Part shown: positions 1 through 64,000 of the stretch, in pieces
Layout: every line of letters begins with the position of its first letter
How positions within the stretch are numbered: the stretch's first letter is position 1
Assembly: GCA_963663405.2 (NCBI GenBank)
Contig: CAXXSM010000130.1
Coordinates: 32,001 to 96,000, forward strand
From: a bacterium
Lineage (GTDB): Bacteria; Hinthialibacterota; Hinthialibacteria; Hinthialibacterales; Hinthialibacteraceae
DNA: 64,000 nucleotides
Direction: 5' to 3'
Notes under the pieces: model-generated
What the model was told of the DNA's origin: nothing
The model's database searches: none
What the model saw: the letters and a program-made list of their open reading frames with translations, nothing else
Program-made: the position numbers and the translations under genes

Positions 1-577
1 GAACGTCCAAATCCGCGATTGTCTGGGGCCGCGTATACCGGGGGCAATCCAGCAATCCACTGGTGAACGAATCCTGTTCCACAGATCCAAACGAACCCAC
101 TACCCCTGGCACAAGCCGGACGATCGCGTCAACAAGAATCATCGCCGGCAATTCTCCGCCGGTTAGAACGTAATCCCCGATGGAGATCTCATCCGGCTGT
201 AAATACTCAATCGCGCGTTCGTCGATGCCCTTATAATGTCCACAGATCACGATCAAACGTTCTTTGGCGGCCAATTCTTCCGCGATCGATTGATTGAACT
301 GACGCCCCTGCGGCGTGGTCAAGATTAGATGGGAGGAACATTCAGTCTGGGACCGCAGTTCCTCAACCGCTTCGATGAGAGGCTGGGCCAGCATCACCAT
401 CCCATCCGCGCCGCCGTATTGTTCGTCGTCGGTTTTATGGTGACGGTCGTGGGTCCACTCGCGCAGGTTCTGAAGACGGATATCAATCAATCCCGCCTCC
501 CGCGCCCGTTTGATAATGCTCACATCAAACGGCCCCGCGAACATTTCCACGAATGTCGTTAAAATATCAATCCGCAT
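1..577 (-). CDS. trmD: tRNA (guanine-N1)-methyltransferase, 5' part (runs off the window start)
   Basis: Manual translation from ATG at 577: MRIDILTTFVEMF...QYGGADGMVM...ICGHYKGIDER...EISIGDYVLTGGELPAM...LLDCPRYTRP. Lies downstream of rimM. Confidence 0.97.
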   Translation of the reverse strand, partial: MRIDILTTFVEMFAGPFDVSIIKRAREAGLIDIRLQNLREWTHDRHHKTDDEQYGGADGMVMLAQPLIEAVEELRSQTECSSHLILTTPQGRQFNQSIAEELAAKERLIVICGHYKGIDERAIEYLQPDEISIGDYVLTGGELPAMILVDAIVRLVPGVVGSFGSVEQDSFTSGLLDCPRYTRPQTIADLDV

Positions 578-630
578 AGCAATGAATCAAGTTTTGTATC
601 TTGGGGAAACCGGAAGCGTTTGGAAATCGA

Positions 631-1158
631 TCAGATTCCATCAGGGAGATCGACGATAATCAGCGCTTCTTTTTTTCGAACTTCTTTCACATTCTGCCGG
701 TTCGCGGGTAGAAGCCGTTCTTCACCCTGGCTGTTTCGGATAACCAGAACATCACATTCACCCGTTTCAATGATCTGTTCAATCCGTCCCAGATCAGCGC
801 CAGTCACAGTCTGCGCCCGCGAATACAGAAAATCAGACTCGTAATAATAATCGTCTTCCAATTCCGGCAGTTTTTCTTCCTCGATCCAAAGGACGAAACC
901 TTTGAGCGCCTCGGAATCGTCGCGGGTATCGATCGTTTTAAATTTAACAATCGGATTTTTTTCCGATCCCCGGACATATTCTACATCAAGCGTCCGGTCG
1001 TTCTGATCAACATGAACTGTTTCGAATTCCTCAAGCAGAAAAGCATCACAGCCAAACGGCTTGAATTTCACTTCCCCTTTCAAGGAGTGGGGCTTGACAA
1101 TCGCGCCAAGATAAATCCGGCCGGGTTGAAACTGAACTTTTTTCCGTCTAAGCCCCAT
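631..1158 (-). CDS. rimM: 16S rRNA processing protein RimM
   Basis: GAIVKPHSLKGEVK N-terminus, LPELEDDYYY linker, PRC-barrel-like C-terminus; between khpA and trmD. Confidence 0.95.
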   Translation of the reverse strand: MGLRRKKVQFQPGRIYLGAIVKPHSLKGEVKFKPFGCDAFLLEEFETVHVDQNDRTLDVEYVRGSEKNPIVKFKTIDTRDDSEALKGFVLWIEEEKLPELEDDYYYESDFLYSRAQTVTGADLGRIEQIIETGECDVLVIRNSQGEERLLPANRQNVKEVRKKEALIIVDLPDGI

Positions 1159-1183
1159 TGTCTAAACTTTATCCGCTTCGTTC

Positions 1184-1426
1184 TTACTCGTTGACTTCCG
1201 TTATAGCTACATGCGTTCGTTTGTTATCGACGGTTCCTCTCGCTCCAATTAAGAGACGAATGGCGCGCGCGGTTTTGCCGCTGCGGCCGATGATCCGTCC
1301 CATATCATCTTGATTGACCGTCAGTTTGAATTCGATCGTTCCATCTTTTAATTCTTCTTCCTCGACGATCACATCATCAGGATTATTTACCAGCGATTTG
1401 ACCAAATATACCAGCATATCTTTCAT
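1184..1426 (-). CDS. khpA: KH-domain RNA-binding protein KhpA (YlqC/UPF0109)
   Basis: LVNNPDDV...DMGRIIGRSGKTARAIR KH motif; canonical position between rpsP and rimM. Confidence 0.93.
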   Translation of the reverse strand: MKDMLVYLVKSLVNNPDDVIVEEEELKDGTIEFKLTVNQDDMGRIIGRSGKTARAIRLLIGARGTVDNKRTHVAITEVNE

Positions 1427-1617
1427 TTTTTTTCACTCTTTCAAGAAAGACGCCACATACAACACAGCGCGTGAAGAAACTTACAAGAATGGTATCCACC
1501 GCCTTGCTGAATGAGAAAAAGAAAAATTTCCATTCTCCGTCAAGTCAAAAACGGCGACACATTTGCTTATTCATCGAATCGGGCGTCTTCGTGATTGGAT
1601 GTATACAAATCCCGGAA

Positions 1618-2034
1618 TCAACCGTCCGAATTGGATGGTTCAGGAACGGTCGCTTCCAATTCTTCCGTTGGCGCAGATTCCGGCTCATTGCTTGGAGCCG
1701 TTTCCGGCGCATCTACGGAAACCGGCGCCGCCGTAACGGGTTCTTCAGCGGGTTCATCCGTATCATTTTTATACTCGCCGCTTTTGAACTTCCCTAAGAT
1801 CCCTTCCCGTTTTAAAAGAGAACGCGCCGTCTCTGACATCCGGGCGCCCTGTTCCAACCAATGATAGATTGATTCCTCTTTAAATGACTTTTCGGCGGGT
1901 TGCTTTACAGGATCGTACCAGCCTAGATCCTCGATCGACTTTCCATCACGTGGCCAGCGGGAATCCTGAACGACCAGCCGGTAAAACGGACGATTCCGGT
2001 TACCCATTCTTTTCATACGAATCTTTAAAGACAT
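1618..2034 (-). CDS. rpsP: 30S ribosomal protein S16 with acidic Pro/Glu-rich C-terminal extension
   Basis: MSLKIRMKRMGNRNRPFYRLVVQDSRWPRDGKSIEDLGWYDP; start moved to the ATG at 2034. Confidence 0.97.
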   Translation of the reverse strand: MSLKIRMKRMGNRNRPFYRLVVQDSRWPRDGKSIEDLGWYDPVKQPAEKSFKEESIYHWLEQGARMSETARSLLKREGILGKFKSGEYKNDTDEPAEEPVTAAPVSVDAPETAPSNEPESAPTEELEATVPEPSNSDG

Positions 2035-2167
2035 CAAAACCTCCAAATCTAGAAAAATGTTTATCTGTAAAAGGCGTACAGTTAATTATATTCAGAAACA
2101 CTTATGAAACAAAAACCTTACATATTAACCTTCAGTCTTCAACCTTCAGCCTAATCAACCTAAAAAA

Positions 2168-3562
2168 CTATCCTCCCATGCCGGGAAACATGTTCTGCAT
2201 TTTCATCATTTTTTTCATCATTTTTTTCGACATTTTTGGGGCTTTCCCACGCCGTTTCTTTTTCCCCTTGGCTGCGGCGCCGGCCAGCATTCCCATCATT
2301 TGCTTAGTTTCCGCGAACTGTTTAAGGAGACGGTTCACCTCTTGGACTGTCGTGCCGCTCCCTTTGGCGATACGCCGTTTACGACTGCCTGTGATGATAT
2401 GAGGCATAACCCGCTCATTCCCCGTCATGGAGAGGATTATCGCCTCGACATATTTCATTTCGTCTTCACTCAGATTGACATCCTTCATCATATCCCCGCC
2501 CATGCCCGGCAGCATGGACATCAGATCGCCGATCCCCCCCATGCGTTTGACATTCCGGATCTGACCGAGAAAATCATCCAGCGTGAAGGTCTGGTCGAGG
2601 ATCTTTTTCTGCAGATCCAACGCCTGTTCTTCATCAATCGTGGCTTTGGCTTTTTCAATGAGGGTCAGCACATCCCCCATGCCAAGGATGCGGGACGCCA
2701 TCCGGTCGGGATAGAAGAGATCGAGATCGTCGATTTTTTCCCCGGCGCCGGCGTATAGAATCGGTTTGCCCGTTACATGACAGATCGAAAGCGCAGCGCC
2801 GCCCCGTGTATCACTATCGAGTTTCGTGATAATCGTTCCGGTTACATTGAGGCCGTCATCGAAGTGCTTCGCCTGATTGACCGCGTCCTGCCCGACCATC
2901 GAGTCAACGACGAGGATGATATGGGTGGGTTTCCAATATCTCTTAACACGCTGGACCTCCTCCATCATCTCATCATCGATGTGAAGACGTCCCGCCGTAT
3001 CAAGGATAACCGTATCAAGCCCCTCTCGCCGCGCATGTTTTGAACCTTGTTTGGCGATTTTTGAAGGATCCACATCGGTTCCCATTTCAAACACGGGAAT
3101 CCCGGCGCGTTCGCCTGACACTTTCAACTGTTCAATCGCCGCTGGACGGTAGATGTCGCCTGCGCAGAGGAGCGGTTTCCGTCCGCCATCCTTCAATTTT
3201 TTCGCCAATTTGGCCGCCGTGGTGGTTTTACCTGAACCTTGCAGACCCACGAGCATGATCCGGGCCTCGCCCGCCGGCATTTCCAAAGGCGCGGCTTTTC
3301 CCCCCAGCAGTTCGATCATGGTTTCATTAACGATTTTGATCGTCTGCTGACCAGGGGAGAGGTTTTTCATCACCTCTTCGCCCAGGGCGCGTTTCTCCAG
3401 TTTCGAACAGAATTCCTTGGTGGCCTGAATATTGACATCGGCTTCAAGAAACGCCCGGCGGACTTCCCGCAACGTCTCTTTGATATCCTTTTCACTCAGG
3501 CGGCCTTTCCCTGTTAATCGGCGGAAAATATCTTGAAAACGGCCCGTTAGATTTTCAAACAT
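2168..3562 (-). CDS. ffh: Signal recognition particle protein Ffh
   Basis: GLQGSGKTT, DIYRPAA, DTAGR and TKLD motifs, Met-rich M domain; start MFENL at 3562. Confidence 0.98.
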   Translation of the reverse strand: MFENLTGRFQDIFRRLTGKGRLSEKDIKETLREVRRAFLEADVNIQATKEFCSKLEKRALGEEVMKNLSPGQQTIKIVNETMIELLGGKAAPLEMPAGEARIMLVGLQGSGKTTTAAKLAKKLKDGGRKPLLCAGDIYRPAAIEQLKVSGERAGIPVFEMGTDVDPSKIAKQGSKHARREGLDTVILDTAGRLHIDDEMMEEVQRVKRYWKPTHIILVVDSMVGQDAVNQAKHFDDGLNVTGTIITKLDSDTRGGAALSICHVTGKPILYAGAGEKIDDLDLFYPDRMASRILGMGDVLTLIEKAKATIDEEQALDLQKKILDQTFTLDDFLGQIRNVKRMGGIGDLMSMLPGMGGDMMKDVNLSEDEMKYVEAIILSMTGNERVMPHIITGSRKRRIAKGSGTTVQEVNRLLKQFAETKQMMGMLAGAAAKGKKKRRGKAPKMSKKMMKKMMKMQNMFPGMGG

Positions 3563-3581
3563 AATATAAATTCCAATGCGT

Positions 3582-4001
3582 TTACTTCGATTCCCCCAAA
3601 CCAACCACTTGTTCCAGCCGTTTGAGCTTCCGTTTTAGAGGATTTGTATCGAAAAGCATATCGTCTTTCAGCATCTTCGACATTTCCACGACCAGTGTTT
3701 TCACTTCATCCCAATTCGGCGCTTCAGTGGATGTGTCATCCTCTTTTTTTTGTTGTTTCTTGGCCGCAGGCAACCGTTCGGTTAATCGCAATTCTTCTTC
3801 AATGCGGATCAATGTTTTCCGGCCATGCTGGATGGCGTCATGGACTGCCTGCCTGGAGATGGATTCTCCGTCCGCGATCTCCCCATACGAAAGATCCTCC
3901 CGGTAATGGAGAGCCATCAACTCTCTCTGCCGGTCCGTGAGCAGACCGTCATATAGATCCATCAAAACGGCGATTCTCTGTTTTTCTTCAAAACTTTCCA
4001 T
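3582..4001 (-). CDS. ylxM: YlxM-family HTH protein
   Basis: LMDLYDGLLTDRQ...YREDLSYGEIA...ISRQAVHD; immediately upstream of ffh. Confidence 0.88.
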   Translation of the reverse strand: MESFEEKQRIAVLMDLYDGLLTDRQRELMALHYREDLSYGEIADGESISRQAVHDAIQHGRKTLIRIEEELRLTERLPAAKKQQKKEDDTSTEAPNWDEVKTLVVEMSKMLKDDMLFDTNPLKRKLKRLEQVVGLGESK

Positions 4002-4208
4002 TCGCGCGCCTTGGATAAAGTAAAGGAAATTGTCTTGACATTTGATAATTTATATCTTCTTTTTTTCTTTTGTCAAGTCAATTCACGTTGTTCCAGTCCG
4101 AATTATCCATCGCTTTCAAATCCCTGGATCAGCGCTGCCCGATCTGTTCAGATCTTGATTCAGATAAGGACTTCATTCTATTGGTTTGCCTAACATCAGT
4201 AAACTAAC

Positions 4209-4241
4209 AAAAAAAAGGGCGGCAAAAAAACTTACCGCCCC
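4209..4241 (-). terminator. Rho-independent terminator after the LamG gene
   Basis: Minus strand gggcggtaag...ttgccgccc followed by a T run. Confidence 0.7.
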
Positions 4242-4275
4242 ATCTTTCGCTATTGGTGAGACTCTCAATTTCACA

Positions 4276-5019
4276 TCAATATAATGACCATGAATCTATG
4301 CCGGTAATAATAGGAGGCGTAGCGAGTTCTTGCATTTCACTTTCCGATAAGGCGTGATTGTAGATACGCACATCATCTTTAAAACCAAGCCATTCCCTTT
4401 GAATATCACCACCATTGTTCCAGGCGCCAATCACTGGATTCAGCGACAAATCAAAGAATGGAAGCCCTTCAAGAACTTCCCGGCTTCCTTCCATGACTCC
4501 ATCATAATAGACGGCAAGCAAGGTCGCCGAAGCGGTGAATGCGATATGATGCCACTCACCTTCCGGCATAACTGTTGTGCCTACCACATCAGGAGAAGCC
4601 CCATTGATCCCCACATTCATCAGGCCATTGTTGAGCTTAATATGAACGCCGCCGGTATCCCAGTCGGTGTTAAGGCCGCCTGTAAATTGAATACCGCTGA
4701 CATCTTGACTGGAATAAACCCACATCGCGACCGTGATTTCCTCAAGAAGGTCAAGGCCCTTGTCGATCAAATCTTGGCTGTTAATTGTGACGATGTCGTC
4801 ATCTCCATCCAAAGACAGGACATTGCTGTTTCTAGCCGCGTCAAACACAATACTCGCGTCACCTTGAGGCGTTCCGTGAATACCGTTTCCACTGCTGTCT
4901 TCGAAATTCCCTTCAAACTCGTAGCTCACTATTAGATCCGCGGCGGCGCCATTCGCCAGAACGAAAACCAAAGCAAACGCTGCAACAACGGTCAAGTATC
5001 GATAATTACTCATAAACAT
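4276..5019 (-). CDS. Secreted LamG/concanavalin-like (Laminin_G_3) protein with C-terminal W motif
   Basis: Signal peptide, YEFEGNFEDSSGNG, LSLDGDDD, WHHIAFT, DDVRIYNHALS; ends ITGIDSWSLY. Confidence 0.88.
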   Translation of the reverse strand: MFMSNYRYLTVVAAFALVFVLANGAAADLIVSYEFEGNFEDSSGNGIHGTPQGDASIVFDAARNSNVLSLDGDDDIVTINSQDLIDKGLDLLEEITVAMWVYSSQDVSGIQFTGGLNTDWDTGGVHIKLNNGLMNVGINGASPDVVGTTVMPEGEWHHIAFTASATLLAVYYDGVMEGSREVLEGLPFFDLSLNPVIGAWNNGGDIQREWLGFKDDVRIYNHALSESEMQELATPPIITGIDSWSLY

Positions 5020-5312
5020 GTCATCCTTTCTCCCATTAGTAATTCAATTTTTTTGTTTCATTGAAATAAACTGCTTTCGTCTTCTGATATTTTTTATCGA
5101 AACTTCTATCTATCCCCCTTTCAATTGTTGGAATGAAATTATGAGAAAATTACTATACTCAGTGATTCATTTTGGAATGTCAAGATCGTCTCAGGTTTTC
5201 GTGTTAAAATTGGAATTTATTTCAGTGGTTGGCTGCTGGGGGGGGGGGATTCGCGGTGTCCTTCCGATCGCTTTTGCTCCGGATTCACTCATCGCAAAAA
5301 AAAACGTTAAAG

Positions 5313-5339
5313 AAAAAAGGCGCCCTCAAGGGACGCCTG
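5313..5339 (-). terminator. Rho-independent terminator after fabF
   Basis: Minus strand aggcgtccc-ttga-gggcgcc followed by tttttt. Confidence 0.75.
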
Positions 5340-5367
5340 TGTATGCCAATTTCTTCATCTGTTGGTT

Positions 5368-6606
5368 TCATTCAAACCGGCGCGCAACGAGAACGGCGTT
5401 GTGACCGCCGAATCCGAAGGAATTACTCATGGCTACTTTAACCGGTTTCTCACGCGCTGTGTTCGGCACGTAATCGAGATCACATTCCGGATCGGGTGTT
5501 TCGTAATTAATCGTGGGGGGAATGATCCCATGTTTCAAGACCATCACGATCGTGGCGAATTCCACTGCTCCCGCCGCGCCCAAGAGATGCCCTGTCATCG
5601 ATTTCGTTGAACTGACGGGGATCGAGTCCGCGTTGGAGTTAAATAGAATTCGAATCGCCTGGGATTCGTTTTTATCATTGTATTCGGTCGAGGTGCCATG
5701 CGCGTTGATGTAATCCACCTCATCCTTCGCAATCCCTGCGTCTTTCATCGCCAAGTTCATCGCTTCCTGCGCGCCGCGGCCTTCCGGAGCGGGCATGGTC
5801 ATATGAAACGCGTCAGCGCTCATACCGTAACCCACCAGTTCCGCGTAGATCTCCGCGCCGCGTTTTTTGGCGTGTTCCAGTTCTTCGAGAATGATGATCC
5901 CTGAGCCTTCGCCCATGACAAATCCATCGCGGGTTTTGTCGAAGGGACGGCTGCAGGATTCCGGTTCATCATTCCGGGTGGAGAGCGCTTTCATGGCGCA
6001 GAAACCACCAACGCCAAGGGGTGTGATCGACGCTTCGGTCCCACCCGTGATCATGATATCCGCTTCATCGCGTTGGATGATCCTAAACGCGTCTCCAATG
6101 GCATGATTCCCCGTCGCGCAGGCGGTTGTTACCGAGGTGTTGGGGCCACGGAATCCATACCGCATGGAAACCATCCCCGATCCCATATTGATAATTAACA
6201 TCGGAATCAAGAAGGGGCTGATCCGCCGGGGGCCCTTGGCGTCCAACACTTCTTTCTGCGATTCGACACTATGCAATCCGCCAATACCGGATCCAATGAC
6301 GACACCCGCGCGATCCAAATCCAGCTGGTTTAGATCCAGTCCAGCGTGTTTGACGGCCATATCAGACGCGCAGACCGCATATTGGACAAAGGGATCCATC
6401 CGCCGCAGTTCTTTCGCGTCGATGAATTCGCCGGGATCGAAGTCTTTCAACTCCGCCGCTACTTTGGATGAAAATTTTTCCGTGTCAAACTGGGTGTTCA
6501 GGCCGGTGCCTGAACGGCCTTCTGTTAAAGAGTTCCAAAACGCCTCCAAGGTGTTACCCACCGGCGACAGAACTCCCATTCCAGTGACTACTACTCGTCG
6601 TGACAT
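5368..6606 (-). CDS. fabF: 3-oxoacyl-ACP synthase II
   Basis: [25 protein letters not shown] and [10 protein letters not shown] motifs. Confidence 0.97.
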
Positions 6607-6636
6607 AATCGATTTCTCGCTCCAATAGGATCGGGG

Positions 6637-6882
6637 TTATCCGGAAACTTTACCCTTGATGTATTCAATCGCGTCACCAACGGTTTTGATCTGTTCCGCT
6701 TCTTCTTCGGGAATTTCATCAATTTCGAAACTCTCCTCAAATTCCATCACCAATTCCACCGTATCCAGGGAATCCGCCCCTAGATCGCGGGTGAAGGACT
6801 TATCGGGAGTAATTTCGCCTTTGTCCACTTTCAGTTTCTCTGCGATGATATCGATGACTTTTTCTTCAATGTTTTCACTCAC
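6637..6882 (-). CDS. acpP: Acyl carrier protein
   Basis: [18 protein letters not shown] phosphopantetheine site. Confidence 0.98.
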
Positions 6883-7134
6883 GGGAAGTGACCTCCTGTT
6901 TTTCGAATTTCATATGGATGTCCGTCCGCAGCCGCTGGAACAATCCAACGCCGGAGAACGGGATGTTTGTCTATTGAATAATCCTAGCCAATATTCTTGA
7001 AAATTCAGGGTACTACATATGAATTAAAGGCGCGAGAGAATTCTGCGTGAGAATTTCGCTTCTTAGCCTTGAATCTAACATAATTCTAAAAAAAACAGCC
7101 CCGGCAGGTAAGCGCTCCGGCGCGTTTTCGATCA

Positions 7135-7881
7135 TTACATCACCAAACCACCGTCGACCTGAATCACCTGACCGGTGATATAGGACGCTTCATCAGACGC
7201 TAAAAAACCGATCGCCGCAGCGACTTCTTCCGGCAGTCCATACCGGCCGAGAGGAATCGCTTTACGCATGGCTTCTTTAACGTCGTCTTTCAATTCCGCC
7301 GTCATCCGGGTTTCGATAAAGCCAGGGGCGACCGCGTTCACGGTCACGCCGCGCGAGGCCAACTCTTTGGCCAGCGTCTTGGTTAAACCGATCACTCCGG
7401 CTTTCGTCGCGGAATAATTGGCTTGTCCTGGATTACCCATGATCCCGACAACGGAAGCTAAATTGATGATCCGTCCGCTGCGGGCGCGCATCATCCGCTT
7501 CGCCGCCGCGCGGGCCATGAAAAAGACCCCCGTTAAATTCACGCGCAGCACGGAGTCCCAGTCTTCATCCTTCATACGGACTGCGAGGGCGTCCCGTGTA
7601 ATTCCCGCGTTATTGACCAATATATCAATCGTTTCAAACCGGTCTACACAATCCGCGATTACTTGTTCAGCGTTGGCGGAAACAGAAATATCCGCCGCCG
7701 CGCCCACGGCTTCAATGCCCCGGCTGGTCAGTTCCTGTTCGGTGTTCTTTGTCGTCTCTTCATCGATATCCACAAAGAAAATCTTCGCGCCCTGACCGGC
7801 GAGATACTCCACAGTGGATAGACCAATACCTCGCGCGCCGCCGGTAACGAGCGCGACTTTTTTATCAAGACGAAACGCCAT
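7135..7881 (-). CDS. fabG: 3-oxoacyl-ACP reductase
   Basis: TGGARGIG, NNAGITRD, GNPGQANYSATK; fab operon context. Confidence 0.97.
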   Translation of the reverse strand: MAFRLDKKVALVTGGARGIGLSTVEYLAGQGAKIFFVDIDEETTKNTEQELTSRGIEAVGAAADISVSANAEQVIADCVDRFETIDILVNNAGITRDALAVRMKDEDWDSVLRVNLTGVFFMARAAAKRMMRARSGRIINLASVVGIMGNPGQANYSATKAGVIGLTKTLAKELASRGVTVNAVAPGFIETRMTAELKDDVKEAMRKAIPLGRYGLPEEVAAAIGFLASDEASYITGQVIQVDGGLVM

Positions 7882-8794
7882 AATGTTCTTTCACCTTCCC
7901 GATCTCTTCCAATGTTCCTGTTGTCATGCACGAGATCGAATCACAACAGGCTTTGACTAAACCTTGCAGCACTTTTCCGGGTCCCACTTCGATGGCGCTT
8001 TCGCATTCACGATCAATCAGCGCCATCGACTCACTCCAGCGCACCGGTTCGCAGAACTGCTTCACCAGCTGGCTTCGAATGGCTACCGCGCTGGTCTCCA
8101 TCCGGGCGGTGTTGTTTGATATGAAGGGAATCTCCGTATCCCGGATCTCTACGCCGCTTATAAATTCCTCAAACGAACGTTGCGCTTCCGTCATCAAGGG
8201 GGAATGGAAAGCGCCGCTGACCGGCAGGCGGATTACCCGCCTTGCGCCGCGTTCCTTCAAGACCGGCATGACCGATTCCACAGCCTCCGCTTCTCCGGAA
8301 ATGACCGTTTGTTTGCTTGAATTGTAGTTGGCCACGACGGCTTTGCCGCCTGTATGACCGGCGCAGGTCTCTGCGATCAATTCCGGCGCGAGATTCAAAA
8401 CCGCCGCCATCGCTCCCGGCGCCGCTTTTTCGTGCATCAACCGGGCGCGTTCGGCGATTACGCGGAGTCCCGTCGCGAAATCCCACGCGCCCGCCGCTGT
8501 CAACGCGGCGTATTCTCCAGCGCTGTGACCCGCCACCAACGTTGGTTTCAAACCATCCGCCGCCAATATTTCCGCCACTACGCAACTTAGGGTATAGATA
8601 CAAGGCTGCGTGTATAATGTTACATCTAATGAAGATGCTCCTTCCGGGCGCGACTTCTCATCCACCGGCCATCCAAGAATGGATTCGGCCTCTTCGTATC
8701 GTTCCCGGGCCTGGGGGACAGCCTCAATGAGATCCAATCCCATCCCCTTGCTTTGGGAACCTTGTCCGGGAAATAAAAAAGCGAATTTACTCAT
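7865..8794 (-). CDS. fabD: Malonyl-CoA:ACP transacylase
   Basis: FPGQGSQ, GHSAGEY, VSGAFHSPLM. Confidence 0.97.
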   Translation of the reverse strand: MSKFAFLFPGQGSQSKGMGLDLIEAVPQARERYEEAESILGWPVDEKSRPEGASSLDVTLYTQPCIYTLSCVVAEILAADGLKPTLVAGHSAGEYAALTAAGAWDFATGLRVIAERARLMHEKAAPGAMAAVLNLAPELIAETCAGHTGGKAVVANYNSSKQTVISGEAEAVESVMPVLKERGARRVIRLPVSGAFHSPLMTEAQRSFEEFISGVEIRDTEIPFISNNTARMETSAVAIRSQLVKQFCEPVRWSESMALIDRECESAIEVGPGKVLQGLVKACCDSISCMTTGTLEEIGKVKEHYGVSS

Positions 8795-8832
8795 TTAATT
8801 CCGATCTTTTTAATCCGTTGTGGAACGTATTT

Positions 8833-9813
8833 TTAAAACTGAACGGCGCAGGCTCCCCATGTCATTCCCCCGCCAAAGGCCACAAACACGGCGAGATCCC
8901 CCTCTTGCAGCCGTTTCTCTTCCATTGCTTCATGAAGCGCCATGGGAATGGTCGCCGCTGACGTGTTTCCATATTTTTGTAAGTTGACGTAAAACAAGTC
9001 CATCGGCAGCCGCAGCCGCTGAGCGACGGCTTCAATGATTCGTATATTGGCTTGATGTGGAATCAGCAGTTTAACATCGTCTTTTTCCAGGCCGCATTGT
9101 TTCAAGACATCTTTACAGGCTTGGCTCATCGACCGGACGGCGTTTTTAAAAATATCGCGTCCGTTCATGTAAATATAGTGCTGTTTATCTTGGATCGCCT
9201 GTTCGGTGATCGGTACTTTAGATCCCCCACAGCGTTGACAAAGCAGCTCAGCGATGCTGCCATCGGCGCCAAGCACGCTCCCAAGAATGCCCTTTTCCGA
9301 ATCGTTGGATTGAATCACAACCGCCCCCGCGCCATCACCAAATAAGACACAGGTGTTACGGTCGGTCCAATCAACGACTTTCGCCAGGCAGTCTACGCCG
9401 ACCAATAGAATATTCTTGTACATGCCCGATTCGACATACGCTTGGGCGACGGATAACCCATAGATGAATCCCGAACAGGCGGCGGAGAGATCGACCGCCA
9501 TGATGTTTTTGATTCCAAGTTTGTTTTGGAGAATACAGGCCGTCGCAGGCCAGGCGTAATCGGAGGAGATCGTCGCCACCAGAATGGCGTCCAGATCACT
9601 AGCTTCAATCCCCGCATTTTCCAGCGCTTGCTGGGAGGCGGTCAAAGCGAGATCAGACGCGGCGGTGTTTTCATCCGTCAACCGGCGTTCGACGATACCC
9701 GTCCTCTCTCGAATCCATTCATCTGATGTGTCAACGATTTTTTCTAAATCAAAGTTTGTTAAAACTCGATCCGGCACAGCCATGCCTGTCGAGATAATTT
9801 TCGCTCTCGCCAC
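8833..9813 (-). CDS. fabH: 3-oxoacyl-ACP synthase III
   Basis: AACSGF, PHQANIRI, GNTSAATIP. Confidence 0.97.
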   Translation of the reverse strand: MARAKIISTGMAVPDRVLTNFDLEKIVDTSDEWIRERTGIVERRLTDENTAASDLALTASQQALENAGIEASDLDAILVATISSDYAWPATACILQNKLGIKNIMAVDLSAACSGFIYGLSVAQAYVESGMYKNILLVGVDCLAKVVDWTDRNTCVLFGDGAGAVVIQSNDSEKGILGSVLGADGSIAELLCQRCGGSKVPITEQAIQDKQHYIYMNGRDIFKNAVRSMSQACKDVLKQCGLEKDDVKLLIPHQANIRIIEAVAQRLRLPMDLFYVNLQKYGNTSAATIPMALHEAMEEKRLQEGDLAVFVAFGGGMTWGACAVQF

Positions 9814-9968
9814 AGAACCACCTCAATAGATTTTTTATACTAAAACAGCCAATACTCGAAACTTAACGCTTGTACCTATTGATATAGGTGTTGATTGGCT
9901 TGCCATATACTGTATACAGGTAAGTTTCGTCTTGCAGGGCTTTTTTACCGCTGAATCGTTCTAGCAAG

Positions 9969-10958
9969 TTACGCTGTTACAGCGGCGGATTCCAACGCTG
10001 CTTTAATTTCATCCAGAGGGCATTTTTCCGCCGCTTCGCAGGCCGCCTTGATACCATTGGCGATCGCCCGCGGCCCAGACCGGCCATGGCCGATCAGACA
10101 ATGCCCATTCACACCCAATAACAGAGCGCCGCCATACGCGGTATAATCGACGCGCGTCATGGTTTCTTGGAAAAATTCCATACGGTGCTCTTGGTCGACG
10201 TCTTTCGCCAGTACTTCATCCGATTCGGCTTTCAGCGCGCGGGAGAACATGGCGACCAATCCTTCGCCGAATTTCAAAATAACGTTGCCGATGAATCCAT
10301 CGCAAACGGCCACATCCACCGTCCCCCGCATGATATCGCCCCCTTCTACATTGCCGATGTAATTAATGGGGGCGTTTTTAAGCAACTTCGCCGCCGCGAA
10401 GGTCAGTTCGTTGCCTTTGGAGTCTTCTTCACCGATGGATAAGAGTCCCACACGGGGATTGGTTTTATTGAACACTTGCCGGCAATAGACATTTCCCATT
10501 ATGGCAAAGTCGAGGAGATGGTTGGGTTTGCAATCCACCGTCGCGCCCACGTCCAGTAACAGACTGTATCCATCAAGCGTGGGCATGGGCGCCACGATCC
10601 CCGGCCTGGAGACATGCGCCAACCGTCCTAAAACAAATAATGCGAATGCGACGGTCGCGCCGGAATTTCCCATGGAAATAAGCGCGTCCGCCTTTCCTTC
10701 CTTCACCAGAGCGGTTGCAATGGCGATGGATGAGTCTTGACGGGTTTTCAACGCGGTGGAGGGCGCCTCATGCATGCCGACAACGGTTGGCGCGTGAACG
10801 ATCCGCACCGGCAGATCCGCGCAGGGATCCGCCAACCGGGCCTCATCCCCGACGAGAATGACTTCCGCGTTGTTATTTTTTTGTAGAAAACGACGAACTC
10901 CCTCCACAAAATCATCTGGAGTCCGGTCGCCTCCCATCGCATCCACCGCGATTCTCAT
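9969..10958 (-). CDS. plsX: Phosphate acyltransferase PlsX
   Basis: IAVDAMGGD, LLDVGATVD, VCDGFIGNVILK, GHGRS. Confidence 0.97.
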   Translation of the reverse strand: MRIAVDAMGGDRTPDDFVEGVRRFLQKNNNAEVILVGDEARLADPCADLPVRIVHAPTVVGMHEAPSTALKTRQDSSIAIATALVKEGKADALISMGNSGATVAFALFVLGRLAHVSRPGIVAPMPTLDGYSLLLDVGATVDCKPNHLLDFAIMGNVYCRQVFNKTNPRVGLLSIGEEDSKGNELTFAAAKLLKNAPINYIGNVEGGDIMRGTVDVAVCDGFIGNVILKFGEGLVAMFSRALKAESDEVLAKDVDQEHRMEFFQETMTRVDYTAYGGALLLGVNGHCLIGHGRSGPRAIANGIKAACEAAEKCPLDEIKAALESAAVTA

Positions 10959-10977
10959 AACGATTATCCTTCTTTAT

Positions 10978-11062
10978 ATGAAAATGAGTTCCTAAGGCTT
11001 TCTCGTACGAATTAGCTCCCGCAACTCATTTTCATGTGCAGTTGTGATCTCAATCATGCTGG
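10978..11062. repeat. Dispersed hairpin element, family H copy 1 (atgaaaatgagtt...aactcattttcat plus tail tgtgatctcaatcatg)
   Basis: 13-bp inverted repeat plus conserved tail; related copies at 46801, 50068 and 61887. Confidence 0.8.
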
Positions 11063-11184
11063 ATCACATGCAGAGCGGCAAAAGGTTCTGATTATCCGTA
11101 ATCAATCGATCAAATTCTCTCGGATATCTTGAACTGCGCTGTTTCGACCGATTGTTTGTTTGTCCTTTTGCCGTTTCGTTTGGA

Positions 11185-11352
11185 TTACACAACTTGCGTG
11201 TCTTTATAAAATCCACAACTGGGACAAACCCGGTGGGGCATTTTCATCTCCCGGCAGTTCGGACATTCAACGAGCGAACGGGGGGTGACCGCATGATGAG
11301 AGCGTTTCATGCGCGTTTTCGATTTAGACTTCCGGTGCTTTGGATGAGCCAT
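11185..11352 (-). CDS. rpmF: 50S ribosomal protein L32 (Zn-ribbon type, 55 aa; absent from the ORF track)
   Basis: Manual translation [55 protein letters not shown]; upstream of plsX. Confidence 0.96.
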
Positions 11353-11421
11353 TATTGAATCCTCTCTTGTAGTACGTATTACCTATCGTTCCAATTTATT
11401 TTGTATTTCAAGGTTTTTAGT

Positions 11422-11925
11422 TTATACGATAACACTCTGTTCCGAGCATCGTTCGAGCAACCGGCGTTCCACACAATAGGGAACGAAATCGGTCACATCA
11501 CCACCCTGCTTCGCGATCTCTTTGACCAGCCTTGCGCGCAGGTAGATATATTTTTCATTCGGCGCCATGAAAATGGTTTCAATTGTTTTATCCATACGGC
11601 GATTCACCAGCGCCATTTCGAATTCATAATCAAAATCGGATACTGCCCGCAACCCACGAAGAACAACGTGAATTCCTTTCTTCTCCATATAATGGATCAG
11701 CATTCCGTTAAATGCGTCAATTTCGATATTCCCGTCAATTGTTTCCGTGGCCTCTTTTAACATGTCAATGCGTTCCTGCAAAGAAAAAAGAGGCGTTTTG
11801 CTCGGATTGGTTACGATGGCGACGACGATCCGGTCGAAAATCGTCAATCCACGCTTGATTAAATCTAAATGGCCATTCGTTACCGGATCGAAACTTCCGG
11901 GGTAGACCGCGTATTGATTGGGCAT
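11422..11925 (-). CDS. coaD: Phosphopantetheine adenylyltransferase
   Basis: YPGSFDPVTNGHLD, RGLRAVSDFDYE. Confidence 0.98.
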   Translation of the reverse strand: MPNQYAVYPGSFDPVTNGHLDLIKRGLTIFDRIVVAIVTNPSKTPLFSLQERIDMLKEATETIDGNIEIDAFNGMLIHYMEKKGIHVVLRGLRAVSDFDYEFEMALVNRRMDKTIETIFMAPNEKYIYLRARLVKEIAKQGGDVTDFVPYCVERRLLERCSEQSVIV

Positions 11926-11966
11926 TCTTTACTCCCGCGTCACGCAGGTTCGATCGGCGCCATCCC

Positions 11967-12507
11967 TTAGTTAAAGAAATAAACGGCTGTTTTCCCGTAT
12001 ACACGCTGATCGATCGCTTGGAGACAATCCGAACGGATGACACAATTTTTCTCCGCCGGGCGTTCGACGATCACCAAGGCGCCGGGCTTTAGCGTTCCGT
12101 GTTTGACCAGCGAATCCAAAAAATTATCTTTGATGACTCGCGGTGGATCGAGAAACACGATATCCCACCGCGCCCATTCGCTTTCATTGGCGCCGAGTTT
12201 AAAGACATCCGTTTCCCAACAGCGGGCGCGATCCAATCCTACATCCCATAGCGACAACGTTTTACGGATCGCCCGCGTTGCAATGGGTTTTTTATCCAGC
12301 AAGGTCAGCCGGTCCGCGCCCCGGCTGAGCGCCTCCAATCCGACCGCCCCACTGCCGGCGAAGAGATCGGCGAAACGCGCGCCTATAATGTCCGGCCCCA
12401 AAATATTAAAAATCGCTTCCCGGACCATCTCGGTCGTGGTTTTCGAGCGATTTAACACGCGGTTTTACAATAGTCCGGTTTTTAAATTCGCCTGCGATAA
12501 TGCGCAT
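11967..12507 (-). CDS. rsmD: 16S rRNA m2G966 methyltransferase RsmD, with an apparent 1-nt frameshift near 12445
   Basis: MRIIAGEFKNR starts at 12507 in one frame; TTEMVREAIFNIL, DLFAGSGAVGLEALSRGA and FLDPP are in another. Total span is 541 nt. Confidence 0.88.
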
Positions 12508-12648
12508 CGAATAGTTCAGTTTGGGAATTACTTTCCAGCTGGATTAGGGTACTTACCGAATTCGTTTCAATCAAGCGGCGCGATTCATGATTCCCGTGAA
12601 CCGCTTTGAATCCTTCCGCGCCGCTGGCCGGATTCGCTTGTTTTCTCC

Positions 12649-13740
12649 TTATGATTCCTTTTGCAGCCCTGGCTCCGGAGTCCAGGTCACTTGTTTACCC
12701 ACCGCTTCCACGATGGGAACGAGGCGGCGCATTAAATCCTGATAGCCTTTTTCGTTGTGCGATTGCGCGCCGTCGGAAAAGGCTTTCGACGGTTCGGGGT
12801 GGATTTCAATAATCAGTCCATTACAGCCCGAAGCCGCCGCCGCCAGACTCATCGGCGTCACGAGATCCCGGCGGCCTGTTCCGTGACTGGGATCGACAAT
12901 CACCGGCAAATGGGTCAATTCATGCAGCGTGGGGACCGCGTTTAAGTCCAATACATTCCGGTACTTTGTTTCAAATGTGCGAATGCCCCGCTCACATAAT
13001 ATGATGTTACTGTTCCCGCAGGAGGCGATATATTCCGCCGACATCAGCCATTCATCAATCGTCGTGGCCATGCCTCGTTTAAGCAGGATCGGCTTGGTGG
13101 TGTCTCCTAGGGATTTCAGCAACATGAAATTCTGCACGTTCCGGGCGCCGATTTGAATAATGTCAGCGTATCGCTCCACGATTTCCAAGTTATGCGCGTC
13201 CATCAGTTCGGAGACCAGAGCAAGCCCATGTTCATGCCGGGCCTCGGCCATGTGTTTGAGACCTTCTTCTTCCAGTCCCTGAAAACTATAGGGCGAGGTT
13301 CGCGGCTTAAACGCGCCGCCGCGCAGCACCGACGCGCCGTATCGCTTCGCGATTTGGGCGCATTCCATGATCTGTTCCTGCGACTCGATCGCGCAAGGCC
13401 CCGCCATGACGACAAATTCCGGACCGCCGATGGTGACGCTTTTCTTTCCTTCTTTCCATTCAAACTCAACCGTAATCACAGTATCGGGACGTTTCATCCC
13501 TTTCAACATCTCACGGCAGACAAGTTTGTAGGGAGGCAGGATAAATTCAACCTTATCGACGCCGGTTTGACTGACGAGCCGCTCATGCAGCCCCGCCTTG
13601 CCCCGTTCATCACCGACCGCCGCCAGGACGGTCAAATTGGTCCCATAAATAGGATGAACGGTGTATCCCGCTTCTTCTATGATTAATTCAACGTGTTCGA
13701 TCTCTTCCTTCGACGCGTTGGTGTGCATCGTAATAATCAA
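12649..13740 (-). CDS. aroF: DAHP synthase class I-beta with N-terminal regulatory domain
   Basis: AGPCAIES, RGGAFKPRTSPYSFQG, QIGARN, DPSHGTG. Confidence 0.93.
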   Translation of the reverse strand: MIITMHTNASKEEIEHVELIIEEAGYTVHPIYGTNLTVLAAVGDERGKAGLHERLVSQTGVDKVEFILPPYKLVCREMLKGMKRPDTVITVEFEWKEGKKSVTIGGPEFVVMAGPCAIESQEQIMECAQIAKRYGASVLRGGAFKPRTSPYSFQGLEEEGLKHMAEARHEHGLALVSELMDAHNLEIVERYADIIQIGARNVQNFMLLKSLGDTTKPILLKRGMATTIDEWLMSAEYIASCGNSNIILCERGIRTFETKYRNVLDLNAVPTLHELTHLPVIVDPSHGTGRRDLVTPMSLAAAASGCNGLIIEIHPEPSKAFSDGAQSHNEKGYQDLMRRLVPIVEAVGKQVTWTPEPGLQKES

Positions 13741-14023
13741 GAGAGCACCTCAAAAACAAACATTTTTATAAGGGAACGGAACGTAATCAGCGATGATCAA
13801 GGCTGGTCCAAGAAACTGAAGGAAGACACACGCATCCCAGCCTCAGCGTTCCAATCAAAATATATAGTATATGTCTATCTGTAAAAAAATTAAGGCAGAT
13901 AAAACAAAACAAGAAAAAGACGAGAGCGGAATCCCAGATCGAAAGATTCGGCTGTATTTCCTGGCTGATTCTATGCTAAGATGATTTTTTTGAAGAGATT
14001 CAAAAAAGAAGCGAGAGAAAGCC

Positions 14024-15118
14024 ATGTACAAATCATTCCACATCAAAAATTTCCGCTGCTTCCGCGAGTTGAAAATGGAGAACCTCGAGCGGGTCAACCT
14101 AATCGCGGGAGAAAATAATGTCGGAAAAACAGCGCTGCTGGAGGCGTTGTATATTCATTGCGGGAACTATAATCCAGAGTTTATTCTCAAAATCAATGAA
14201 TTTCGAGGTATTACAAAATTACAATCAATCAATAGCTGGGAGAGTATGACGAGAGATTCAATCTTTCCCAATTTTGATAATAAGTTAATTATTGAATTAT
14301 ATGGAAACGATAAATCTTCACATTATCGTCGGTTACAAATAAAAGTAATTTCCAGATCTGATATTTTGAGTCTACAGAATGGAACTGAATTTAGCAATTT
14401 GGTAGAATTAGAAAAGTATAAGAACATTCTTTTGTCCTCTGAATCGCATAGTATTCTATCATTTGAATCGTGATCAATCTTATGGTATGGATGCATATTT
14501 TTTTTTAATTCAAATAGAGAAGAATATGCAGACAATACCAATACCCTATCCTCCTCCTATCACATTCAACATTCTTTCTACGCAAAAAAGTATGTCGTTT
14601 GAAGATCTCGCAAACTTGTATGGCAAAATTCAAATAAAGCGTCAAGGAGAGATTCTTTTAGAAATCTTACGTGATATCGAACCGCGCTTGATACGACCTT
14701 GAAATGATAGTTGATTCTGGTGAACCGATTCTACATGGGGACATCGGAGGGAAACGTATGATTCCTCTATCATTTATGGGAGAAGGATTAACTAGTCTTG
14801 CGGCAATCATCCTAAAAATAAGCGGCACAGCCGACGGCGTGCTACTAATCGATGAAATCGAAAACGGATTCCACCACTCAACCTTAGTAAACGTATGGAA
14901 AGCCATCGGACAAGCCGCCCGCCAGTTCAACACCCAAATCTTCGCCACAACCCATAGTTGGGAATGCATCACCGCCGCCCATCACGCGTTCTCGGAAAGC
15001 GAAAACTACGATTTCCGGCTCCACCGCCTGGATCGGGATGAAGATGAAATCAGCGTGAAGACATACGATCAGGAATCCCTTGACGCCCTCCATTGAAATG
15101 GGATTGGAGGTTCGGTAA
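14024..15118 (+). pseudogene. ABC/AAA_21-type ATPase broken by several frameshifts (possibly sequencing indels)
   Basis: IKNFRCF and Walker A GENNVGKT (14024 ORF); MGEG signature, LLIDEIENGFH and ATTHS (14704 ORF); ends GLEVR-stop at 15118. Confidence 0.8.
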
Positions 15119-15751
15119 TGGCTAACGATTACAACAAATTTTGCTAAAATTACCAAACCTAATCTTATTATTGTAGAAGGAAAAGATGAGGAATTATTCT
15201 TTAAAGCGTTCTTGAAACATTTAAAGATAGAAAATATTCAGATTGCGCCAATCGGCGGGAGGAAACGAAACTTCGAAAAAATCTAAAAGCGCTCAAAGAT
15301 CATAAAGGTTATAAGAATCTAATCTCCCTAGGAATCGTGAGAGACGCTAATGGAGATAATGCTTTTCATAGCGTTTGCGATACATTGAGAGAGGTTAATT
15401 TACAACCCGTTCCAAGCAAAACACTGGAATTTGCAAGTACGATTCCACGAGTCGCAGTAAATGATATTACCCAATGAGAAAGATCGTGGCATGTTAGAAG
15501 ATGTTTGCCTTAAATCAATTAAAGACGATCCCGTTTTTCTTTGTCTTGAAGAGTATTTTGAATGCGTGAAAAAGAAACTTGGCGCAATCCCATCCAATAT
15601 GTCAAAAGCGAAAGTCCACGCGTTTTTAGCGTCCAGAGAAAGACCCGATCTACGATTGGGTGAGGCCGCTCAATGTGAATACTGGCCCTTCGATAACCCA
15701 GCCTTCACCCCAATCAAACAATTCCTAACCCTATTCAATGAACCAACATAG
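15118..15751 (+). pseudogene. DUF3226-like TOPRIM-related partner protein, frameshifted
   Basis: Fragments IIVEGKDEELFF, LGIVRDAN, ILPNEKDRGMLEDVCL, KAKVHAFLA and YWPFDNPAF; directly follows the ATPase. Confidence 0.7.
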
Positions 15752-15761
15752 GAGTGATACA

Positions 15762-17032
15762 ATGCCAACTACAAACAATGATCTTTCCCGCAGGGAATTT
15801 GTAAACCGCGCGCTGCTGGCGGGTGGGATTCTGGCGGGAACGACACTGTCTTCGGGAGGAAAAACCGTGAATCGTCCGCTTGGACCTGATCCCAGCCGCG
15901 CTGTGGGGGCCCGATATTGGTACGCTTTATCCCGATATCATCGGCCTCGCCAACCAGTGTGAGTATCCGCTTTCTTTTTTGAATCAAGACCATTCCGATG
16001 TTGAACGATACCGGAAAACCGTCCAGAAGAAGGTCTTTGAACTGCTCTATTACGATCCCCCTCCCGTCGATCCCAATCCGGAACTCATCGATCATTGGGA
16101 GACCAAAGATTACATTCAAGAAAAAATCCTCTTCAACACAACCCCCTGGTTCCGTATTCCCGCGTATGTTCTCATCCCCAAAAACCGAAAAGGGAAAGCC
16201 CCGGCGATTGTGGATCTACACTGTCACGCGGGAGCGTTCTTATTCGGAAAAGATAAAGTGATGCCCGTCCCCAACCCGCATCCCGCGTTGATCGAACTAA
16301 AGAAATATAACTACGACGGACGCAGCACATCTGAAGAACTGGTCAAACGGGGCTTATGTAGTCATCTCCATCGACCGCTTTCTATTTCGGCGAACGCCGC
16401 ACGCTCTTCGATGACATGAATTCCCTTGGAATGGACCTCTCAAATTATTCTGTTGAAGACGTCCAACAAGCGAACCGAAGAGCGGGCCGGGGCGAAGCGA
16501 CGCTGGCGAAATCGCTCTTCTGGGCGGGGCACGACTTGGCATGGAATCGCCTGCTGGGACGAGATCCGCACGGTCGATTACCTCGTCTCTCGTCCGGAGG
16601 TGGACCCATCGCGCATCGGCTGCATGGGTATTTCAATGGGCAGCGACCGGACGAATTACCTCTGCGCGCTGGATAACCGGATTCAATGCGCGGTCTCGGT
16701 GGGCTGGGTCGCCACATTGCGAAGGCTCATCAAAGCGCATATCGACACGCATTCGTTCTCCCATTTTCTACCCGGCCTTGACGCGCTTCATGGATCTGCC
16801 GGACATGCTTGGAGCGATGGCCCCCAAACCTCTCCTTGTCCTGCAATGCTCAAAAGATGGTTTATACACCTTGGAAAGCATGAAAGAAGCCGTGGAGGAG
16901 TTAGAGAAAATCTATGCGAAAGCGAACGCGTCCGATCGATTCGAAGGCCGGTTTTACGATCAACCCCATCGATTTTCAAGCGATATGCAGGAAGACGCCT
17001 TCCAATGGTTTGACAAGTATCTCAAAGGATAA
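15762..17032 (+). pseudogene. Tat-exported alpha/beta hydrolase (dienelactone hydrolase/Abhydrolase_7-like), split by at least 4 frameshifts
   Basis: SRREF Tat motif, PAIVDLHCHAG, VDYLVSRPEVDPSRIGCMGISMG and HRFSSDMQEDAFQWFDKYL lie in different frames. Confidence 0.8.
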
Positions 17033-17089
17033 TACTCATTCTTACACGAAAACATAATTTCAATTATTTGACAAGGATCGAAATCAACT

Positions 17090-17716
17090 ATGTATACTGT
17101 TGAAGAAGCTCTGAATCATTTAAAAGAAGGAAACAAACGTTTTGCGGAAGGGAAGAGCATCCATCCCCGTGTTGACATTGAACGCCGGAAAGAGACAGCC
17201 CGGCATGGGCAAGCGCCCTTCGCCACGGTTCTCGCCTGTTCGGATTCGCGTGTGCCGGTCGAATTGTTGTTCGATCGTGGAATCGGGGATATTTTCGTTA
17301 TCTGCGTCGCAGGTAACGTCCCCGGCTCTGACGTGAACGCCTCGATTGAATACGCGATCAATTATCTAAGAACTCCAGTCTGCGTCGTTCTCGGTCACGA
17401 AGACTGCGGAGCCATAAAAACAGTCGTCACTCAAGCGAAAGTCCACGGACATATTACCGAACTCGCCGAAAAAATCCGCCCGGCAGTAGAAGAAGCTAAA
17501 CAGGAACACCCCCATCTCCTCCCCAAAGATATTGTGTCTAAAGCCGTCCGCGTCAACATCTGGAAAACCATCGAAACCCTGCTCAATAACAGCGATATCA
17601 TCAAAACCTGCGTCAAACGAGACGGCCTAAAACTAGCCGGCGCCGTTTACGACATCGAAAGCGGACTCATAGAATGGCTGGGAGAACATCCGAAATTAGG
17701 GGAATTGATTGAATGA
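17090..17716 (+). CDS. Beta-class carbonic anhydrase
   Basis: LKEGNKRF, CSDSRVP and GHEDCGAI zinc motifs. Confidence 0.95.
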   Translation: MYTVEEALNHLKEGNKRFAEGKSIHPRVDIERRKETARHGQAPFATVLACSDSRVPVELLFDRGIGDIFVICVAGNVPGSDVNASIEYAINYLRTPVCVVLGHEDCGAIKTVVTQAKVHGHITELAEKIRPAVEEAKQEHPHLLPKDIVSKAVRVNIWKTIETLLNNSDIIKTCVKRDGLKLAGAVYDIESGLIEWLGEHPKLGELIE

Positions 17717-17795
17717 TAGTTGTTTGTAATTGAATCATTTTCCGTAAAAACGATATGATATAAAAAGTATTAATCATGCAATAGGAGAAGCGGCA

Positions 17796-18467
17796 ATGTC
17801 CGATCTTTCTTCATTAGGTTTCTATATTCTTTTACTATTACCCGGATATATTTTTGTACAAACAAGGGATTATCACCTGTTACGAGAAAAAAAGACCCAA
17901 TTTGAAAAAACATTTGAGATTATTCTTTGGAGCGCATTTATTTGGGTAATTGCGTGTGTGAGTTCATTTTGGTGGCCTTTTTGGGAAGCAAGGAAGGTAA
18001 CTCTTGAATATTTTATTTCGAGTCTGAAAAATCGTATGGAATTTTCTACTTGGGATTCCTCTCCTTTTCCTTCAGCTGCGGCCTTTTTTTTTGTTGTGTG
18101 TTTCTATTCTTTCCTTTTCGCGAATCTATGGGGTTTAATACGAAAATTCAAATTCGTTGATTCATTTTTGAAAGAGTTGACAGGAAGAGATTGGTATCCA
18201 AGTATAACTTGCCGTTTTTTACAGGAAAATTTGGGAAATCCGATTGTAGTTGAAATCGATGAATATAAGTATCTTGGGATTTTAAGTGGCGCGCCTTATA
18301 AAGAAGAAGATCATTATATTTTATTAACGAATGTCTCTCTTATGCCAAGAAAACCAGGTGATAAGCCTGAATCGCTTTCATTAATCGATTCATTGTTAAT
18401 CAAGTTCGATGAGATCGATAAGGTTCAATCATTAAATGCCACTATTCTACATCTGAATAATGTCTGA
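17796..18467 (+). CDS. Membrane protein, DUF6338-like
   Basis: LLLLPGYIF N-terminus, three hydrophobic segments, C-terminal Sm-like soluble part; AT-rich. Confidence 0.55.
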   Translation: MSDLSSLGFYILLLLPGYIFVQTRDYHLLREKKTQFEKTFEIILWSAFIWVIACVSSFWWPFWEARKVTLEYFISSLKNRMEFSTWDSSPFPSAAAFFFVVCFYSFLFANLWGLIRKFKFVDSFLKELTGRDWYPSITCRFLQENLGNPIVVEIDEYKYLGILSGAPYKEEDHYILLTNVSLMPRKPGDKPESLSLIDSLLIKFDEIDKVQSLNATILHLNNV

Positions 18468-18517
18468 TAAAATAATAAAAGGGGTATAATGTAAAGAGGA
18501 AAATTGATGAAAGGAGG

Positions 18518-18733
18518 ATGAACATAATAATGAAAAATCCACATCGTCTTGATGAATCACTTTCATATTTCTGCAAAAAGAGTCTCAATGGTGACGAGGC
18601 TATAGAAATAGATCTAAGCAAAATCACTGTTTCTGAAAGTGGTCACATTAAACTTATCGACTCAGATGATCCTGCTACACAGCCTTCTGATTCCGAGCAA
18701 AGCCCACCAGCGTTTCAAGAAGCGAATGATTAA
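18518..18733 (+). CDS. Small hypothetical protein (71 aa)
   Basis: Strong aaggagg SD immediately before the ATG. Confidence 0.45.
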   Translation: MNIIMKNPHRLDESLSYFCKKSLNGDEAIEIDLSKITVSESGHIKLIDSDDPATQPSDSEQSPPAFQEAND

Positions 18734-18750
18734 ACGATACGTCGCTCCAA

Positions 18751-20433
18751 TCAAAACAAATCCTTATAACTAACCAACTTCACCCCACATCTCTTAATCG
18801 CCGTTTTCACTTTCTCGCTGCAGAATGCTTTTGTTACTCCGTCGCGGTCCGCGGCGACGTGGCGGTAGCCTTCGTGGCCGATGGAGCGCATTTCGGGGGT
18901 GTCGAGTCCTGGGTGATCGAGGAAGAGCCAGACGCCGGGTTTCAGGTTTTCGATGATTTTGATCAAAGCGGCTTCTTTTTCCTCTGGAGTAGTGTCACTG
19001 CCGCCGAATCCACCCGCGCTCTTGAGTCCCGGTACGCGAAGGGGAAGTTTGTATTCTTCAGAAAGTTTATCGACAATCGCTTGCAATTCCGGGGTGGAAT
19101 ACGCCGTGCCCATGTGACACGAAAGATGAGATACCGCTGGGACCTTGGCTAGGGCTATTTCAATCTGCGCGCGCAGTTCTTTCTCCACTTCTTCAAGTTT
19201 ATAACCCGATTCGAGGAATCCTGTGTTCGGGGGGAAATTCTTTCTCTGACTCGTCATGGGGAAGAAATTCCCTTGCTTGTCTACTAAACTCGGCGCCTGC
19301 GTGACCGGCCCCCATTTGCAGTATTCCCATTCGCTTGTTAAGTCCAGATGCACGCCTACATCCAGTCCGGGATTCTCATTCAGCATCAACACCGCCTCGT
19401 TAAACCAAGGGCAGGGAACCATCAATTCGACCGATCGCGCAATACCATCTTTATATGTTTTGATACACGCGACATTCGCGGCATGGGATGAGCCGATGTC
19501 ATCCGCCCGGATGAGCAATTTGATCTCTCCACGAAAATGCTTTTCGACAAACGCTGTCATTGCTTCAAGTGTCTTCTCGAAATCGGGCGAACGATTGAAC
19601 CAGCCGTGGTTTTTCCCTTCCGCTGAAAAAAGTTCCACTTCGACGCCCGCGTCCTGAAGGGCTTTCTGAAAATCAACGGATTGTTGGAAGGGAACTGTCG
19701 TATCCGCCGTTCCATGCAGGAACAGGAAAGGCGGACAGGTTTCATCAATATACGTAATAGGTGAGGCTTTTTTATAGATTTCCGGAACCTCTTCCACTGA
19801 ACCGCCGAGGAATTGGACCAGCATCGTGGCCGGGCGGTCTCTTTTTGTTAATGCCGTCATATCAGCGACGCCATTGAAACTTACAACAAGATTCGTGCGG
19901 CTCGAGTATCTCGCATGGCCGCCTGCGCCTTCCAAGCCATCGGATTCGTCCATCACGCCCAGCATCGACGCGAGGTGGCCTCCCGCTGATCCACCGGCGG
20001 AAGCGATTTTATCCGGATCGATTCCATACCGGTCCGCATTCGCCCGCATCCACTGCACAGCGCATTTACAATCTTCCACCGCCGTGGGGAATTTCGCTTC
20101 ACCTGACAGGCGGTATTCAATACAGGCGCACACATAGCCCAGCTCAGCGAAATGAATCGCCTGCCGTTTAAATTGATCCGGCGTTCCGCCCCGCCATCCG
20201 CCACCATGAACGAAGATGATCCCCGGTCGATCCGTTCCATCTTCCTTCGGACGATAGAGATTCAAATGAAGATCCCGTCCACCGCCTTGACCATATACAA
20301 GATCCTTCTCAACAACCACGTTATCAGGAATCGCTATCTCCGGCTGATCCTGATTCGCGGCTTCGATTCCACTGACAGCTGCGCATAACAATAGGGTGAT
20401 GGTAAAGAATGAGTGAATAAAACGTAGATTCAT
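18751..20433 (-). CDS. Secreted fusion of an alpha/beta hydrolase (BD-FAE/HSL-like) and a YdjC/ChbG-type carbohydrate deacetylase
   Basis: HGGGW, GGSAGG, HGTAD and HGWF, followed by IRADDIG, GVHLDLTSEW, SCHMG and DHPG. Confidence 0.88.
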   Translation of the reverse strand: MNLRFIHSFFTITLLLCAAVSGIEAANQDQPEIAIPDNVVVEKDLVYGQGGGRDLHLNLYRPKEDGTDRPGIIFVHGGGWRGGTPDQFKRQAIHFAELGYVCACIEYRLSGEAKFPTAVEDCKCAVQWMRANADRYGIDPDKIASAGGSAGGHLASMLGVMDESDGLEGAGGHARYSSRTNLVVSFNGVADMTALTKRDRPATMLVQFLGGSVEEVPEIYKKASPITYIDETCPPFLFLHGTADTTVPFQQSVDFQKALQDAGVEVELFSAEGKNHGWFNRSPDFEKTLEAMTAFVEKHFRGEIKLLIRADDIGSSHAANVACIKTYKDGIARSVELMVPCPWFNEAVLMLNENPGLDVGVHLDLTSEWEYCKWGPVTQAPSLVDKQGNFFPMTSQRKNFPPNTGFLESGYKLEEVEKELRAQIEIALAKVPAVSHLSCHMGTAYSTPELQAIVDKLSEEYKLPLRVPGLKSAGGFGGSDTTPEEKEAALIKIIENLKPGVWLFLDHPGLDTPEMRSIGHEGYRHVAADRDGVTKAFCSEKVKTAIKRCGVKLVSYKDLF

Positions 20434-20474
20434 GAGTGTGGTCCTTTTGTGAGTTGTATAAAATTATTTTTTTT

Positions 20475-20515
20475 TGTCTGAATCTGGATGTCCAGGATGA
20501 AAGGATGATCAGGAT
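20475..20515 (-). repeat. 9-nt-periodic ATCC element (family P), reverse orientation
   Basis: tgtctgaatctggatgtccaggatgaaaggatgatcaggat is the reverse complement type of the copies at 20996, 27630 and 43217. Confidence 0.7.
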
Positions 20516-20995
20516 TTTTTTCTCCTACATTCGATGATAGACCTTTTTTTTTCTCCTCAATTCAAATTAAGAAAGAAAAACCAGTCAATTTTTTGGTTCA
20601 TCCAGTAATTGAGTATATAAAAATCATTTTTGGGAATTGCGATCTTTGTTCAGGATGGCTTAATCGCCTGAACAATGATTAAAAAGCCAGCTAAAAGCCG
20701 CCACCGCGTAGCGTTGTCGTTACTGGCGCTGTCTTAAAAGGATTATAGGATTACCATGATTTAAAAATCAAGAAAATCAAGCGAATCAAGAAAATCAAGG
20801 TTCAGACAATAAGAATCCTTCATAGCAGCGCTGGGTTTCTTGATTTCCACAAAAAATGAATGGATTGTTGAGAAACGTACTCACTTTTCGGAAGAACCAA
20901 TTTCTTCTCCTTAATAAGAGGATTGACTATCCATTTCGTATAAGGTCAGTTAATCACTGCTTTCTTCAATGAAGAAGCGCAAATGAATAATTCCT

Positions 20996-21036
20996 ATCCT
21001 GAATATCCTGCCCATCCAGTCCATCCTGATTCAGAC
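20996..21036 (+). repeat. 9-nt-periodic ATCC element (family P)
   Basis: atcctgaat atcctgccc atccagtcc atcctgattcagac. Confidence 0.75.
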
Positions 21037-21276
21037 GAAATGAAAACAAAAAGAAATATCCTCCATTCTTTAGGAATCCATTTCAACTTCGCGATTTTGA
21101 TCAAACTATGCAAGAGCGATGCGATGTAATACTCGCCTTCATGATGAATAATCTCAGGCGCCGCGGCAGGCAGGCGCCCAAAGATCCTCCGCCGCGAAAG
21201 CGGGAACCGTCACAAGAAGAAACAGCGAAAACAGCGTGTATATATTCGATAATTGTTTCATCATATGATTGCCTCG

Positions 21277-22512
21277 CTAGTTTAGGGTTTCTCTTAGAAG
21301 AGCGCTCGAACATGAGGATTGAATTTGTTTTGTGAATTTATAAATATGAACATCGTATGCGTTGAATGGATCTTCAAATTGCCCATTGACGGCGTTTATC
21401 GTCCGGTCTTCATAGAGGACTTCGATTTTTGTTTCGGAAGGCAAATCATCTAGAATAAATGTCGCTTTGGTTGGATTATTACGCATTCCCACGGCGAAGA
21501 GATAGGCCGCGCCATTATAGTGTTTCAGCATAATATCCACAGGCGTTTCGGGATCAGACACACTCACCTCTACCTTCCCATCAATCGTTGTGCTATTGAG
21601 AACCGGGGCGAGAGCGTGGATCTGATTGTTAAGTTTCGTAACCGCTTCAAGCATTTCGGGATCGTCGAGCAGAGCGTCTTCGTTGAACTGAGGCGCGAAT
21701 TCATGGACGAAATAGATCAGCCCCATCGAGCCATGAATGATGGACATCCAGACTTCCGCTTTCACCTGATGTGGAGTGGCTTTCTTCTTTTCATTGCTAA
21801 TATGTGTGCATTCGATGCAGTTCCAAACGATTTTCTTCCCCTCACTCCACTCGATTAACCGGTCGACGCCTTTGGGAACGTACCAGAGATAATTTTCTCC
21901 ATCCGTCTTGCGGATTCCAACGACAGGATACACATCAAATGAGAGAAGATCACAGCCTTTGACGTAGGTAAGATAATCACTCTGTTTGCCCCAAATCCCA
22001 CGGCCTTTCCATTCATCATTGGCGACACCCTGTCCGAGATTGAGCAGGATGGGCCGGGATGGATCGCGTTCTTTTAACTCTTCATAATCAGCGACGATGT
22101 CAGCTGGTGGAACGGGAGGGCCATAGGTTCTCTCTCCGGTATCCGGATCGGTGACCGGCTGGGCATTGTCCGGTTCATCCCCATGCATCCATCCAACAAT
22201 CGTGCGATCGTCTTTATGCGCAAGCCCGACAGTGTTTTGGTCACAAATAACCTGCATTCCCGCATTTTTGAGCGTGGTCAACTGCGCTTCCGTCGGACCT
22301 CTCCAAAGCCCAATATAAAGATTGATACCCGCCGCTTTATACTTCACCGCATTTTTCGGATCCTGAAGCCAAACCGCGATCGGAAAATAATCTGGATCGG
22401 AGGAAGGGCCGTTTTTCCATTGCGCGTACACGTTCAGATTGGATTCATTTTGAGAATGAGCCGGAACGAGCGAAAGGAAGAATATGATACAAGTGAGAAG
22501 GATTGATTTCAC
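21277..22512 (-). CDS. Secreted protein, probable glycoside hydrolase-like TIM barrel
   Basis: Signal peptide after GTG at 22512; GWMHGDEPDNAQ, SFDVYPV, CIECTHI, WMSIIHGSMGLIYF; beta-sandwich-like C-terminus. Confidence 0.6.
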   Translation of the reverse strand: MKSILLTCIIFFLSLVPAHSQNESNLNVYAQWKNGPSSDPDYFPIAVWLQDPKNAVKYKAAGINLYIGLWRGPTEAQLTTLKNAGMQVICDQNTVGLAHKDDRTIVGWMHGDEPDNAQPVTDPDTGERTYGPPVPPADIVADYEELKERDPSRPILLNLGQGVANDEWKGRGIWGKQSDYLTYVKGCDLLSFDVYPVVGIRKTDGENYLWYVPKGVDRLIEWSEGKKIVWNCIECTHISNEKKKATPHQVKAEVWMSIIHGSMGLIYFVHEFAPQFNEDALLDDPEMLEAVTKLNNQIHALAPVLNSTTIDGKVEVSVSDPETPVDIMLKHYNGAAYLFAVGMRNNPTKATFILDDLPSETKIEVLYEDRTINAVNGQFEDPFNAYDVHIYKFTKQIQSSCSSALLRETLN

Positions 22513-22630
22513 GATTGATCTCCATTGGTTGGAATTGAAGATGCGCCGTTTTTTTACATCTCCAGAGATCATAATGGAAAAGTGAAAGGAATGTCAATGC
22601 GCGGTTTATCGTAAGAAGAAATCCATCAAT

Positions 22631-23596
22631 TCAATCATCCAGATTGATCGTTTCACGCACCGCATAGATCTTCTTCTCCTGGCTTTCGTGATACACCCGC
22701 GTCATCATTTCCGCTAAGAGACCAATCATAATATTCTGAACGCCGATCAACGCGAGAAACACGGCGAGAAGCAGGAACGCGTTTTCGCTTGCTTGATCTC
22801 CTTGAAAGATCTTTTCATACAACACTTTTGCGCCACACAATACCCCGCCAAAGATAAAGAGAAGCCCGGTTGATCCAAAAAAATGAATAGGCCGCGTCAT
22901 ATAACTCCCTAGAAGTACTAATACAGGCAAGTCCAGCAATACTTTGAATGTGCGCATGATCGTGTATTTAGATTTCCCACGCAGGCGGGGATTATGAGTC
23001 ACTTCCACTTCACAGATCTTCGCGCCCATCCGATGCCCCAGGATCGAGAGGAAACGGTGCATCTCTCCATACAGATTCACGCCGCTGAGGATTTCCCGGC
23101 GGCAGGCTTTGAGTGTACAGCCGTGATCGTGAAGCCGCACACCGGTGACCCACGAGATCAACCGGTTGGCGATCCTCGACGGCAGGATTTTTGAAAAGAA
23201 TGGATCTTTCCGCCGGCGCCGCCACCCGCTGGCGATATCAAAGCCTTCGTCGATCTTCGCCAACAGTTTGGGAATATCCGCCGGATCGTTCTGAAGGTCA
23301 GCGTCAAGGAGAACAACAATTTCTCCCCGCGCATGATCCAAACCGGCCGCAATTGCAGCTGACTGCCCGAAATTCCGGCGCAGAAAAACCGCTTTGACAT
23401 TCTCATCCGAACCAGCCAGTTCCCGCAGCGTCTCCCCGGAACCGTCATCACTGCCATCATCACAATAAACAATCTCGAACGAACGCCCGATTCCTTCAAG
23501 AACGTTCATCAGTGACGCATGCAACGGGCGGATATTATCCACTTCGTTATACACAGGCAAAACGACTGAGAGTTGAGGGCTAGGTGGTTTTTTCAT
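22631..23596 (-). CDS. GT2 polyprenyl-phosphate glycosyltransferase (ArnC/DPM-like)
   Basis: VVLPVYNE, DDGSDD, RRNFGQSAA, DADLQNDP; two C-terminal TM helices. Confidence 0.92.
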   Translation of the reverse strand: MKKPPSPQLSVVLPVYNEVDNIRPLHASLMNVLEGIGRSFEIVYCDDGSDDGSGETLRELAGSDENVKAVFLRRNFGQSAAIAAGLDHARGEIVVLLDADLQNDPADIPKLLAKIDEGFDIASGWRRRRKDPFFSKILPSRIANRLISWVTGVRLHDHGCTLKACRREILSGVNLYGEMHRFLSILGHRMGAKICEVEVTHNPRLRGKSKYTIMRTFKVLLDLPVLVLLGSYMTRPIHFFGSTGLLFIFGGVLCGAKVLYEKIFQGDQASENAFLLLAVFLALIGVQNIMIGLLAEMMTRVYHESQEKKIYAVRETINLDD

Positions 23597-23746
23597 AATA
23601 TATGAGATTAAACTGCGGAAACTTGATATCCAATTCTAATCATTAATCTATTGTAACAACGTAAAAGGAATTGAGTACTGCTGATCTGAATCTTGATTGA
23701 ACTGATTTACTTGATTTTATATCATGGTTATTTTGTTTTTTTTACA

Positions 23747-23977
23747 CCTCATTCGTTTGAATCACGGATAGCGCAGAAAACCACGGATTTCACGGAAAAA
23801 GATTCCGTGCCCATCTCATCACATCCGCGTAATCCGTGATTCAAACATATCCACGATTCAAGAAAACTGTGATCTCACCGCCTCATTCGTTTGAACCACG
23901 GATAGCGCAGAAAACCGCGGATTCCACGGAAAAATTCCGTGATCATCCCATCAAATCCGCGTAATCCGTGATTCAAA
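23747..23977. repeat. Two tandem ~100-bp palindromic elements (23747-23846 and 23881-23977)
   Basis: Each copy reads (g)tttgaa(t/c)cacggat...atccgtgattcaaa with an internal cacggaa/ttccgtg hairpin. Confidence 0.85.
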
Positions 23978-26900
23978 ACAAATCCATCGCCCGCACGCGA
24001 TACGTCCGAATCTCGCGTGAACCGATTTCGACTTCCATGACACCCTCATCAGACGCGCCTTCTTCCCCGCGCGGACGTTCAACAAGATCCGTACGTTCCC
24101 AGGTAATCTTCTTCAATGTGTCGAAGAAGATGCGAACCGGTGTATCCACACCATCCAATTCACGCAGGCGGAGGATAAATCCATCCCCATCTTCCGCCAC
24201 TTTGATCCCCTGCGCGAGAACATTGTCCACATCAATAGAAACAAGTGACGCCGTGTCGGAGGGAAGCGGCGCTTCTTCTTTCGTCTTCATCGCCAAAGGT
24301 GTGACGAGGAACGGATAACTCACCTCATCGGCGAAACGGGTGGCGGCGCTGGGGGTGCAGGAGCCGTCATGGAACAGAATCGAATACCGGAACGTGGCCG
24401 GCCCCCCCTGGCTTGCTTTATAATTCGTGAACCAATAGTTATTCATCGCGTAGGAATAAAAATGCGTGTTGGTTAAAGGCAGATGCTCCAACCAGGGCTG
24501 TTCGGCGTGCATGTCACATAGTTCCAATAGAGGAACATCATGAGAAACAACCGTGATCCCAAAATCAGCGTTCGATATATCAATCCATCGGCGCAGCGTA
24601 TATATATTACGATTCGCGCCGGGAATTTGATCGGTTTCAGGATGCATTGAAGCGAGTGTGGTTTCAAGAGTAAACTGCCCTTCCGGCACATCGAAAGGAA
24701 ACGCGAACCGCACGGCTTCTTTCTCCCGAATATCTTCTTTATTAATCACATTACAAATATCAATCCGGTCCATCGCGTTGAATAACTCAATATTCTGCGC
24801 CAAACCGTGGATGCCTTGCCCCTCTAAATACGCCTGGAGCGAAGTTGAAATAGAATCCGGCGGACGTGGGATCTGGAAAAGAACGCGGTCGGCGCTTTTG
24901 CTTTCTTTTCCATTGGGGCCGAGGACATGAAGATACTGGTTCACTCCATATGCGCTGTTGGAATCAACCATCTCTTGAAGCATAGGCTGATAGACCAGGG
25001 ATTGAATCGCGCCTGTTTTTTTATTCAACTTCACATCCCACTGGTAATTGCGGATAAATCCATCCGCCGCCGATACGGTGACGCTGGTCTCCCGTGTTTC
25101 ACGGGTTTCCGGGATCAGTTCATAGACTTTATAACCGAACGGTGGGATATCGATGACTTGGAACATGTATCCTTCATCGCGTTTCACCACCGGCGCTTTC
25201 ATCCCATCAGGATCCACGGCTATCCATTGTTCGGATGCGGCCAGTTCATTGCCGATCCCCGATTCGGGAATCACGGCGGCCCCGTTCCGGCGCCACTGCG
25301 TCAGATTCCAAACGGCGAAAGCGAAGGTCCGGTCATTGCGAATCTGTTTAGACATCTCCCGCGCTCCATCCCGCAGCAGCCGCGAAGACGCCCACATCCC
25401 TTTTTCAGCAAAACTGCGTTTCACCCGCCATTGTTCCCGCGTGAAGGGCGAATCGGGTTGTGTGATACTGGTATGCGCGCCCCAAGTATGTTCGCTGTAA
25501 AGCATAATATTATCGTACGCCGTGTCGATTTCCATTGCGGGATACACCGCGCCGTTTCCAGCCATGCGGGAAAGCGCCCAGGCTTTTTCAGCGGTCTGCA
25601 ACCGTAATGTGGAAATACGGTTCATCGCGGTTTCACGCGCGCTCGACGCCGCGCCGTCTTCCCAATAGGGGGTATAGTCGCCTTTCAATTCAGGAATTTG
25701 ATCTTCAAATTTAGAAACAAGGTCTTCAAATGGTTTCACTGCGCCCGAAATGATTAACTTCGGGCTGGCATACCGCTGATTCCATTCATGCGCCACTTTC
25801 GAAAGATGCGCGGGTGGAGGCGTGTTGTCGGCGAAGTAAGCGCGAATGTGAAAAACGTCGTATGGATATTCTGGATCGGCTTCCAATCCAGCCAACACTT
25901 CCAATAAACGATCCTTATCCCGCTCGGATTCCAGCAGATTGAAAATCCGCGCATATCCATATCCCGTGTTCCAGACCAAGACTTTACTCTCCCCATCCGG
26001 ACCGATCCAATAGTATGGTTTTGAACCCATCCCCAGAGTCGCGAATCCGATACGCGCCGTGAGATTCGGGCCGAGTTGGAAATATTTAACGCCTGCTTCC
26101 GCCAGAACCGAAACTGTGCCCCATGTATACCCGGGCACGTCCGTAATCATCGCCGATTTCACTTCAGGGAGATGTTCCCGCTCAGCCAAGTGGGTGGAGT
26201 AATAGACACTGCGTACCAATTCTTCATCCCCACAAAGAGCAGTCAGAAGATTGAGATAGAGGGCGTCGAGCGTGATCACGCCTCTCCGCATGTAATCAAG
26301 CAGCCGAACCTGGTCTCTCTCTGGATACGTCTGCAAATAATCTTTCACCGCCCAGGAAACTTCGGTGTTCCATATGTAATGCGAATCAGGCGTGTAGCCT
26401 TTTTTGATGGAATCTTCATAGAGATCGATCGCCTGATGGAAGAATTTCTTGTGATCGGCGAGGACTTTGTACTGCAAATCCGTATAGCCGATATCGACAT
26501 GAGAACCGGGCAGAAGATAAACCCGCCAATCCCGGCAGGGCTTCAGCTCGATCTCTTTTTTGAATCTCTTTCCCTTCCATTGAAACAAGGCGGCAAGTTT
26601 CCGGGGACGATCGCTTCTCTCGATGGGAATTTCCAACGTCTCCGTTTCCGGCGTTCCAATTGAGGCGAGAATAGAGTCCGGATGTTCGCGGTCAATAATA
26701 GTGAATTCTGAAATCGCAGTGGGGCTGATCACGGGTGAAATCTTGCATTTCACAATCCGCTTGCCATTTTTCAAGACTAAGGGAGGAGCGGTGAATGTAA
26801 GCAGATTCCCGATATACTCATTATCATCGATCGTACCAGGAATAATAATACGCATCGTTTCTGGAACCTTGCCATCGCTGGAAGTGATCTTGAATCCCAT

Positions 26901-27443
26901 TCCCCAACCAGCGCCGGTTTGGCAGACTTTCACAAGGAGCGGATGACGGCCTTGTTCAACCGTGACAGGAACGCGGTCCCAGTTTCTCATGTCACGCAGG
27001 ACCTTTGCGTCATGGATCACGTTTCGATCCATCCAGACTTTCACACTGTCATTTGAGGCGATGTGAAAGACACAATCCTGCGTATCACCACTGTTTTCCA
27101 AAATACAAAAGAAATAGACGGTGACGTTCTCTCTATCCCCAAAATGATTTCTCAGATCAAACACATTCTCCTGAGGGATCGCCAAGTTCCATGGAGTCCA
27201 TACCCCATTGACATACGACGAATCCCAATTGGCTGGCGAGACGGAACGTTCTTCATTAAGAAAATCATAATCGTGTCCCGAAAGATCTTCCGCGCTGGAT
27301 GGATTGGCGTGGGGACCATTGATCAGCCATGTGCGGACGTAGCCATCACCAGACAAATTAAACGCGGTTTCATCCGCGTATGCCGAAATTCCCTGCGAAA
27401 TGAAAACAAACGCTGCGATTGAAAAAAAGAAATAGTGTTTCAC
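23973..27443 (-). CDS. Secreted GH38-like (alpha-mannosidase-type) glycoside hydrolase with N-terminal beta-sandwich domain
   Basis: SHVDIGYTD, DVPGYTWG, WEDGAASSARE, YSEHTWGA, YAMNNYWFTNYKASQGG; GTG start after a strong SD. Confidence 0.85.
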   Translation of the reverse strand: MKHYFFFSIAAFVFISQGISAYADETAFNLSGDGYVRTWLINGPHANPSSAEDLSGHDYDFLNEERSVSPANWDSSYVNGVWTPWNLAIPQENVFDLRNHFGDRENVTVYFFCILENSGDTQDCVFHIASNDSVKVWMDRNVIHDAKVLRDMRNWDRVPVTVEQGRHPLLVKVCQTGAGWGMGFKITSSDGKVPETMRIIIPGTIDDNEYIGNLLTFTAPPLVLKNGKRIVKCKISPVISPTAISEFTIIDREHPDSILASIGTPETETLEIPIERSDRPRKLAALFQWKGKRFKKEIELKPCRDWRVYLLPGSHVDIGYTDLQYKVLADHKKFFHQAIDLYEDSIKKGYTPDSHYIWNTEVSWAVKDYLQTYPERDQVRLLDYMRRGVITLDALYLNLLTALCGDEELVRSVYYSTHLAEREHLPEVKSAMITDVPGYTWGTVSVLAEAGVKYFQLGPNLTARIGFATLGMGSKPYYWIGPDGESKVLVWNTGYGYARIFNLLESERDKDRLLEVLAGLEADPEYPYDVFHIRAYFADNTPPPAHLSKVAHEWNQRYASPKLIISGAVKPFEDLVSKFEDQIPELKGDYTPYWEDGAASSARETAMNRISTLRLQTAEKAWALSRMAGNGAVYPAMEIDTAYDNIMLYSEHTWGAHTSITQPDSPFTREQWRVKRSFAEKGMWASSRLLRDGAREMSKQIRNDRTFAFAVWNLTQWRRNGAAVIPESGIGNELAASEQWIAVDPDGMKAPVVKRDEGYMFQVIDIPPFGYKVYELIPETRETRETSVTVSAADGFIRNYQWDVKLNKKTGAIQSLVYQPMLQEMVDSNSAYGVNQYLHVLGPNGKESKSADRVLFQIPRPPDSISTSLQAYLEGQGIHGLAQNIELFNAMDRIDICNVINKEDIREKEAVRFAFPFDVPEGQFTLETTLASMHPETDQIPGANRNIYTLRRWIDISNADFGITVVSHDVPLLELCDMHAEQPWLEHLPLTNTHFYSYAMNNYWFTNYKASQGGPATFRYSILFHDGSCTPSAATRFADEVSYPFLVTPLAMKTKEEAPLPSDTASLVSIDVDNVLAQGIKVAEDGDGFILRLRELDGVDTPVRIFFDTLKKITWERTDLVERPRGEEGASDEGVMEVEIGSREIRTYRVRAMDLF

Positions 27444-27629
27444 GATGTTTCCTCTCCCCTCTCGATCGGCCGTTTGGACGTGATTTATGACGCCCTTCAT
27501 CTTATCCAATTTTTCGAAGGCTGGATAGGAAAGAAGGGCAACTAAAACAAGATAAAAAAATGATCCATCATGCCAGCCTCTTAGTGATAAAGTAACAATA
27601 AATTAATAGACAAGACTCCAATCATTCCC

Positions 27630-27671
27630 ATCCTGAATATTCCGCCTATCCTGTCTATCCAGATTCTGACA
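27630..27671 (+). repeat. 9-nt-periodic ATCC element (family P), left of the five-gene array
   Basis: atcctgaatattccgcctatcctgtctatccagattctgaca. Confidence 0.7.
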
Positions 27672-27963
27672 AAATACTCCGTGTTTATCCCCCCCCTATC
27701 AGTGGAATCCGTGATTCAAAAACCTACGCGTCTGGACAGAAACAAAAAAACAAATTTTTTATGTGACATTTTTAACACTTGCGTCTATATTTACAAACCA
27801 GAGGGTACATTTCATCAATGGCGTTTTCTTCTTTGGGAAAATCCTAAGTTTTTAATGACGAATCTTAATTAACGGGGGCTTAAGGTGTGGTTAATTGGCC
27901 GCCGTTGCGCGATCCCACTTGCTGTTCATTTTAAAAACAATTACGTGTTGAAGGAGCTGTGTC

Positions 27964-30837
27964 ATGGTGTCAAGATCAAAGTCTTTTTCCCCGTTCGTTT
28001 TGTTCGCAATCGTTTTCCTCTCTTTTGATTTCATCCAAGCGATTCCATCATATGCTGGCCCCTCATTTGGGATTCCTACTGAAACACCGACGGAAGTCCC
28101 CCCGCTACCTGACCTTCTTAATATCACGCAAGACGCAAACCATGAATTGAGACGGATTGTCCGGAATATGTCGAATGATGTCTGTCTGACGATTCAAGCG
28201 GGCAAGGGAAATTTATATTGTGTAGATAGAAATCTGGGAGATCGAGTTGAAATCTATGAACTCTCTCCCGGCCTGACCGATCAAGTCAGACCACAGTTGC
28301 AAAGTGGCCTGGCGCGTTTTTTTATCTTAAGTGAAACGAAACCTTTAGTCGATCTCGCCGTAGATTCTGATGAATCCATTTATGTCATGTACGATGCGAA
28401 CGATATAAATTGGATACTGGAATTCAGTCCGCATTATTCAGGGACTAAAAACAATTTCCATGCCTACATTCAAAATATGCTCCTTTTGGATGAGGGAGAT
28501 TTAATAGAAGGTACGGAACCGTCTTATATGCTGAATATTTATGATATGTATGGTAATTATGGAGTATATAATTCCGGCCCAGCGAAAGATCGGTCTATCC
28601 ATGCGCTTATCGATCTGGGGCCGGTTAAAATCAGTGATAGTATCATTGGGCGTCAAAATTATCTCTGTTTATTAACGGAGGGGGATGATTCTTCCACAAA
28701 AATCTTGATCTATGAATATAATCAGATAAGAGAATTAACTCCTGAAGGAATTCTTCCCGGTTATGTTCCATGCCAATTCGCCTACTTGGAAATGGAACAA
28801 TCATTTTATATCGCCGCTGAAAACATGGATCAAGAATTCGCTCTTTTCCGTGTTTCAGGCGATGGCTTATCAACAGAAAAAGTTGGAGATATCGGCTACA
28901 TCCATAGCATGGTCTCTTCCAAAGATGGAAGGAGCCTCTATTTTACGAATCCTCTAACCGAAGATAAATCAGCCATCTATGCCTATACATATACGGGTCC
29001 GGAGATAATACCCACACCAACGTTCACCCAAACGCCGACTTCCACATTTACCCCGGTCCCCACACCGACGAACTCTCTCACACCGACGAATTCTCCTACA
29101 CCAACAGAGACGCCGACACCAACCCCCACTCCAACAATTGTTTTACGCCCAATTTCTGTCCCCGATTACCGTATCGATTTTGATAGCTACTTCCAAAATC
29201 CGGAGCTCTTTCTTGATTTCTATCAGATTGTCTTTTACAACCAATTTGATACGGATCTCCTCTTCCTTAATCCATCCGGTTTTAACGGACCGGCTATCCA
29301 TCCAATCTCTGGCGAATTTCTGTTTCAGAATGCTTACAATCCAAGCCAATTCTATTCAGTTCCTTATCCAAATCGCCCTGTTGATTGTAGACAAATCGAA
29401 CCGTCTTTTGTGAATGAAAATGCGGAGAATCTCGTGCTAAGGGCGGTCCATCCAGATGGTTCGCTCTATGGATATCGTTATTCAGATATTCAACGAGTCG
29501 TCCTAGATGAATTTTTTGAAACGATTTCAATTGACGCTAGCATCCTTGATATTCATATCGTAACAGAGACTGATCGTATCCCTGGTACCAATACGGGCGA
29601 TGTTTTGATCCTAGGAGAAAAGCCTGGAGGAATAACGGGGATTTGGAGGATCAATCATGAAGAAACATTAACCGGAATCTTTGAGGCGGAGCCATTACTG
29701 CCAGATGAAGATATCCCAGCGTATCCAAAGGATTGGACAATCGGTCCTGGTGGAGCGCTTTACCTTTTGACGTACGATCTGTGGCAGGTCCGCAATAGTG
29801 AAATCTATCGCTTGGATATGGATAACAAGTTCAGAGAAGCGTTTCACTTTTCCTTTGGTGGAGGATGCTATGCGTTTACCTATTTACCCGCCGATCACGC
29901 GTTCTACTTTTTGAAAATTGTACGCAAGTATTATTATGAAAATCTTTATGGACTTATGAGAATCCCAGAAGATGGCTCCACGATAACAGATGTACAGTAC
30001 TCTACTGGTGAAATCGCGAATCTTTCAACATCGCCGGACGGAACATCATTATATTTAACTTATCGGGATATCCAGAATCCAGAATGGAATAACATTCAAG
30101 CCCTTCATTACAGAGGCGAGGTCGTAACACCTACTCCGACACCCTCCGAACCTACACCCACGCCAACTCCCATTCCCGGCTGGTTCGTTCTCGATGGCTT
30201 CGGTGGTATCCACTCTTCCAATCCTGAACTCGAACGGCCCCTGCTTCCCTATTTCGCACCCTATAATATTGTGCGGGATATCGAACCGGATCCCTTGGGC
30301 CGGGGATGGTATATGCTGGATGGTCTAGGGGTGGTTCATACTTCTTCGCCCGATCTTCCTCGTCCTGTGAATCTGCCCTATTTCGGATTCGACATCGCCC
30401 GCAATCTCGAAATTGTTTCGACGGATCATGGGCTTGAGTTCTACATGCTGGATGGGTACGGAACCGTTCATACGTCGACGGAAGAGCCGTTCGAGTACGG
30501 AGAACTTCCCTGGTTCGGTTCCGATCTCGCCCGCGATCTTGAACCGAATCCGAAGGGGGAAGGATGGCTCATCCTGGATGCGTTCGGTTTCTTGCATTCC
30601 ACTCATTGGCCCATCTATGATTTTCCATTAGGCATATCCTTTGTCCCCAACCCAATGGCCCGTGGTATGGTCCGCTTTCCCGATGAAACCACGGTCCTGA
30701 TCAACGCCTACGGAGGCCGCCACACCAACCCATTCTACCCCGCCGCAGATGTCATCAACGGCCTCCCCCCCGAATTCTACTTCTATGGATTCGACATTAT
30801 CTGGGATGTCGAAACTGTGCCAGCCACTCAGCAGTAA
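27964..30837 (+). CDS. Secreted modular protein, paralog 1 (module A - PT linker - module B - PT linker - C-terminal LDGxG repeat domain)
   Basis: Signal peptide, TETPTE, TP-rich linkers, five ~45-aa repeats of the GWxxLDGxGxxH / PYFxxxIxRxxE type. Confidence 0.85.
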   Translation: MVSRSKSFSPFVLFAIVFLSFDFIQAIPSYAGPSFGIPTETPTEVPPLPDLLNITQDANHELRRIVRNMSNDVCLTIQAGKGNLYCVDRNLGDRVEIYELSPGLTDQVRPQLQSGLARFFILSETKPLVDLAVDSDESIYVMYDANDINWILEFSPHYSGTKNNFHAYIQNMLLLDEGDLIEGTEPSYMLNIYDMYGNYGVYNSGPAKDRSIHALIDLGPVKISDSIIGRQNYLCLLTEGDDSSTKILIYEYNQIRELTPEGILPGYVPCQFAYLEMEQSFYIAAENMDQEFALFRVSGDGLSTEKVGDIGYIHSMVSSKDGRSLYFTNPLTEDKSAIYAYTYTGPEIIPTPTFTQTPTSTFTPVPTPTNSLTPTNSPTPTETPTPTPTPTIVLRPISVPDYRIDFDSYFQNPELFLDFYQIVFYNQFDTDLLFLNPSGFNGPAIHPISGEFLFQNAYNPSQFYSVPYPNRPVDCRQIEPSFVNENAENLVLRAVHPDGSLYGYRYSDIQRVVLDEFFETISIDASILDIHIVTETDRIPGTNTGDVLILGEKPGGITGIWRINHEETLTGIFEAEPLLPDEDIPAYPKDWTIGPGGALYLLTYDLWQVRNSEIYRLDMDNKFREAFHFSFGGGCYAFTYLPADHAFYFLKIVRKYYYENLYGLMRIPEDGSTITDVQYSTGEIANLSTSPDGTSLYLTYRDIQNPEWNNIQALHYRGEVVTPTPTPSEPTPTPTPIPGWFVLDGFGGIHSSNPELERPLLPYFAPYNIVRDIEPDPLGRGWYMLDGLGVVHTSSPDLPRPVNLPYFGFDIARNLEIVSTDHGLEFYMLDGYGTVHTSTEEPFEYGELPWFGSDLARDLEPNPKGEGWLILDAFGFLHSTHWPIYDFPLGISFVPNPMARGMVRFPDETTVLINAYGGRHTNPFYPAADVINGLPPEFYFYGFDIIWDVETVPATQQ

Positions 30838-30855
30838 GAATAAAGGAAGCGTATA

Positions 30856-33678
30856 ATGGAATCATTAACTAAATCGTTCATTTTCTTCATCTTCTTGATC
30901 GCTCTCATGACATACGCGATCCCACTTCACGTAGCCATCGCATCCGAGACGCCAACGGAGACACCAACGGGAACACCTACCCCAAAACTCCCTCTTCCCG
31001 ATCGTTTCAACATCACCCTTGATGCGAACCACGAATTGAAACGCCTCGTTCGGGATATGTCCCCAGATGCCTGCTTAGCGATTCAAGCGGAAACCGGTGA
31101 TTTATATTGCATGGATCGAGCCAATGATGATCGGGTTGAAATTCATAAAATCTATCCTTTTCAAATAGATCTAGTTAGATCGGAAATGAAGACAGGTTTT
31201 AGGCGTTCTTTTTCTATCAATACAGCGAGAACTTTAAGCGATTTAGCAGTTGATTGGGATGAAACCCTTTATGCTATGTGTGGCGCAGAAGGAGTCAATT
31301 GGATTTATGAAATATTACGAGGCAGTTCATGGTTTAATAGTATTTCTGTCGCATATTCGCAGAAAATGCTCCTTGTAGATAGCGATGATTTGATATCTGG
31401 CGCCAATTCCACTGATTTATTATTGATATATATTTATGGCACTTGTCGGATATTCAGATACGATGTAAAAGAAAACAGACAAATCACAACACTAATAGAG
31501 AGTGATGAATTTGTACAATCTTATATTTCTGATCTTATCATTGGGCCCAATAATAGTCTCTGTTTTTTAGTCCACGATAAAAATCAATCGATATTAATTT
31601 ATAAATATGAAGAAAATAATGTTAAAGAGTTAATACACGGTGCCATTCTTCCCGGTTATATTCCACACAAATTCGCCTATTTAGAAAAGGAAAAATCATT
31701 CTACATCGTAGCGGAAAATTCGGAAAATGAATTGTCTCTCTTTCGTGTTACAGGGGATGGATTATCGGCGGTGAAGGTAGGAGACCTTGGCGCTGTTCAC
31801 AGCATGGTTTCTTCCAAAGATGGAAGGAGCCTCTATTTCACGAATCCTCTGTCCGATAACAAATCGGCTATCTACGCGTATACGTATACCGACGCGGAGG
31901 TCACTCCGACACCCTCCTTTACACCGACGAACACACCGATTCCTTCCTGTACTCCAACGAATACTCTTACACCTTCAATCACCCCGACCTTTACGCCAAC
32001 ACCGACGTTTGCTCCGCTTTTTGCTAGTGATGATCGCTTTGATTCGGAAATTCTTGTCCATCATCTTGGGGATTATGTCGATCTCTTTGTTCATCCAATC
32101 ACAGGAAATTTGGTTTTCCAGTATGAATACTTGTCAAGAAAGATCTATTCATTGGCGCCTACTGATCGTATTGTTGACCTTAGTCAAATCGAACCGTCTT
32201 TGGAGTTCAAGGATTCGATTGATTTCCGGTTGCATGCTGTGCATCCGGATGGATGGTTCTATGGAGTTCAAAGTACTGCATTTATGAATTTCATGGTTCA
32301 ACGAGTACCCGATAATGGTTTCCTGGATACAAGTTTTTCCTCGTTTGAGGCGAAACCCCGCGCTTTACATATCGTCTGCGAATCCGACACCATCCCCGAC
32401 GCTGAACCTGGAGATGTATTGATTTTAGGAGAAAAGGATGAGCATCGAATTGCTTGGATTTGGAATCTTGATCCTTATGAGCTAATCAATATCAGCGCTC
32501 CCTGTGATGATCCTACATTGCCCTGTGAGACGCCGTTGTATGTCCCCGAAGTGGTACCCTTAATGCCAGATGAAGATATTCCCATCTGTCCCCAGGACTG
32601 GACGATTGGTCCTGATGGAGCGCTTTACTTATTGGTATATGACCTCGGCCTAATTAATACGAGTAAAGTGTATCGCTTGGGTATGGATAAAAAGTTTAAA
32701 GAAGCGTTCCATTTCTCGCTCGGAGAAGGATATTATGATATTACATATTGTCCTGCCGCGCGCTCATTCTTCTTCCTGAATAATTCACCTCGAAGCCTAG
32801 TGAGGATTTCGGAAGATGGTTCAGAGATTAAAAAGATGGAATATTCCGATGGATTTATCTATGATATAGCGACATCATTGGATGGAACGGCCGTATATTT
32901 ATCGTACAAAGATTATCCAATATCAGAACGTAATTCCATCGAAGTCCTGCGATACAAAGGCGAGGTTTCAACCCCTACGCCCATTCCTTCTGAACCGACA
33001 CCAATCCCAACCCCCATTCCCGGCTGGTTCGTCCTAGATGGCTTCGGCGGTGTTCATTCGTCTAATCCAGAGATCGAACGGCCCGTACTTCCCTATTTCG
33101 CCCCTTACAATATTGTTAGGGATATCGAACCAGATCCCTTAGGCCGTGGATGGTATATGCTGGACGGCCTTGGGGGTATTCACACTTCTTCACCAGATCT
33201 CCCGCGTCCTATGACGCTGCCCTATTTTAATTTCGACATTGCCCGCAACCTCGAAATCGTTTTGACTGACCATGGTCTAGAATTCTATATGCTGGATGGA
33301 TTCGGTACCATTCACACTTCTACGGGTGAACCGTTTGAATATGGTGATCTCCCCTGGTTGGGGGCCGATCTCGCGCGTGAACTTGAACCCGATCCCAAGG
33401 GAGAAGGATGGCTAATGTTGGATGGATATGGCATTATGTACTCCACCCATCGGTCTGAACATGATTTTCCATTAAGCGCGTCGTTCCATTCAAATCCCGT
33501 AGCCCGTGGCATGGTCCGCTTCCCCGATGAAACCACGGTCCTCATCGACGCCTTCGGAGGCCGCCACACCAACCCATTCTACCCCGCCGTAGACGTCATC
33601 AACGGCCTCCCCCCCGAATTCTACTTCTATGGATTCGACATCATCTGGGATGTCGAAACCGTGCCAGCCGCTCAATAG
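30856..33678 (+). CDS. Secreted modular protein, paralog 2 (A-B-C)
   Basis: Same architecture as paralog 1; near-identical C domain. Confidence 0.85.
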   Translation: MESLTKSFIFFIFLIALMTYAIPLHVAIASETPTETPTGTPTPKLPLPDRFNITLDANHELKRLVRDMSPDACLAIQAETGDLYCMDRANDDRVEIHKIYPFQIDLVRSEMKTGFRRSFSINTARTLSDLAVDWDETLYAMCGAEGVNWIYEILRGSSWFNSISVAYSQKMLLVDSDDLISGANSTDLLLIYIYGTCRIFRYDVKENRQITTLIESDEFVQSYISDLIIGPNNSLCFLVHDKNQSILIYKYEENNVKELIHGAILPGYIPHKFAYLEKEKSFYIVAENSENELSLFRVTGDGLSAVKVGDLGAVHSMVSSKDGRSLYFTNPLSDNKSAIYAYTYTDAEVTPTPSFTPTNTPIPSCTPTNTLTPSITPTFTPTPTFAPLFASDDRFDSEILVHHLGDYVDLFVHPITGNLVFQYEYLSRKIYSLAPTDRIVDLSQIEPSLEFKDSIDFRLHAVHPDGWFYGVQSTAFMNFMVQRVPDNGFLDTSFSSFEAKPRALHIVCESDTIPDAEPGDVLILGEKDEHRIAWIWNLDPYELINISAPCDDPTLPCETPLYVPEVVPLMPDEDIPICPQDWTIGPDGALYLLVYDLGLINTSKVYRLGMDKKFKEAFHFSLGEGYYDITYCPAARSFFFLNNSPRSLVRISEDGSEIKKMEYSDGFIYDIATSLDGTAVYLSYKDYPISERNSIEVLRYKGEVSTPTPIPSEPTPIPTPIPGWFVLDGFGGVHSSNPEIERPVLPYFAPYNIVRDIEPDPLGRGWYMLDGLGGIHTSSPDLPRPMTLPYFNFDIARNLEIVLTDHGLEFYMLDGFGTIHTSTGEPFEYGDLPWLGADLARELEPDPKGEGWLMLDGYGIMYSTHRSEHDFPLSASFHSNPVARGMVRFPDETTVLIDAFGGRHTNPFYPAVDVINGLPPEFYFYGFDIIWDVETVPAAQ

Positions 33679-33713
33679 TGATTAAGAATCGTCATCAACG
33701 AATAAGGAGCCTT

Positions 33714-36700
33714 ATGATGATCGTATCATCCAAGTCATTTCCCTTGTTTGTCTTTTTATCATTCATAGTGAACGTTCTATTCATAAATCCATCTCACGCC
33801 GCCATTTTTTCAGAAACCCCCACCAATACCCCACCCCCGCCGTTTGATCCCATTCAATTGAGTGATGACCGGTTTCAAACAGATATCCTTTATTACAATG
33901 TGGGGATTCGCGGTGTGCTCGATATCGATCCTTTAACAGGAAACTTGGTTTTCCAAAAAGATTTAAATTTAGTCAGTCTCTATTTATTATCACCGCCAGA
34001 TCATCCTGTCTGGATCAAGCAAGTCGAGCCGTCCATCGATGTGAAAATCCCATATAACACGCGGATCCAGGCGGCCGATTCGTATGGAAGATACTATGGG
34101 ATATACGATTATATCGCTCCCTATTCTGTTGTCACGAGAGTGAATAAAGATGGGCTGCATGATATCAGTCTCGCTCTAATCCCCGCTAAATGCCTGGGAA
34201 TGCATGTTGTGAATGAAATGGATAAGATCCCCGGCGTCAAAACGGGAGATCTATTGGTGTTCGGAGAAAAAGTAGATTGGACAATGGGGATTTGGATCAT
34301 CGATCCCAATGAACCGATCCTGCTAACACCAATCAGTTACGATCCTCCAGATCCTTTACCTGAACTGGAATGTTCAACGCCGGAGAAGAAAATCCCACTC
34401 AATCCCATCGATTGGACCATTGGCCCGGATGGCGTGCTCTGTCTTCTCGCGCATGATCCAGACCAAAGCGATCGCCGCGTACTCTATCGGTTAGACATGG
34501 ATGGCGCATTGATAGAAATCTATCAATTCCTCCCCGGAGAAAGATTTACCGCATTCACTTATCTCCCCGCCGATCGCGCCTTCTATCTATTAAAAGATAT
34601 AGATAGCGATGATTACAAAAGCGTCGTGAGAATTCCGGAAGATGGCGCCGGTATGGAAGAGATCCCATATACGGGCGGAGAAATCTACAGCCTTGTCACA
34701 TCGTTGGATGGTACGGCCATTTTTCTATTAAGCAAATATCCCGGAAATTCCATGCGGGATTCAATTCAAGTCCTGCGATACAAACAAGATGGCGTCATTC
34801 CAACACCCACAATCGCTCCAACGAACACCCCCGCGCCGACCTATGGGCCGCTGTTTGTGAGCAATGACCGGCATGAATCCAAGATCCTTATCCGCAATTC
34901 GGGAAACGGCGGTGCAATCGCCGTCCATCCAATCACAGGAAACATTGTTTTTCAGGATGATTTCTACTCAAAATATATCTACTCCATCTCTCCACCAGAC
35001 CATTCCGTCAGCCTCAGTCAATATGAACCATTATTGACAGGTAAATATTCAAGCGAATACCAAAATACGGACTTTTTTCAACTCCATGCTCTCCACCCGG
35101 ATGGATGGACCTACGGAATCGACGACAATCAACAACCAGAATATTTCGCGCCATCAAGATTAACAGAAAATGGATACATGGACAGTTTCATCGTTGGTTT
35201 AGTCGCTGAATTCCGTGGCATGCTAATCGTCAAGGATACCGATAACATCCCCGGCGCCGAACCTTGGGATATTTTGGTTTTAAGCGAATATGAAGACCGA
35301 AACACAGGTATACGGAATGTCGATCCCTATAAAATGATGATGAGTGGAGAACCGGCTGATCCTCTTATACAAGAATCTCCTATAGAAATCCCCGAAGTGA
35401 CAGTTTTACTGCCAAACACGGATATTCCAAAGGGACCCATAGATTGGAACATCGGCCCCGGTGGAACGCTCCATCTCTTAACGTACGACCGTGAATCCAA
35501 CCGCTGTATAGTCCATCGCCTGGATGTGGATCGTAATTTTAGAGAAGTGTTTCACTTCTCCCCCGGCGAGGATATCACCGCCTTCGCATACCTCCCCGCT
35601 GAAGGCGCGTTCTATTTTCTGAAAAATCCTTATCAAAACGATACAAAAAGCATCGTGAGAATTCCTGAAGATGGCTCCACAATGGAAGAAATGCCCTATT
35701 CCGGAGGAGAGGTCTACGACATAACAACATCATTGGATGGAACCACCTTATATCTCTTGTACCAAGATTCCAGATTTCCCGACTGGAATTCCATCCAAGC
35801 TCTGCAATATGTAGGAGAGAAGATATCGTTTACACCGACCAGTACACCAACACCAACTGTAACACCTACATTTGCGCCGGTCCTTGAGAGTACGGACCTG
35901 CTTGATTACGATCTTTTCGTTCGCTATACCGGCCAGCATGTTTATCTTACCATCCATCCAATCACAGGTGACTTGGTTTTCCAGGATGATGTATATTCGA
36001 ATAAAATCTTTTCACTGCCTCCCCTAGACAGTCAATTTGACCTTAATCAAATCGAACCATTTCTCCAAACGGATGACTCGGTCCGCATTCTTTTACAAGC
36101 CATACACCCAGATGGATGGATTTATGGGATTCGTGGAAGAGATAGTGTGAAGTTTAAAGTTGAAAGACTGACACAAGATGGATTGTTAGATCCTGTTATC
36201 GCTTCGTTTCAAGCCAGATTCCGTGATATGCATATTGTTAGCGAAACGGATACTATTCCTGGAACCGAAATTGGTGATGTATTGGTTTTAGCTGAGAAAG
36301 AAGATCGTGTCGCAGGGATTTGGGTACTCGATCCAAATAAAACAATCAATCTTAGCGCTCCTTGTGACGATCCTTTGCTCCCTTGTGAAACACCAGTGTT
36401 GGTTCCCGAAATGACGTCTTTGCTGCCAGATGGGGATATTCCTATCTGTCCGAAGGATTGGACGATTGGTCCGGGCGGAGCGCTTTATTTATTGACGCAC
36501 AATCAGGATAAGGTGTATCGCTTGGATATGGATAAACAGTTCCGGGAAGTGTTTCATTTCCCCATTGGAGGAGGCTACCTTGCGTTTACTTATCTACCCG
36601 CCGATCGCGCGTTCTATTTTCTCAAAGATTCAGCGCATGGCAAAGGTCAGATCATAGTTCGAATCGAAGAAGATGGTACCGGTATATCAGAGATGCGTTA

Positions 36701-37532
36701 TTCGAATGGTGAATTCTATGGCCTTACAACTTCGTTGGATGGAACGGCTATTTATTTATTGCATCATTGGGGAGCAGATCGAAATTCCATCCAAATCCTG
36801 CGATATAAAGGCAAGGTCACTACACCTACACCTACTCCCTTTGAATCCACACCGGCGCCCACTCCCATTCCCGGCTGGTTCGTTTTGGATGGATTCGGTG
36901 GTATTCATTCAACAAATCCAGAACTTGAACGACCGGTACTCCCCTATTTTGCCCCTTACAATATTGTTAGAGATATCGAACCAGATCCATTAGGCCGGGG
37001 ATGGTATATGCTCGATGGTCTTGGAGTGGTGCACACCTCTTCCCCTGATCTTCCGTATCCCATCGGGCTGCCCTATTTCGGCTTCGATATCGCCCGCAAT
37101 CTCGAAATCATTTCAACGGAGAATGGCCTTGAATTTTATATGCTGGATGGATTCGGGGTTGTTCACACCTCAACGGGGGATTCATTTGAATATGGTAATC
37201 TTCCTTGGTTTGGAGCCGACCTTGCCAGAGAACTTGAACCTGGTCCGAATGGCAAATCTTGGCTCGTATTGGATGCCTATGGGTATCTACACTCTAGCCA
37301 ATGGACCGGATATGATTTGCCCCTAAGCGTGCCTTATCATCAAAACTTGATCGCCCGCGGAATGGTCCGCTTCCCCGATGAAACCACGGTCCTCATCGAC
37401 GGCTTTGGAGGCCGCCACACCAATCCATTCTACCCCGCTGTGGATGTCGTCGACGGCCTCCCCCCCGAATTCTACTTCTGGGGATTCGATATCATTTGGG
37501 ATATCGAAACCGTCCCGGCTACACAGCAATAA
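33714..37532 (+). CDS. Secreted modular protein, paralog 3 (B-B-B-C)
   Basis: Three copies of module B (PxTGxxVFQ...DWxIGPxG...TSLDGT...SIQ); start placed at the ATG after aaggag. Confidence 0.85.
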   Translation: MMIVSSKSFPLFVFLSFIVNVLFINPSHAAIFSETPTNTPPPPFDPIQLSDDRFQTDILYYNVGIRGVLDIDPLTGNLVFQKDLNLVSLYLLSPPDHPVWIKQVEPSIDVKIPYNTRIQAADSYGRYYGIYDYIAPYSVVTRVNKDGLHDISLALIPAKCLGMHVVNEMDKIPGVKTGDLLVFGEKVDWTMGIWIIDPNEPILLTPISYDPPDPLPELECSTPEKKIPLNPIDWTIGPDGVLCLLAHDPDQSDRRVLYRLDMDGALIEIYQFLPGERFTAFTYLPADRAFYLLKDIDSDDYKSVVRIPEDGAGMEEIPYTGGEIYSLVTSLDGTAIFLLSKYPGNSMRDSIQVLRYKQDGVIPTPTIAPTNTPAPTYGPLFVSNDRHESKILIRNSGNGGAIAVHPITGNIVFQDDFYSKYIYSISPPDHSVSLSQYEPLLTGKYSSEYQNTDFFQLHALHPDGWTYGIDDNQQPEYFAPSRLTENGYMDSFIVGLVAEFRGMLIVKDTDNIPGAEPWDILVLSEYEDRNTGIRNVDPYKMMMSGEPADPLIQESPIEIPEVTVLLPNTDIPKGPIDWNIGPGGTLHLLTYDRESNRCIVHRLDVDRNFREVFHFSPGEDITAFAYLPAEGAFYFLKNPYQNDTKSIVRIPEDGSTMEEMPYSGGEVYDITTSLDGTTLYLLYQDSRFPDWNSIQALQYVGEKISFTPTSTPTPTVTPTFAPVLESTDLLDYDLFVRYTGQHVYLTIHPITGDLVFQDDVYSNKIFSLPPLDSQFDLNQIEPFLQTDDSVRILLQAIHPDGWIYGIRGRDSVKFKVERLTQDGLLDPVIASFQARFRDMHIVSETDTIPGTEIGDVLVLAEKEDRVAGIWVLDPNKTINLSAPCDDPLLPCETPVLVPEMTSLLPDGDIPICPKDWTIGPGGALYLLTHNQDKVYRLDMDKQFREVFHFPIGGGYLAFTYLPADRAFYFLKDSAHGKGQIIVRIEEDGTGISEMRYSNGEFYGLTTSLDGTAIYLLHHWGADRNSIQILRYKGKVTTPTPTPFESTPAPTPIPGWFVLDGFGGIHSTNPELERPVLPYFAPYNIVRDIEPDPLGRGWYMLDGLGVVHTSSPDLPYPIGLPYFGFDIARNLEIISTENGLEFYMLDGFGVVHTSTGDSFEYGNLPWFGADLARELEPGPNGKSWLVLDAYGYLHSSQWTGYDLPLSVPYHQNLIARGMVRFPDETTVLIDGFGGRHTNPFYPAVDVVDGLPPEFYFWGFDIIWDIETVPATQQ

Positions 37533-37550
37533 GTAAAAAGGAACTGTACG

Positions 37551-40340
37551 ATGGTATTATTCCGTAAACTATTCATTCTATATGTCTTAGCATTTGCTAT
37601 GACAACATCCGTAATCCCATCTCACGGGGCTGTTACATCCGAAACGCCAACGGAAACCCCAACAGTAGTTCCCAATCTTCCCGATCTTCTCCATATCACG
37701 CTGGATTCTAACCATGAATTAAAACGGCTTGTTCGGGATACATCTTCCGAAGTCTGTTTAGCGGCGCAAGCGGAGACAGGGGATTTGTATTGCATGGATC
37801 GAGCAAGAAAAAACTGGATTGAAATCCATAAGATTTCGCCTTTTCTATCCGATCAAGTTCGACAGGAAATGAAAAGCGGCCTGATTCGTTCGTTTGATTT
37901 GAAAGCAACAAGGTCGTTAATCGATCTTGCCGTGGATAGTGATGAAACCATCTATGCGATGACTAGATATGAATCTATCGATGATGATATGGATAGGGTT
38001 TTGATTATGAAACCGGATATTTCGAGGATTCGAGAATATTCGTTCGGATATACGCATGGAATATTGATTGTTGACAACGGCGCTTTGATCGCCGGCGTAA
38101 ATCCTCCCGATGTGCTATTGATTAAAAACTACCATGAGAACGATCAGGTGCTTCAATACGATCCATATGGAAATCGCCCAATTACAGCGCTAATAAGATC
38201 AGAACAAATTAATAATTCACCAATCCGTGATTTCATCATTGGACGCGAGAATCTTCTCAACCTATTAGTCCAGGGAAAAAATCAATCCACAAAGATTTAT
38301 CTGTTCAAAGAGGATGATGTGGTAGAATTAACTCGCGGTGGTATCCTTCCCGGTTATATTCCACATCAATTCGCTTATTTGGCTATGGAACAATCATTTT
38401 ATATCGCTGCGGAAAACACAGAAAATAAACATGTTCTCTTTCGTGTTTCTAAGGATGGATTATCGGTCGAAAAGGTGGGAGATATCGGCGCCGTTTTCAG
38501 CATGGTCTCTACCAAAGATGGAAGGAATCTCTATTTCACGAATCCTTTATCTGAAAACATATCAGCTATCTATGCGTTAACGTATACGGGACCGGGGGTT
38601 ACGCCGACGCCCTCCTTCACACCGACGATCACACCGACTCCTTCCTGTACTCCCACGAACACGCTTACACCTTCCAACACGCCGACCGTTACTCCAACGC
38701 CGACATTTGGGCCGGTTCAATGGAGTGAAGACCGGTATGAAACCGATATCCTTGTACATCATACCGGGGAGAATATTTTTCTCGCGATCCACCCGGTTTC
38801 AGGAAACTTGGTTTTCCAAAGAGATTGGTATTCGAGAAGTCCCTATTCATTGTCTCCTTCAGAGGGCCCCTATGATCTGCATTCTGTCGAACCGTCATTC
38901 TATATTAGTAAGCCGGTCAATTTCCTTTTGCATGCCATTCATCCAGATGGAAGGATGTATGGAATTAAAGATAATTACGCCTATTCCAAGATAAACGTTC
39001 AGAGATTAACCCAAACTGGCTTCTTGGATTATGTTTATGACTCACTAGAAGCCAAATTCCAAGCCATGCATATCGTGAGTGAAACCGATAACATCCCCGG
39101 AACCGTAAAGGGGGATGTATTGATCTTAGGTGAAAAAAAAAGACATAAAACGGGGATTTGGAAGATCCATCATGGTGAATCTCCCACGCAAGTTCCCGAA
39201 GTGGAGCCTTTGCTGCCAGATGAGGATCTCCCGATCTATCCACTCGATTGGACGATCGGACCGGGCGGATCTCTCTATCTATTGACGTATGATTCGATTG
39301 TTAGCTATCGATGCAAAATTCATCGCTTGGATATGGATAACAAGTTCAGGGAAGTGTTTCACTTTTCCCTCGGAGAGACGTATATGGGCATCACCTACTT
39401 CCCAGCCGATCATGCTTTCTTCTTTCCGATGGTTCCGCATAGCAACTATAATAGCATCACGAGAATCTCGGAAGATGGTTCCCAAATCTCAGAGATGCTG
39501 TATTCGAATGGAAGAATCTATGATCTCGTTACATCACTGGATGGAATGGCGCTTTATTTATTGTTTAGACATTCCTATATCTCAGAACGGAATTGCATTC
39601 AAGTCCTTCGTTACAAAGGAGATATACATACGCCAACGCCCACTCCCTCTATGCCGACTCCGGCGCCGACACCCATTCCCGGCTGGTTTGTTCTCGATGG
39701 ATACGGCGGTATCCACATGTCTAATCCAGAAACCGGACGGCCCTTACTTCCCTATTTTGCTCCCTACGACATTGCAAGAGATATCGAACCAGATCCATTA
39801 GGACGGGGATGGTATATGTTGGACGGTTTGGGTGTAGTCCATACGTCTTCACCCGATCTGCCGCGTCCCGTCGGGCTGCCCTATTTTGGTTTTGACATCG
39901 CCCGCAATCTCGAAGTCGTCTCGACGGAGAATGGTTTAGAGTTTTATATGCTGGATGGGCATGGAGTCGTTCACACCTCTACGGGAAAGCCCTTTGATTA
40001 TGGCTATCTCCCCTGGCTGGGGGAAGACCTTGCGCGCGATCTCGAACCGGATCCAAAGAGTGAAGGATGGCTCATATTGGATGGGTACGGCGCAATCCAT
40101 TTCAGCCATCGACGCCTCTATGATTATCCCTTAGAAGCGCCGTTTGATAGCAATCCCCTCGCCCGTGGTATGGTCCGTTTTCCCGATGAAACTACAGTTA
40201 TTATCGACGGCTTCGGAGGCCGCCACACCAACCCATTCTGGCCCGCTGTGGATGTCGTCGACGGCCTGTCACCCGAATTCTACTTCTGGGGATTCGACAT
40301 CATTTGGGATATCGAAACTGTACCGGCTGCACAGCAATAA
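37551..40340 (+). CDS. Secreted modular protein, paralog 4 (A-B-C)
   Basis: Same architecture as paralog 1. Confidence 0.85.
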   Translation: MVLFRKLFILYVLAFAMTTSVIPSHGAVTSETPTETPTVVPNLPDLLHITLDSNHELKRLVRDTSSEVCLAAQAETGDLYCMDRARKNWIEIHKISPFLSDQVRQEMKSGLIRSFDLKATRSLIDLAVDSDETIYAMTRYESIDDDMDRVLIMKPDISRIREYSFGYTHGILIVDNGALIAGVNPPDVLLIKNYHENDQVLQYDPYGNRPITALIRSEQINNSPIRDFIIGRENLLNLLVQGKNQSTKIYLFKEDDVVELTRGGILPGYIPHQFAYLAMEQSFYIAAENTENKHVLFRVSKDGLSVEKVGDIGAVFSMVSTKDGRNLYFTNPLSENISAIYALTYTGPGVTPTPSFTPTITPTPSCTPTNTLTPSNTPTVTPTPTFGPVQWSEDRYETDILVHHTGENIFLAIHPVSGNLVFQRDWYSRSPYSLSPSEGPYDLHSVEPSFYISKPVNFLLHAIHPDGRMYGIKDNYAYSKINVQRLTQTGFLDYVYDSLEAKFQAMHIVSETDNIPGTVKGDVLILGEKKRHKTGIWKIHHGESPTQVPEVEPLLPDEDLPIYPLDWTIGPGGSLYLLTYDSIVSYRCKIHRLDMDNKFREVFHFSLGETYMGITYFPADHAFFFPMVPHSNYNSITRISEDGSQISEMLYSNGRIYDLVTSLDGMALYLLFRHSYISERNCIQVLRYKGDIHTPTPTPSMPTPAPTPIPGWFVLDGYGGIHMSNPETGRPLLPYFAPYDIARDIEPDPLGRGWYMLDGLGVVHTSSPDLPRPVGLPYFGFDIARNLEVVSTENGLEFYMLDGHGVVHTSTGKPFDYGYLPWLGEDLARDLEPDPKSEGWLILDGYGAIHFSHRRLYDYPLEAPFDSNPLARGMVRFPDETTVIIDGFGGRHTNPFWPAVDVVDGLSPEFYFWGFDIIWDIETVPAAQQ

Positions 40341-40353
40341 CAAAAGGAGCCGT

Positions 40354-43128
40354 ATGATGGTGTTACTCCATAACTCATTTATTCTATTCGTCTTAGCATT
40401 CACTATGATAACATCCGTAATCCCTTCTCACGCGGCTGTTACATCCGAAACGCCAACAGAAACCCCAATTGAAATCCCAACGGGAACGCCCACCCCCAAA
40501 CCGCCTCTCTCCGATCGTTTCAATATCCCCCCAGATGAGAATCACGAGTTGAAACGGCTCGTTCGGGATATGTCTCCAGATGTCTGTTTAGCGGTCCAAG
40601 CGGAAACAGGGGATTTATATTGCATGGATCGGGCCAACGATGACCGGGTAGAAATCCATAAAATCTCTCTAGATCAAATCGATCAAGTCCGATCGGAGAT
40701 GAACAGCGGCTTAGTATATTCTCTAGATTTAGATGTAAGGCGATCTTTAATCGATCTTGTCGTGGATTCTGATGAAACTGTCTATGCTTTGTATCGCGTT
40801 AATGAAAAGAATTGGATATTGGTATTCAATTCTGTCAATGAGTTGAATAAGAGTATTCAACTCGGTTTTACCAAAAAAATGCACATTGTTGAAGATGACG
40901 ATCTGATCTCCGGCGCCAATCCGTCAGAGATTCTATTGTTCTACAATCAGCATCGTAACAATCGAATCCTTCGATATGATCCAAAGGGAAATCAGCCACT
41001 CACTACATTACTCGATCTTAGAAAGACAAACATTTGTGATTTTATCATCGGGCGTCATAACTCTCTCTGTTTTTTAGCCAAGGACGAGTCCTCTTTTACA
41101 AGAATCATGATGTATGAATACAATCAGTGGAGAGAATTGACACCCAATGGAATCCTTCCGGATTCTAGCCCTCGCAAATTCGCCTATTTGGAAATGGAAA
41201 AATCATTCTATACCGTCGTGGAACATGGATACAATAAATTTTTACTCTTCCGTGTTTATGGCGATGGAGCCGTGGCCGGGAAGGTGGGAGAGATCGGATC
41301 TGTCCACAGCATGGTCTCTTCCAAAGATGGAAGGAGTCTTTATTTTACGAATCCTACGTCCGATGATGGATCGGTTATCTATGCGTTGTCGTATACGGGA
41401 CCGGATGTCACTCCGACTCCCTCCTTTACACCGACAAACACTCTAACTCCCTCCTTTACTCCAACCATCACGCCGACACCCACAATCACACCAACTCCCA
41501 CCATCACGCCGACCTATACTCCAACGCCGACCTATACTCCCACGCCGACATTTGGACCCATTCAATTGAGTGACGATCGGTTTGAGGTTGATCTCCTCAT
41601 TAATCATATTGGTGAACATGCTTTCCTCGCCGTCCATCCAAACACGGGAAACTTGGTTTTCCAGAGAGATTGGTATTCGAGAAGTCCCTATTCATTGCCT
41701 GCTTCAAGCAATCCAATAGATCTTAGACAAAAACAAATTAAACCAATATTCTACATCGATAAATCAGTCTCTTTTCTTTTGTATGCTGTACATCCGGATG
41801 GGTGGTTGTATGGTATTGATCGGAATTATCAAGTGCAGAGATTGAAACAAAATGGCGTATTGGATCGTGGCTTTAGATTATCTGAGGACTTTTTTCATAC
41901 CATGCATATTGTACGTGAAAACGATAGCATACCCGGCGTCACTAAAGGAGATGTACTAATCTTGACAGAAAAAGAAGATCAGACAACAAGAATTTGGAAA
42001 ATCAATCATAATGAAACTTCCACTCATGTTCCCTTTTTGGAATTGTACTTATCAGATGCGGATCTCCCGGTTTGTCCTTTGGACTGGACAATTGGACCAG
42101 GCGGAAATCTCTATTTATTATCATATGATTTGGGAGTAAGTGATCGATACAAACTCTACCGCTTGGATATGGATAAAAAGTTAAGAAATATGTTTTCTTT
42201 TCCTCTTGAAAAGAAATACTACGCAATCACATATCTCCCTGTCGATCGTGCTTTCTTCTTATTAAAGGAAAGATACATTCAAAGAATCTCAGATGATGGT
42301 TCTGAAGTTTCTATGATTGGGTATTCAGGAGGATCAATATATGATTTAACAGTATCGTTGGATGGAAGATCAATTTATTTATTATATAATGATTCCGGGT
42401 CAGGTGAATTGAATTCCATCCAAGCCCTCCGGCTAAAAGGAGATAAACCCACCTCGACTCCCATTCCCGGCTGGTTCGTCCTCGACGGATACGGCGGCGT
42501 CCATTCATCCAATCCAGAACTCGAACGTCCCATTCTCCCCTATTTCGCCCCATACAATATTGTTAGGGATATCGAACCGGATCCATTAGGCCGTGGATGG
42601 TATATGCTGGACGGCCTGGGTGGGATTCACACTTCTTCCCCCGATTTGCCGTATCCCATCGGGCTACCCTACTTTGACTTCGACATCGCTCGCAACCTTG
42701 AAATTGTCTCAACGGAGAATGGTCTCGAATTCTACATGCTGGATGGATTCGGAACCATTCACACCTCGACGGGTGAGCCGTTTGATTACGGATATCTACC
42801 TTGGTTTGGAATTGATCTCGCCCGTGATCTTGAACCTGATCCAGAATTCGGTGGGTGGTTTATTCTAGATGGATTCGGATTCTTGTACTTCAGTTATTGG
42901 CCCGAATCTGACTATCCTTTGGGACAGTCGTTCCCAAATGATCCCATAGCCCGTGGCATGGTCCGTTTCCCCGATGAAACCACAGTTATCATCGACGGCT
43001 TTGGAGGCCGTCACACCAATCCATTCTACCCCGCCGTGGATGTCGTCGAGGGGCTTCCCCCCGAATTCTACTTCTGGGGATTCGACATCATCTGGGATAT
43101 CGAAACCGTCCCAGAAAATATGCAATAA
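40354..43128 (+). CDS. Secreted modular protein, paralog 5 (A-B-C)
   Basis: Same architecture; start placed at MMVLLHNSF after aaggag rather than 40144. Confidence 0.85.
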   Translation: MMVLLHNSFILFVLAFTMITSVIPSHAAVTSETPTETPIEIPTGTPTPKPPLSDRFNIPPDENHELKRLVRDMSPDVCLAVQAETGDLYCMDRANDDRVEIHKISLDQIDQVRSEMNSGLVYSLDLDVRRSLIDLVVDSDETVYALYRVNEKNWILVFNSVNELNKSIQLGFTKKMHIVEDDDLISGANPSEILLFYNQHRNNRILRYDPKGNQPLTTLLDLRKTNICDFIIGRHNSLCFLAKDESSFTRIMMYEYNQWRELTPNGILPDSSPRKFAYLEMEKSFYTVVEHGYNKFLLFRVYGDGAVAGKVGEIGSVHSMVSSKDGRSLYFTNPTSDDGSVIYALSYTGPDVTPTPSFTPTNTLTPSFTPTITPTPTITPTPTITPTYTPTPTYTPTPTFGPIQLSDDRFEVDLLINHIGEHAFLAVHPNTGNLVFQRDWYSRSPYSLPASSNPIDLRQKQIKPIFYIDKSVSFLLYAVHPDGWLYGIDRNYQVQRLKQNGVLDRGFRLSEDFFHTMHIVRENDSIPGVTKGDVLILTEKEDQTTRIWKINHNETSTHVPFLELYLSDADLPVCPLDWTIGPGGNLYLLSYDLGVSDRYKLYRLDMDKKLRNMFSFPLEKKYYAITYLPVDRAFFLLKERYIQRISDDGSEVSMIGYSGGSIYDLTVSLDGRSIYLLYNDSGSGELNSIQALRLKGDKPTSTPIPGWFVLDGYGGVHSSNPELERPILPYFAPYNIVRDIEPDPLGRGWYMLDGLGGIHTSSPDLPYPIGLPYFDFDIARNLEIVSTENGLEFYMLDGFGTIHTSTGEPFDYGYLPWFGIDLARDLEPDPEFGGWFILDGFGFLYFSYWPESDYPLGQSFPNDPIARGMVRFPDETTVIIDGFGGRHTNPFYPAVDVVEGLPPEFYFWGFDIIWDIETVPENMQ

Positions 43129-43216
43129 TGGAGCGCGAGCGTCCCGTCCGCAAAAAAAAGAAATTTAGTTAATTCTATATTGCCATACGAAGATGAGTTC
43201 AACGATATTTATTTCC

Positions 43217-43258
43217 ATCCTGAATATCCTGCTTATCTTGCCCATCCCGATTCAGACA
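43217..43258 (+). repeat. 9-nt-periodic ATCC element (family P), right of the five-gene array
   Basis: atcctgaatatcctgcttatcttgcccatcccgattcagaca. Confidence 0.7.
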
Positions 43259-43351
43259 AATAGAAAATCGAATCATACTTTACAACCTTGAAGTCTCCCC
43301 TCTAATCCCTTACCTTATAGCCAATTCAAATCCAACATTCGGAGGACAATC

Positions 43352-44776
43352 GTGGTGAATCAAAAAAATAAACTATCCCGTCGGGATGTCATAAAACAAA
43401 CCAGTATCGTGGGAACCGCCGCCGCGTTCGGTGGGATGGCTGGTCATTCCGCTACAGCGGGGATACAAGACGCGAAAGAACAGATTGGAAAACGAGCCGC
43501 TGAATTGCCCCTGATCGATACGCATGAACATCTCATCGAAGAAGAAGACCGCGTATCTGGAAATCACCAGCGGATCAAAGCCAACGACTGGTCGTTTCTC
43601 CTAACTCACTATATCGATTCGGATCTGCGTACATCAGGAATGCCGAATGAAGAATTTCAGAAATTCCTCTCACCAGATGTCGATCCGATTCGAAAATGGG
43701 ACATTCTCGAACCGTATTGGCCCAACGTGCGTTACACCGGCTACGGACAGGCGGTGGAAATCGCTATTCAGGAACTCTATGGGGTGGAGGGGCTCTCTCG
43801 TGAAAATATCCCTCATGTCCAGGCGGAATATGAAAGACTGATCCGGCCCGGATTCTATAGTGAAGTCCTTCAAAATGTCGCTGGAATCGAATCGTGTCAA
43901 GTCAATTTCCTTTCTGAGCCGTTTTCCGAATCGAAACAACCGACTCTCCTGATGCAGGATATCAGCATTCTCGGTATGCATATGGGACCGAATATTAACG
44001 CTTACGCTCCTAAAGCGGGTATCGAGGTGAAAGACCTCTCTGATTGGCATGCGGTGATCGATTGGTGGTTCAAAAAGTACGGTCCCTACGCGGTTGCGGT
44101 GAAATCCCAAGCGGCTTATTCACGCAATATCGATTTTGAAAAAGTCCCCGCTGAAAAAGCCGCGCCGGTCTTCGCAAAGAAACTCGCTGGCGATCCAATC
44201 TCCAGCAAAGAACGCAAAGCCTTGGAAGATCATCTCTTCTGGTACAGCGTGGAGAAAGCCACGGAATGGAATCTGCCGGTCAAACTCCACACCGGCTATT
44301 ACGCCGGTCATAACAGCATGCCCCTTTCACGGCTGCAGGGCAATCCCGGAGCGGTGACGGATCTCTGCCGGAACGCGCCGGATACGACGTTCGTCTTCAT
44401 GCACATCTGCTATCCCTATTATGAAGAGTTGATCGCGGCGGCGAAACAATGGCGAAACGCGTATATCGATATGTGCTGGGCCTGGATTATCAGCCCCACC
44501 GCAAGTGTTGATTTTCTAAAAGAATATCTCGTTACCGCGCCGGCAAATAAAGTGCTAACATTTGGCGGCGATTATATTATTGTAGAACTCGTCTCCGGAC
44601 ATGCGTCACTCGCCCGGCGTGGAATCCGAAATGCGCTTGTGGGATTGGTGGATGAGGGGTGGCTGACGTTGGATGGCGCGCTCGCATTATCCGAACGGAT
44701 TATGCATGGAAACGCGCGCGAAATTTTCAACTTGAATGAGAAAACGAAAAGACTTCAATCCGCTCCCTGGTTATAA
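43352..44776 (+). CDS. Tat-exported amidohydrolase (Amidohydro_2/uronate isomerase-like)
   Basis: SRRDV Tat motif, IDTHEH, KLHTG, FMHICYPY, DMCWAW, FGGDY. Confidence 0.88.
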   Translation: MVNQKNKLSRRDVIKQTSIVGTAAAFGGMAGHSATAGIQDAKEQIGKRAAELPLIDTHEHLIEEEDRVSGNHQRIKANDWSFLLTHYIDSDLRTSGMPNEEFQKFLSPDVDPIRKWDILEPYWPNVRYTGYGQAVEIAIQELYGVEGLSRENIPHVQAEYERLIRPGFYSEVLQNVAGIESCQVNFLSEPFSESKQPTLLMQDISILGMHMGPNINAYAPKAGIEVKDLSDWHAVIDWWFKKYGPYAVAVKSQAAYSRNIDFEKVPAEKAAPVFAKKLAGDPISSKERKALEDHLFWYSVEKATEWNLPVKLHTGYYAGHNSMPLSRLQGNPGAVTDLCRNAPDTTFVFMHICYPYYEELIAAAKQWRNAYIDMCWAWIISPTASVDFLKEYLVTAPANKVLTFGGDYIIVELVSGHASLARRGIRNALVGLVDEGWLTLDGALALSERIMHGNAREIFNLNEKTKRLQSAPWL

Positions 44777-45650
44777 GTGGAGAATATGCAATTTTTCCAC
44801 GGAGTGGTAAATGTACATCTTATTATTATAAGAACACTGCCATACTGGTCTTTCGTATCATTTAAAATGTGTCTCAATTCATTTGTGATACATTGTTTGT
44901 AAGTAGGAATAATAGTGTTATAAATATTTAATTATATTGTTTTATTGGACTTAGATTCTTCCTATATAGAATTCGCTTTAGCGTTTTTATATCGATTCGA
45001 TTCTGGTTGTATCATTTCTAGTTGTTTTGAGACAGTTTTTGGTCGATTTATTCAAATAGAGATTTAGCACGGAATACATTGAATTGATTATGTTTACGAG
45101 AATTTATTCGAAATTTTAGAATTGATTTATATCTGGTATAGTTTTTGTATTATTTAATCAAACAATAAAGAAATCCCAATAAACTTGATGTATAATTTTT
45201 TAGTAGTATCATACGATTTTTAGATTAAATAAGTTTTCTTTTTTTGGGGATGTCAGGAACAGAGCAGTGTAAGAATGGAAAACGTTCATTGACTGTACCC
45301 AAATATGTATTAATAAAAAATAACCCCTTTTCAACCATAAGGAAAGGTGCTATGGTAGTATAATTGATTAAATTTTTGATGTTGTTTTTGTTTTTTGTGA
45401 TATAATATTTATAAGTTTTTAAATGCAGTGGATAGAAAGATTGTTTTTTATAATTGTAATTATTCATTGCACTTTATTTTTAATTTAAAAAAGAGCACGC
45501 ATTTACTGTAAATGTTTAATCGTTTTTTTTTACTATCGAAAAGGAGGTGTAAAAAATTTTTAGTAGAAATATGCTCTTTTTTAGGGTTGATTAATACGTT
45601 GTATTTGATTTGATTTTGATAGTGTTGAACTTGAGAGTATTTATTATAAA

Positions 45651-45725
45651 GTGGAAGTGATGATCTGTTCTTTTTTAATTGGTCGCCAAGAAAAGGGCAG
45701 GGAGCTAGTGGCGAATCCCCTCCAC
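45651..45725 (+). ncRNA. c-di-GMP-II-like riboswitch aptamer, copy 1
   Basis: P1 GUGGA/UCCAC, kink-turn-type UGA...GAG, stem CUGUUCUUUU/AAAAGGGCAG, loop UUAAUUGGUCGCCA with pseudoknot to UGGCGA; 40 nt before the ATG. Confidence 0.8.
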
Positions 45726-45765
45726 GCAATCAAATAGTAAACGATTACGTTAAGGAGGATTACTA

Positions 45766-46737
45766 ATGTATAAGAGTAAAATTTCCATTCTTCTGTTTAT
45801 TGGGGCTGTCAGTTTAGTATTGGCCCCGGTGTGCTCAGCACAGACGCCTACGCCTATACCAAATCCTGGTTCTCCCGTTCCTTGGTGTGATAAGGATTTC
45901 ATGGTTCATTTTAATAACGCAGGGCAGGGATATAGTGGGGATAGCTATTTTCTTTCTATATTCCAAGGAGCCTCTCCGGTTCCTGAAAGTGATTTTTCTG
46001 ATTGGTTTTGGAATACATTTATCAATGATCCAAATTATCAAGATGTATTGGACCTTTGGCTCATACAAGTGAATGCCGTTGTTGATCCCGATATTACAAT
46101 GGATGATCTTAAAACAGGGCTGTATCAAATGATGCATGATTTACTGTATGGGACTCCAGCTCCTCCTCCTATCACCTTGATTCCTGGAAGCCATTTTCCA
46201 GGATGGTGTATCGACTTATCAAAAAAGATACAATTGAATTATTGGCATTACTGTCCTTGGGTGCAGCGGACAATAAATGCGAATATGCTTCTTCCGTTTA
46301 GCTCACCAGTTGATCCAAACCTTAACGCTTGGTGCAATAATCCAGCAAATCTAGTTAAAGTGAATTATCTGCTTTCCGAATGGCGTAGAAATGCAATGGT
46401 TGATTTTGGATTGGGTTTCGAACCTTCGTGGCAGGAAATACAAGCGGCGATTTGGATACTGTTAGATGAAAATGTTGGTGGAAATCCATCCGGTCCGGAT
46501 CCCGATCCCAGCGATCCCAATCCAGCATTGCGTGGATATATTACCTGGGATGTCAATAATGTGGATGATGTAATTGCTGCAATAAATGCGAAACCTTCGA
46601 GTTTTTACGATAATTTGTTATTGTTCCAACTCTATCGTGTGTGTGTTATTGTATATAATGGTGATACAGAACAACGTACGCTGGTTGAGATGGAAGCCTT
46701 TTTATACTACATGTTGATGCAGTATGGCTTGATTTAA
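45766..46737 (+). CDS. Secreted stand-alone thioester-domain-like (TED/TQXA) protein 1
   Basis: Signal peptide; GWCID (Cys148), IQAAIW (TQxAxW-like, Gln226), EQRTLV (Gln303); hydrophobic C-terminus. Confidence 0.7.
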   Translation: MYKSKISILLFIGAVSLVLAPVCSAQTPTPIPNPGSPVPWCDKDFMVHFNNAGQGYSGDSYFLSIFQGASPVPESDFSDWFWNTFINDPNYQDVLDLWLIQVNAVVDPDITMDDLKTGLYQMMHDLLYGTPAPPPITLIPGSHFPGWCIDLSKKIQLNYWHYCPWVQRTINANMLLPFSSPVDPNLNAWCNNPANLVKVNYLLSEWRRNAMVDFGLGFEPSWQEIQAAIWILLDENVGGNPSGPDPDPSDPNPALRGYITWDVNNVDDVIAAINAKPSSFYDNLLLFQLYRVCVIVYNGDTEQRTLVEMEAFLYYMLMQYGLI

Positions 46738-46767
46738 ATGACCATTTAGGTTGTTAGCGAGTTGAAG

Positions 46768-46798
46768 AAAGGGGATCATTCAAAATGATCCCCTTTTT
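46768..46798 (+). terminator. Rho-independent terminator
   Basis: aaaggggatcatt-caa-aatgatccccttttt. Confidence 0.85.
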
Positions 46799-46800
46799 AT

Positions 46801-46882
46801 ATGATAATGAGTTTCAAAGACTTACTCGTTCTAGATTTCACCCGTAACTCATTTTCGCGTTGTGATCTCAACATGATGGTTT
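46801..46882. repeat. Hairpin element, family H copy 2
   Basis: atgataatgagtt...aactcattttc...tgtgatctcaacatgatggttt. Confidence 0.75.
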
Positions 46883-47527
46883 ATGCGAAACGGTTCTTAT
46901 ATGGCCAATCTGCAAATACATCTTTTTAATAGCTTTCATGTACGGGTGGAAACTTTTATGGATTCTTCAATTTGAAGATTTTGTAGAAACCAATTATTGA
47001 TTGAATCAGACAAACTTCTAATTTTGATTTTCAATTCATGTTTTTTGTATGTTTTTTATATTTCATATGATTTAACACTAATGAAATAAATTGAGTTGAA
47101 TAAGGTGTTTAGGATTTTCCATTCCATTCTATTCTTCCTTTGATGTAACGTTTTTTTCTGCATTAATTTAGTTTCAATTCTATCGATTTAAAGGATTTTG
47201 TGTAATAAATTAGTCATGTAAAAGGTTGTTCGACGAATAAAAAATACATAAAAACCTCTTTTCATTAATAAAAATTATGCTATAGTAATAGTAGTTAACA
47301 TTATATTCCTGATGCGTTGATCTTGTGTGGTGAGTATATTCTTATCTCGTTTTTTTTTGCTTGTAATGAAATATTGCATTTTATCTGTGGGTCTTTTTCT
47401 ATAATAAGTTCGTACAAATCGATATCAAAAGGAGAATTGCATGACAAAAATGATTGGATTTCTTTTTTAATATTTTTGTATTGAAGGTTGAGGTGATAGT
47501 GAGTTCCTTATTTGAATAATAATTATA

Positions 47528-47603
47528 GTGGAAGCGTTGAACCATTTTTTCTTTAATTGGTCGCCAATAGAAGAATGGGAAGCAAGTGGCGAACCCCCTC
47601 CAC
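47528..47603 (+). ncRNA. c-di-GMP-II-like riboswitch aptamer, copy 2
   Basis: GUGGAAGCGUUGAA CCAUUUUUUCU UUAAUUGGUCGCCAAU AGAAGAAUGG GAAGCAAGU GGCGA ACCCCC UCCAC. Confidence 0.8.
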
Positions 47604-47645
47604 GCAATCGAAATCTTAAAATGATTACGTTCAGGAGGATTTAAA

Positions 47646-48617
47646 ATGTATAAGAAAGTAATACCCAGTCTTTTCATCATAGGGGCTGTCGGCCTTCTCT
47701 TGGCGCCGTTTAGCTCAGCCCAGACACCTACTCCATTGCCGAATCCTGGTTCTCCCGTTCCTTGGTGTGATAAGGATTTCATGGTTCATTTTAATAACGC
47801 AGGGCAGGGATATAGTGGGGATAGCTATTTTCTTTCTATATTCCAAGGAGCCTCTCCGGTTCCCGAAAATGATTTTTACGATTGGTTTTGGAATACATTT
47901 ATTAATAATCCAAATTATCAAGATGTATTGGACCTTTGGCTCATACAAGTGAATGCCGTTGTCGATCCCGATATTACAATGGATGATCTTAAAGCGGGGC
48001 TGTATCAAATGATGCATGATTTACTGTATGGAACTCCAGCTCCTCCTCCTATCACCTTGATACCTGGAACCCATTTTCCAGGATGGTGTATCGACTTATC
48101 AAAAAAGATACAATTGGATTACTGGCATTACTGTCCTTGGGTGCAGCGGACAATAAATGCGAATATGCTTCTTCCGTTTAGCGCGCCAGTTGAGCCAAAC
48201 CTTAACGCTTGGTGCAATAACCCAGCAAATCTAGTTAAAGTGAATTATTTGCTTTCCGAGTGGCGTAGAAACGCAATGGCTGATTTTGGATTGGGTTTCG
48301 AACCTGCGTGGGAGGAAATACAAGCGGCGATTTGGATTCTGATAGATGAAAATGTTGCTGGAAATCCATCCGGTCCGGATCCCGATCCCAGCGATCCCAA
48401 TCCAGCATTGCGTGGATATATTACCTGGGATGTCAATAATGTGGATGATATTATTGCTGCATTAAATACGAAACCTTCGAGTTTTTACGATAATTTGTTA
48501 TTGTTCCAACTCTATCGTGTGTGTGTTATTGTATATAATGGTGATACAGAGCAACGTACGATGGTTGAGATGGAAGCCTTTTTATATTATATGTTGATGG
48601 AGTATGGTCTGATTTAA
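47646..48617 (+). CDS. Secreted TED-like protein 2 (near-duplicate of protein 1)
   Basis: Same length and motifs (GWCID, IQAAIW, EQRTMV). Confidence 0.7.
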   Translation: MYKKVIPSLFIIGAVGLLLAPFSSAQTPTPLPNPGSPVPWCDKDFMVHFNNAGQGYSGDSYFLSIFQGASPVPENDFYDWFWNTFINNPNYQDVLDLWLIQVNAVVDPDITMDDLKAGLYQMMHDLLYGTPAPPPITLIPGTHFPGWCIDLSKKIQLDYWHYCPWVQRTINANMLLPFSAPVEPNLNAWCNNPANLVKVNYLLSEWRRNAMADFGLGFEPAWEEIQAAIWILIDENVAGNPSGPDPDPSDPNPALRGYITWDVNNVDDIIAALNTKPSSFYDNLLLFQLYRVCVIVYNGDTEQRTMVEMEAFLYYMLMEYGLI

Positions 48618-48650
48618 ACGTACGTTTTATGTTTTTTAGTAAGATAAAAG

Positions 48651-48681
48651 AAAGGGGATCAATTCACGATCCTCTTTTTTT
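48651..48681. terminator. Probable bidirectional terminator between TED2 and LRR1
   Basis: aaaggggatc-aattcac-gatcctctttttt, with an A-rich left flank. Confidence 0.75.
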
Positions 48682-48698
48682 ATCTTCATTTGACGATT

Positions 48699-49931
48699 TT
48701 AATGCAACCACCAGTTCGCTACACTCGTTCCACACTCGTATGGATTCAGATTTAGTTGAGGAGAAAATGCGAAACCGTTCTGAAAATATTCATCAATCAA
48801 ACCAGTAAAAACTGGTTCACCCAAATGATCTATGAGAATCAATACATCATTCCAATCACCGCAATCTAACAGATTCCCTCGAATATCGAACGCGGTCAAC
48901 TCTGTATTCCCAAGTTCTACATAAGAAGCTATATTCGAGATGGAAGTGATTAGATTGTTCGTACAATCTATATATTTATAAGTGGCGCTTGGATGGATCA
49001 TTAGTTCTTCCAGACGATTATTACTACAAGTAAGATAGCGCAAGGAAACATTGACTGATAGATCAAGGATTTTAAGTTGGTTATTATTGCAAAAAAGAGA
49101 TTTTAAAAGGGGATTCTGAGACACATCCAGAACGTTCAATTGATTGTTATAGCATTCGATATAATCCAACGCTAGGCTTTCCGTCAAATCGAGCGAGGTG
49201 ATCTGATTGTCCGGACAGTAGAGTTTTAATAATGAGGGAAGGTTTGAAACATTCAAATTCTCAAGTTGATTTCGGCTGCAATCGAGATACTGTAAAGATT
49301 CGAGATTCGATACGTCTAAGTGTGTCAAGAGATTATCGTCACAATAGATTTTATTATACGGCGCCTCCTTTGAAAGGATCAGAGAATTGATTTGATTTCT
49401 TTTACAACTAATAAATTCCATCTCAGGATTATTTAATAGATCTAAACTCTCTAATTGATTTTCTATACATTCAAGCTGGTTTAATATGGAATTGCTAGAA
49501 AGATCGAGGGTAGTGATTTGATTCCATGAGCAATACAGAAATTTCAATCGAGTGTTTTCTGAAACGTCTAAACTACTAATCAAATTATGGGCGCAACTCA
49601 GCTCTTTTAAGTCTGTATTATTCCATAAGTCCAAATGGGTCAAGGCGTTGTCTGAACAATTTAATCTGGTGATGTTGGTGAAATACTCGATTCCGGTTAA
49701 ATCTTGAATTTCTTTCCTGACACATAAAAATGATTCTGTGACCGCCGCCACTTGCTCCGCCGTAAATTCCCCGCCAGGATCGACTCCTATATATTCTTCA
49801 ACCACAGTACGAAAATTCGGATCAGGGAAATTTTCCGGTGTGTTGATATTTTGAGCAAGGGAGTCTGCGATTGGAAAGAGAAAAAGAAGAAGAAACGCGG
49901 TTGTTTTGGATGAACTCACAATGTTGAACAT
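48699..49931 (-). CDS. Secreted leucine-rich-repeat protein LRR1 with C-terminal W motif
   Basis: ENFPDPNFR N-cap, 21-aa LxxLxCxxNxLxxLDxSxN repeats; ends GTSVANWWLH. Confidence 0.9.
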   Translation of the reverse strand: MFNIVSSSKTTAFLLLFLFPIADSLAQNINTPENFPDPNFRTVVEEYIGVDPGGEFTAEQVAAVTESFLCVRKEIQDLTGIEYFTNITRLNCSDNALTHLDLWNNTDLKELSCAHNLISSLDVSENTRLKFLYCSWNQITTLDLSSNSILNQLECIENQLESLDLLNNPEMEFISCKRNQINSLILSKEAPYNKIYCDDNLLTHLDVSNLESLQYLDCSRNQLENLNVSNLPSLLKLYCPDNQITSLDLTESLALDYIECYNNQLNVLDVSQNPLLKSLFCNNNQLKILDLSVNVSLRYLTCSNNRLEELMIHPSATYKYIDCTNNLITSISNIASYVELGNTELTAFDIRGNLLDCGDWNDVLILIDHLGEPVFTGLIDEYFQNGFAFSPQLNLNPYECGTSVANWWLH

Positions 49932-50067
49932 AAATTTTACACCTTTTTTCAAATTGATTTAAGATATATCTAAACTTGACGAAACTTATGACGAAACGGT
50001 GAGAAATCAAATAATCTATTACGAATTCATGGTTGAAACAATGTAAAATTTTCATATGCAGGTTTGT

Positions 50068-50156
50068 ATGAAAATGAGTTTCTAGGATTTTCTCCATCGA
50101 GATTTCTTCTGCAACTCATTTTCATTTGCGTGTTGTAATCTCAATCATAATGGTTT
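50068..50156. repeat. Hairpin element, family H copy 3
   Basis: atgaaaatgagtt...aactcattttcat...tgtaatctcaatcataatggttt. Confidence 0.8.
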
Positions 50157-50841
50157 ATACGTAACGCTTCTTATATGGCCAATCTGCAAATTCATCTTTC
50201 AAATGGCTTTCATGAAAGGCGGGAAGCCTTTATGGATTCTTCAACCAGAAGAATATGCAGAAACCAATTATTGAGTGGATCAGTCAAAATTCTAATTTCG
50301 ATTTTCATTTCCTATTTTTTATGCGTTTTTTTTATTATATCATGAATTTTATAAGATTCCTGCTGTTTTTTATATTTCATACGATCTTACAGTTTTGTAA
50401 TAAATTGAGTTGAATAAGGTGGTTAGGATCTTCCTTTCAATCCTTTCCTTCCTTGGATGTAACGTTTTTTTCTTTATTAATTTTGTTCTAATTCTATCGA
50501 TTTAAAGGATTCCATGTAAAAATTTTATCATTAAAAAGGTTGTTCGACGAATAAAAAATACAAAAAAGTCTCTTTTCATCAATGAAAATTATACTATAGT
50601 AATAGTAGTTAACATTTTATTTCTGATGCGTTGATCTTGTGTGGTGAGTATATTCTTATCTCGTTTTTCTTTTACTTGTAATGAAATATTCTATTTTTTC
50701 TGTTTGTCTTTTTCTTATATGAGTTCATACAAATCGATAGTAAAAGGAGAATTGCATGATAAAAATGGTAGGATTCCTTTTGTAATATTTTTGTATTGAA
50801 GTTGAGGTAATAGTGAGTTCAATATTTGAATAATAATTACA

Positions 50842-50916
50842 GTGGAAGCATTGAACCATTTTTCTTTAATTGGTCGCCAATAGAAAAATGGGAAGCAAGT
50901 GGCGAACCTCCTCCAC
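50842..50916 (+). ncRNA. c-di-GMP-II-like riboswitch aptamer, copy 3
   Basis: Near-identical to copy 2; precedes the truncated TED gene. Confidence 0.78.
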
Positions 50917-50950
50917 GCAATCAAAAAATGGTTACGTTTTGGAGGTAAGA

Positions 50951-51091
50951 ATGTTTAAGAAATTAATTGTTAGTTTTTGTTTTATAGGAATTACCGGTTT
51001 ATTTCTGTCTCCCATAATCATGGCCCAGTCACCAATATCTTAAACTTTGCCTGTTCCTTGGTGTGGGGTGGATTATCAGGTTGAATTTCTG
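50951..51091 (+). pseudogene. Truncated TED-like gene 3
   Basis: MFKKLIVSFCFIGITGLFLSPIIMAQSPIS*TLPVPWCGVDYQVEF matches the signal peptide plus PVPWCDKDFMVHF of TED1/2; in-frame TAA at 51041; similarity stops near 51090. Confidence 0.75.
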
Positions 51092-51250
51092 AGGCGCCAG
51101 TTCACGATGCCAGCGAAGAATCGTATCCAGGGTGAAAATTGTCGAGATTTCCTTCAAAATTTTCCGCTCCAGAGTCTTTCCTTTGACCGCGAGCCGGGCC
51201 CTCTGTTAATCGTTGAGTAGAATATGCTTTTTGCCTTGGACTTCGAGGAG
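51083..51250 (-). mobile_element. Transposase (integrase-core-type IS) N-terminal remnant
   Basis: Minus-strand translation QGKKHILLND*QRARLAVKGKTLERKILKEISTIFTLDTILRWHRELAPQKF resembles the TPDTILRWHR N-terminus of rve-type IS transposases. Confidence 0.7.
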
Positions 51251-51281
51251 TAACTCGACCTCTGTCGCAGACAAAACGTTG

Positions 51282-52718
51282 TTAGTGAATGTCCCAGTTT
51301 TTCACTTCTACAGATCCGCCTATTTGAAACGTCTGGTAATACCGTGTAGTAAAACTATTCGGCCCTTCCGGTGGGGAATAAATGAGCATCTCACCAAAAT
51401 TATTGTCAGCGCCTCGTGAGATGACTATGTTCCCAGCCGGATCGAATTGAGCGTCTCGGATCGGATCCGCCCCCGCGATAAACGAGTCAAGTTCCGTACC
51501 ATCATCCATACTTAAGATATACACCATCCCATCAATCCCGTTACCAGAGGCTGCGAACCAACGACGCCCTTCATCTAAATCCAAAGACGGCCGGTCAACA
51601 ATGGCTTCCCATTCGCTCCGCATGAATTGCTCTCCATCTGGTCTAAATCCGTAGAGATCTCCCACCGAAGTCGTTACGTAGATATTTCCCTCAGAATCGG
51701 CAACGAGACTGAAGGGGGGCCCAGCGGCGGGAGGATCATAATTTAAATCCGGATCGAGAAATACTTCAGGAGGAGTCGTCCAGGGAAGCGCGGCGTCATC
51801 GGGTACATTGTATTTCATGATGCTGCCGGGAGTAATGCCGGGCAAGCTATGGTCAATGGTATAAATGACACGTTTCTCTCCCGTGCCCAAGATAAGCATG
51901 TCCGAAATCGTTCCATTCGTTGTAGGCGTTTTGCGGGGTTGGATATCGCCACTGTCTTTTGGCGGCGAATAATCAGCATGTAAGAAGATTTGGAATCCCT
52001 CGTCGGTGAACTCAGAATTACAGATGGTGTTCCACATCGTCCGATTGACATACGTGTTGGTATACACCCGTCCATCCGGCCCGAAGTTAAGCGCAATGGG
52101 CGCGTCATCATTGCTCGCAAAAACAAACGACATGTTGAGTTCCGGGAAAGCCGTGTCCAGCGATCCTCCCCACCAGGTTCCATCCGGAGACATAAAGTAA
52201 ATGCCTTTAAATACGTTTAAAGAATCGATAACCTTCGTTCGATTGACACTATTGCGACGTCCCTGAATGATATAAATTCGTCCAAAATTCGATCTGGATT
52301 GGTCCTTCCCAATTAAAACACCACGAGGACGATGAAAGACGTTTTGGGGATCGACTGGATTGATGCGTTCCCAGCTGGTATGGCCATTGTCCGAAGCGTT
52401 AATTTCAAATGTGTAAGTACCATCGGCAACGACTTGTCCCGCATCATCAAGACCGTCCCAGATAACATGGTTCATACCTTGCGCAGTGGAACCGGACAGC
52501 GTTCGTACAACAACACCATCTGATACACGTAGGATACGTAATTCAACACCGTTATCCGCGGCCTCATTGAGTAAATAATGAAATTCGCCTCCCACGCCTT
52601 CAGTGGAATCGACCTCAACCGACAACTGGCAGGCGAATACATTCGCGTCAGCGGATTTTGGGAGTAAAACAGCCAAACCGAAAATAAACAAATACCCTAA
52701 ATTGGAAAACCGTATCAT
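51282..52718 (-). CDS. Secreted protein with N-terminal FlgD-Ig-like domain, propeller-like region and C-terminal W motif
   Basis: VVRTL...GMNHVIWDGLDDAGQVVADGTYTFEI; ends SVEVKNWDIH. Confidence 0.75.
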   Translation of the reverse strand: MIRFSNLGYLFIFGLAVLLPKSADANVFACQLSVEVDSTEGVGGEFHYLLNEAADNGVELRILRVSDGVVVRTLSGSTAQGMNHVIWDGLDDAGQVVADGTYTFEINASDNGHTSWERINPVDPQNVFHRPRGVLIGKDQSRSNFGRIYIIQGRRNSVNRTKVIDSLNVFKGIYFMSPDGTWWGGSLDTAFPELNMSFVFASNDDAPIALNFGPDGRVYTNTYVNRTMWNTICNSEFTDEGFQIFLHADYSPPKDSGDIQPRKTPTTNGTISDMLILGTGEKRVIYTIDHSLPGITPGSIMKYNVPDDAALPWTTPPEVFLDPDLNYDPPAAGPPFSLVADSEGNIYVTTSVGDLYGFRPDGEQFMRSEWEAIVDRPSLDLDEGRRWFAASGNGIDGMVYILSMDDGTELDSFIAGADPIRDAQFDPAGNIVISRGADNNFGEMLIYSPPEGPNSFTTRYYQTFQIGGSVEVKNWDIH

Positions 52719-52772
52719 GGTTCTTCGTCCTTTCCTTATTTATTTTCCTCTTCATGAATCAAACCACTCAGA

Positions 52773-53600
52773 TTAAGGAACACGAAAATTAGCCGCTTGA
52801 GAGATTTCTTCGGAACTCATCGCTTCCCTGGCATTGGGTGGAAAGGAAAGCAATGCGTCGGCTGTTTCCTTGGCCAATTCACTGTCTGTGGTTTGGATGG
52901 CGAAGTGGATATAGGTAACCGTACTGTTGGCTGGAATCGTTATATCCGTCCAAGCATACCGATAGTCTTCCGAACGCTGGAATACTTCATCGATACCATC
53001 CACTGTTCCATTTGAGTTCCAGACATGACCAACGAAAGGATCACTCCCATCATTGTCACCCGTGATGACATAAGAATCACTGGTTTCCAGTTCCGTATCT
53101 CCGTCGGATGTCGCCACAATATACGTGTGATCATCGGATCCGAGATTGCCGAAAACCGCAATTTCCGCTGAAACCGGTTGATCGGTTGTGTTCGTGAGAA
53201 TTTCCAGCCACCGTCCGTACACTTCCTCTGGAGAAACAAAGAGTTTTCTTTGGACTACCAGAGCCCCCATCGTCTGGGTTTCCCAAACATACTCATTGCC
53301 ATCCGAATCAGGATCGTACTCTTTAATCAAGGCTATATAAGGCCGGAATACCCCATTCTCCCGGACCGCCAGAAAATAGCAGCCGTCATAGGCGTCACTG
53401 CTGCCATCCTCCAGCGCGCCGCTCCTTACACCCGCGTCATAAACCATCCCTTCACCATTCCGTAAATCACCGCATTGGTTGCCGTCTTCATTATCAAATG
53501 GTGGTGGCAGTGTCTGACTGCCCGCATCTACACTCAATAAGAGAATCACCAGCGTTATCCAACTACACCATTGCCATCGTTCATGCTTCATGATGAACAT
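52773..53600 (-). CDS. Secreted acidic hypothetical protein
   Basis: Signal-peptide-like N-terminus; DGSSDAYDG, RWLEILTN, GNLGSD. Function unknown. Confidence 0.65.
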   Translation of the reverse strand: MFIMKHERWQWCSWITLVILLLSVDAGSQTLPPPFDNEDGNQCGDLRNGEGMVYDAGVRSGALEDGSSDAYDGCYFLAVRENGVFRPYIALIKEYDPDSDGNEYVWETQTMGALVVQRKLFVSPEEVYGRWLEILTNTTDQPVSAEIAVFGNLGSDDHTYIVATSDGDTELETSDSYVITGDNDGSDPFVGHVWNSNGTVDGIDEVFQRSEDYRYAWTDITIPANSTVTYIHFAIQTTDSELAKETADALLSFPPNAREAMSSEEISQAANFRVP

Positions 53601-53785
53601 CTCCCTTCATTGATTTAGTATAAGACTGTCAGCTCTCGTACTCTGAATACGAATCTCTCCCCACTAACTGGCAGAAATGCCTTCTATAAATTACAATAAA
53701 TATTATTTATACTAACATAAATTTAACATAACACTAACATAAATAAATTAAGTTAGCAAGACTCCTTACTAAGAATAAAGATCAA

Positions 53786-55066
53786 TTAATTCATCAAAAA
53801 TGATTTGTGTAGATAGGCTTTTTTTGAGAGATCTAATACAAAAACCCAATGGATGACAGGGGTAGCGCATTCATATGGATTCAGAGTATTTTGCGGTGAA
53901 TAGGCGACTCCATTGTTTAAGAATAGGCCATCTTCATCGAAAAATACTGGTTCCCCAATGTGATTCAACAGTGTCTTCACATCGTTCCAGTCCTCGCAAT
54001 CCAGATTGTTTCTCCGAATATCGATCGCGATTAACACTTCGATGTCTTGTTCTACATAGCCGGCTAGATTGGAGATGGAAGATAATTGGTTATCGTTGCA
54101 AGAGAAGCGTATGAATTTCGCATTTGGATGGATCGTTAATTCGCTTCGCTCGTTATCACCACAACTGAGAAAGGACAGCGATTCATTGGCTGAAAGATCG
54201 AGGATATCGAGCTGGTTTCCACTGCAGAAAAGGGATTGTAGTGCGGGATTTTGATATACATTGAGGATCGGCAATTGGTTGTTTGCGTATTCAAGGTAAT
54301 TTAATTTTGCGCTGTTTCCAAGATCGAGTTCCACGATCTGATTATCCGAGCAATAAAGTTTCTCTAATGAAGAGAGGTGAGATACGTCTAAAGTTAGGAG
54401 TTGATTGCGGTTGCAATCGAGAAATCTCAACTCCTCTAAATTCGACATGTTCAAATGAGTCAGTTGGTTGTCATCGCAGTAGATTTTATCGTACGGCGCT
54501 TGTTTTGAAATCACTAACGTTTTTATTTGATTTCTTTTACAACTGAGATAACACATGTTTGGATTGTTTGGTAAATCTAAACTTTCTAACTGATTCTCAA
54601 GGCATTCAAACTAGACCAAGGCTATATTGTCCGATAGATCGATATTTTTGATGTGGTTCCGATAACAGTACAAGTATTTCAATTTGGGGATATCAGAGAC
54701 ATTGAGACTGCTGATTTGATTGTTGTAACAACTCAAAGTCTTTAAATCGGTGTTGTTCCATAAATCCAGGTGGGTCAAAGCATTGTCAGAACAGTATAGT
54801 TCTTGAAGACTCGTAAAGAATTTAATACCGGTCAAATCCTGAATCTAACTCCCCAGACAGATTAGAGGACCTGTCATCAACGCAACATTTTCCGCTGTAA
54901 ATTCATCGCCCGACTCGACTCTCATGAATACTTCAACCGCTGTGCGGAAATTAGGATCGGGAAAATTATCGGGTGTGTTGATGTTTTGGGGTAAGGAATC
55001 TGCAATTGGAAAGAGAAAGAAAAGAAGAAACACGGTTGTTTTAAATGCGCTTGCGATGTCAAACAT
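53786..55066 (-). pseudogene. LRR2, decayed paralog of LRR1
   Basis: Three ORF pieces (54845-55066, 54611-54835, 53786-54556); frameshift near 54845, in-frame TAG at 54611, altered C-terminus after TPVIHWV. Confidence 0.85.
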
Positions 55067-55886
55067 AAATTTTACAACTTTCTTCTTAATGGACTAAAGA
55101 TATATCAAAACTTGACGAAACTTAGGACGGAACGGTGAAAAACCGGATACTTTTATTACGAATCTATGGTTGAGGCGCTGTAAATAATTCATTGTTAAGA
55201 GTAATAAACGGTTCTTAAAGTCCAATTTGCAAATTCATCTCCCTTTAGGTCTTCATGTAAGGTGGGAAACCTTGATGGTTTCTTAAGGAGATGAACATGC
55301 ATAAACCGATATTTGAATGAATCTGGTTAAACTTTTCATTTCGATTTTCTGATCATCTTTTTTTATGCGTTACTTATTATATCATGATTTAAAATGACTC
55401 CTTCTGTTTTTCATATTTCATGCGATCTAACAATCATGGAATAAATTGAATTGAATAAGGTGGTTAGGATTTTTCTTCCAGTCATTTCCATTCTAGTGTG
55501 TAACGTTTTATGATTCTAATTTTTTTTAAAAATCTATCGATTTAATTGATTTTATGTTAAAATTTAATTAGAAAAGAGGTTATTCGACAAAAAAAAATAA
55601 CAAAAAAACCTCTTTTCATTAATGAATATTGTGCTATAGTAATAGTAATTAACATTATGTACGGGGTGAATTAACATTCTGTATTGATCAGCGTATATTC
55701 TTGTTCTTATTTTTTATGTAATGAAACATTGCGTTGAATTTGTGTTTGAGTTTCTTTTTTTAAAAATTTGAAAAAAAATGAAAAGGAGAATTGTATGCTA
55801 AAAATGTAGGGATTCCTTCTCTAATTTTATTATGATTTTGGTTGAGGTGATAGTAAAGAAAGTGTTTTTAAAAAAACTTGATTAGA

Positions 55887-55961
55887 GTGGAAACGTTGAA
55901 CTATTCTTCTTTAATTGGTCGCCAACAGAAGAATGGGGAGTCAGTGGCGAACCCCCTCCAC
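55887..55961 (+). ncRNA. c-di-GMP-II-like riboswitch aptamer, copy 4
   Basis: GUGG AA ACGU UGAA CUAUUCUUCU UUAAUUGGUCGCCAAC AGAAGAAUGG GGAG UCAGU GGCGA ACCCCC UCCAC. Confidence 0.82.
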
Positions 55962-55991
55962 GAGATTTTTCTCGCGAAGGAGAGAAGAGAA

Positions 55992-56909
55992 ATGAAGAAA
56001 CGATATGTCGTCTTAGTAAGTTGTATTGTTCTTGGTCTGGCTATGGCGCCAGTCAGTTATTCAACTCCATCAGAAGGGCCTTATTATTATCCTCATTTAG
56101 GTCATCTTTTGGAATTTCCCAATGGGCCGAATTGTACTCCTGGAATTGAAGATTATCAAGTAGACAGTTATTTCGGAGTTTCTATTCTTCCATGTGGTGA
56201 TCTTCCGGGATGGATCAATGATGCGATCAATATTTTTGTCGTCTGGTTTGATACACCATATGGTTTGATAAATAAAAGTCCGCGGGAGAGAATTGAAAAT
56301 GCGATTGGACAATCGCTACCTCCAACACAAGATATTGTCGCATGGATTTTCACGTTTATCGTGCCGCCGGATATTCCACAAAAGGTGATTCCCGGCTGGT
56401 GCGCCAATCTAAGGGACTACGCGAAATTAAACGATGTGTGTTGTGGGCTGACGATTCATGGAACGGTTGATATTTCTCCTTTAGGATTTTTAGATTGGAA
56501 TTGGTGTAACCGTACGTTGACATCCCGCTTTACTACTCCTATGGTCAATCAATCGGGTAATCTGCTCGAAGTGAATTTCCTGATCGATCAGTTCCGTATG
56601 AATTTCGTGATGTATCCGGATTTAAACACTCGCAATATTTCGTGGCGGGCGATTCAGCGTGTGATTTGGGATTTGACACAGGATTTGAGTCTCCCTGGCA
56701 CTCATCAAAATGGTTATATTTGTCTTACAAACAAAGATTTAGAAGATGTAGATATCCTTAAAACATGGATCGCCGGTTTGGATTTAGAGGGCAATATCCC
56801 GATTTGCGCGTTCTGTTATTTGACGATTGTCATCTATTGTGAAGGTGGACAAGAAATTCTCGTCGAAGTGCCGTGGTGGCTGTATCTGATTCTTTACGAT
56901 TTACATTAA
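55992..56909 (+). CDS. Secreted TED-like protein 4 (divergent, Cys-rich paralog)
   Basis: Signal peptide MKKRYVVLV; DSYF, PGWCANL, NLLEVNFL, SWRAIQRVIW, GQEILVEV. Confidence 0.68.
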   Translation: MKKRYVVLVSCIVLGLAMAPVSYSTPSEGPYYYPHLGHLLEFPNGPNCTPGIEDYQVDSYFGVSILPCGDLPGWINDAINIFVVWFDTPYGLINKSPRERIENAIGQSLPPTQDIVAWIFTFIVPPDIPQKVIPGWCANLRDYAKLNDVCCGLTIHGTVDISPLGFLDWNWCNRTLTSRFTTPMVNQSGNLLEVNFLIDQFRMNFVMYPDLNTRNISWRAIQRVIWDLTQDLSLPGTHQNGYICLTNKDLEDVDILKTWIAGLDLEGNIPICAFCYLTIVIYCEGGQEILVEVPWWLYLILYDLH

Positions 56910-56945
56910 TTTAACTCGAGAAGATTCAAACATTTCGGATCAGAT

Positions 56946-56979
56946 GAAAGGGTGGACGAGATAGGTTCACCCTTTCTTT
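56946..56979. terminator. Probable terminator between TED4 and LRR3
   Basis: gaaagggtggac...gttcaccctttcttt. Confidence 0.7.
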
Positions 56980-57007
56980 ATCGTACATTATCTGAACGAA
57001 TGGAGTT

Positions 57008-58243
57008 TTAATAAACGGTCCAATCCGGCACGGCTGTTTCACAATCGAATGGATCGAGATCGTTTTGTGGAGAATAACCGAATCCATACGTTAATTGTGT
57101 TTGATTCCAAGGAACAAAAACAGGCTCCCCGATTCGATCCAATAATAGAATCACATCCTCCCAATCATCACATTGAAGATTGTTATATCGAACGTCTACA
57201 AGCGCTCCCAACGCGGCGCCGATATATTCATTGCTTACGATATTTGATAGATTCGACAGCTGATTGTTTTGACATTGAAGGGAATTCAAAACAGCGCTAT
57301 TCGGTAAGATAAGTTCTGTCAAGAGATTGTCTTGGCAGATACATTGTCCAAGGGATTCCGCTGATGAAACATCCAATTGCGTTAATTGATTGGAGGAACA
57401 GATTACGGATCCTAGAGCGATATTCTGAGTGAGATCGATCGTATGGAGAAGATTATCGCGGCAATCCAGTGTTTCCAATGTGACGTTGCTCGATAAATCC
57501 AACGTTGTGAGCCGGTTGCTGGCGCAGTTGATTTCGGCGAGGGCCGCGCAGCCGCTTAGTTCGAGTGTTCCCAGCTGATTGTCATAACAATTCAATACTT
57601 CCAAGGATGTGTTGTTAGAGATGTCCAAACTCGCAAGTTGGTTGCTGAAACATTTGAAGGTTTGAAGTTTATCGTTCTCCGATATCGAGAGTTCATTCAA
57701 GCGGTTGCGGCTGCAATCGGCGATTTGAAGTTTTTTGTTGTAGGAGAGATCCAACGTCTCGATTTGATTGATAAAGCAATGAAGATGTTTCAGGTTGGTG
57801 TTGTTGAAAAGTTCGAGACTTGTGAGTTCGTTTTGATCACAGACCAGTATTTTTAATCCAGTGTTTTCATAGAGATATAACTCTGTCAATTGATTCGCGT
57901 GACAGTTCAACTCCTCCAAGGCGGTATTCATTGTTAAATCTATACTTTCCAATAGGTTATTGTTGCATATAAGTTTGGTTACATTAGGGAAAAAATGAAT
58001 GCCGGCCAAGGAACTGATCTCACGGGCTGGACATTCCAAGGCCTTTGTGGCCGCCGCCGCTTCTTCCGCCGTGAAAGCGCCGTCTGACTCAACCTCCATA
58101 TATTCCTCAACCGCCGCCCGGAAATTTGGATCGGGAAAATTCTCTTCTGTGTTGATGTTTTGCGCGAAGGAATGAATGCTTGTTAAGGCCAGAAGTAGAA
58201 TCAGAAAAGCAGTTTTCCCAGAATTCTTACATACGTTCATCAT
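57008..58243 (-). CDS. Secreted LRR protein LRR3 with C-terminal W motif
   Basis: ENFPDPNFR cap, Cys-type 21-aa LRRs; ends TAVPDWTVY. Confidence 0.9.
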   Translation of the reverse strand: MMNVCKNSGKTAFLILLLALTSIHSFAQNINTEENFPDPNFRAAVEEYMEVESDGAFTAEEAAAATKALECPAREISSLAGIHFFPNVTKLICNNNLLESIDLTMNTALEELNCHANQLTELYLYENTGLKILVCDQNELTSLELFNNTNLKHLHCFINQIETLDLSYNKKLQIADCSRNRLNELSISENDKLQTFKCFSNQLASLDISNNTSLEVLNCYDNQLGTLELSGCAALAEINCASNRLTTLDLSSNVTLETLDCRDNLLHTIDLTQNIALGSVICSSNQLTQLDVSSAESLGQCICQDNLLTELILPNSAVLNSLQCQNNQLSNLSNIVSNEYIGAALGALVDVRYNNLQCDDWEDVILLLDRIGEPVFVPWNQTQLTYGFGYSPQNDLDPFDCETAVPDWTVY

Positions 58244-58540
58244 TGGGTGTAATCCTTTGGATTTTAAATATGATGTATTGTTTATTACTTAAACAATATA
58301 AAAGAAATACGTGTTGGGTCTAGGGTGTTTTGGAACTTTGAATGGTGGATTGTTGTTGGGAAAGACTGTAACTTAAATAAAACATAAAAGAATAAAGAGA
58401 TCTACTCTTCCTTATTTATTCAGCTTTTGATGTAATAATCCAAGGATTTATACTAAAGCGAAAATAATTCCTCATGCAATCAATCAATCTCCAATTAGAA
58501 ACTTTTTGCTTGCATTCATGGTTCCAAATAGGTACTATCT

Positions 58541-58870
58541 ATGATAACGATTGTTGAGACAGGGCAGCTTATAAACAAGGCTGAAAAATTAATGTCAGCT
58601 GGGGAGAAGGAAGAGCTCGTCAATTTTGTCGCTGCAAATCCCAAAGCGGGTGATTTGATCCCGAAGACAGGAGGCGTTCGTAAACTTAGATTTGCGCGGC
58701 AAGGTCAAGGGAAAAGTGGATCTTTTCGGATTATTTATTATTACGACTCAATGAATCCTGTATTTCTCTTTACAGTTTTTGGAAAAAAATGAAAGAGCGA
58801 ATATAACAGACGCAGAAAAAATGCTTTTTATAAGGCCATCCAGGTTTTAAAGAAGGAACTGAAATCATGA
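58541..58870 (+). CDS. higB: RelE/HigB-family toxin (interrupted as written by two compensating poly-A indels)
   Basis: NPKAGDLIPKTGGVRKLRF...GKSGSFRIIYY; the original frame resumes and stops at 58870, overlapping the antitoxin ATG. Confidence 0.8.
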
Positions 58871-59166
58871 GCAAAGCAGGGGAAGAAATTTTAGCCGGTA
58901 TTAATGACGCGATTGCAATGGCGAAGGGTGATAAAAGCCGTGGCCGCGCATATACGATTATCAACTCAACAATTGATGTTAAGGCTATCCGTCAAAAGAC
59001 TGGGATGACACAAGAACGATTTGCTGATACATATGGACTTTCCTTGTCCACTTTGAAAAAATGGGAATCGAAAACCGCTGAACCGGAAGGAGCGGCGAAA
59101 GCGTATTTGACCGTTATTGAACGGGAGCCTCTCATTGTGAAAGAAGCGCTTTGGAAGGTGGATTGA
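58867..59166 (+). CDS. higA: XRE-HTH antitoxin HigA
   Basis: IDVKAIRQKTGMTQERFA...STLKKWE...PEGAAKAYL; ATGA overlap with the toxin. Confidence 0.85.
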   Translation: MSKAGEEILAGINDAIAMAKGDKSRGRAYTIINSTIDVKAIRQKTGMTQERFADTYGLSLSTLKKWESKTAEPEGAAKAYLTVIEREPLIVKEALWKVD

Positions 59167-59172
59167 ATGGTA

Positions 59173-59553
59173 TCAAGATTGAACTTTCTTGGTCTTCCTT
59201 GAAGGGGAAAGATGCGCTAAGGGGACAAATTCAATCTGGATTTTCTGGTTCATGGCGGTGGCGATTTTTCGTAGCATGGAAAATGAATGTCCCTCGTAAT
59301 CCGCTGATTCCAAACGGGATATGACCGATGGTGTGGTTCTTATCCGTTCCGTCAGTTCTTTTTGGATTAAACCAACCTCTTTTTGCAAATCATAGATCAT
59401 TCGAGCGACTTCGGCGTTTTCACGCTCTTCCTGCAGGCTTTCCAGACGTTCCGGTCTTCCTTCGTAATATCGCCGGTATAGTATTTCCAGGCTGTTATTG
59501 GTTTTTGTGTGTTTATTCATAGTTTCCATAGTAAACACATTCAATGAATTCAT
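59173..59553 (-). CDS. XRE-family HTH protein (antitoxin-like, no adjacent toxin on its strand)
   Basis: TTPSVISRLESADYEGHSFSMLRKIA. Confidence 0.75.
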   Translation of the reverse strand: MNSLNVFTMETMNKHTKTNNSLEILYRRYYEGRPERLESLQEERENAEVARMIYDLQKEVGLIQKELTERIRTTPSVISRLESADYEGHSFSMLRKIATAMNQKIQIEFVPLAHLSPSRKTKKVQS

Positions 59554-60533
59554 GAAGAACTCAAATCGTCATTATTCTCCGCCAAAGCCGTCTCCTCTGG
59601 TATCCCTGTCAGTGTTTTCGCGCAGATGGTTAGGGTGATCAATCCAACGCCTACAGCGAACCAGAGAGTGCAGAGGCGGACCAGGAAGGTGGCGGAGGCG
59701 GCGGCGCTTTGGGGGATGGCGTATTGTTGGATCAGGAGGAATCCCATCGCGCCTTCGGTGGGTCCGACCCCACCTGGAGTCATAAGCAGCGCGCCCACGA
59801 TTGTGGCGAACGCGTAGATGAACGAAGCGGTTACAAGCGGCAATGGCGTTCCAAATCCCCATAATACAAGGTAAAACGCTATACATTCCATGAACCAGGA
59901 AACCAGACTGATCAACACCGCCCACAAGAGGGGCTTGAAAGCGATTAACTGATAGGCGCTTTCATAGGCGGTGCGGAGCGAATGCGCTTTGGCGCCGATC
60001 GCGGGGAATCCTTCCAGCCACTGGATGACTCTTTCCACGCCGGTTTTCCATGAGACGAAAATAAGGGTGAAAAGAATGATTCCGACGCTGATGGAGAAGA
60101 TCGTCAAGCCGTTGGGGAGGCTCATCACGCCCAGCAGCGCGATGATTAAAAACGCGATGAAATCAGTAAAACGTTCGGCCAGGACGACGGGGGCGGATTT
60201 GCTGATTGGAACGTTCGTCATCCCTTTCAGCAGATAGGATTTATAGACTTCTCCAAACTTGCCGGGCGTCGCCGACATGACGAGTCCGGCCAGAAAAATC
60301 TGAAACGATCGTTTCCAGTCCAATGGTATCTTGAGAATGCCAAGATAGTAATGCCACTTTGTGAACCGGATTATATAATTGCTGAACGCGAAGGCCAGAC
60401 AGAGTGGAATGAGTTCCCAGTGGAACTGAGAAAACGTGGTCAGGATCTGTTCCCAACCGGCCCAGATCGAGCAGAGTAAATAGAAAACCGCCGTTACTGC
60501 GATTGTGAATAGGAGTTTTTTCTTAAAGTTCAT
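59550..60533 (-). CDS. Lysylphosphatidylglycerol synthase TM / UPF0104 flippase-like membrane protein
   Basis: RFTKW, TPGKFGE, ERFTD, TPGGVGPTEG; multiple TM helices. Confidence 0.88.
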   Translation of the reverse strand: MNFKKKLLFTIAVTAVFYLLCSIWAGWEQILTTFSQFHWELIPLCLAFAFSNYIIRFTKWHYYLGILKIPLDWKRSFQIFLAGLVMSATPGKFGEVYKSYLLKGMTNVPISKSAPVVLAERFTDFIAFLIIALLGVMSLPNGLTIFSISVGIILFTLIFVSWKTGVERVIQWLEGFPAIGAKAHSLRTAYESAYQLIAFKPLLWAVLISLVSWFMECIAFYLVLWGFGTPLPLVTASFIYAFATIVGALLMTPGGVGPTEGAMGFLLIQQYAIPQSAAASATFLVRLCTLWFAVGVGLITLTICAKTLTGIPEETALAENNDDLSSS

Positions 60534-60548
60534 GAGGGCTCCAGGGGA

Positions 60549-61367
60549 TTAGATGTACCACCAAATCAATAGCAAGCCAAGGGGGATCAGGTAGACGCTG
60601 AAGTAGTGCAGGCGCCGTTTTTGGATCAGCCAGACCAACAGCCATAAAAAGACCACTCCAGAAACGAGAGAAGCGAAGAATCCAACCAGGGCCTGCGCCG
60701 GTGTCACGTTAAGAGAAGCGTGGGGCAGTTGATAGACCATCGCCGCCGCGATCGCAGGGATCGAGATTAAAAACGAGTATTCCACCGCGATCGTACGCGA
60801 GACGCAGAGGAGCAATGCGATACCCACCGTCGTTCCGGAACGGGAGATCCCCGGTAGAACGGCGATTCCTTGCGCCAATCCCATGATGGACGCGAACAGC
60901 CATAGATTCATGGGCAGTGAATTATAGTCCTCAGTGTTGGGAGCGCTCCGGAATCGGGTGGAGAAGAGAAAGAGCCCCATGAAAAAAAACGCGCAACCGA
61001 TCGCCAGCAGACTTTCCCGCATATAGGTTTCCGCCAGGGGCCGCAGCGTCAGGGCGATGCAACATGTGATCGCGAAACTGAGTCCGATCGCGAGGAGCAA
61101 TTGGCGCTGGATTTGAAGCTCCGGCGACTTTGGTCCAGCCTGAAACCAGGAAACGAAAGCGCGGCAGAGTAGAAACAGGCGTGTCCGGAAATATAAACAG
61201 ACCGCCAGGAGAGTCGCGATATGAAGAAGGACGTCGAAAAATAAAAAACTTCGCGCGTCCAAATCGAGCCACGTTTCCGCCAAGACCAGATGGCCGGAAC
61301 TCGAGATAGGAAGAAATTCGGTTAAACCTTGTAAGACTCCGAGGAACAACGCATCGAGGACGTTCAT
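60549..61367 (-). CDS. uppP: Undecaprenyl-diphosphate phosphatase
   Basis: QGLTEFLPISSSGHL, PGISRSGTT. Confidence 0.96.
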   Translation of the reverse strand: MNVLDALFLGVLQGLTEFLPISSSGHLVLAETWLDLDARSFLFFDVLLHIATLLAVCLYFRTRLFLLCRAFVSWFQAGPKSPELQIQRQLLLAIGLSFAITCCIALTLRPLAETYMRESLLAIGCAFFFMGLFLFSTRFRSAPNTEDYNSLPMNLWLFASIMGLAQGIAVLPGISRSGTTVGIALLLCVSRTIAVEYSFLISIPAIAAAMVYQLPHASLNVTPAQALVGFFASLVSGVVFLWLLVWLIQKRRLHYFSVYLIPLGLLLIWWYI

Positions 61368-61529
61368 CTATTTCTTTCGTTCGATAGTTGATATCGAAAT
61401 TTGGATTCGTTAAGTACCTGGGCGCGCATGTATTGGTTTTAGTATATTATTATAATACACCATTATTGTTTGAGCGCCTTTTGAATTAATTGGAGAATTC
61501 GGCGTATCGTGGGGATCGGGGTAAGGTTA

Positions 61530-61871
61530 TTATGATTCAAACGCATCTAGGGCCTCTTGTTCTGTATCAAACACATGAATGATGGAATAAAACATGGCGG
61601 TTTTCAGCACTCGATGCGCGCCGACGGAGAGCCCATAAAATCCAATTTTTCCCTTAATGGATGTTAAAACCCGGATAGGAGTTAAGAGCTGGGCTTGATG
61701 CGCGCTTGAGATATGGACAACGTCAGCGCAATTCAGTAGAATTTTCAACGATCCTTGTTGACGCACTTCTTGAATTCTTTCTTTCAGCGCGATTGTTCCC
61801 TTTTCATCCATTTGCCCGCTCAAATCGAGGATTGTTATGTTCCCAATCGTTCGTGCTTCAATTACCAGCAT
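61530..61871 (-). CDS. STAS-domain protein (anti-sigma antagonist-like)
   Basis: ITILDLSGQMD, LLNCADVVHISS, VFDTEQEAL. Confidence 0.85.
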   Translation of the reverse strand: MLVIEARTIGNITILDLSGQMDEKGTIALKERIQEVRQQGSLKILLNCADVVHISSAHQAQLLTPIRVLTSIKGKIGFYGLSVGAHRVLKTAMFYSIIHVFDTEQEALDAFES

Positions 61872-61886
61872 CGTTCATCCTTTTAT

Positions 61887-62049
61887 ATGAAAATGAGTTT
61901 CTAAGACTTTCAAGAATGTAGGGTGAGTCGCGTCTTTATGACCTACCGTTTTCGTGAATCATTCCCGGTGGGTCAATAAAGCGTGATCTACCCTACTGCT
62001 ACTTCGACTCATTTTCATTTGTTCATTGTGATCTCAATCATGATGGTTT
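61887..62049. repeat. Hairpin element, family H copy 4, with a nested GTAG-type REP doublet (61918-61996)
   Basis: atgaaaatgagt...[gtagggtgagtcgcg...gcgtgatctaccctac]...actcattttcat...tgtgatctcaatcatgatggttt. Confidence 0.8.
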
Positions 62050-62070
62050 TTGTGTTGTATTCAATTCATC

Positions 62071-62418
62071 TTAGCGTTCGGGATCAAGGAAAGTAATCGC
62101 CTCCGGTATGGTTTTGAACACGTTGAGATATTTATACCACGAAACTCGCCGAATCAGTTGGAGTACATTTTCCGGAAATTCAGCGAGAGTAATTTTCCCC
62201 TCCATTGTACGGAAAATCCGTATCGCTCCAGCGGGGATTTCTAGATTGTGAGAAGTGATTCGCTCAATCTCCTTACCAACCAGCACAAGTTTTTGACACC
62301 CCTGCTGCCGGAGCGTTGAAATCGTCCGCCGGAGAGCGTCTAATGTATCATCGTTTAGATCATTGGGAAACGCGAGCAGATCGATTTCCCCCTGATTCGA
62401 ATATTTTAATTCTCCCAT
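62071..62418 (-). CDS. STAS-domain protein (divergent)
   Basis: Similar size and fold pattern to the 61530 gene; LNVFKTIPEAI. Confidence 0.7.
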   Translation of the reverse strand: MGELKYSNQGEIDLLAFPNDLNDDTLDALRRTISTLRQQGCQKLVLVGKEIERITSHNLEIPAGAIRIFRTMEGKITLAEFPENVLQLIRRVSWYKYLNVFKTIPEAITFLDPER

Positions 62419-62891
62419 CCAGTGGCCGTCTTTCTTGAATTGCGCTATCCTACTTAAAGACGGGGCGTTTAACCGCTTCTCGTAGAACGTTACTATACAT
62501 AGGATAACTCAATAATCGCTAATCGTTTATGGGATTCCATTTCGTATTCTGTTTTTAATCGTTTTCTAACCGCCTTATCTTGCATGGTTTACTGACGGGC
62601 TTTCGCTGGAAACGGGACAGGAAACCGAATACAATAGAGACAAACGATGGAATTAGAAATCACTTATACGGATCCAAAAACGCGCCTGTTTGCGCCTATT
62701 TTTATTATATTGTGCCGTATTTATTTCATGAATCAATTGCTGGAAAGAGACTGTGTGGAGCGAATACTGTTTTTTCTACGCCGAAATCAGGGCAGGCGGG
62801 TTTGATTCTCTGGTAATTCCCGGTCTCTTTGGGTAGAATGCGAAAGGGGATGTAACAATTGGAAAGTCATCAGATAGAAAAGGAGCGTTTC

Positions 62892-63650
62892 ATGTACGTT
62901 TTCTCTCGTTTTTGTCATCAGAAAATCAGTGGAATTCTGGTTCTGGGAATGGTGATCTTATTCGCTGGGGGATGCGCCACGTCCTCGTACGATAAAGTAT
63001 CGATTAAAGGCCCTTACATTCAGGAGAATCTCGCGGCGGGCGCGAGCGCTGGAACGGTCGATGGTGGCGAGTTTACGGCGGAAGGCTGGAAACCCGGTCC
63101 CAACGGAACCCTGACTTACGATCTGCCCGGTATGTCGCAGGGCGTTGTAGAATGTGAATTACGCGGTTTAAGCCGGACGGAACGATCCACTGTTTTATTC
63201 ACTTTATACGAACCGGGGGAATGGTCCTATGCGGATCCTTATATCCTTCACAATCCGTACCGGGTCACCGTCACCTTAAAGAATTACCACGAAGCGCCGC
63301 GCGCGCCGTTTGAAACCCTATGGACCATCAAGCATTTCTCCGCGACCACGGAGCCGGAAGACCGGTACGTCGAAGGTATTCCCGAAGATGGTCAAGGATT
63401 CGAAGATACCGCGTTATCCAGCAACGCGCCGATTTTTCCGGATATGACCTATACCTTACGCTTGGAATGGAAGCATGGAATCACCACACTATCGTTGAAT
63501 GGTCAAGTTTTATCCCGTCAAGTTTATCGGCCGTTGCTATTCAATCCAAGTTCGCTCCGGCTGGTTCTTGGACGAAGTCCGGGAATGGAGCCATTCAGTC
63601 AATCCAATCTAGTGTTTTCATCCGCAAAGGTCGCGTTTCCCGGTTCGTAA
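62892..63650 (+). CDS. Hypothetical lipoprotein
   Basis: Hydrophobic stretch ending LFAGGC (lipobox-like); ATG after aaggag. Confidence 0.65.
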   Translation: MYVFSRFCHQKISGILVLGMVILFAGGCATSSYDKVSIKGPYIQENLAAGASAGTVDGGEFTAEGWKPGPNGTLTYDLPGMSQGVVECELRGLSRTERSTVLFTLYEPGEWSYADPYILHNPYRVTVTLKNYHEAPRAPFETLWTIKHFSATTEPEDRYVEGIPEDGQGFEDTALSSNAPIFPDMTYTLRLEWKHGITTLSLNGQVLSRQVYRPLLFNPSSLRLVLGRSPGMEPFSQSNLVFSSAKVAFPGS

Positions 63651-63831
63651 CCTGAGCGAATCGGTTTGGTATTTATAAAGACACAACGATCTAACCGGAT
63701 ACACTTATTTTTCCCAACATCGATACGGAAAGAACTCTTTCCCAGCGAAAAACGGCGGAATCCGCCTTGCGGCGGAGTTGACGCCGACGTATCATCGATA
63801 GATCACCGATTGATACGGGAAGGAAGGTATC

Positions 63832-64000
63832 GTGCTGGAAAAAATCTTTCATTTGTCCGAGAATGGGACGACTGTCCGCCGAGAAATCATCGGCGGGATG
63901 ACCACATTTCTAACGCTATCCTACATCATTTTCGTCCAGCCGGCCCTATTGTCAGATCCTCATGGCGCGGGGATGGATTTTGGGGCTGTGATGACGGCGA
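63832..64000 (+). CDS. NCS2/AzgA-family nucleobase permease, 5' part (runs off the window end)
   Basis: Manual translation MLEKIFHLSENGTTVRREIIGGMTTFLTLSYIIFVQPALLS...AGMDFGAVMTA. Confidence 0.88.
   Translation, partial: MLEKIFHLSENGTTVRREIIGGMTTFLTLSYIIFVQPALLSDPHGAGMDFGAVMTA

Follow-up and report, generated by a model that had tools for sequence, protein, structure and literature searches.

A conserved G73-less variant of the c-di-GMP-II aptamer fold in leaders of genes for secreted proteins in a little-sampled bacterial phylum

The window analysed here, a 64-kb stretch of the contig, carries four RNA elements on the plus strand within 10 kb, each in 5' leader orientation, with start codons 24–37 nt 3' of the aptamers. 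Aptamer 1 (45644..45732) precedes the gene of P0001 (45766..46737, +), a protein of 323 aa with a signal-peptide-like N-terminus, and aptamer 2 (47521..47609) precedes that of P0002 (47646..48617, +; 323 aa, 91% identity to P0001). Aptamer 4 (55880..55968) lies before the gene of P0003 (55992..56909, +; 305 aa), a distant paralogue of P0001 with 24% identity over 201 aa. Behind aptamer 3 (50835..50922) the reading frame is broken (50951..51043, +): it encodes 30 signal-peptide-like residues and then a stop, although the aptamer itself is intact. A search of the window at Rfam gathering thresholds returns no match; in E-value mode, four full-length plus-strand matches to RF01786, the c-di-GMP-II (GEMM-II) family (model positions 1–84), are found at 33.9–43.8 bits, all below its threshold of 53.5 bits. 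Aptamer 1 is the best of them (43.8 bits, E 5.9e-7), followed by aptamers 4 (39.3 bits), 3 (35.2 bits) and 2 (33.9 bits). On R1, a group model built from copies of the same genome, aptamers 1 to 4 reach 95.7, 94.3, 99.2 and 97.2 bits, respectively.

All four sequences were read directly. P1 has just five base pairs, GUGGA with UCCAC, at 45651-45655 with 45721-45725, 47528-47532 with 47599-47603, 50842-50846 with 50912-50916, and 55887-55891 with 55957-55961 (all +). P3 (45665-45674 with 45691-45700, +, in aptamer 1) pairs fully in copies 1 (CUGUUCUUUU/AAAAGGGCAG) and 4 (CUAUUCUUCU/AGAAGAAUGG). The pseudoknot UCGCC/GGCGA is complementary in all four copies and lies on the plus strand at 45683-45687 with 45710-45714, 47561-47565 with 47588-47592, 50874-50878 with 50901-50905, and 55919-55923 with 55946-55950. 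The junction behind it reads AUCCCCU in aptamer 1 (45715-45721, +), ACCCCCU in aptamer 2 (47593-47599, +), ACCUCCU in aptamer 3 (50906-50912, +) and ACCCCCU in aptamer 4 (55951-55957, +). A preliminary description of the locus had given the same pseudoknot and junctions, as well as stems that vary with their pairing preserved, and all of this was borne out. It had also reported that the ligand-pocket strand departs from canonical c-di-GMP-II; this departure is real and, as judged by sequence and covariation, belongs to a conserved, rare and lineage-restricted c-di-GMP-II subclass, referred to hereafter as group B.

In the structure PDB 3Q3Z, A69 hydrogen-bonds G-alpha of the ligand, A70 intercalates with its ribose touching G-beta, and G73 binds G-beta, the Watson-Crick edge of which faces it (PMC13715770). 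The preliminary description had named the second A and the G as the contacts; this holds for G73, but the base contact to G-alpha is made by the first A, and A70 is the intercalating one. Infernal aligns the consensus A69-A70-C71-C72-G73-g74 with A, U/C, C, C, one inserted base, C and U in all four copies, so that a C preceded by an extra base stands opposite G73, the reader of G-beta. Past GGCGA and up to the 3' strand of P1, none of the window copies has a G, and therefore no shifted alignment can restore G73; the only shifted alignment chosen by Infernal, for a copy on contig C18, restores AACC and still places C opposite this position. A69, the reader of G-alpha, is kept as the A following GGCGA in all four window copies and in 18/18 group B sequences, while A70 is replaced by U in copy 1 and by C in copies 2–4. 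The earlier claim of pyrimidines at the second A and the G thus stands for positions 70 (C/U) and 73 (C), but with A69 kept not every contact position is a pyrimidine. Position 70 is not diagnostic, since C or U is found there in natural aptamers with G73 as well (ACCCG and AUCCG, in the same genome and in metagenomes) and C in the GCG consensus discussed below. Among 48 distinct metagenome aptamers that share the pseudoknot, by comparison, 43 have G73, as do 23 of 24 from another phylum, and the base is upper-case in the consensus lines of RF01786, RF03169 and RF03170 alike. At position 74 the window copies carry U, turning the non-canonical pair with A13 atop P1 into an A-U pair. In other riboswitch classes, changes like the loss of G73 with an inserted base are the hallmark of a switched specificity, a point against an unchanged ligand.

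The four elements have the architecture of RF01786, with an internal loop besides P1, P2 and P3 and with the P3 loop pseudoknotted to the 3' strand, and they share with it the conserved GGA, UGA, UGG, GAGC and AGU blocks, A69 and the junction CC, and a leader position before surface-protein genes. The host genome also carries tandem copies, as in cases described in PMC9481103. The four elements differ from the family in the junction changes described above, in their short P1, in their lower scores and in the pseudoknot, which is GCAC/GUGC in RF01786. Two Rfam variant families, c-di-GMP-II-GAG (RF03169) and c-di-GMP-II-GCG (RF03170), are also among the closest known families; they are said to stem from a 2017 paper by Weinberg et al. 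(PNAS 114:E2077), and their names appear to denote the bases at positions 69, 70 and 73. The GCG family has the same pseudoknot (consensus GGUCGCC ... UGGCGA), C70 and CC at 71-72, and it is the best-scoring family for the external group B sequences L189 (48.2 bits, cut-off 47.9) and L173 (47.3 bits). Its consensus, however, has G69 and G73 (GCCCG), whereas group B has A69 and a junction without G; the window copies score 38.3, 38.1, 37.6 and 35.6 bits, below the cut-off of 47.9, and three of the four have C70. The GAG family (consensus GGCGA-GACCG) shares the GGCGA pseudoknot strand and the CC, but its G69, A70 and G73 are matched by none of the window copies, which score 31.6, 30.8, 30.6 and 27.9 bits against a cut-off of 40. 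The window copies thus fall below the cut-offs of RF01786 and of both variant families.

The junction variant recurs well beyond the window, and its group B consensus is A-(C/U)-C-C-N-C-U, in which the extra base behind C72 varies and the C at the place of G73 is conserved. The host genome holds 11 intact group B copies (75.9–100.6 bits on the group model, next copy 61.6), and further members were found in two genomes of other families of the same class (G031 and G028), at one MAG locus (L067) and on five metagenome contigs; the host lineage is of phylum level and was sampled by 35 species genomes. Across 18 group B sequences, 94.2% of the cells are paired (slid controls, 44–53%), and two-sided changes occur in 15 of 25 pairs, a value reached by 0 of 500 shuffles; compensatory changes fall in 10/10 P3 pairs and 3/5 P1 pairs. 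The pseudoknot is invariant inside group B and covaries between groups (UCACG/CGUGA, UCGCG/CGCGA, ACGCC/GGCGU). P1 to P3 with the internal loop, the pseudoknot, the ceiling A, A69 and GG/CC are kept throughout, and the first P2 pair, beside the ligand backbone, is open in 11 of the 18 sequences. Two decayed copies are clearly divergent, with scores of no more than 58.3 and 50.1 bits. Group B coexists in the host genome with G73-bearing aptamers (group A) as a discrete group, with no intermediates seen among the host-genome copies, and contig C18 carries a tandem aptamer pair. The coexistence of the two groups in one genome is as compatible with two signals as with two affinities, which again counts against an unchanged ligand. 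Standard annotation misses the subclass: of 21 host-genome matches to RF01786 (E <= 1), none reaches its cut-off, and the window aptamers pass no Rfam cut-off. Sub-threshold scores of this kind could arise from spurious matches, and all four window elements do lie under the gathering cut-off; this origin is nevertheless ruled out by four full-length, leader-oriented elements so close together and so near to start codons, by 94–99 bits on the group model, by stem covariation relative to shuffles and slid controls, and by recurrence of the same variant before homologous genes on unrelated contigs.

The leaders suggest how the aptamers may act on the genes. In minimum-free-energy folds of expression platform 1 (45716..45768, +), the junction and the 3' strand of P1 together form a pyrimidine run that pairs with the Shine-Dalgarno sequence AGGAGG (45753-45758; ATG at 45766), a pairing reinforced by an inner helix CGCAAUC/GAUUACG. 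In platform 2 (47597..47648, +), CCUCCACG pairs with CGU..GGAGG (Shine-Dalgarno 47633-47638, ATG 47646), and in platform 3 (50906..50953, +) CCUCC pairs with GGAGG (50941-50945, ATG 50951), with an inner helix CGCAAUC/GGUUACG and a z-score of -2.95 for the whole leader, both again in minimum-free-energy folds. In platform 4 (55955..55994, +), by fold and alignment, CCU pairs with AGG of the Shine-Dalgarno region AAGGAG (55977-55982, ATG 55992), and the inner hairpin CGAGA-UUUU-UCUCG is unlike in sequence to the inner helix of copies 1–3. Pairing of the pyrimidine run with GGAG is part of the minimum-free-energy fold in 11 of 17 leaders, the other six folding without a sequestering pairing, and no terminator-like site was found between aptamer and start codon for any aptamer. 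From these models the window elements look like translational ON switches: without ligand the pyrimidine run would pair with the Shine-Dalgarno sequence, while ligand binding would fix P1 and the pocket in place, leaving the ribosome-binding site accessible and turning on translation of secreted adhesin-like proteins. Since the same run also serves as an anti-Shine-Dalgarno sequence, ligand contacts are not needed to explain why it is conserved, and the conserved C/U of the junction may be due to this role alone.

The controlled proteins have no Pfam match, and P0001 has none in NCBIfam either; a search of the host genome with the thioester-domain profile PF08341 (Pfam TED) matched none of the controlled genes. 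The predicted structure of P0001 is of low confidence (mean pLDDT 57; ~52–89 per 10-residue block over residues 150–323), yet seven of its eight best structural matches are thioester domains (Z 3.7–5.3, rmsd 4.2–4.9, 119–143 residues), which hints at a thioester-adhesin domain. C148, Q226 and W230 are invariant in 12 sequences; we take Cys and Gln to be the thioester-forming residues of thioester-domain adhesins. The C-terminal ~190 aa of P0001 recur in other riboswitch-controlled proteins of the host genome, namely in group A targets (C22, 648 and 432 aa) and in group B targets, the latter including the window genes and the C149, C55, C27 and C85 proteins. A single secreted family of ~255 aa follows all eight external group B copies, and the model of its host-genome member resembles chaperone-usher pilins (best Z 7.2, rmsd 3.9 over 130 residues). 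The usual targets of c-di-GMP-II riboswitches are adhesins, according to PMC9481103.

We suggest that group B is a new variant within a known riboswitch fold, and that its members are working aptamers and translational ON switches whose ligand is most likely still c-di-GMP, a reading to which we assign a rough probability of 0.55. A69 would keep its role in the parent class and recognise G-alpha, and G-beta would fall to the new C. From the geometry of the site this C could form a Watson-Crick pair with G-beta, by analogy with C92 of the c-di-GMP-I class (GEMM-I), for which such a pair is described in PMC5888326; the fold of that class is unrelated and no homology is claimed. The host genome encodes nine GGDEF matches, six of them full-length (127–178 bits), and five of these six have an intact GG(D/E)EF motif. 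Each of the six has a motif of the FKxxND type or one close to it, including the Asp that we take to be the base-reading residue of GGDEF domains; Ser in its place occurs in none of the host GGDEF domains. The GGDEF domains thus look canonical, the only other cyclase domain found was one DAC, and SMODS has no match in the host genome, which is 82% complete, so that a missing cyclase family proves little.

Changed specificity, as the preliminary description had proposed, is the next candidate, less probable than retained c-di-GMP sensing and best regarded as tentative: the rebuilt beta half of the pocket, with C for G73 and one base more, would select another signalling nucleotide, such as 3'3'-cGAMP or another cyclic or linear dinucleotide. 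The part of that proposal which holds is the conserved loss of a nearly invariant base, kept across families of the class and in metagenomes while the stems covary, and found beside the G73-bearing type as a discrete group in one genome; together with the extra base and a pyrimidine at position 70, it would reshape the beta half of the pocket. There is precedent in cGAMP-specific GEMM-Ib, where one pocket-base change yields a new ligand class, and we take the Rfam GAG and GCG variants to be candidate altered-ligand classes themselves. A one-nucleotide change in length can also suffice, since a one-base deletion in a natural c-di-GMP-II aptamer (the engineered c-di-GMP-II-Bh variant BhP1-5delC) alters cyclic-dinucleotide selectivity, admits 2'3'-cGAMP and gives binding of 3'3'-cGAMP at 11 nM (PMC13715770); BhP1-5delC, however, is engineered and keeps G68 and the three adenines, whereas group B is natural and lacks this G. 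The proposal loses ground in that position 70 is not diagnostic and that the targets of G73-bearing and G73-less aptamers share a domain family, so that the genomic context gives no sign of a different ligand. Adhesin- and pilin-like targets are a typical c-di-GMP output, the cyclase survey gave neither SMODS nor a GGDEF domain with Ser for the base-reading Asp, the alpha-site reader A69 is unchanged, and C is the natural partner of G, which argues that a guanine-containing ligand is still to be expected.

It is unlikely, in our view, that group B binds no small molecule and serves as a constitutive Shine-Dalgarno mask, a thermosensor, or a protein or RNA binding site. The loss of a key ligand contact and the frequently open first P2 pair would fit such a role, and aptamer 3, intact before a broken gene, shows that an intact sequence alone is no proof of current use. 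Against it stand A69, the ceiling A, GG/CC, the pseudoknot and the internal loop, all kept across distant sequences, and the two decayed copies, which show relaxed constraint and look clearly different. Further to that, the tandem pair on C18 mirrors known tandem c-di-GMP-II arrangements (PMC9481103).

Time and again, variants of known riboswitch folds with altered pocket bases have proved to sense new ligands, cGAMP in the case of c-di-GMP-I and 2'-dG, xanthine and 8-oxoguanine in that of guanine aptamers. This makes a natural relative of c-di-GMP-II that lacks G73 a cheap and concrete candidate for binding assays. Should c-di-GMP still be bound, group B would represent a second way for the c-di-GMP-II fold to read guanine; should the tentative change of specificity be true, a little-sampled phylum would run two nucleotide second messengers in parallel over covalent-adhesin-like and pilin-like surface proteins. 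Group B also flags, in this phylum-level lineage, a regulon of secreted proteins that lack annotation.

Four aptamers resembling the c-di-GMP-II riboswitch had been proposed in the preliminary description between 45651, the first P1 base of copy 1, and 55961, the last P1 base of copy 4. No Rfam family reaches its gathering threshold in the window; with E-value reporting, RF01786 (c-di-GMP-II) gives four full-length matches on the + strand, at 45644-45732 (copy 1, 43.8 bits), 47521-47609 (copy 2, 33.9 bits), 50835-50922 (copy 3, 35.2 bits) and 55880-55968 (copy 4, 39.3 bits), all below the cut-off of 53.5 bits. Both reported versions of P3 and the pseudoknot UCGCC/GGCGA are present in the window sequence, and direct reading returned the junctions AUCCCCU, ACCCCCU, ACCUCCU and ACCCCCU (copies 1-4) after the pseudoknot strand GGCGA.

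As crystallised (3Q3Z numbering), the parent class holds G-alpha of the ligand in a stack between A61 and A70, bonded to the A69 sugar edge; G-beta is stacked between A70 and A13 and makes three hydrogen bonds, two with O6 of G73 and one with the A70 ribose, and the ligand backbone adjoins the first A-U pair of P2 (PMC13715770). In the Infernal alignment of the window copies, consensus A69-A70-C71-C72-G73-g74 corresponds to A, U/C, C, C, an inserted base, C and U. The earlier reading, which placed the contacts at the second A and the G and saw pyrimidines there in all four copies, is corrected in that A69 is a contact and is kept; position 70 is a pyrimidine, and G73 is absent. This deviation withstood the check for an alternative register: no shift can recover G73, because the junction has no G at all. 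For a copy in the genome outside the window Infernal does choose a shifted alignment, which restores AACC and still leaves C opposite G73, and a misplaced alignment is therefore ruled out as the cause of the missing base.

The window copies also stand apart from the pocket variants already catalogued. The consensus lines read GUGC-AACCG for RF01786, GGCGA-GACCG for RF03169 (GAG) and GGCGA-GCCCG for RF03170 (GCG), from which we infer that the variant names probably denote the bases at 69, 70 and 73, the parent being A-A-G. On this scheme the window copies, with A-(C/U)-C and one extra base, would be neither GAG nor GCG. Alignment to these families, as had been advised, gave 27.9-31.6 bits against a cut-off of 40 for GAG and 35.6-38.3 bits against 47.9 for GCG; the latter is the nearest relative, sharing the GGCGA pseudoknot strand and, in three of the four copies, C70.

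Loss of G73 is rare. Among 48 distinct metagenome aptamers sharing the pseudoknot pattern, 43 have G73 (42 recognised by regular expression, L200 by eye), and the five without it are all of the window type. Of 24 aptamers in 93 genomes of another phylum, 21 read AACCG, two ACCCG and one AACCU followed by G; this last, L238 (G088:C2:5507-5591), with U at position 73, is the single departure from a constant G73 and differs in kind from the window copies. G73 thus appears near-invariant, whereas A, C and U all occur at position 70 even in its presence. The suggestion that the junction might be common among Rfam members finds no support in these two samples of metagenome and other-phylum aptamers, on which commonness was judged.

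The genome itself (8.44 Mb, 170 contigs, 82% complete) contains 21 RF01786 matches at E <= 1, none above the cut-off, and these fall into two discrete groups. Group A retains G73; its pseudoknot is UCACG/CGUGA or UCGCG/CGCGA, and its junction reads AACCG, ACCCG or AUCCG. Its members lie on contigs C22 (two copies) and C23, and C38 and C106 each carry three of them in tandem. These arrays of abutting aptamers (C38 19821-20076, +; C106 58402-58659, -) have the junctions ACCCG or AUCCG, ACCCG and AACCG; the former lies upstream of a gene for a 134-aa secreted protein, and no comparable reading frame begins within 200 nt downstream of the latter. Group B comprises the window-type aptamers without G73. 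When a covariance model trained on 11 group B copies was run over the genome, it gave 22 elements, 11 at 75.9-100.6 bits and the others at 61.6 bits or less; the low-scoring copies on C27 and at C55:7676 resemble decayed group B.

The collection of homologs with the same junction, proposed at the outset, yielded group B in G031 and G028, both from other families and two out of 34 further species genomes in the class, on at least one MAG contig (L067), and in the five metagenome aptamers. A search of all 35 class genomes (4-8 Mb each, one per species, and apparently the phylum's whole sample as well) added none to those from the relatives search. Only one of the 80 loci listed by a loose pattern scan of genome contigs, which drew chance hits in high-GC genomes, was a real aptamer, and four of 61 metagenome loci (L168, L183, L192 and L217) had no model match at E <= 0.001. 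The junction consensus of group B is A, C/U, C, C, N, C, U. In an alignment of 18 group B sequences 94.2% of cells are paired, and 15 of 25 pairs, including all 10 of P3, show changes on both sides. None of 500 shuffles equalled this alignment and slid controls were 44-53% paired, although the shuffle figure is not a probability, since the sequences had been aligned by fitting to the model and a single genome supplied 10 of the 18 rows as paralogues. Judged by sequence, group B is a conserved subclass and not a product of decay.

A start codon lies 24-37 nt after each window aptamer, with a Shine-Dalgarno sequence between. In minimum-free-energy folds the pyrimidine run formed by the junction and the 3' strand of P1 pairs with GGAG(G), reinforced by an inner helix (CGCAAUC/GAUUACG in copies 1-3, CGAGA/UCUCG in copy 4). 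This pairing, found in 11 of the 17 group B leaders folded, is mutually exclusive with P1, and no terminator-like site was found between aptamer and gene. The folds suggest a translational ON switch, in which P1 stabilised by the ligand would free the ribosome-binding site and turn translation on. If the junction pairs with the Shine-Dalgarno sequence, its conserved C and U could be under selection as an anti-Shine-Dalgarno element, and their conservation alone would say little on ligand contacts. Contigs of three public RNA libraries (three studies) cover the coding region 45778-46761 at >= 99% identity and none lies on 45644-45732; they are uninformative for the aptamer, because they do not show the transcript start and DNA carry-over is possible.

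The window genes at 45766-46737, 47646-48617 and 55992-56909 encode proteins of 305-323 aa with signal-peptide-like N-termini and no Pfam or NCBIfam family match. In the interval 50951-51281 the gene after aptamer 3 is cut off at 30 codons, and the 240 bases after its stop hold no listed + strand reading frame; next comes a convergent gene for a 478-aa FlgD_ig protein (51282-52718, -). Leucine-rich-repeat (LRR_4) genes at 48699-49952, 53786-54556 and 57008-58243 (-) are likewise convergent to the riboswitch-controlled genes, so that the region looks like repeated cassettes, and the 200-nt stretches preceding aptamers 2-4 are similar.

The controlled-protein family is very rare, with two relatives by word search and 10 by phmmer among 1.84 billion representatives. 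The C-terminal ~190 aa of the window proteins are found again at the C-terminal end of further proteins under riboswitch control in the genome, among them the two C22 targets of group A and leucine-rich-repeat targets of group B on C149, C55 and C27; the domain also occurs on C85. A profile search gave no match among PDB sequences at E <= 10, and the Pfam thioester profile PF08341 (TED) did not match the controlled proteins. A structure model of low confidence, with a mean pLDDT of 57 (10-residue blocks at about 52-89 across residues 150-323), has Gram-positive adhesin thioester domains as seven of its eight best PDB matches, all weak (Z 3.7-5.3). C148, Q226 and W230 are invariant in the family, the first two resembling the Cys and Gln of thioester domains. 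The ~190-aa domain may be a covalent-adhesin domain outside the known range.

All eight group B aptamers found outside the source genome, like the C18 tandem pair within it, are followed by a conserved gene for a ~255-aa secreted protein of no known family (L008:701-1462, -, on C18; L201, L189, L173, L176, L209, L067, L022 and L023). The modelled C-terminal half of the C18 protein shows a likeness to chaperone-usher pilins (best Z 7.2, with rmsd 3.9 over 130 residues), which at Z < 8 can reflect a common fold. On C18 this protein is followed by one of 546 aa whose N-terminal segment is hydrophobic.

We favour c-di-GMP as the ligand of group B, at a probability of roughly 55%. The genome has nine GGDEF matches, six of them full-length (127-178 bits) and five of these with intact GG(D/E)EF, next to one DAC domain and, in an assembly 82% complete, no SMODS match. 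All six full-length matches have Asp at what we take to be the base-reading position. A69, which reads the alpha site, is unchanged. G-beta turns its Watson-Crick edge to position 73 (PMC13715770), so that a cytosine there could form a normal G-C pair with it, by analogy with C92 of class I (as described in excerpts of PMC5888326).

That group B senses another nucleotide is a possible but less probable alternative. G73 is otherwise hardly ever replaced, the junction carries an extra base, groups A and B coexist with no intermediates, and a one-base change shifts this fold toward cGAMP isomers (PMC13715770). Against this, and in favour of c-di-GMP, both groups control one and the same domain family along with genes of an adhesion type, the usual output of the class according to passages of PMC9481103. 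We consider it improbable that group B has no ligand, and the chance that its matches are accidental is negligible.

Pocket variants of c-di-GMP-II have already been published and have Rfam entries. Weinberg et al. 2017 (NAR) does not describe them in its main text, and its supplements may list this junction type; our literature searches, over main texts other than that of the variant-defining paper, returned no account of a natural form lacking G73, which within the literature searched appears new. Standard Rfam thresholds miss c-di-GMP-II in this genome altogether, yet a model built from the group itself finds 22 aptamers.
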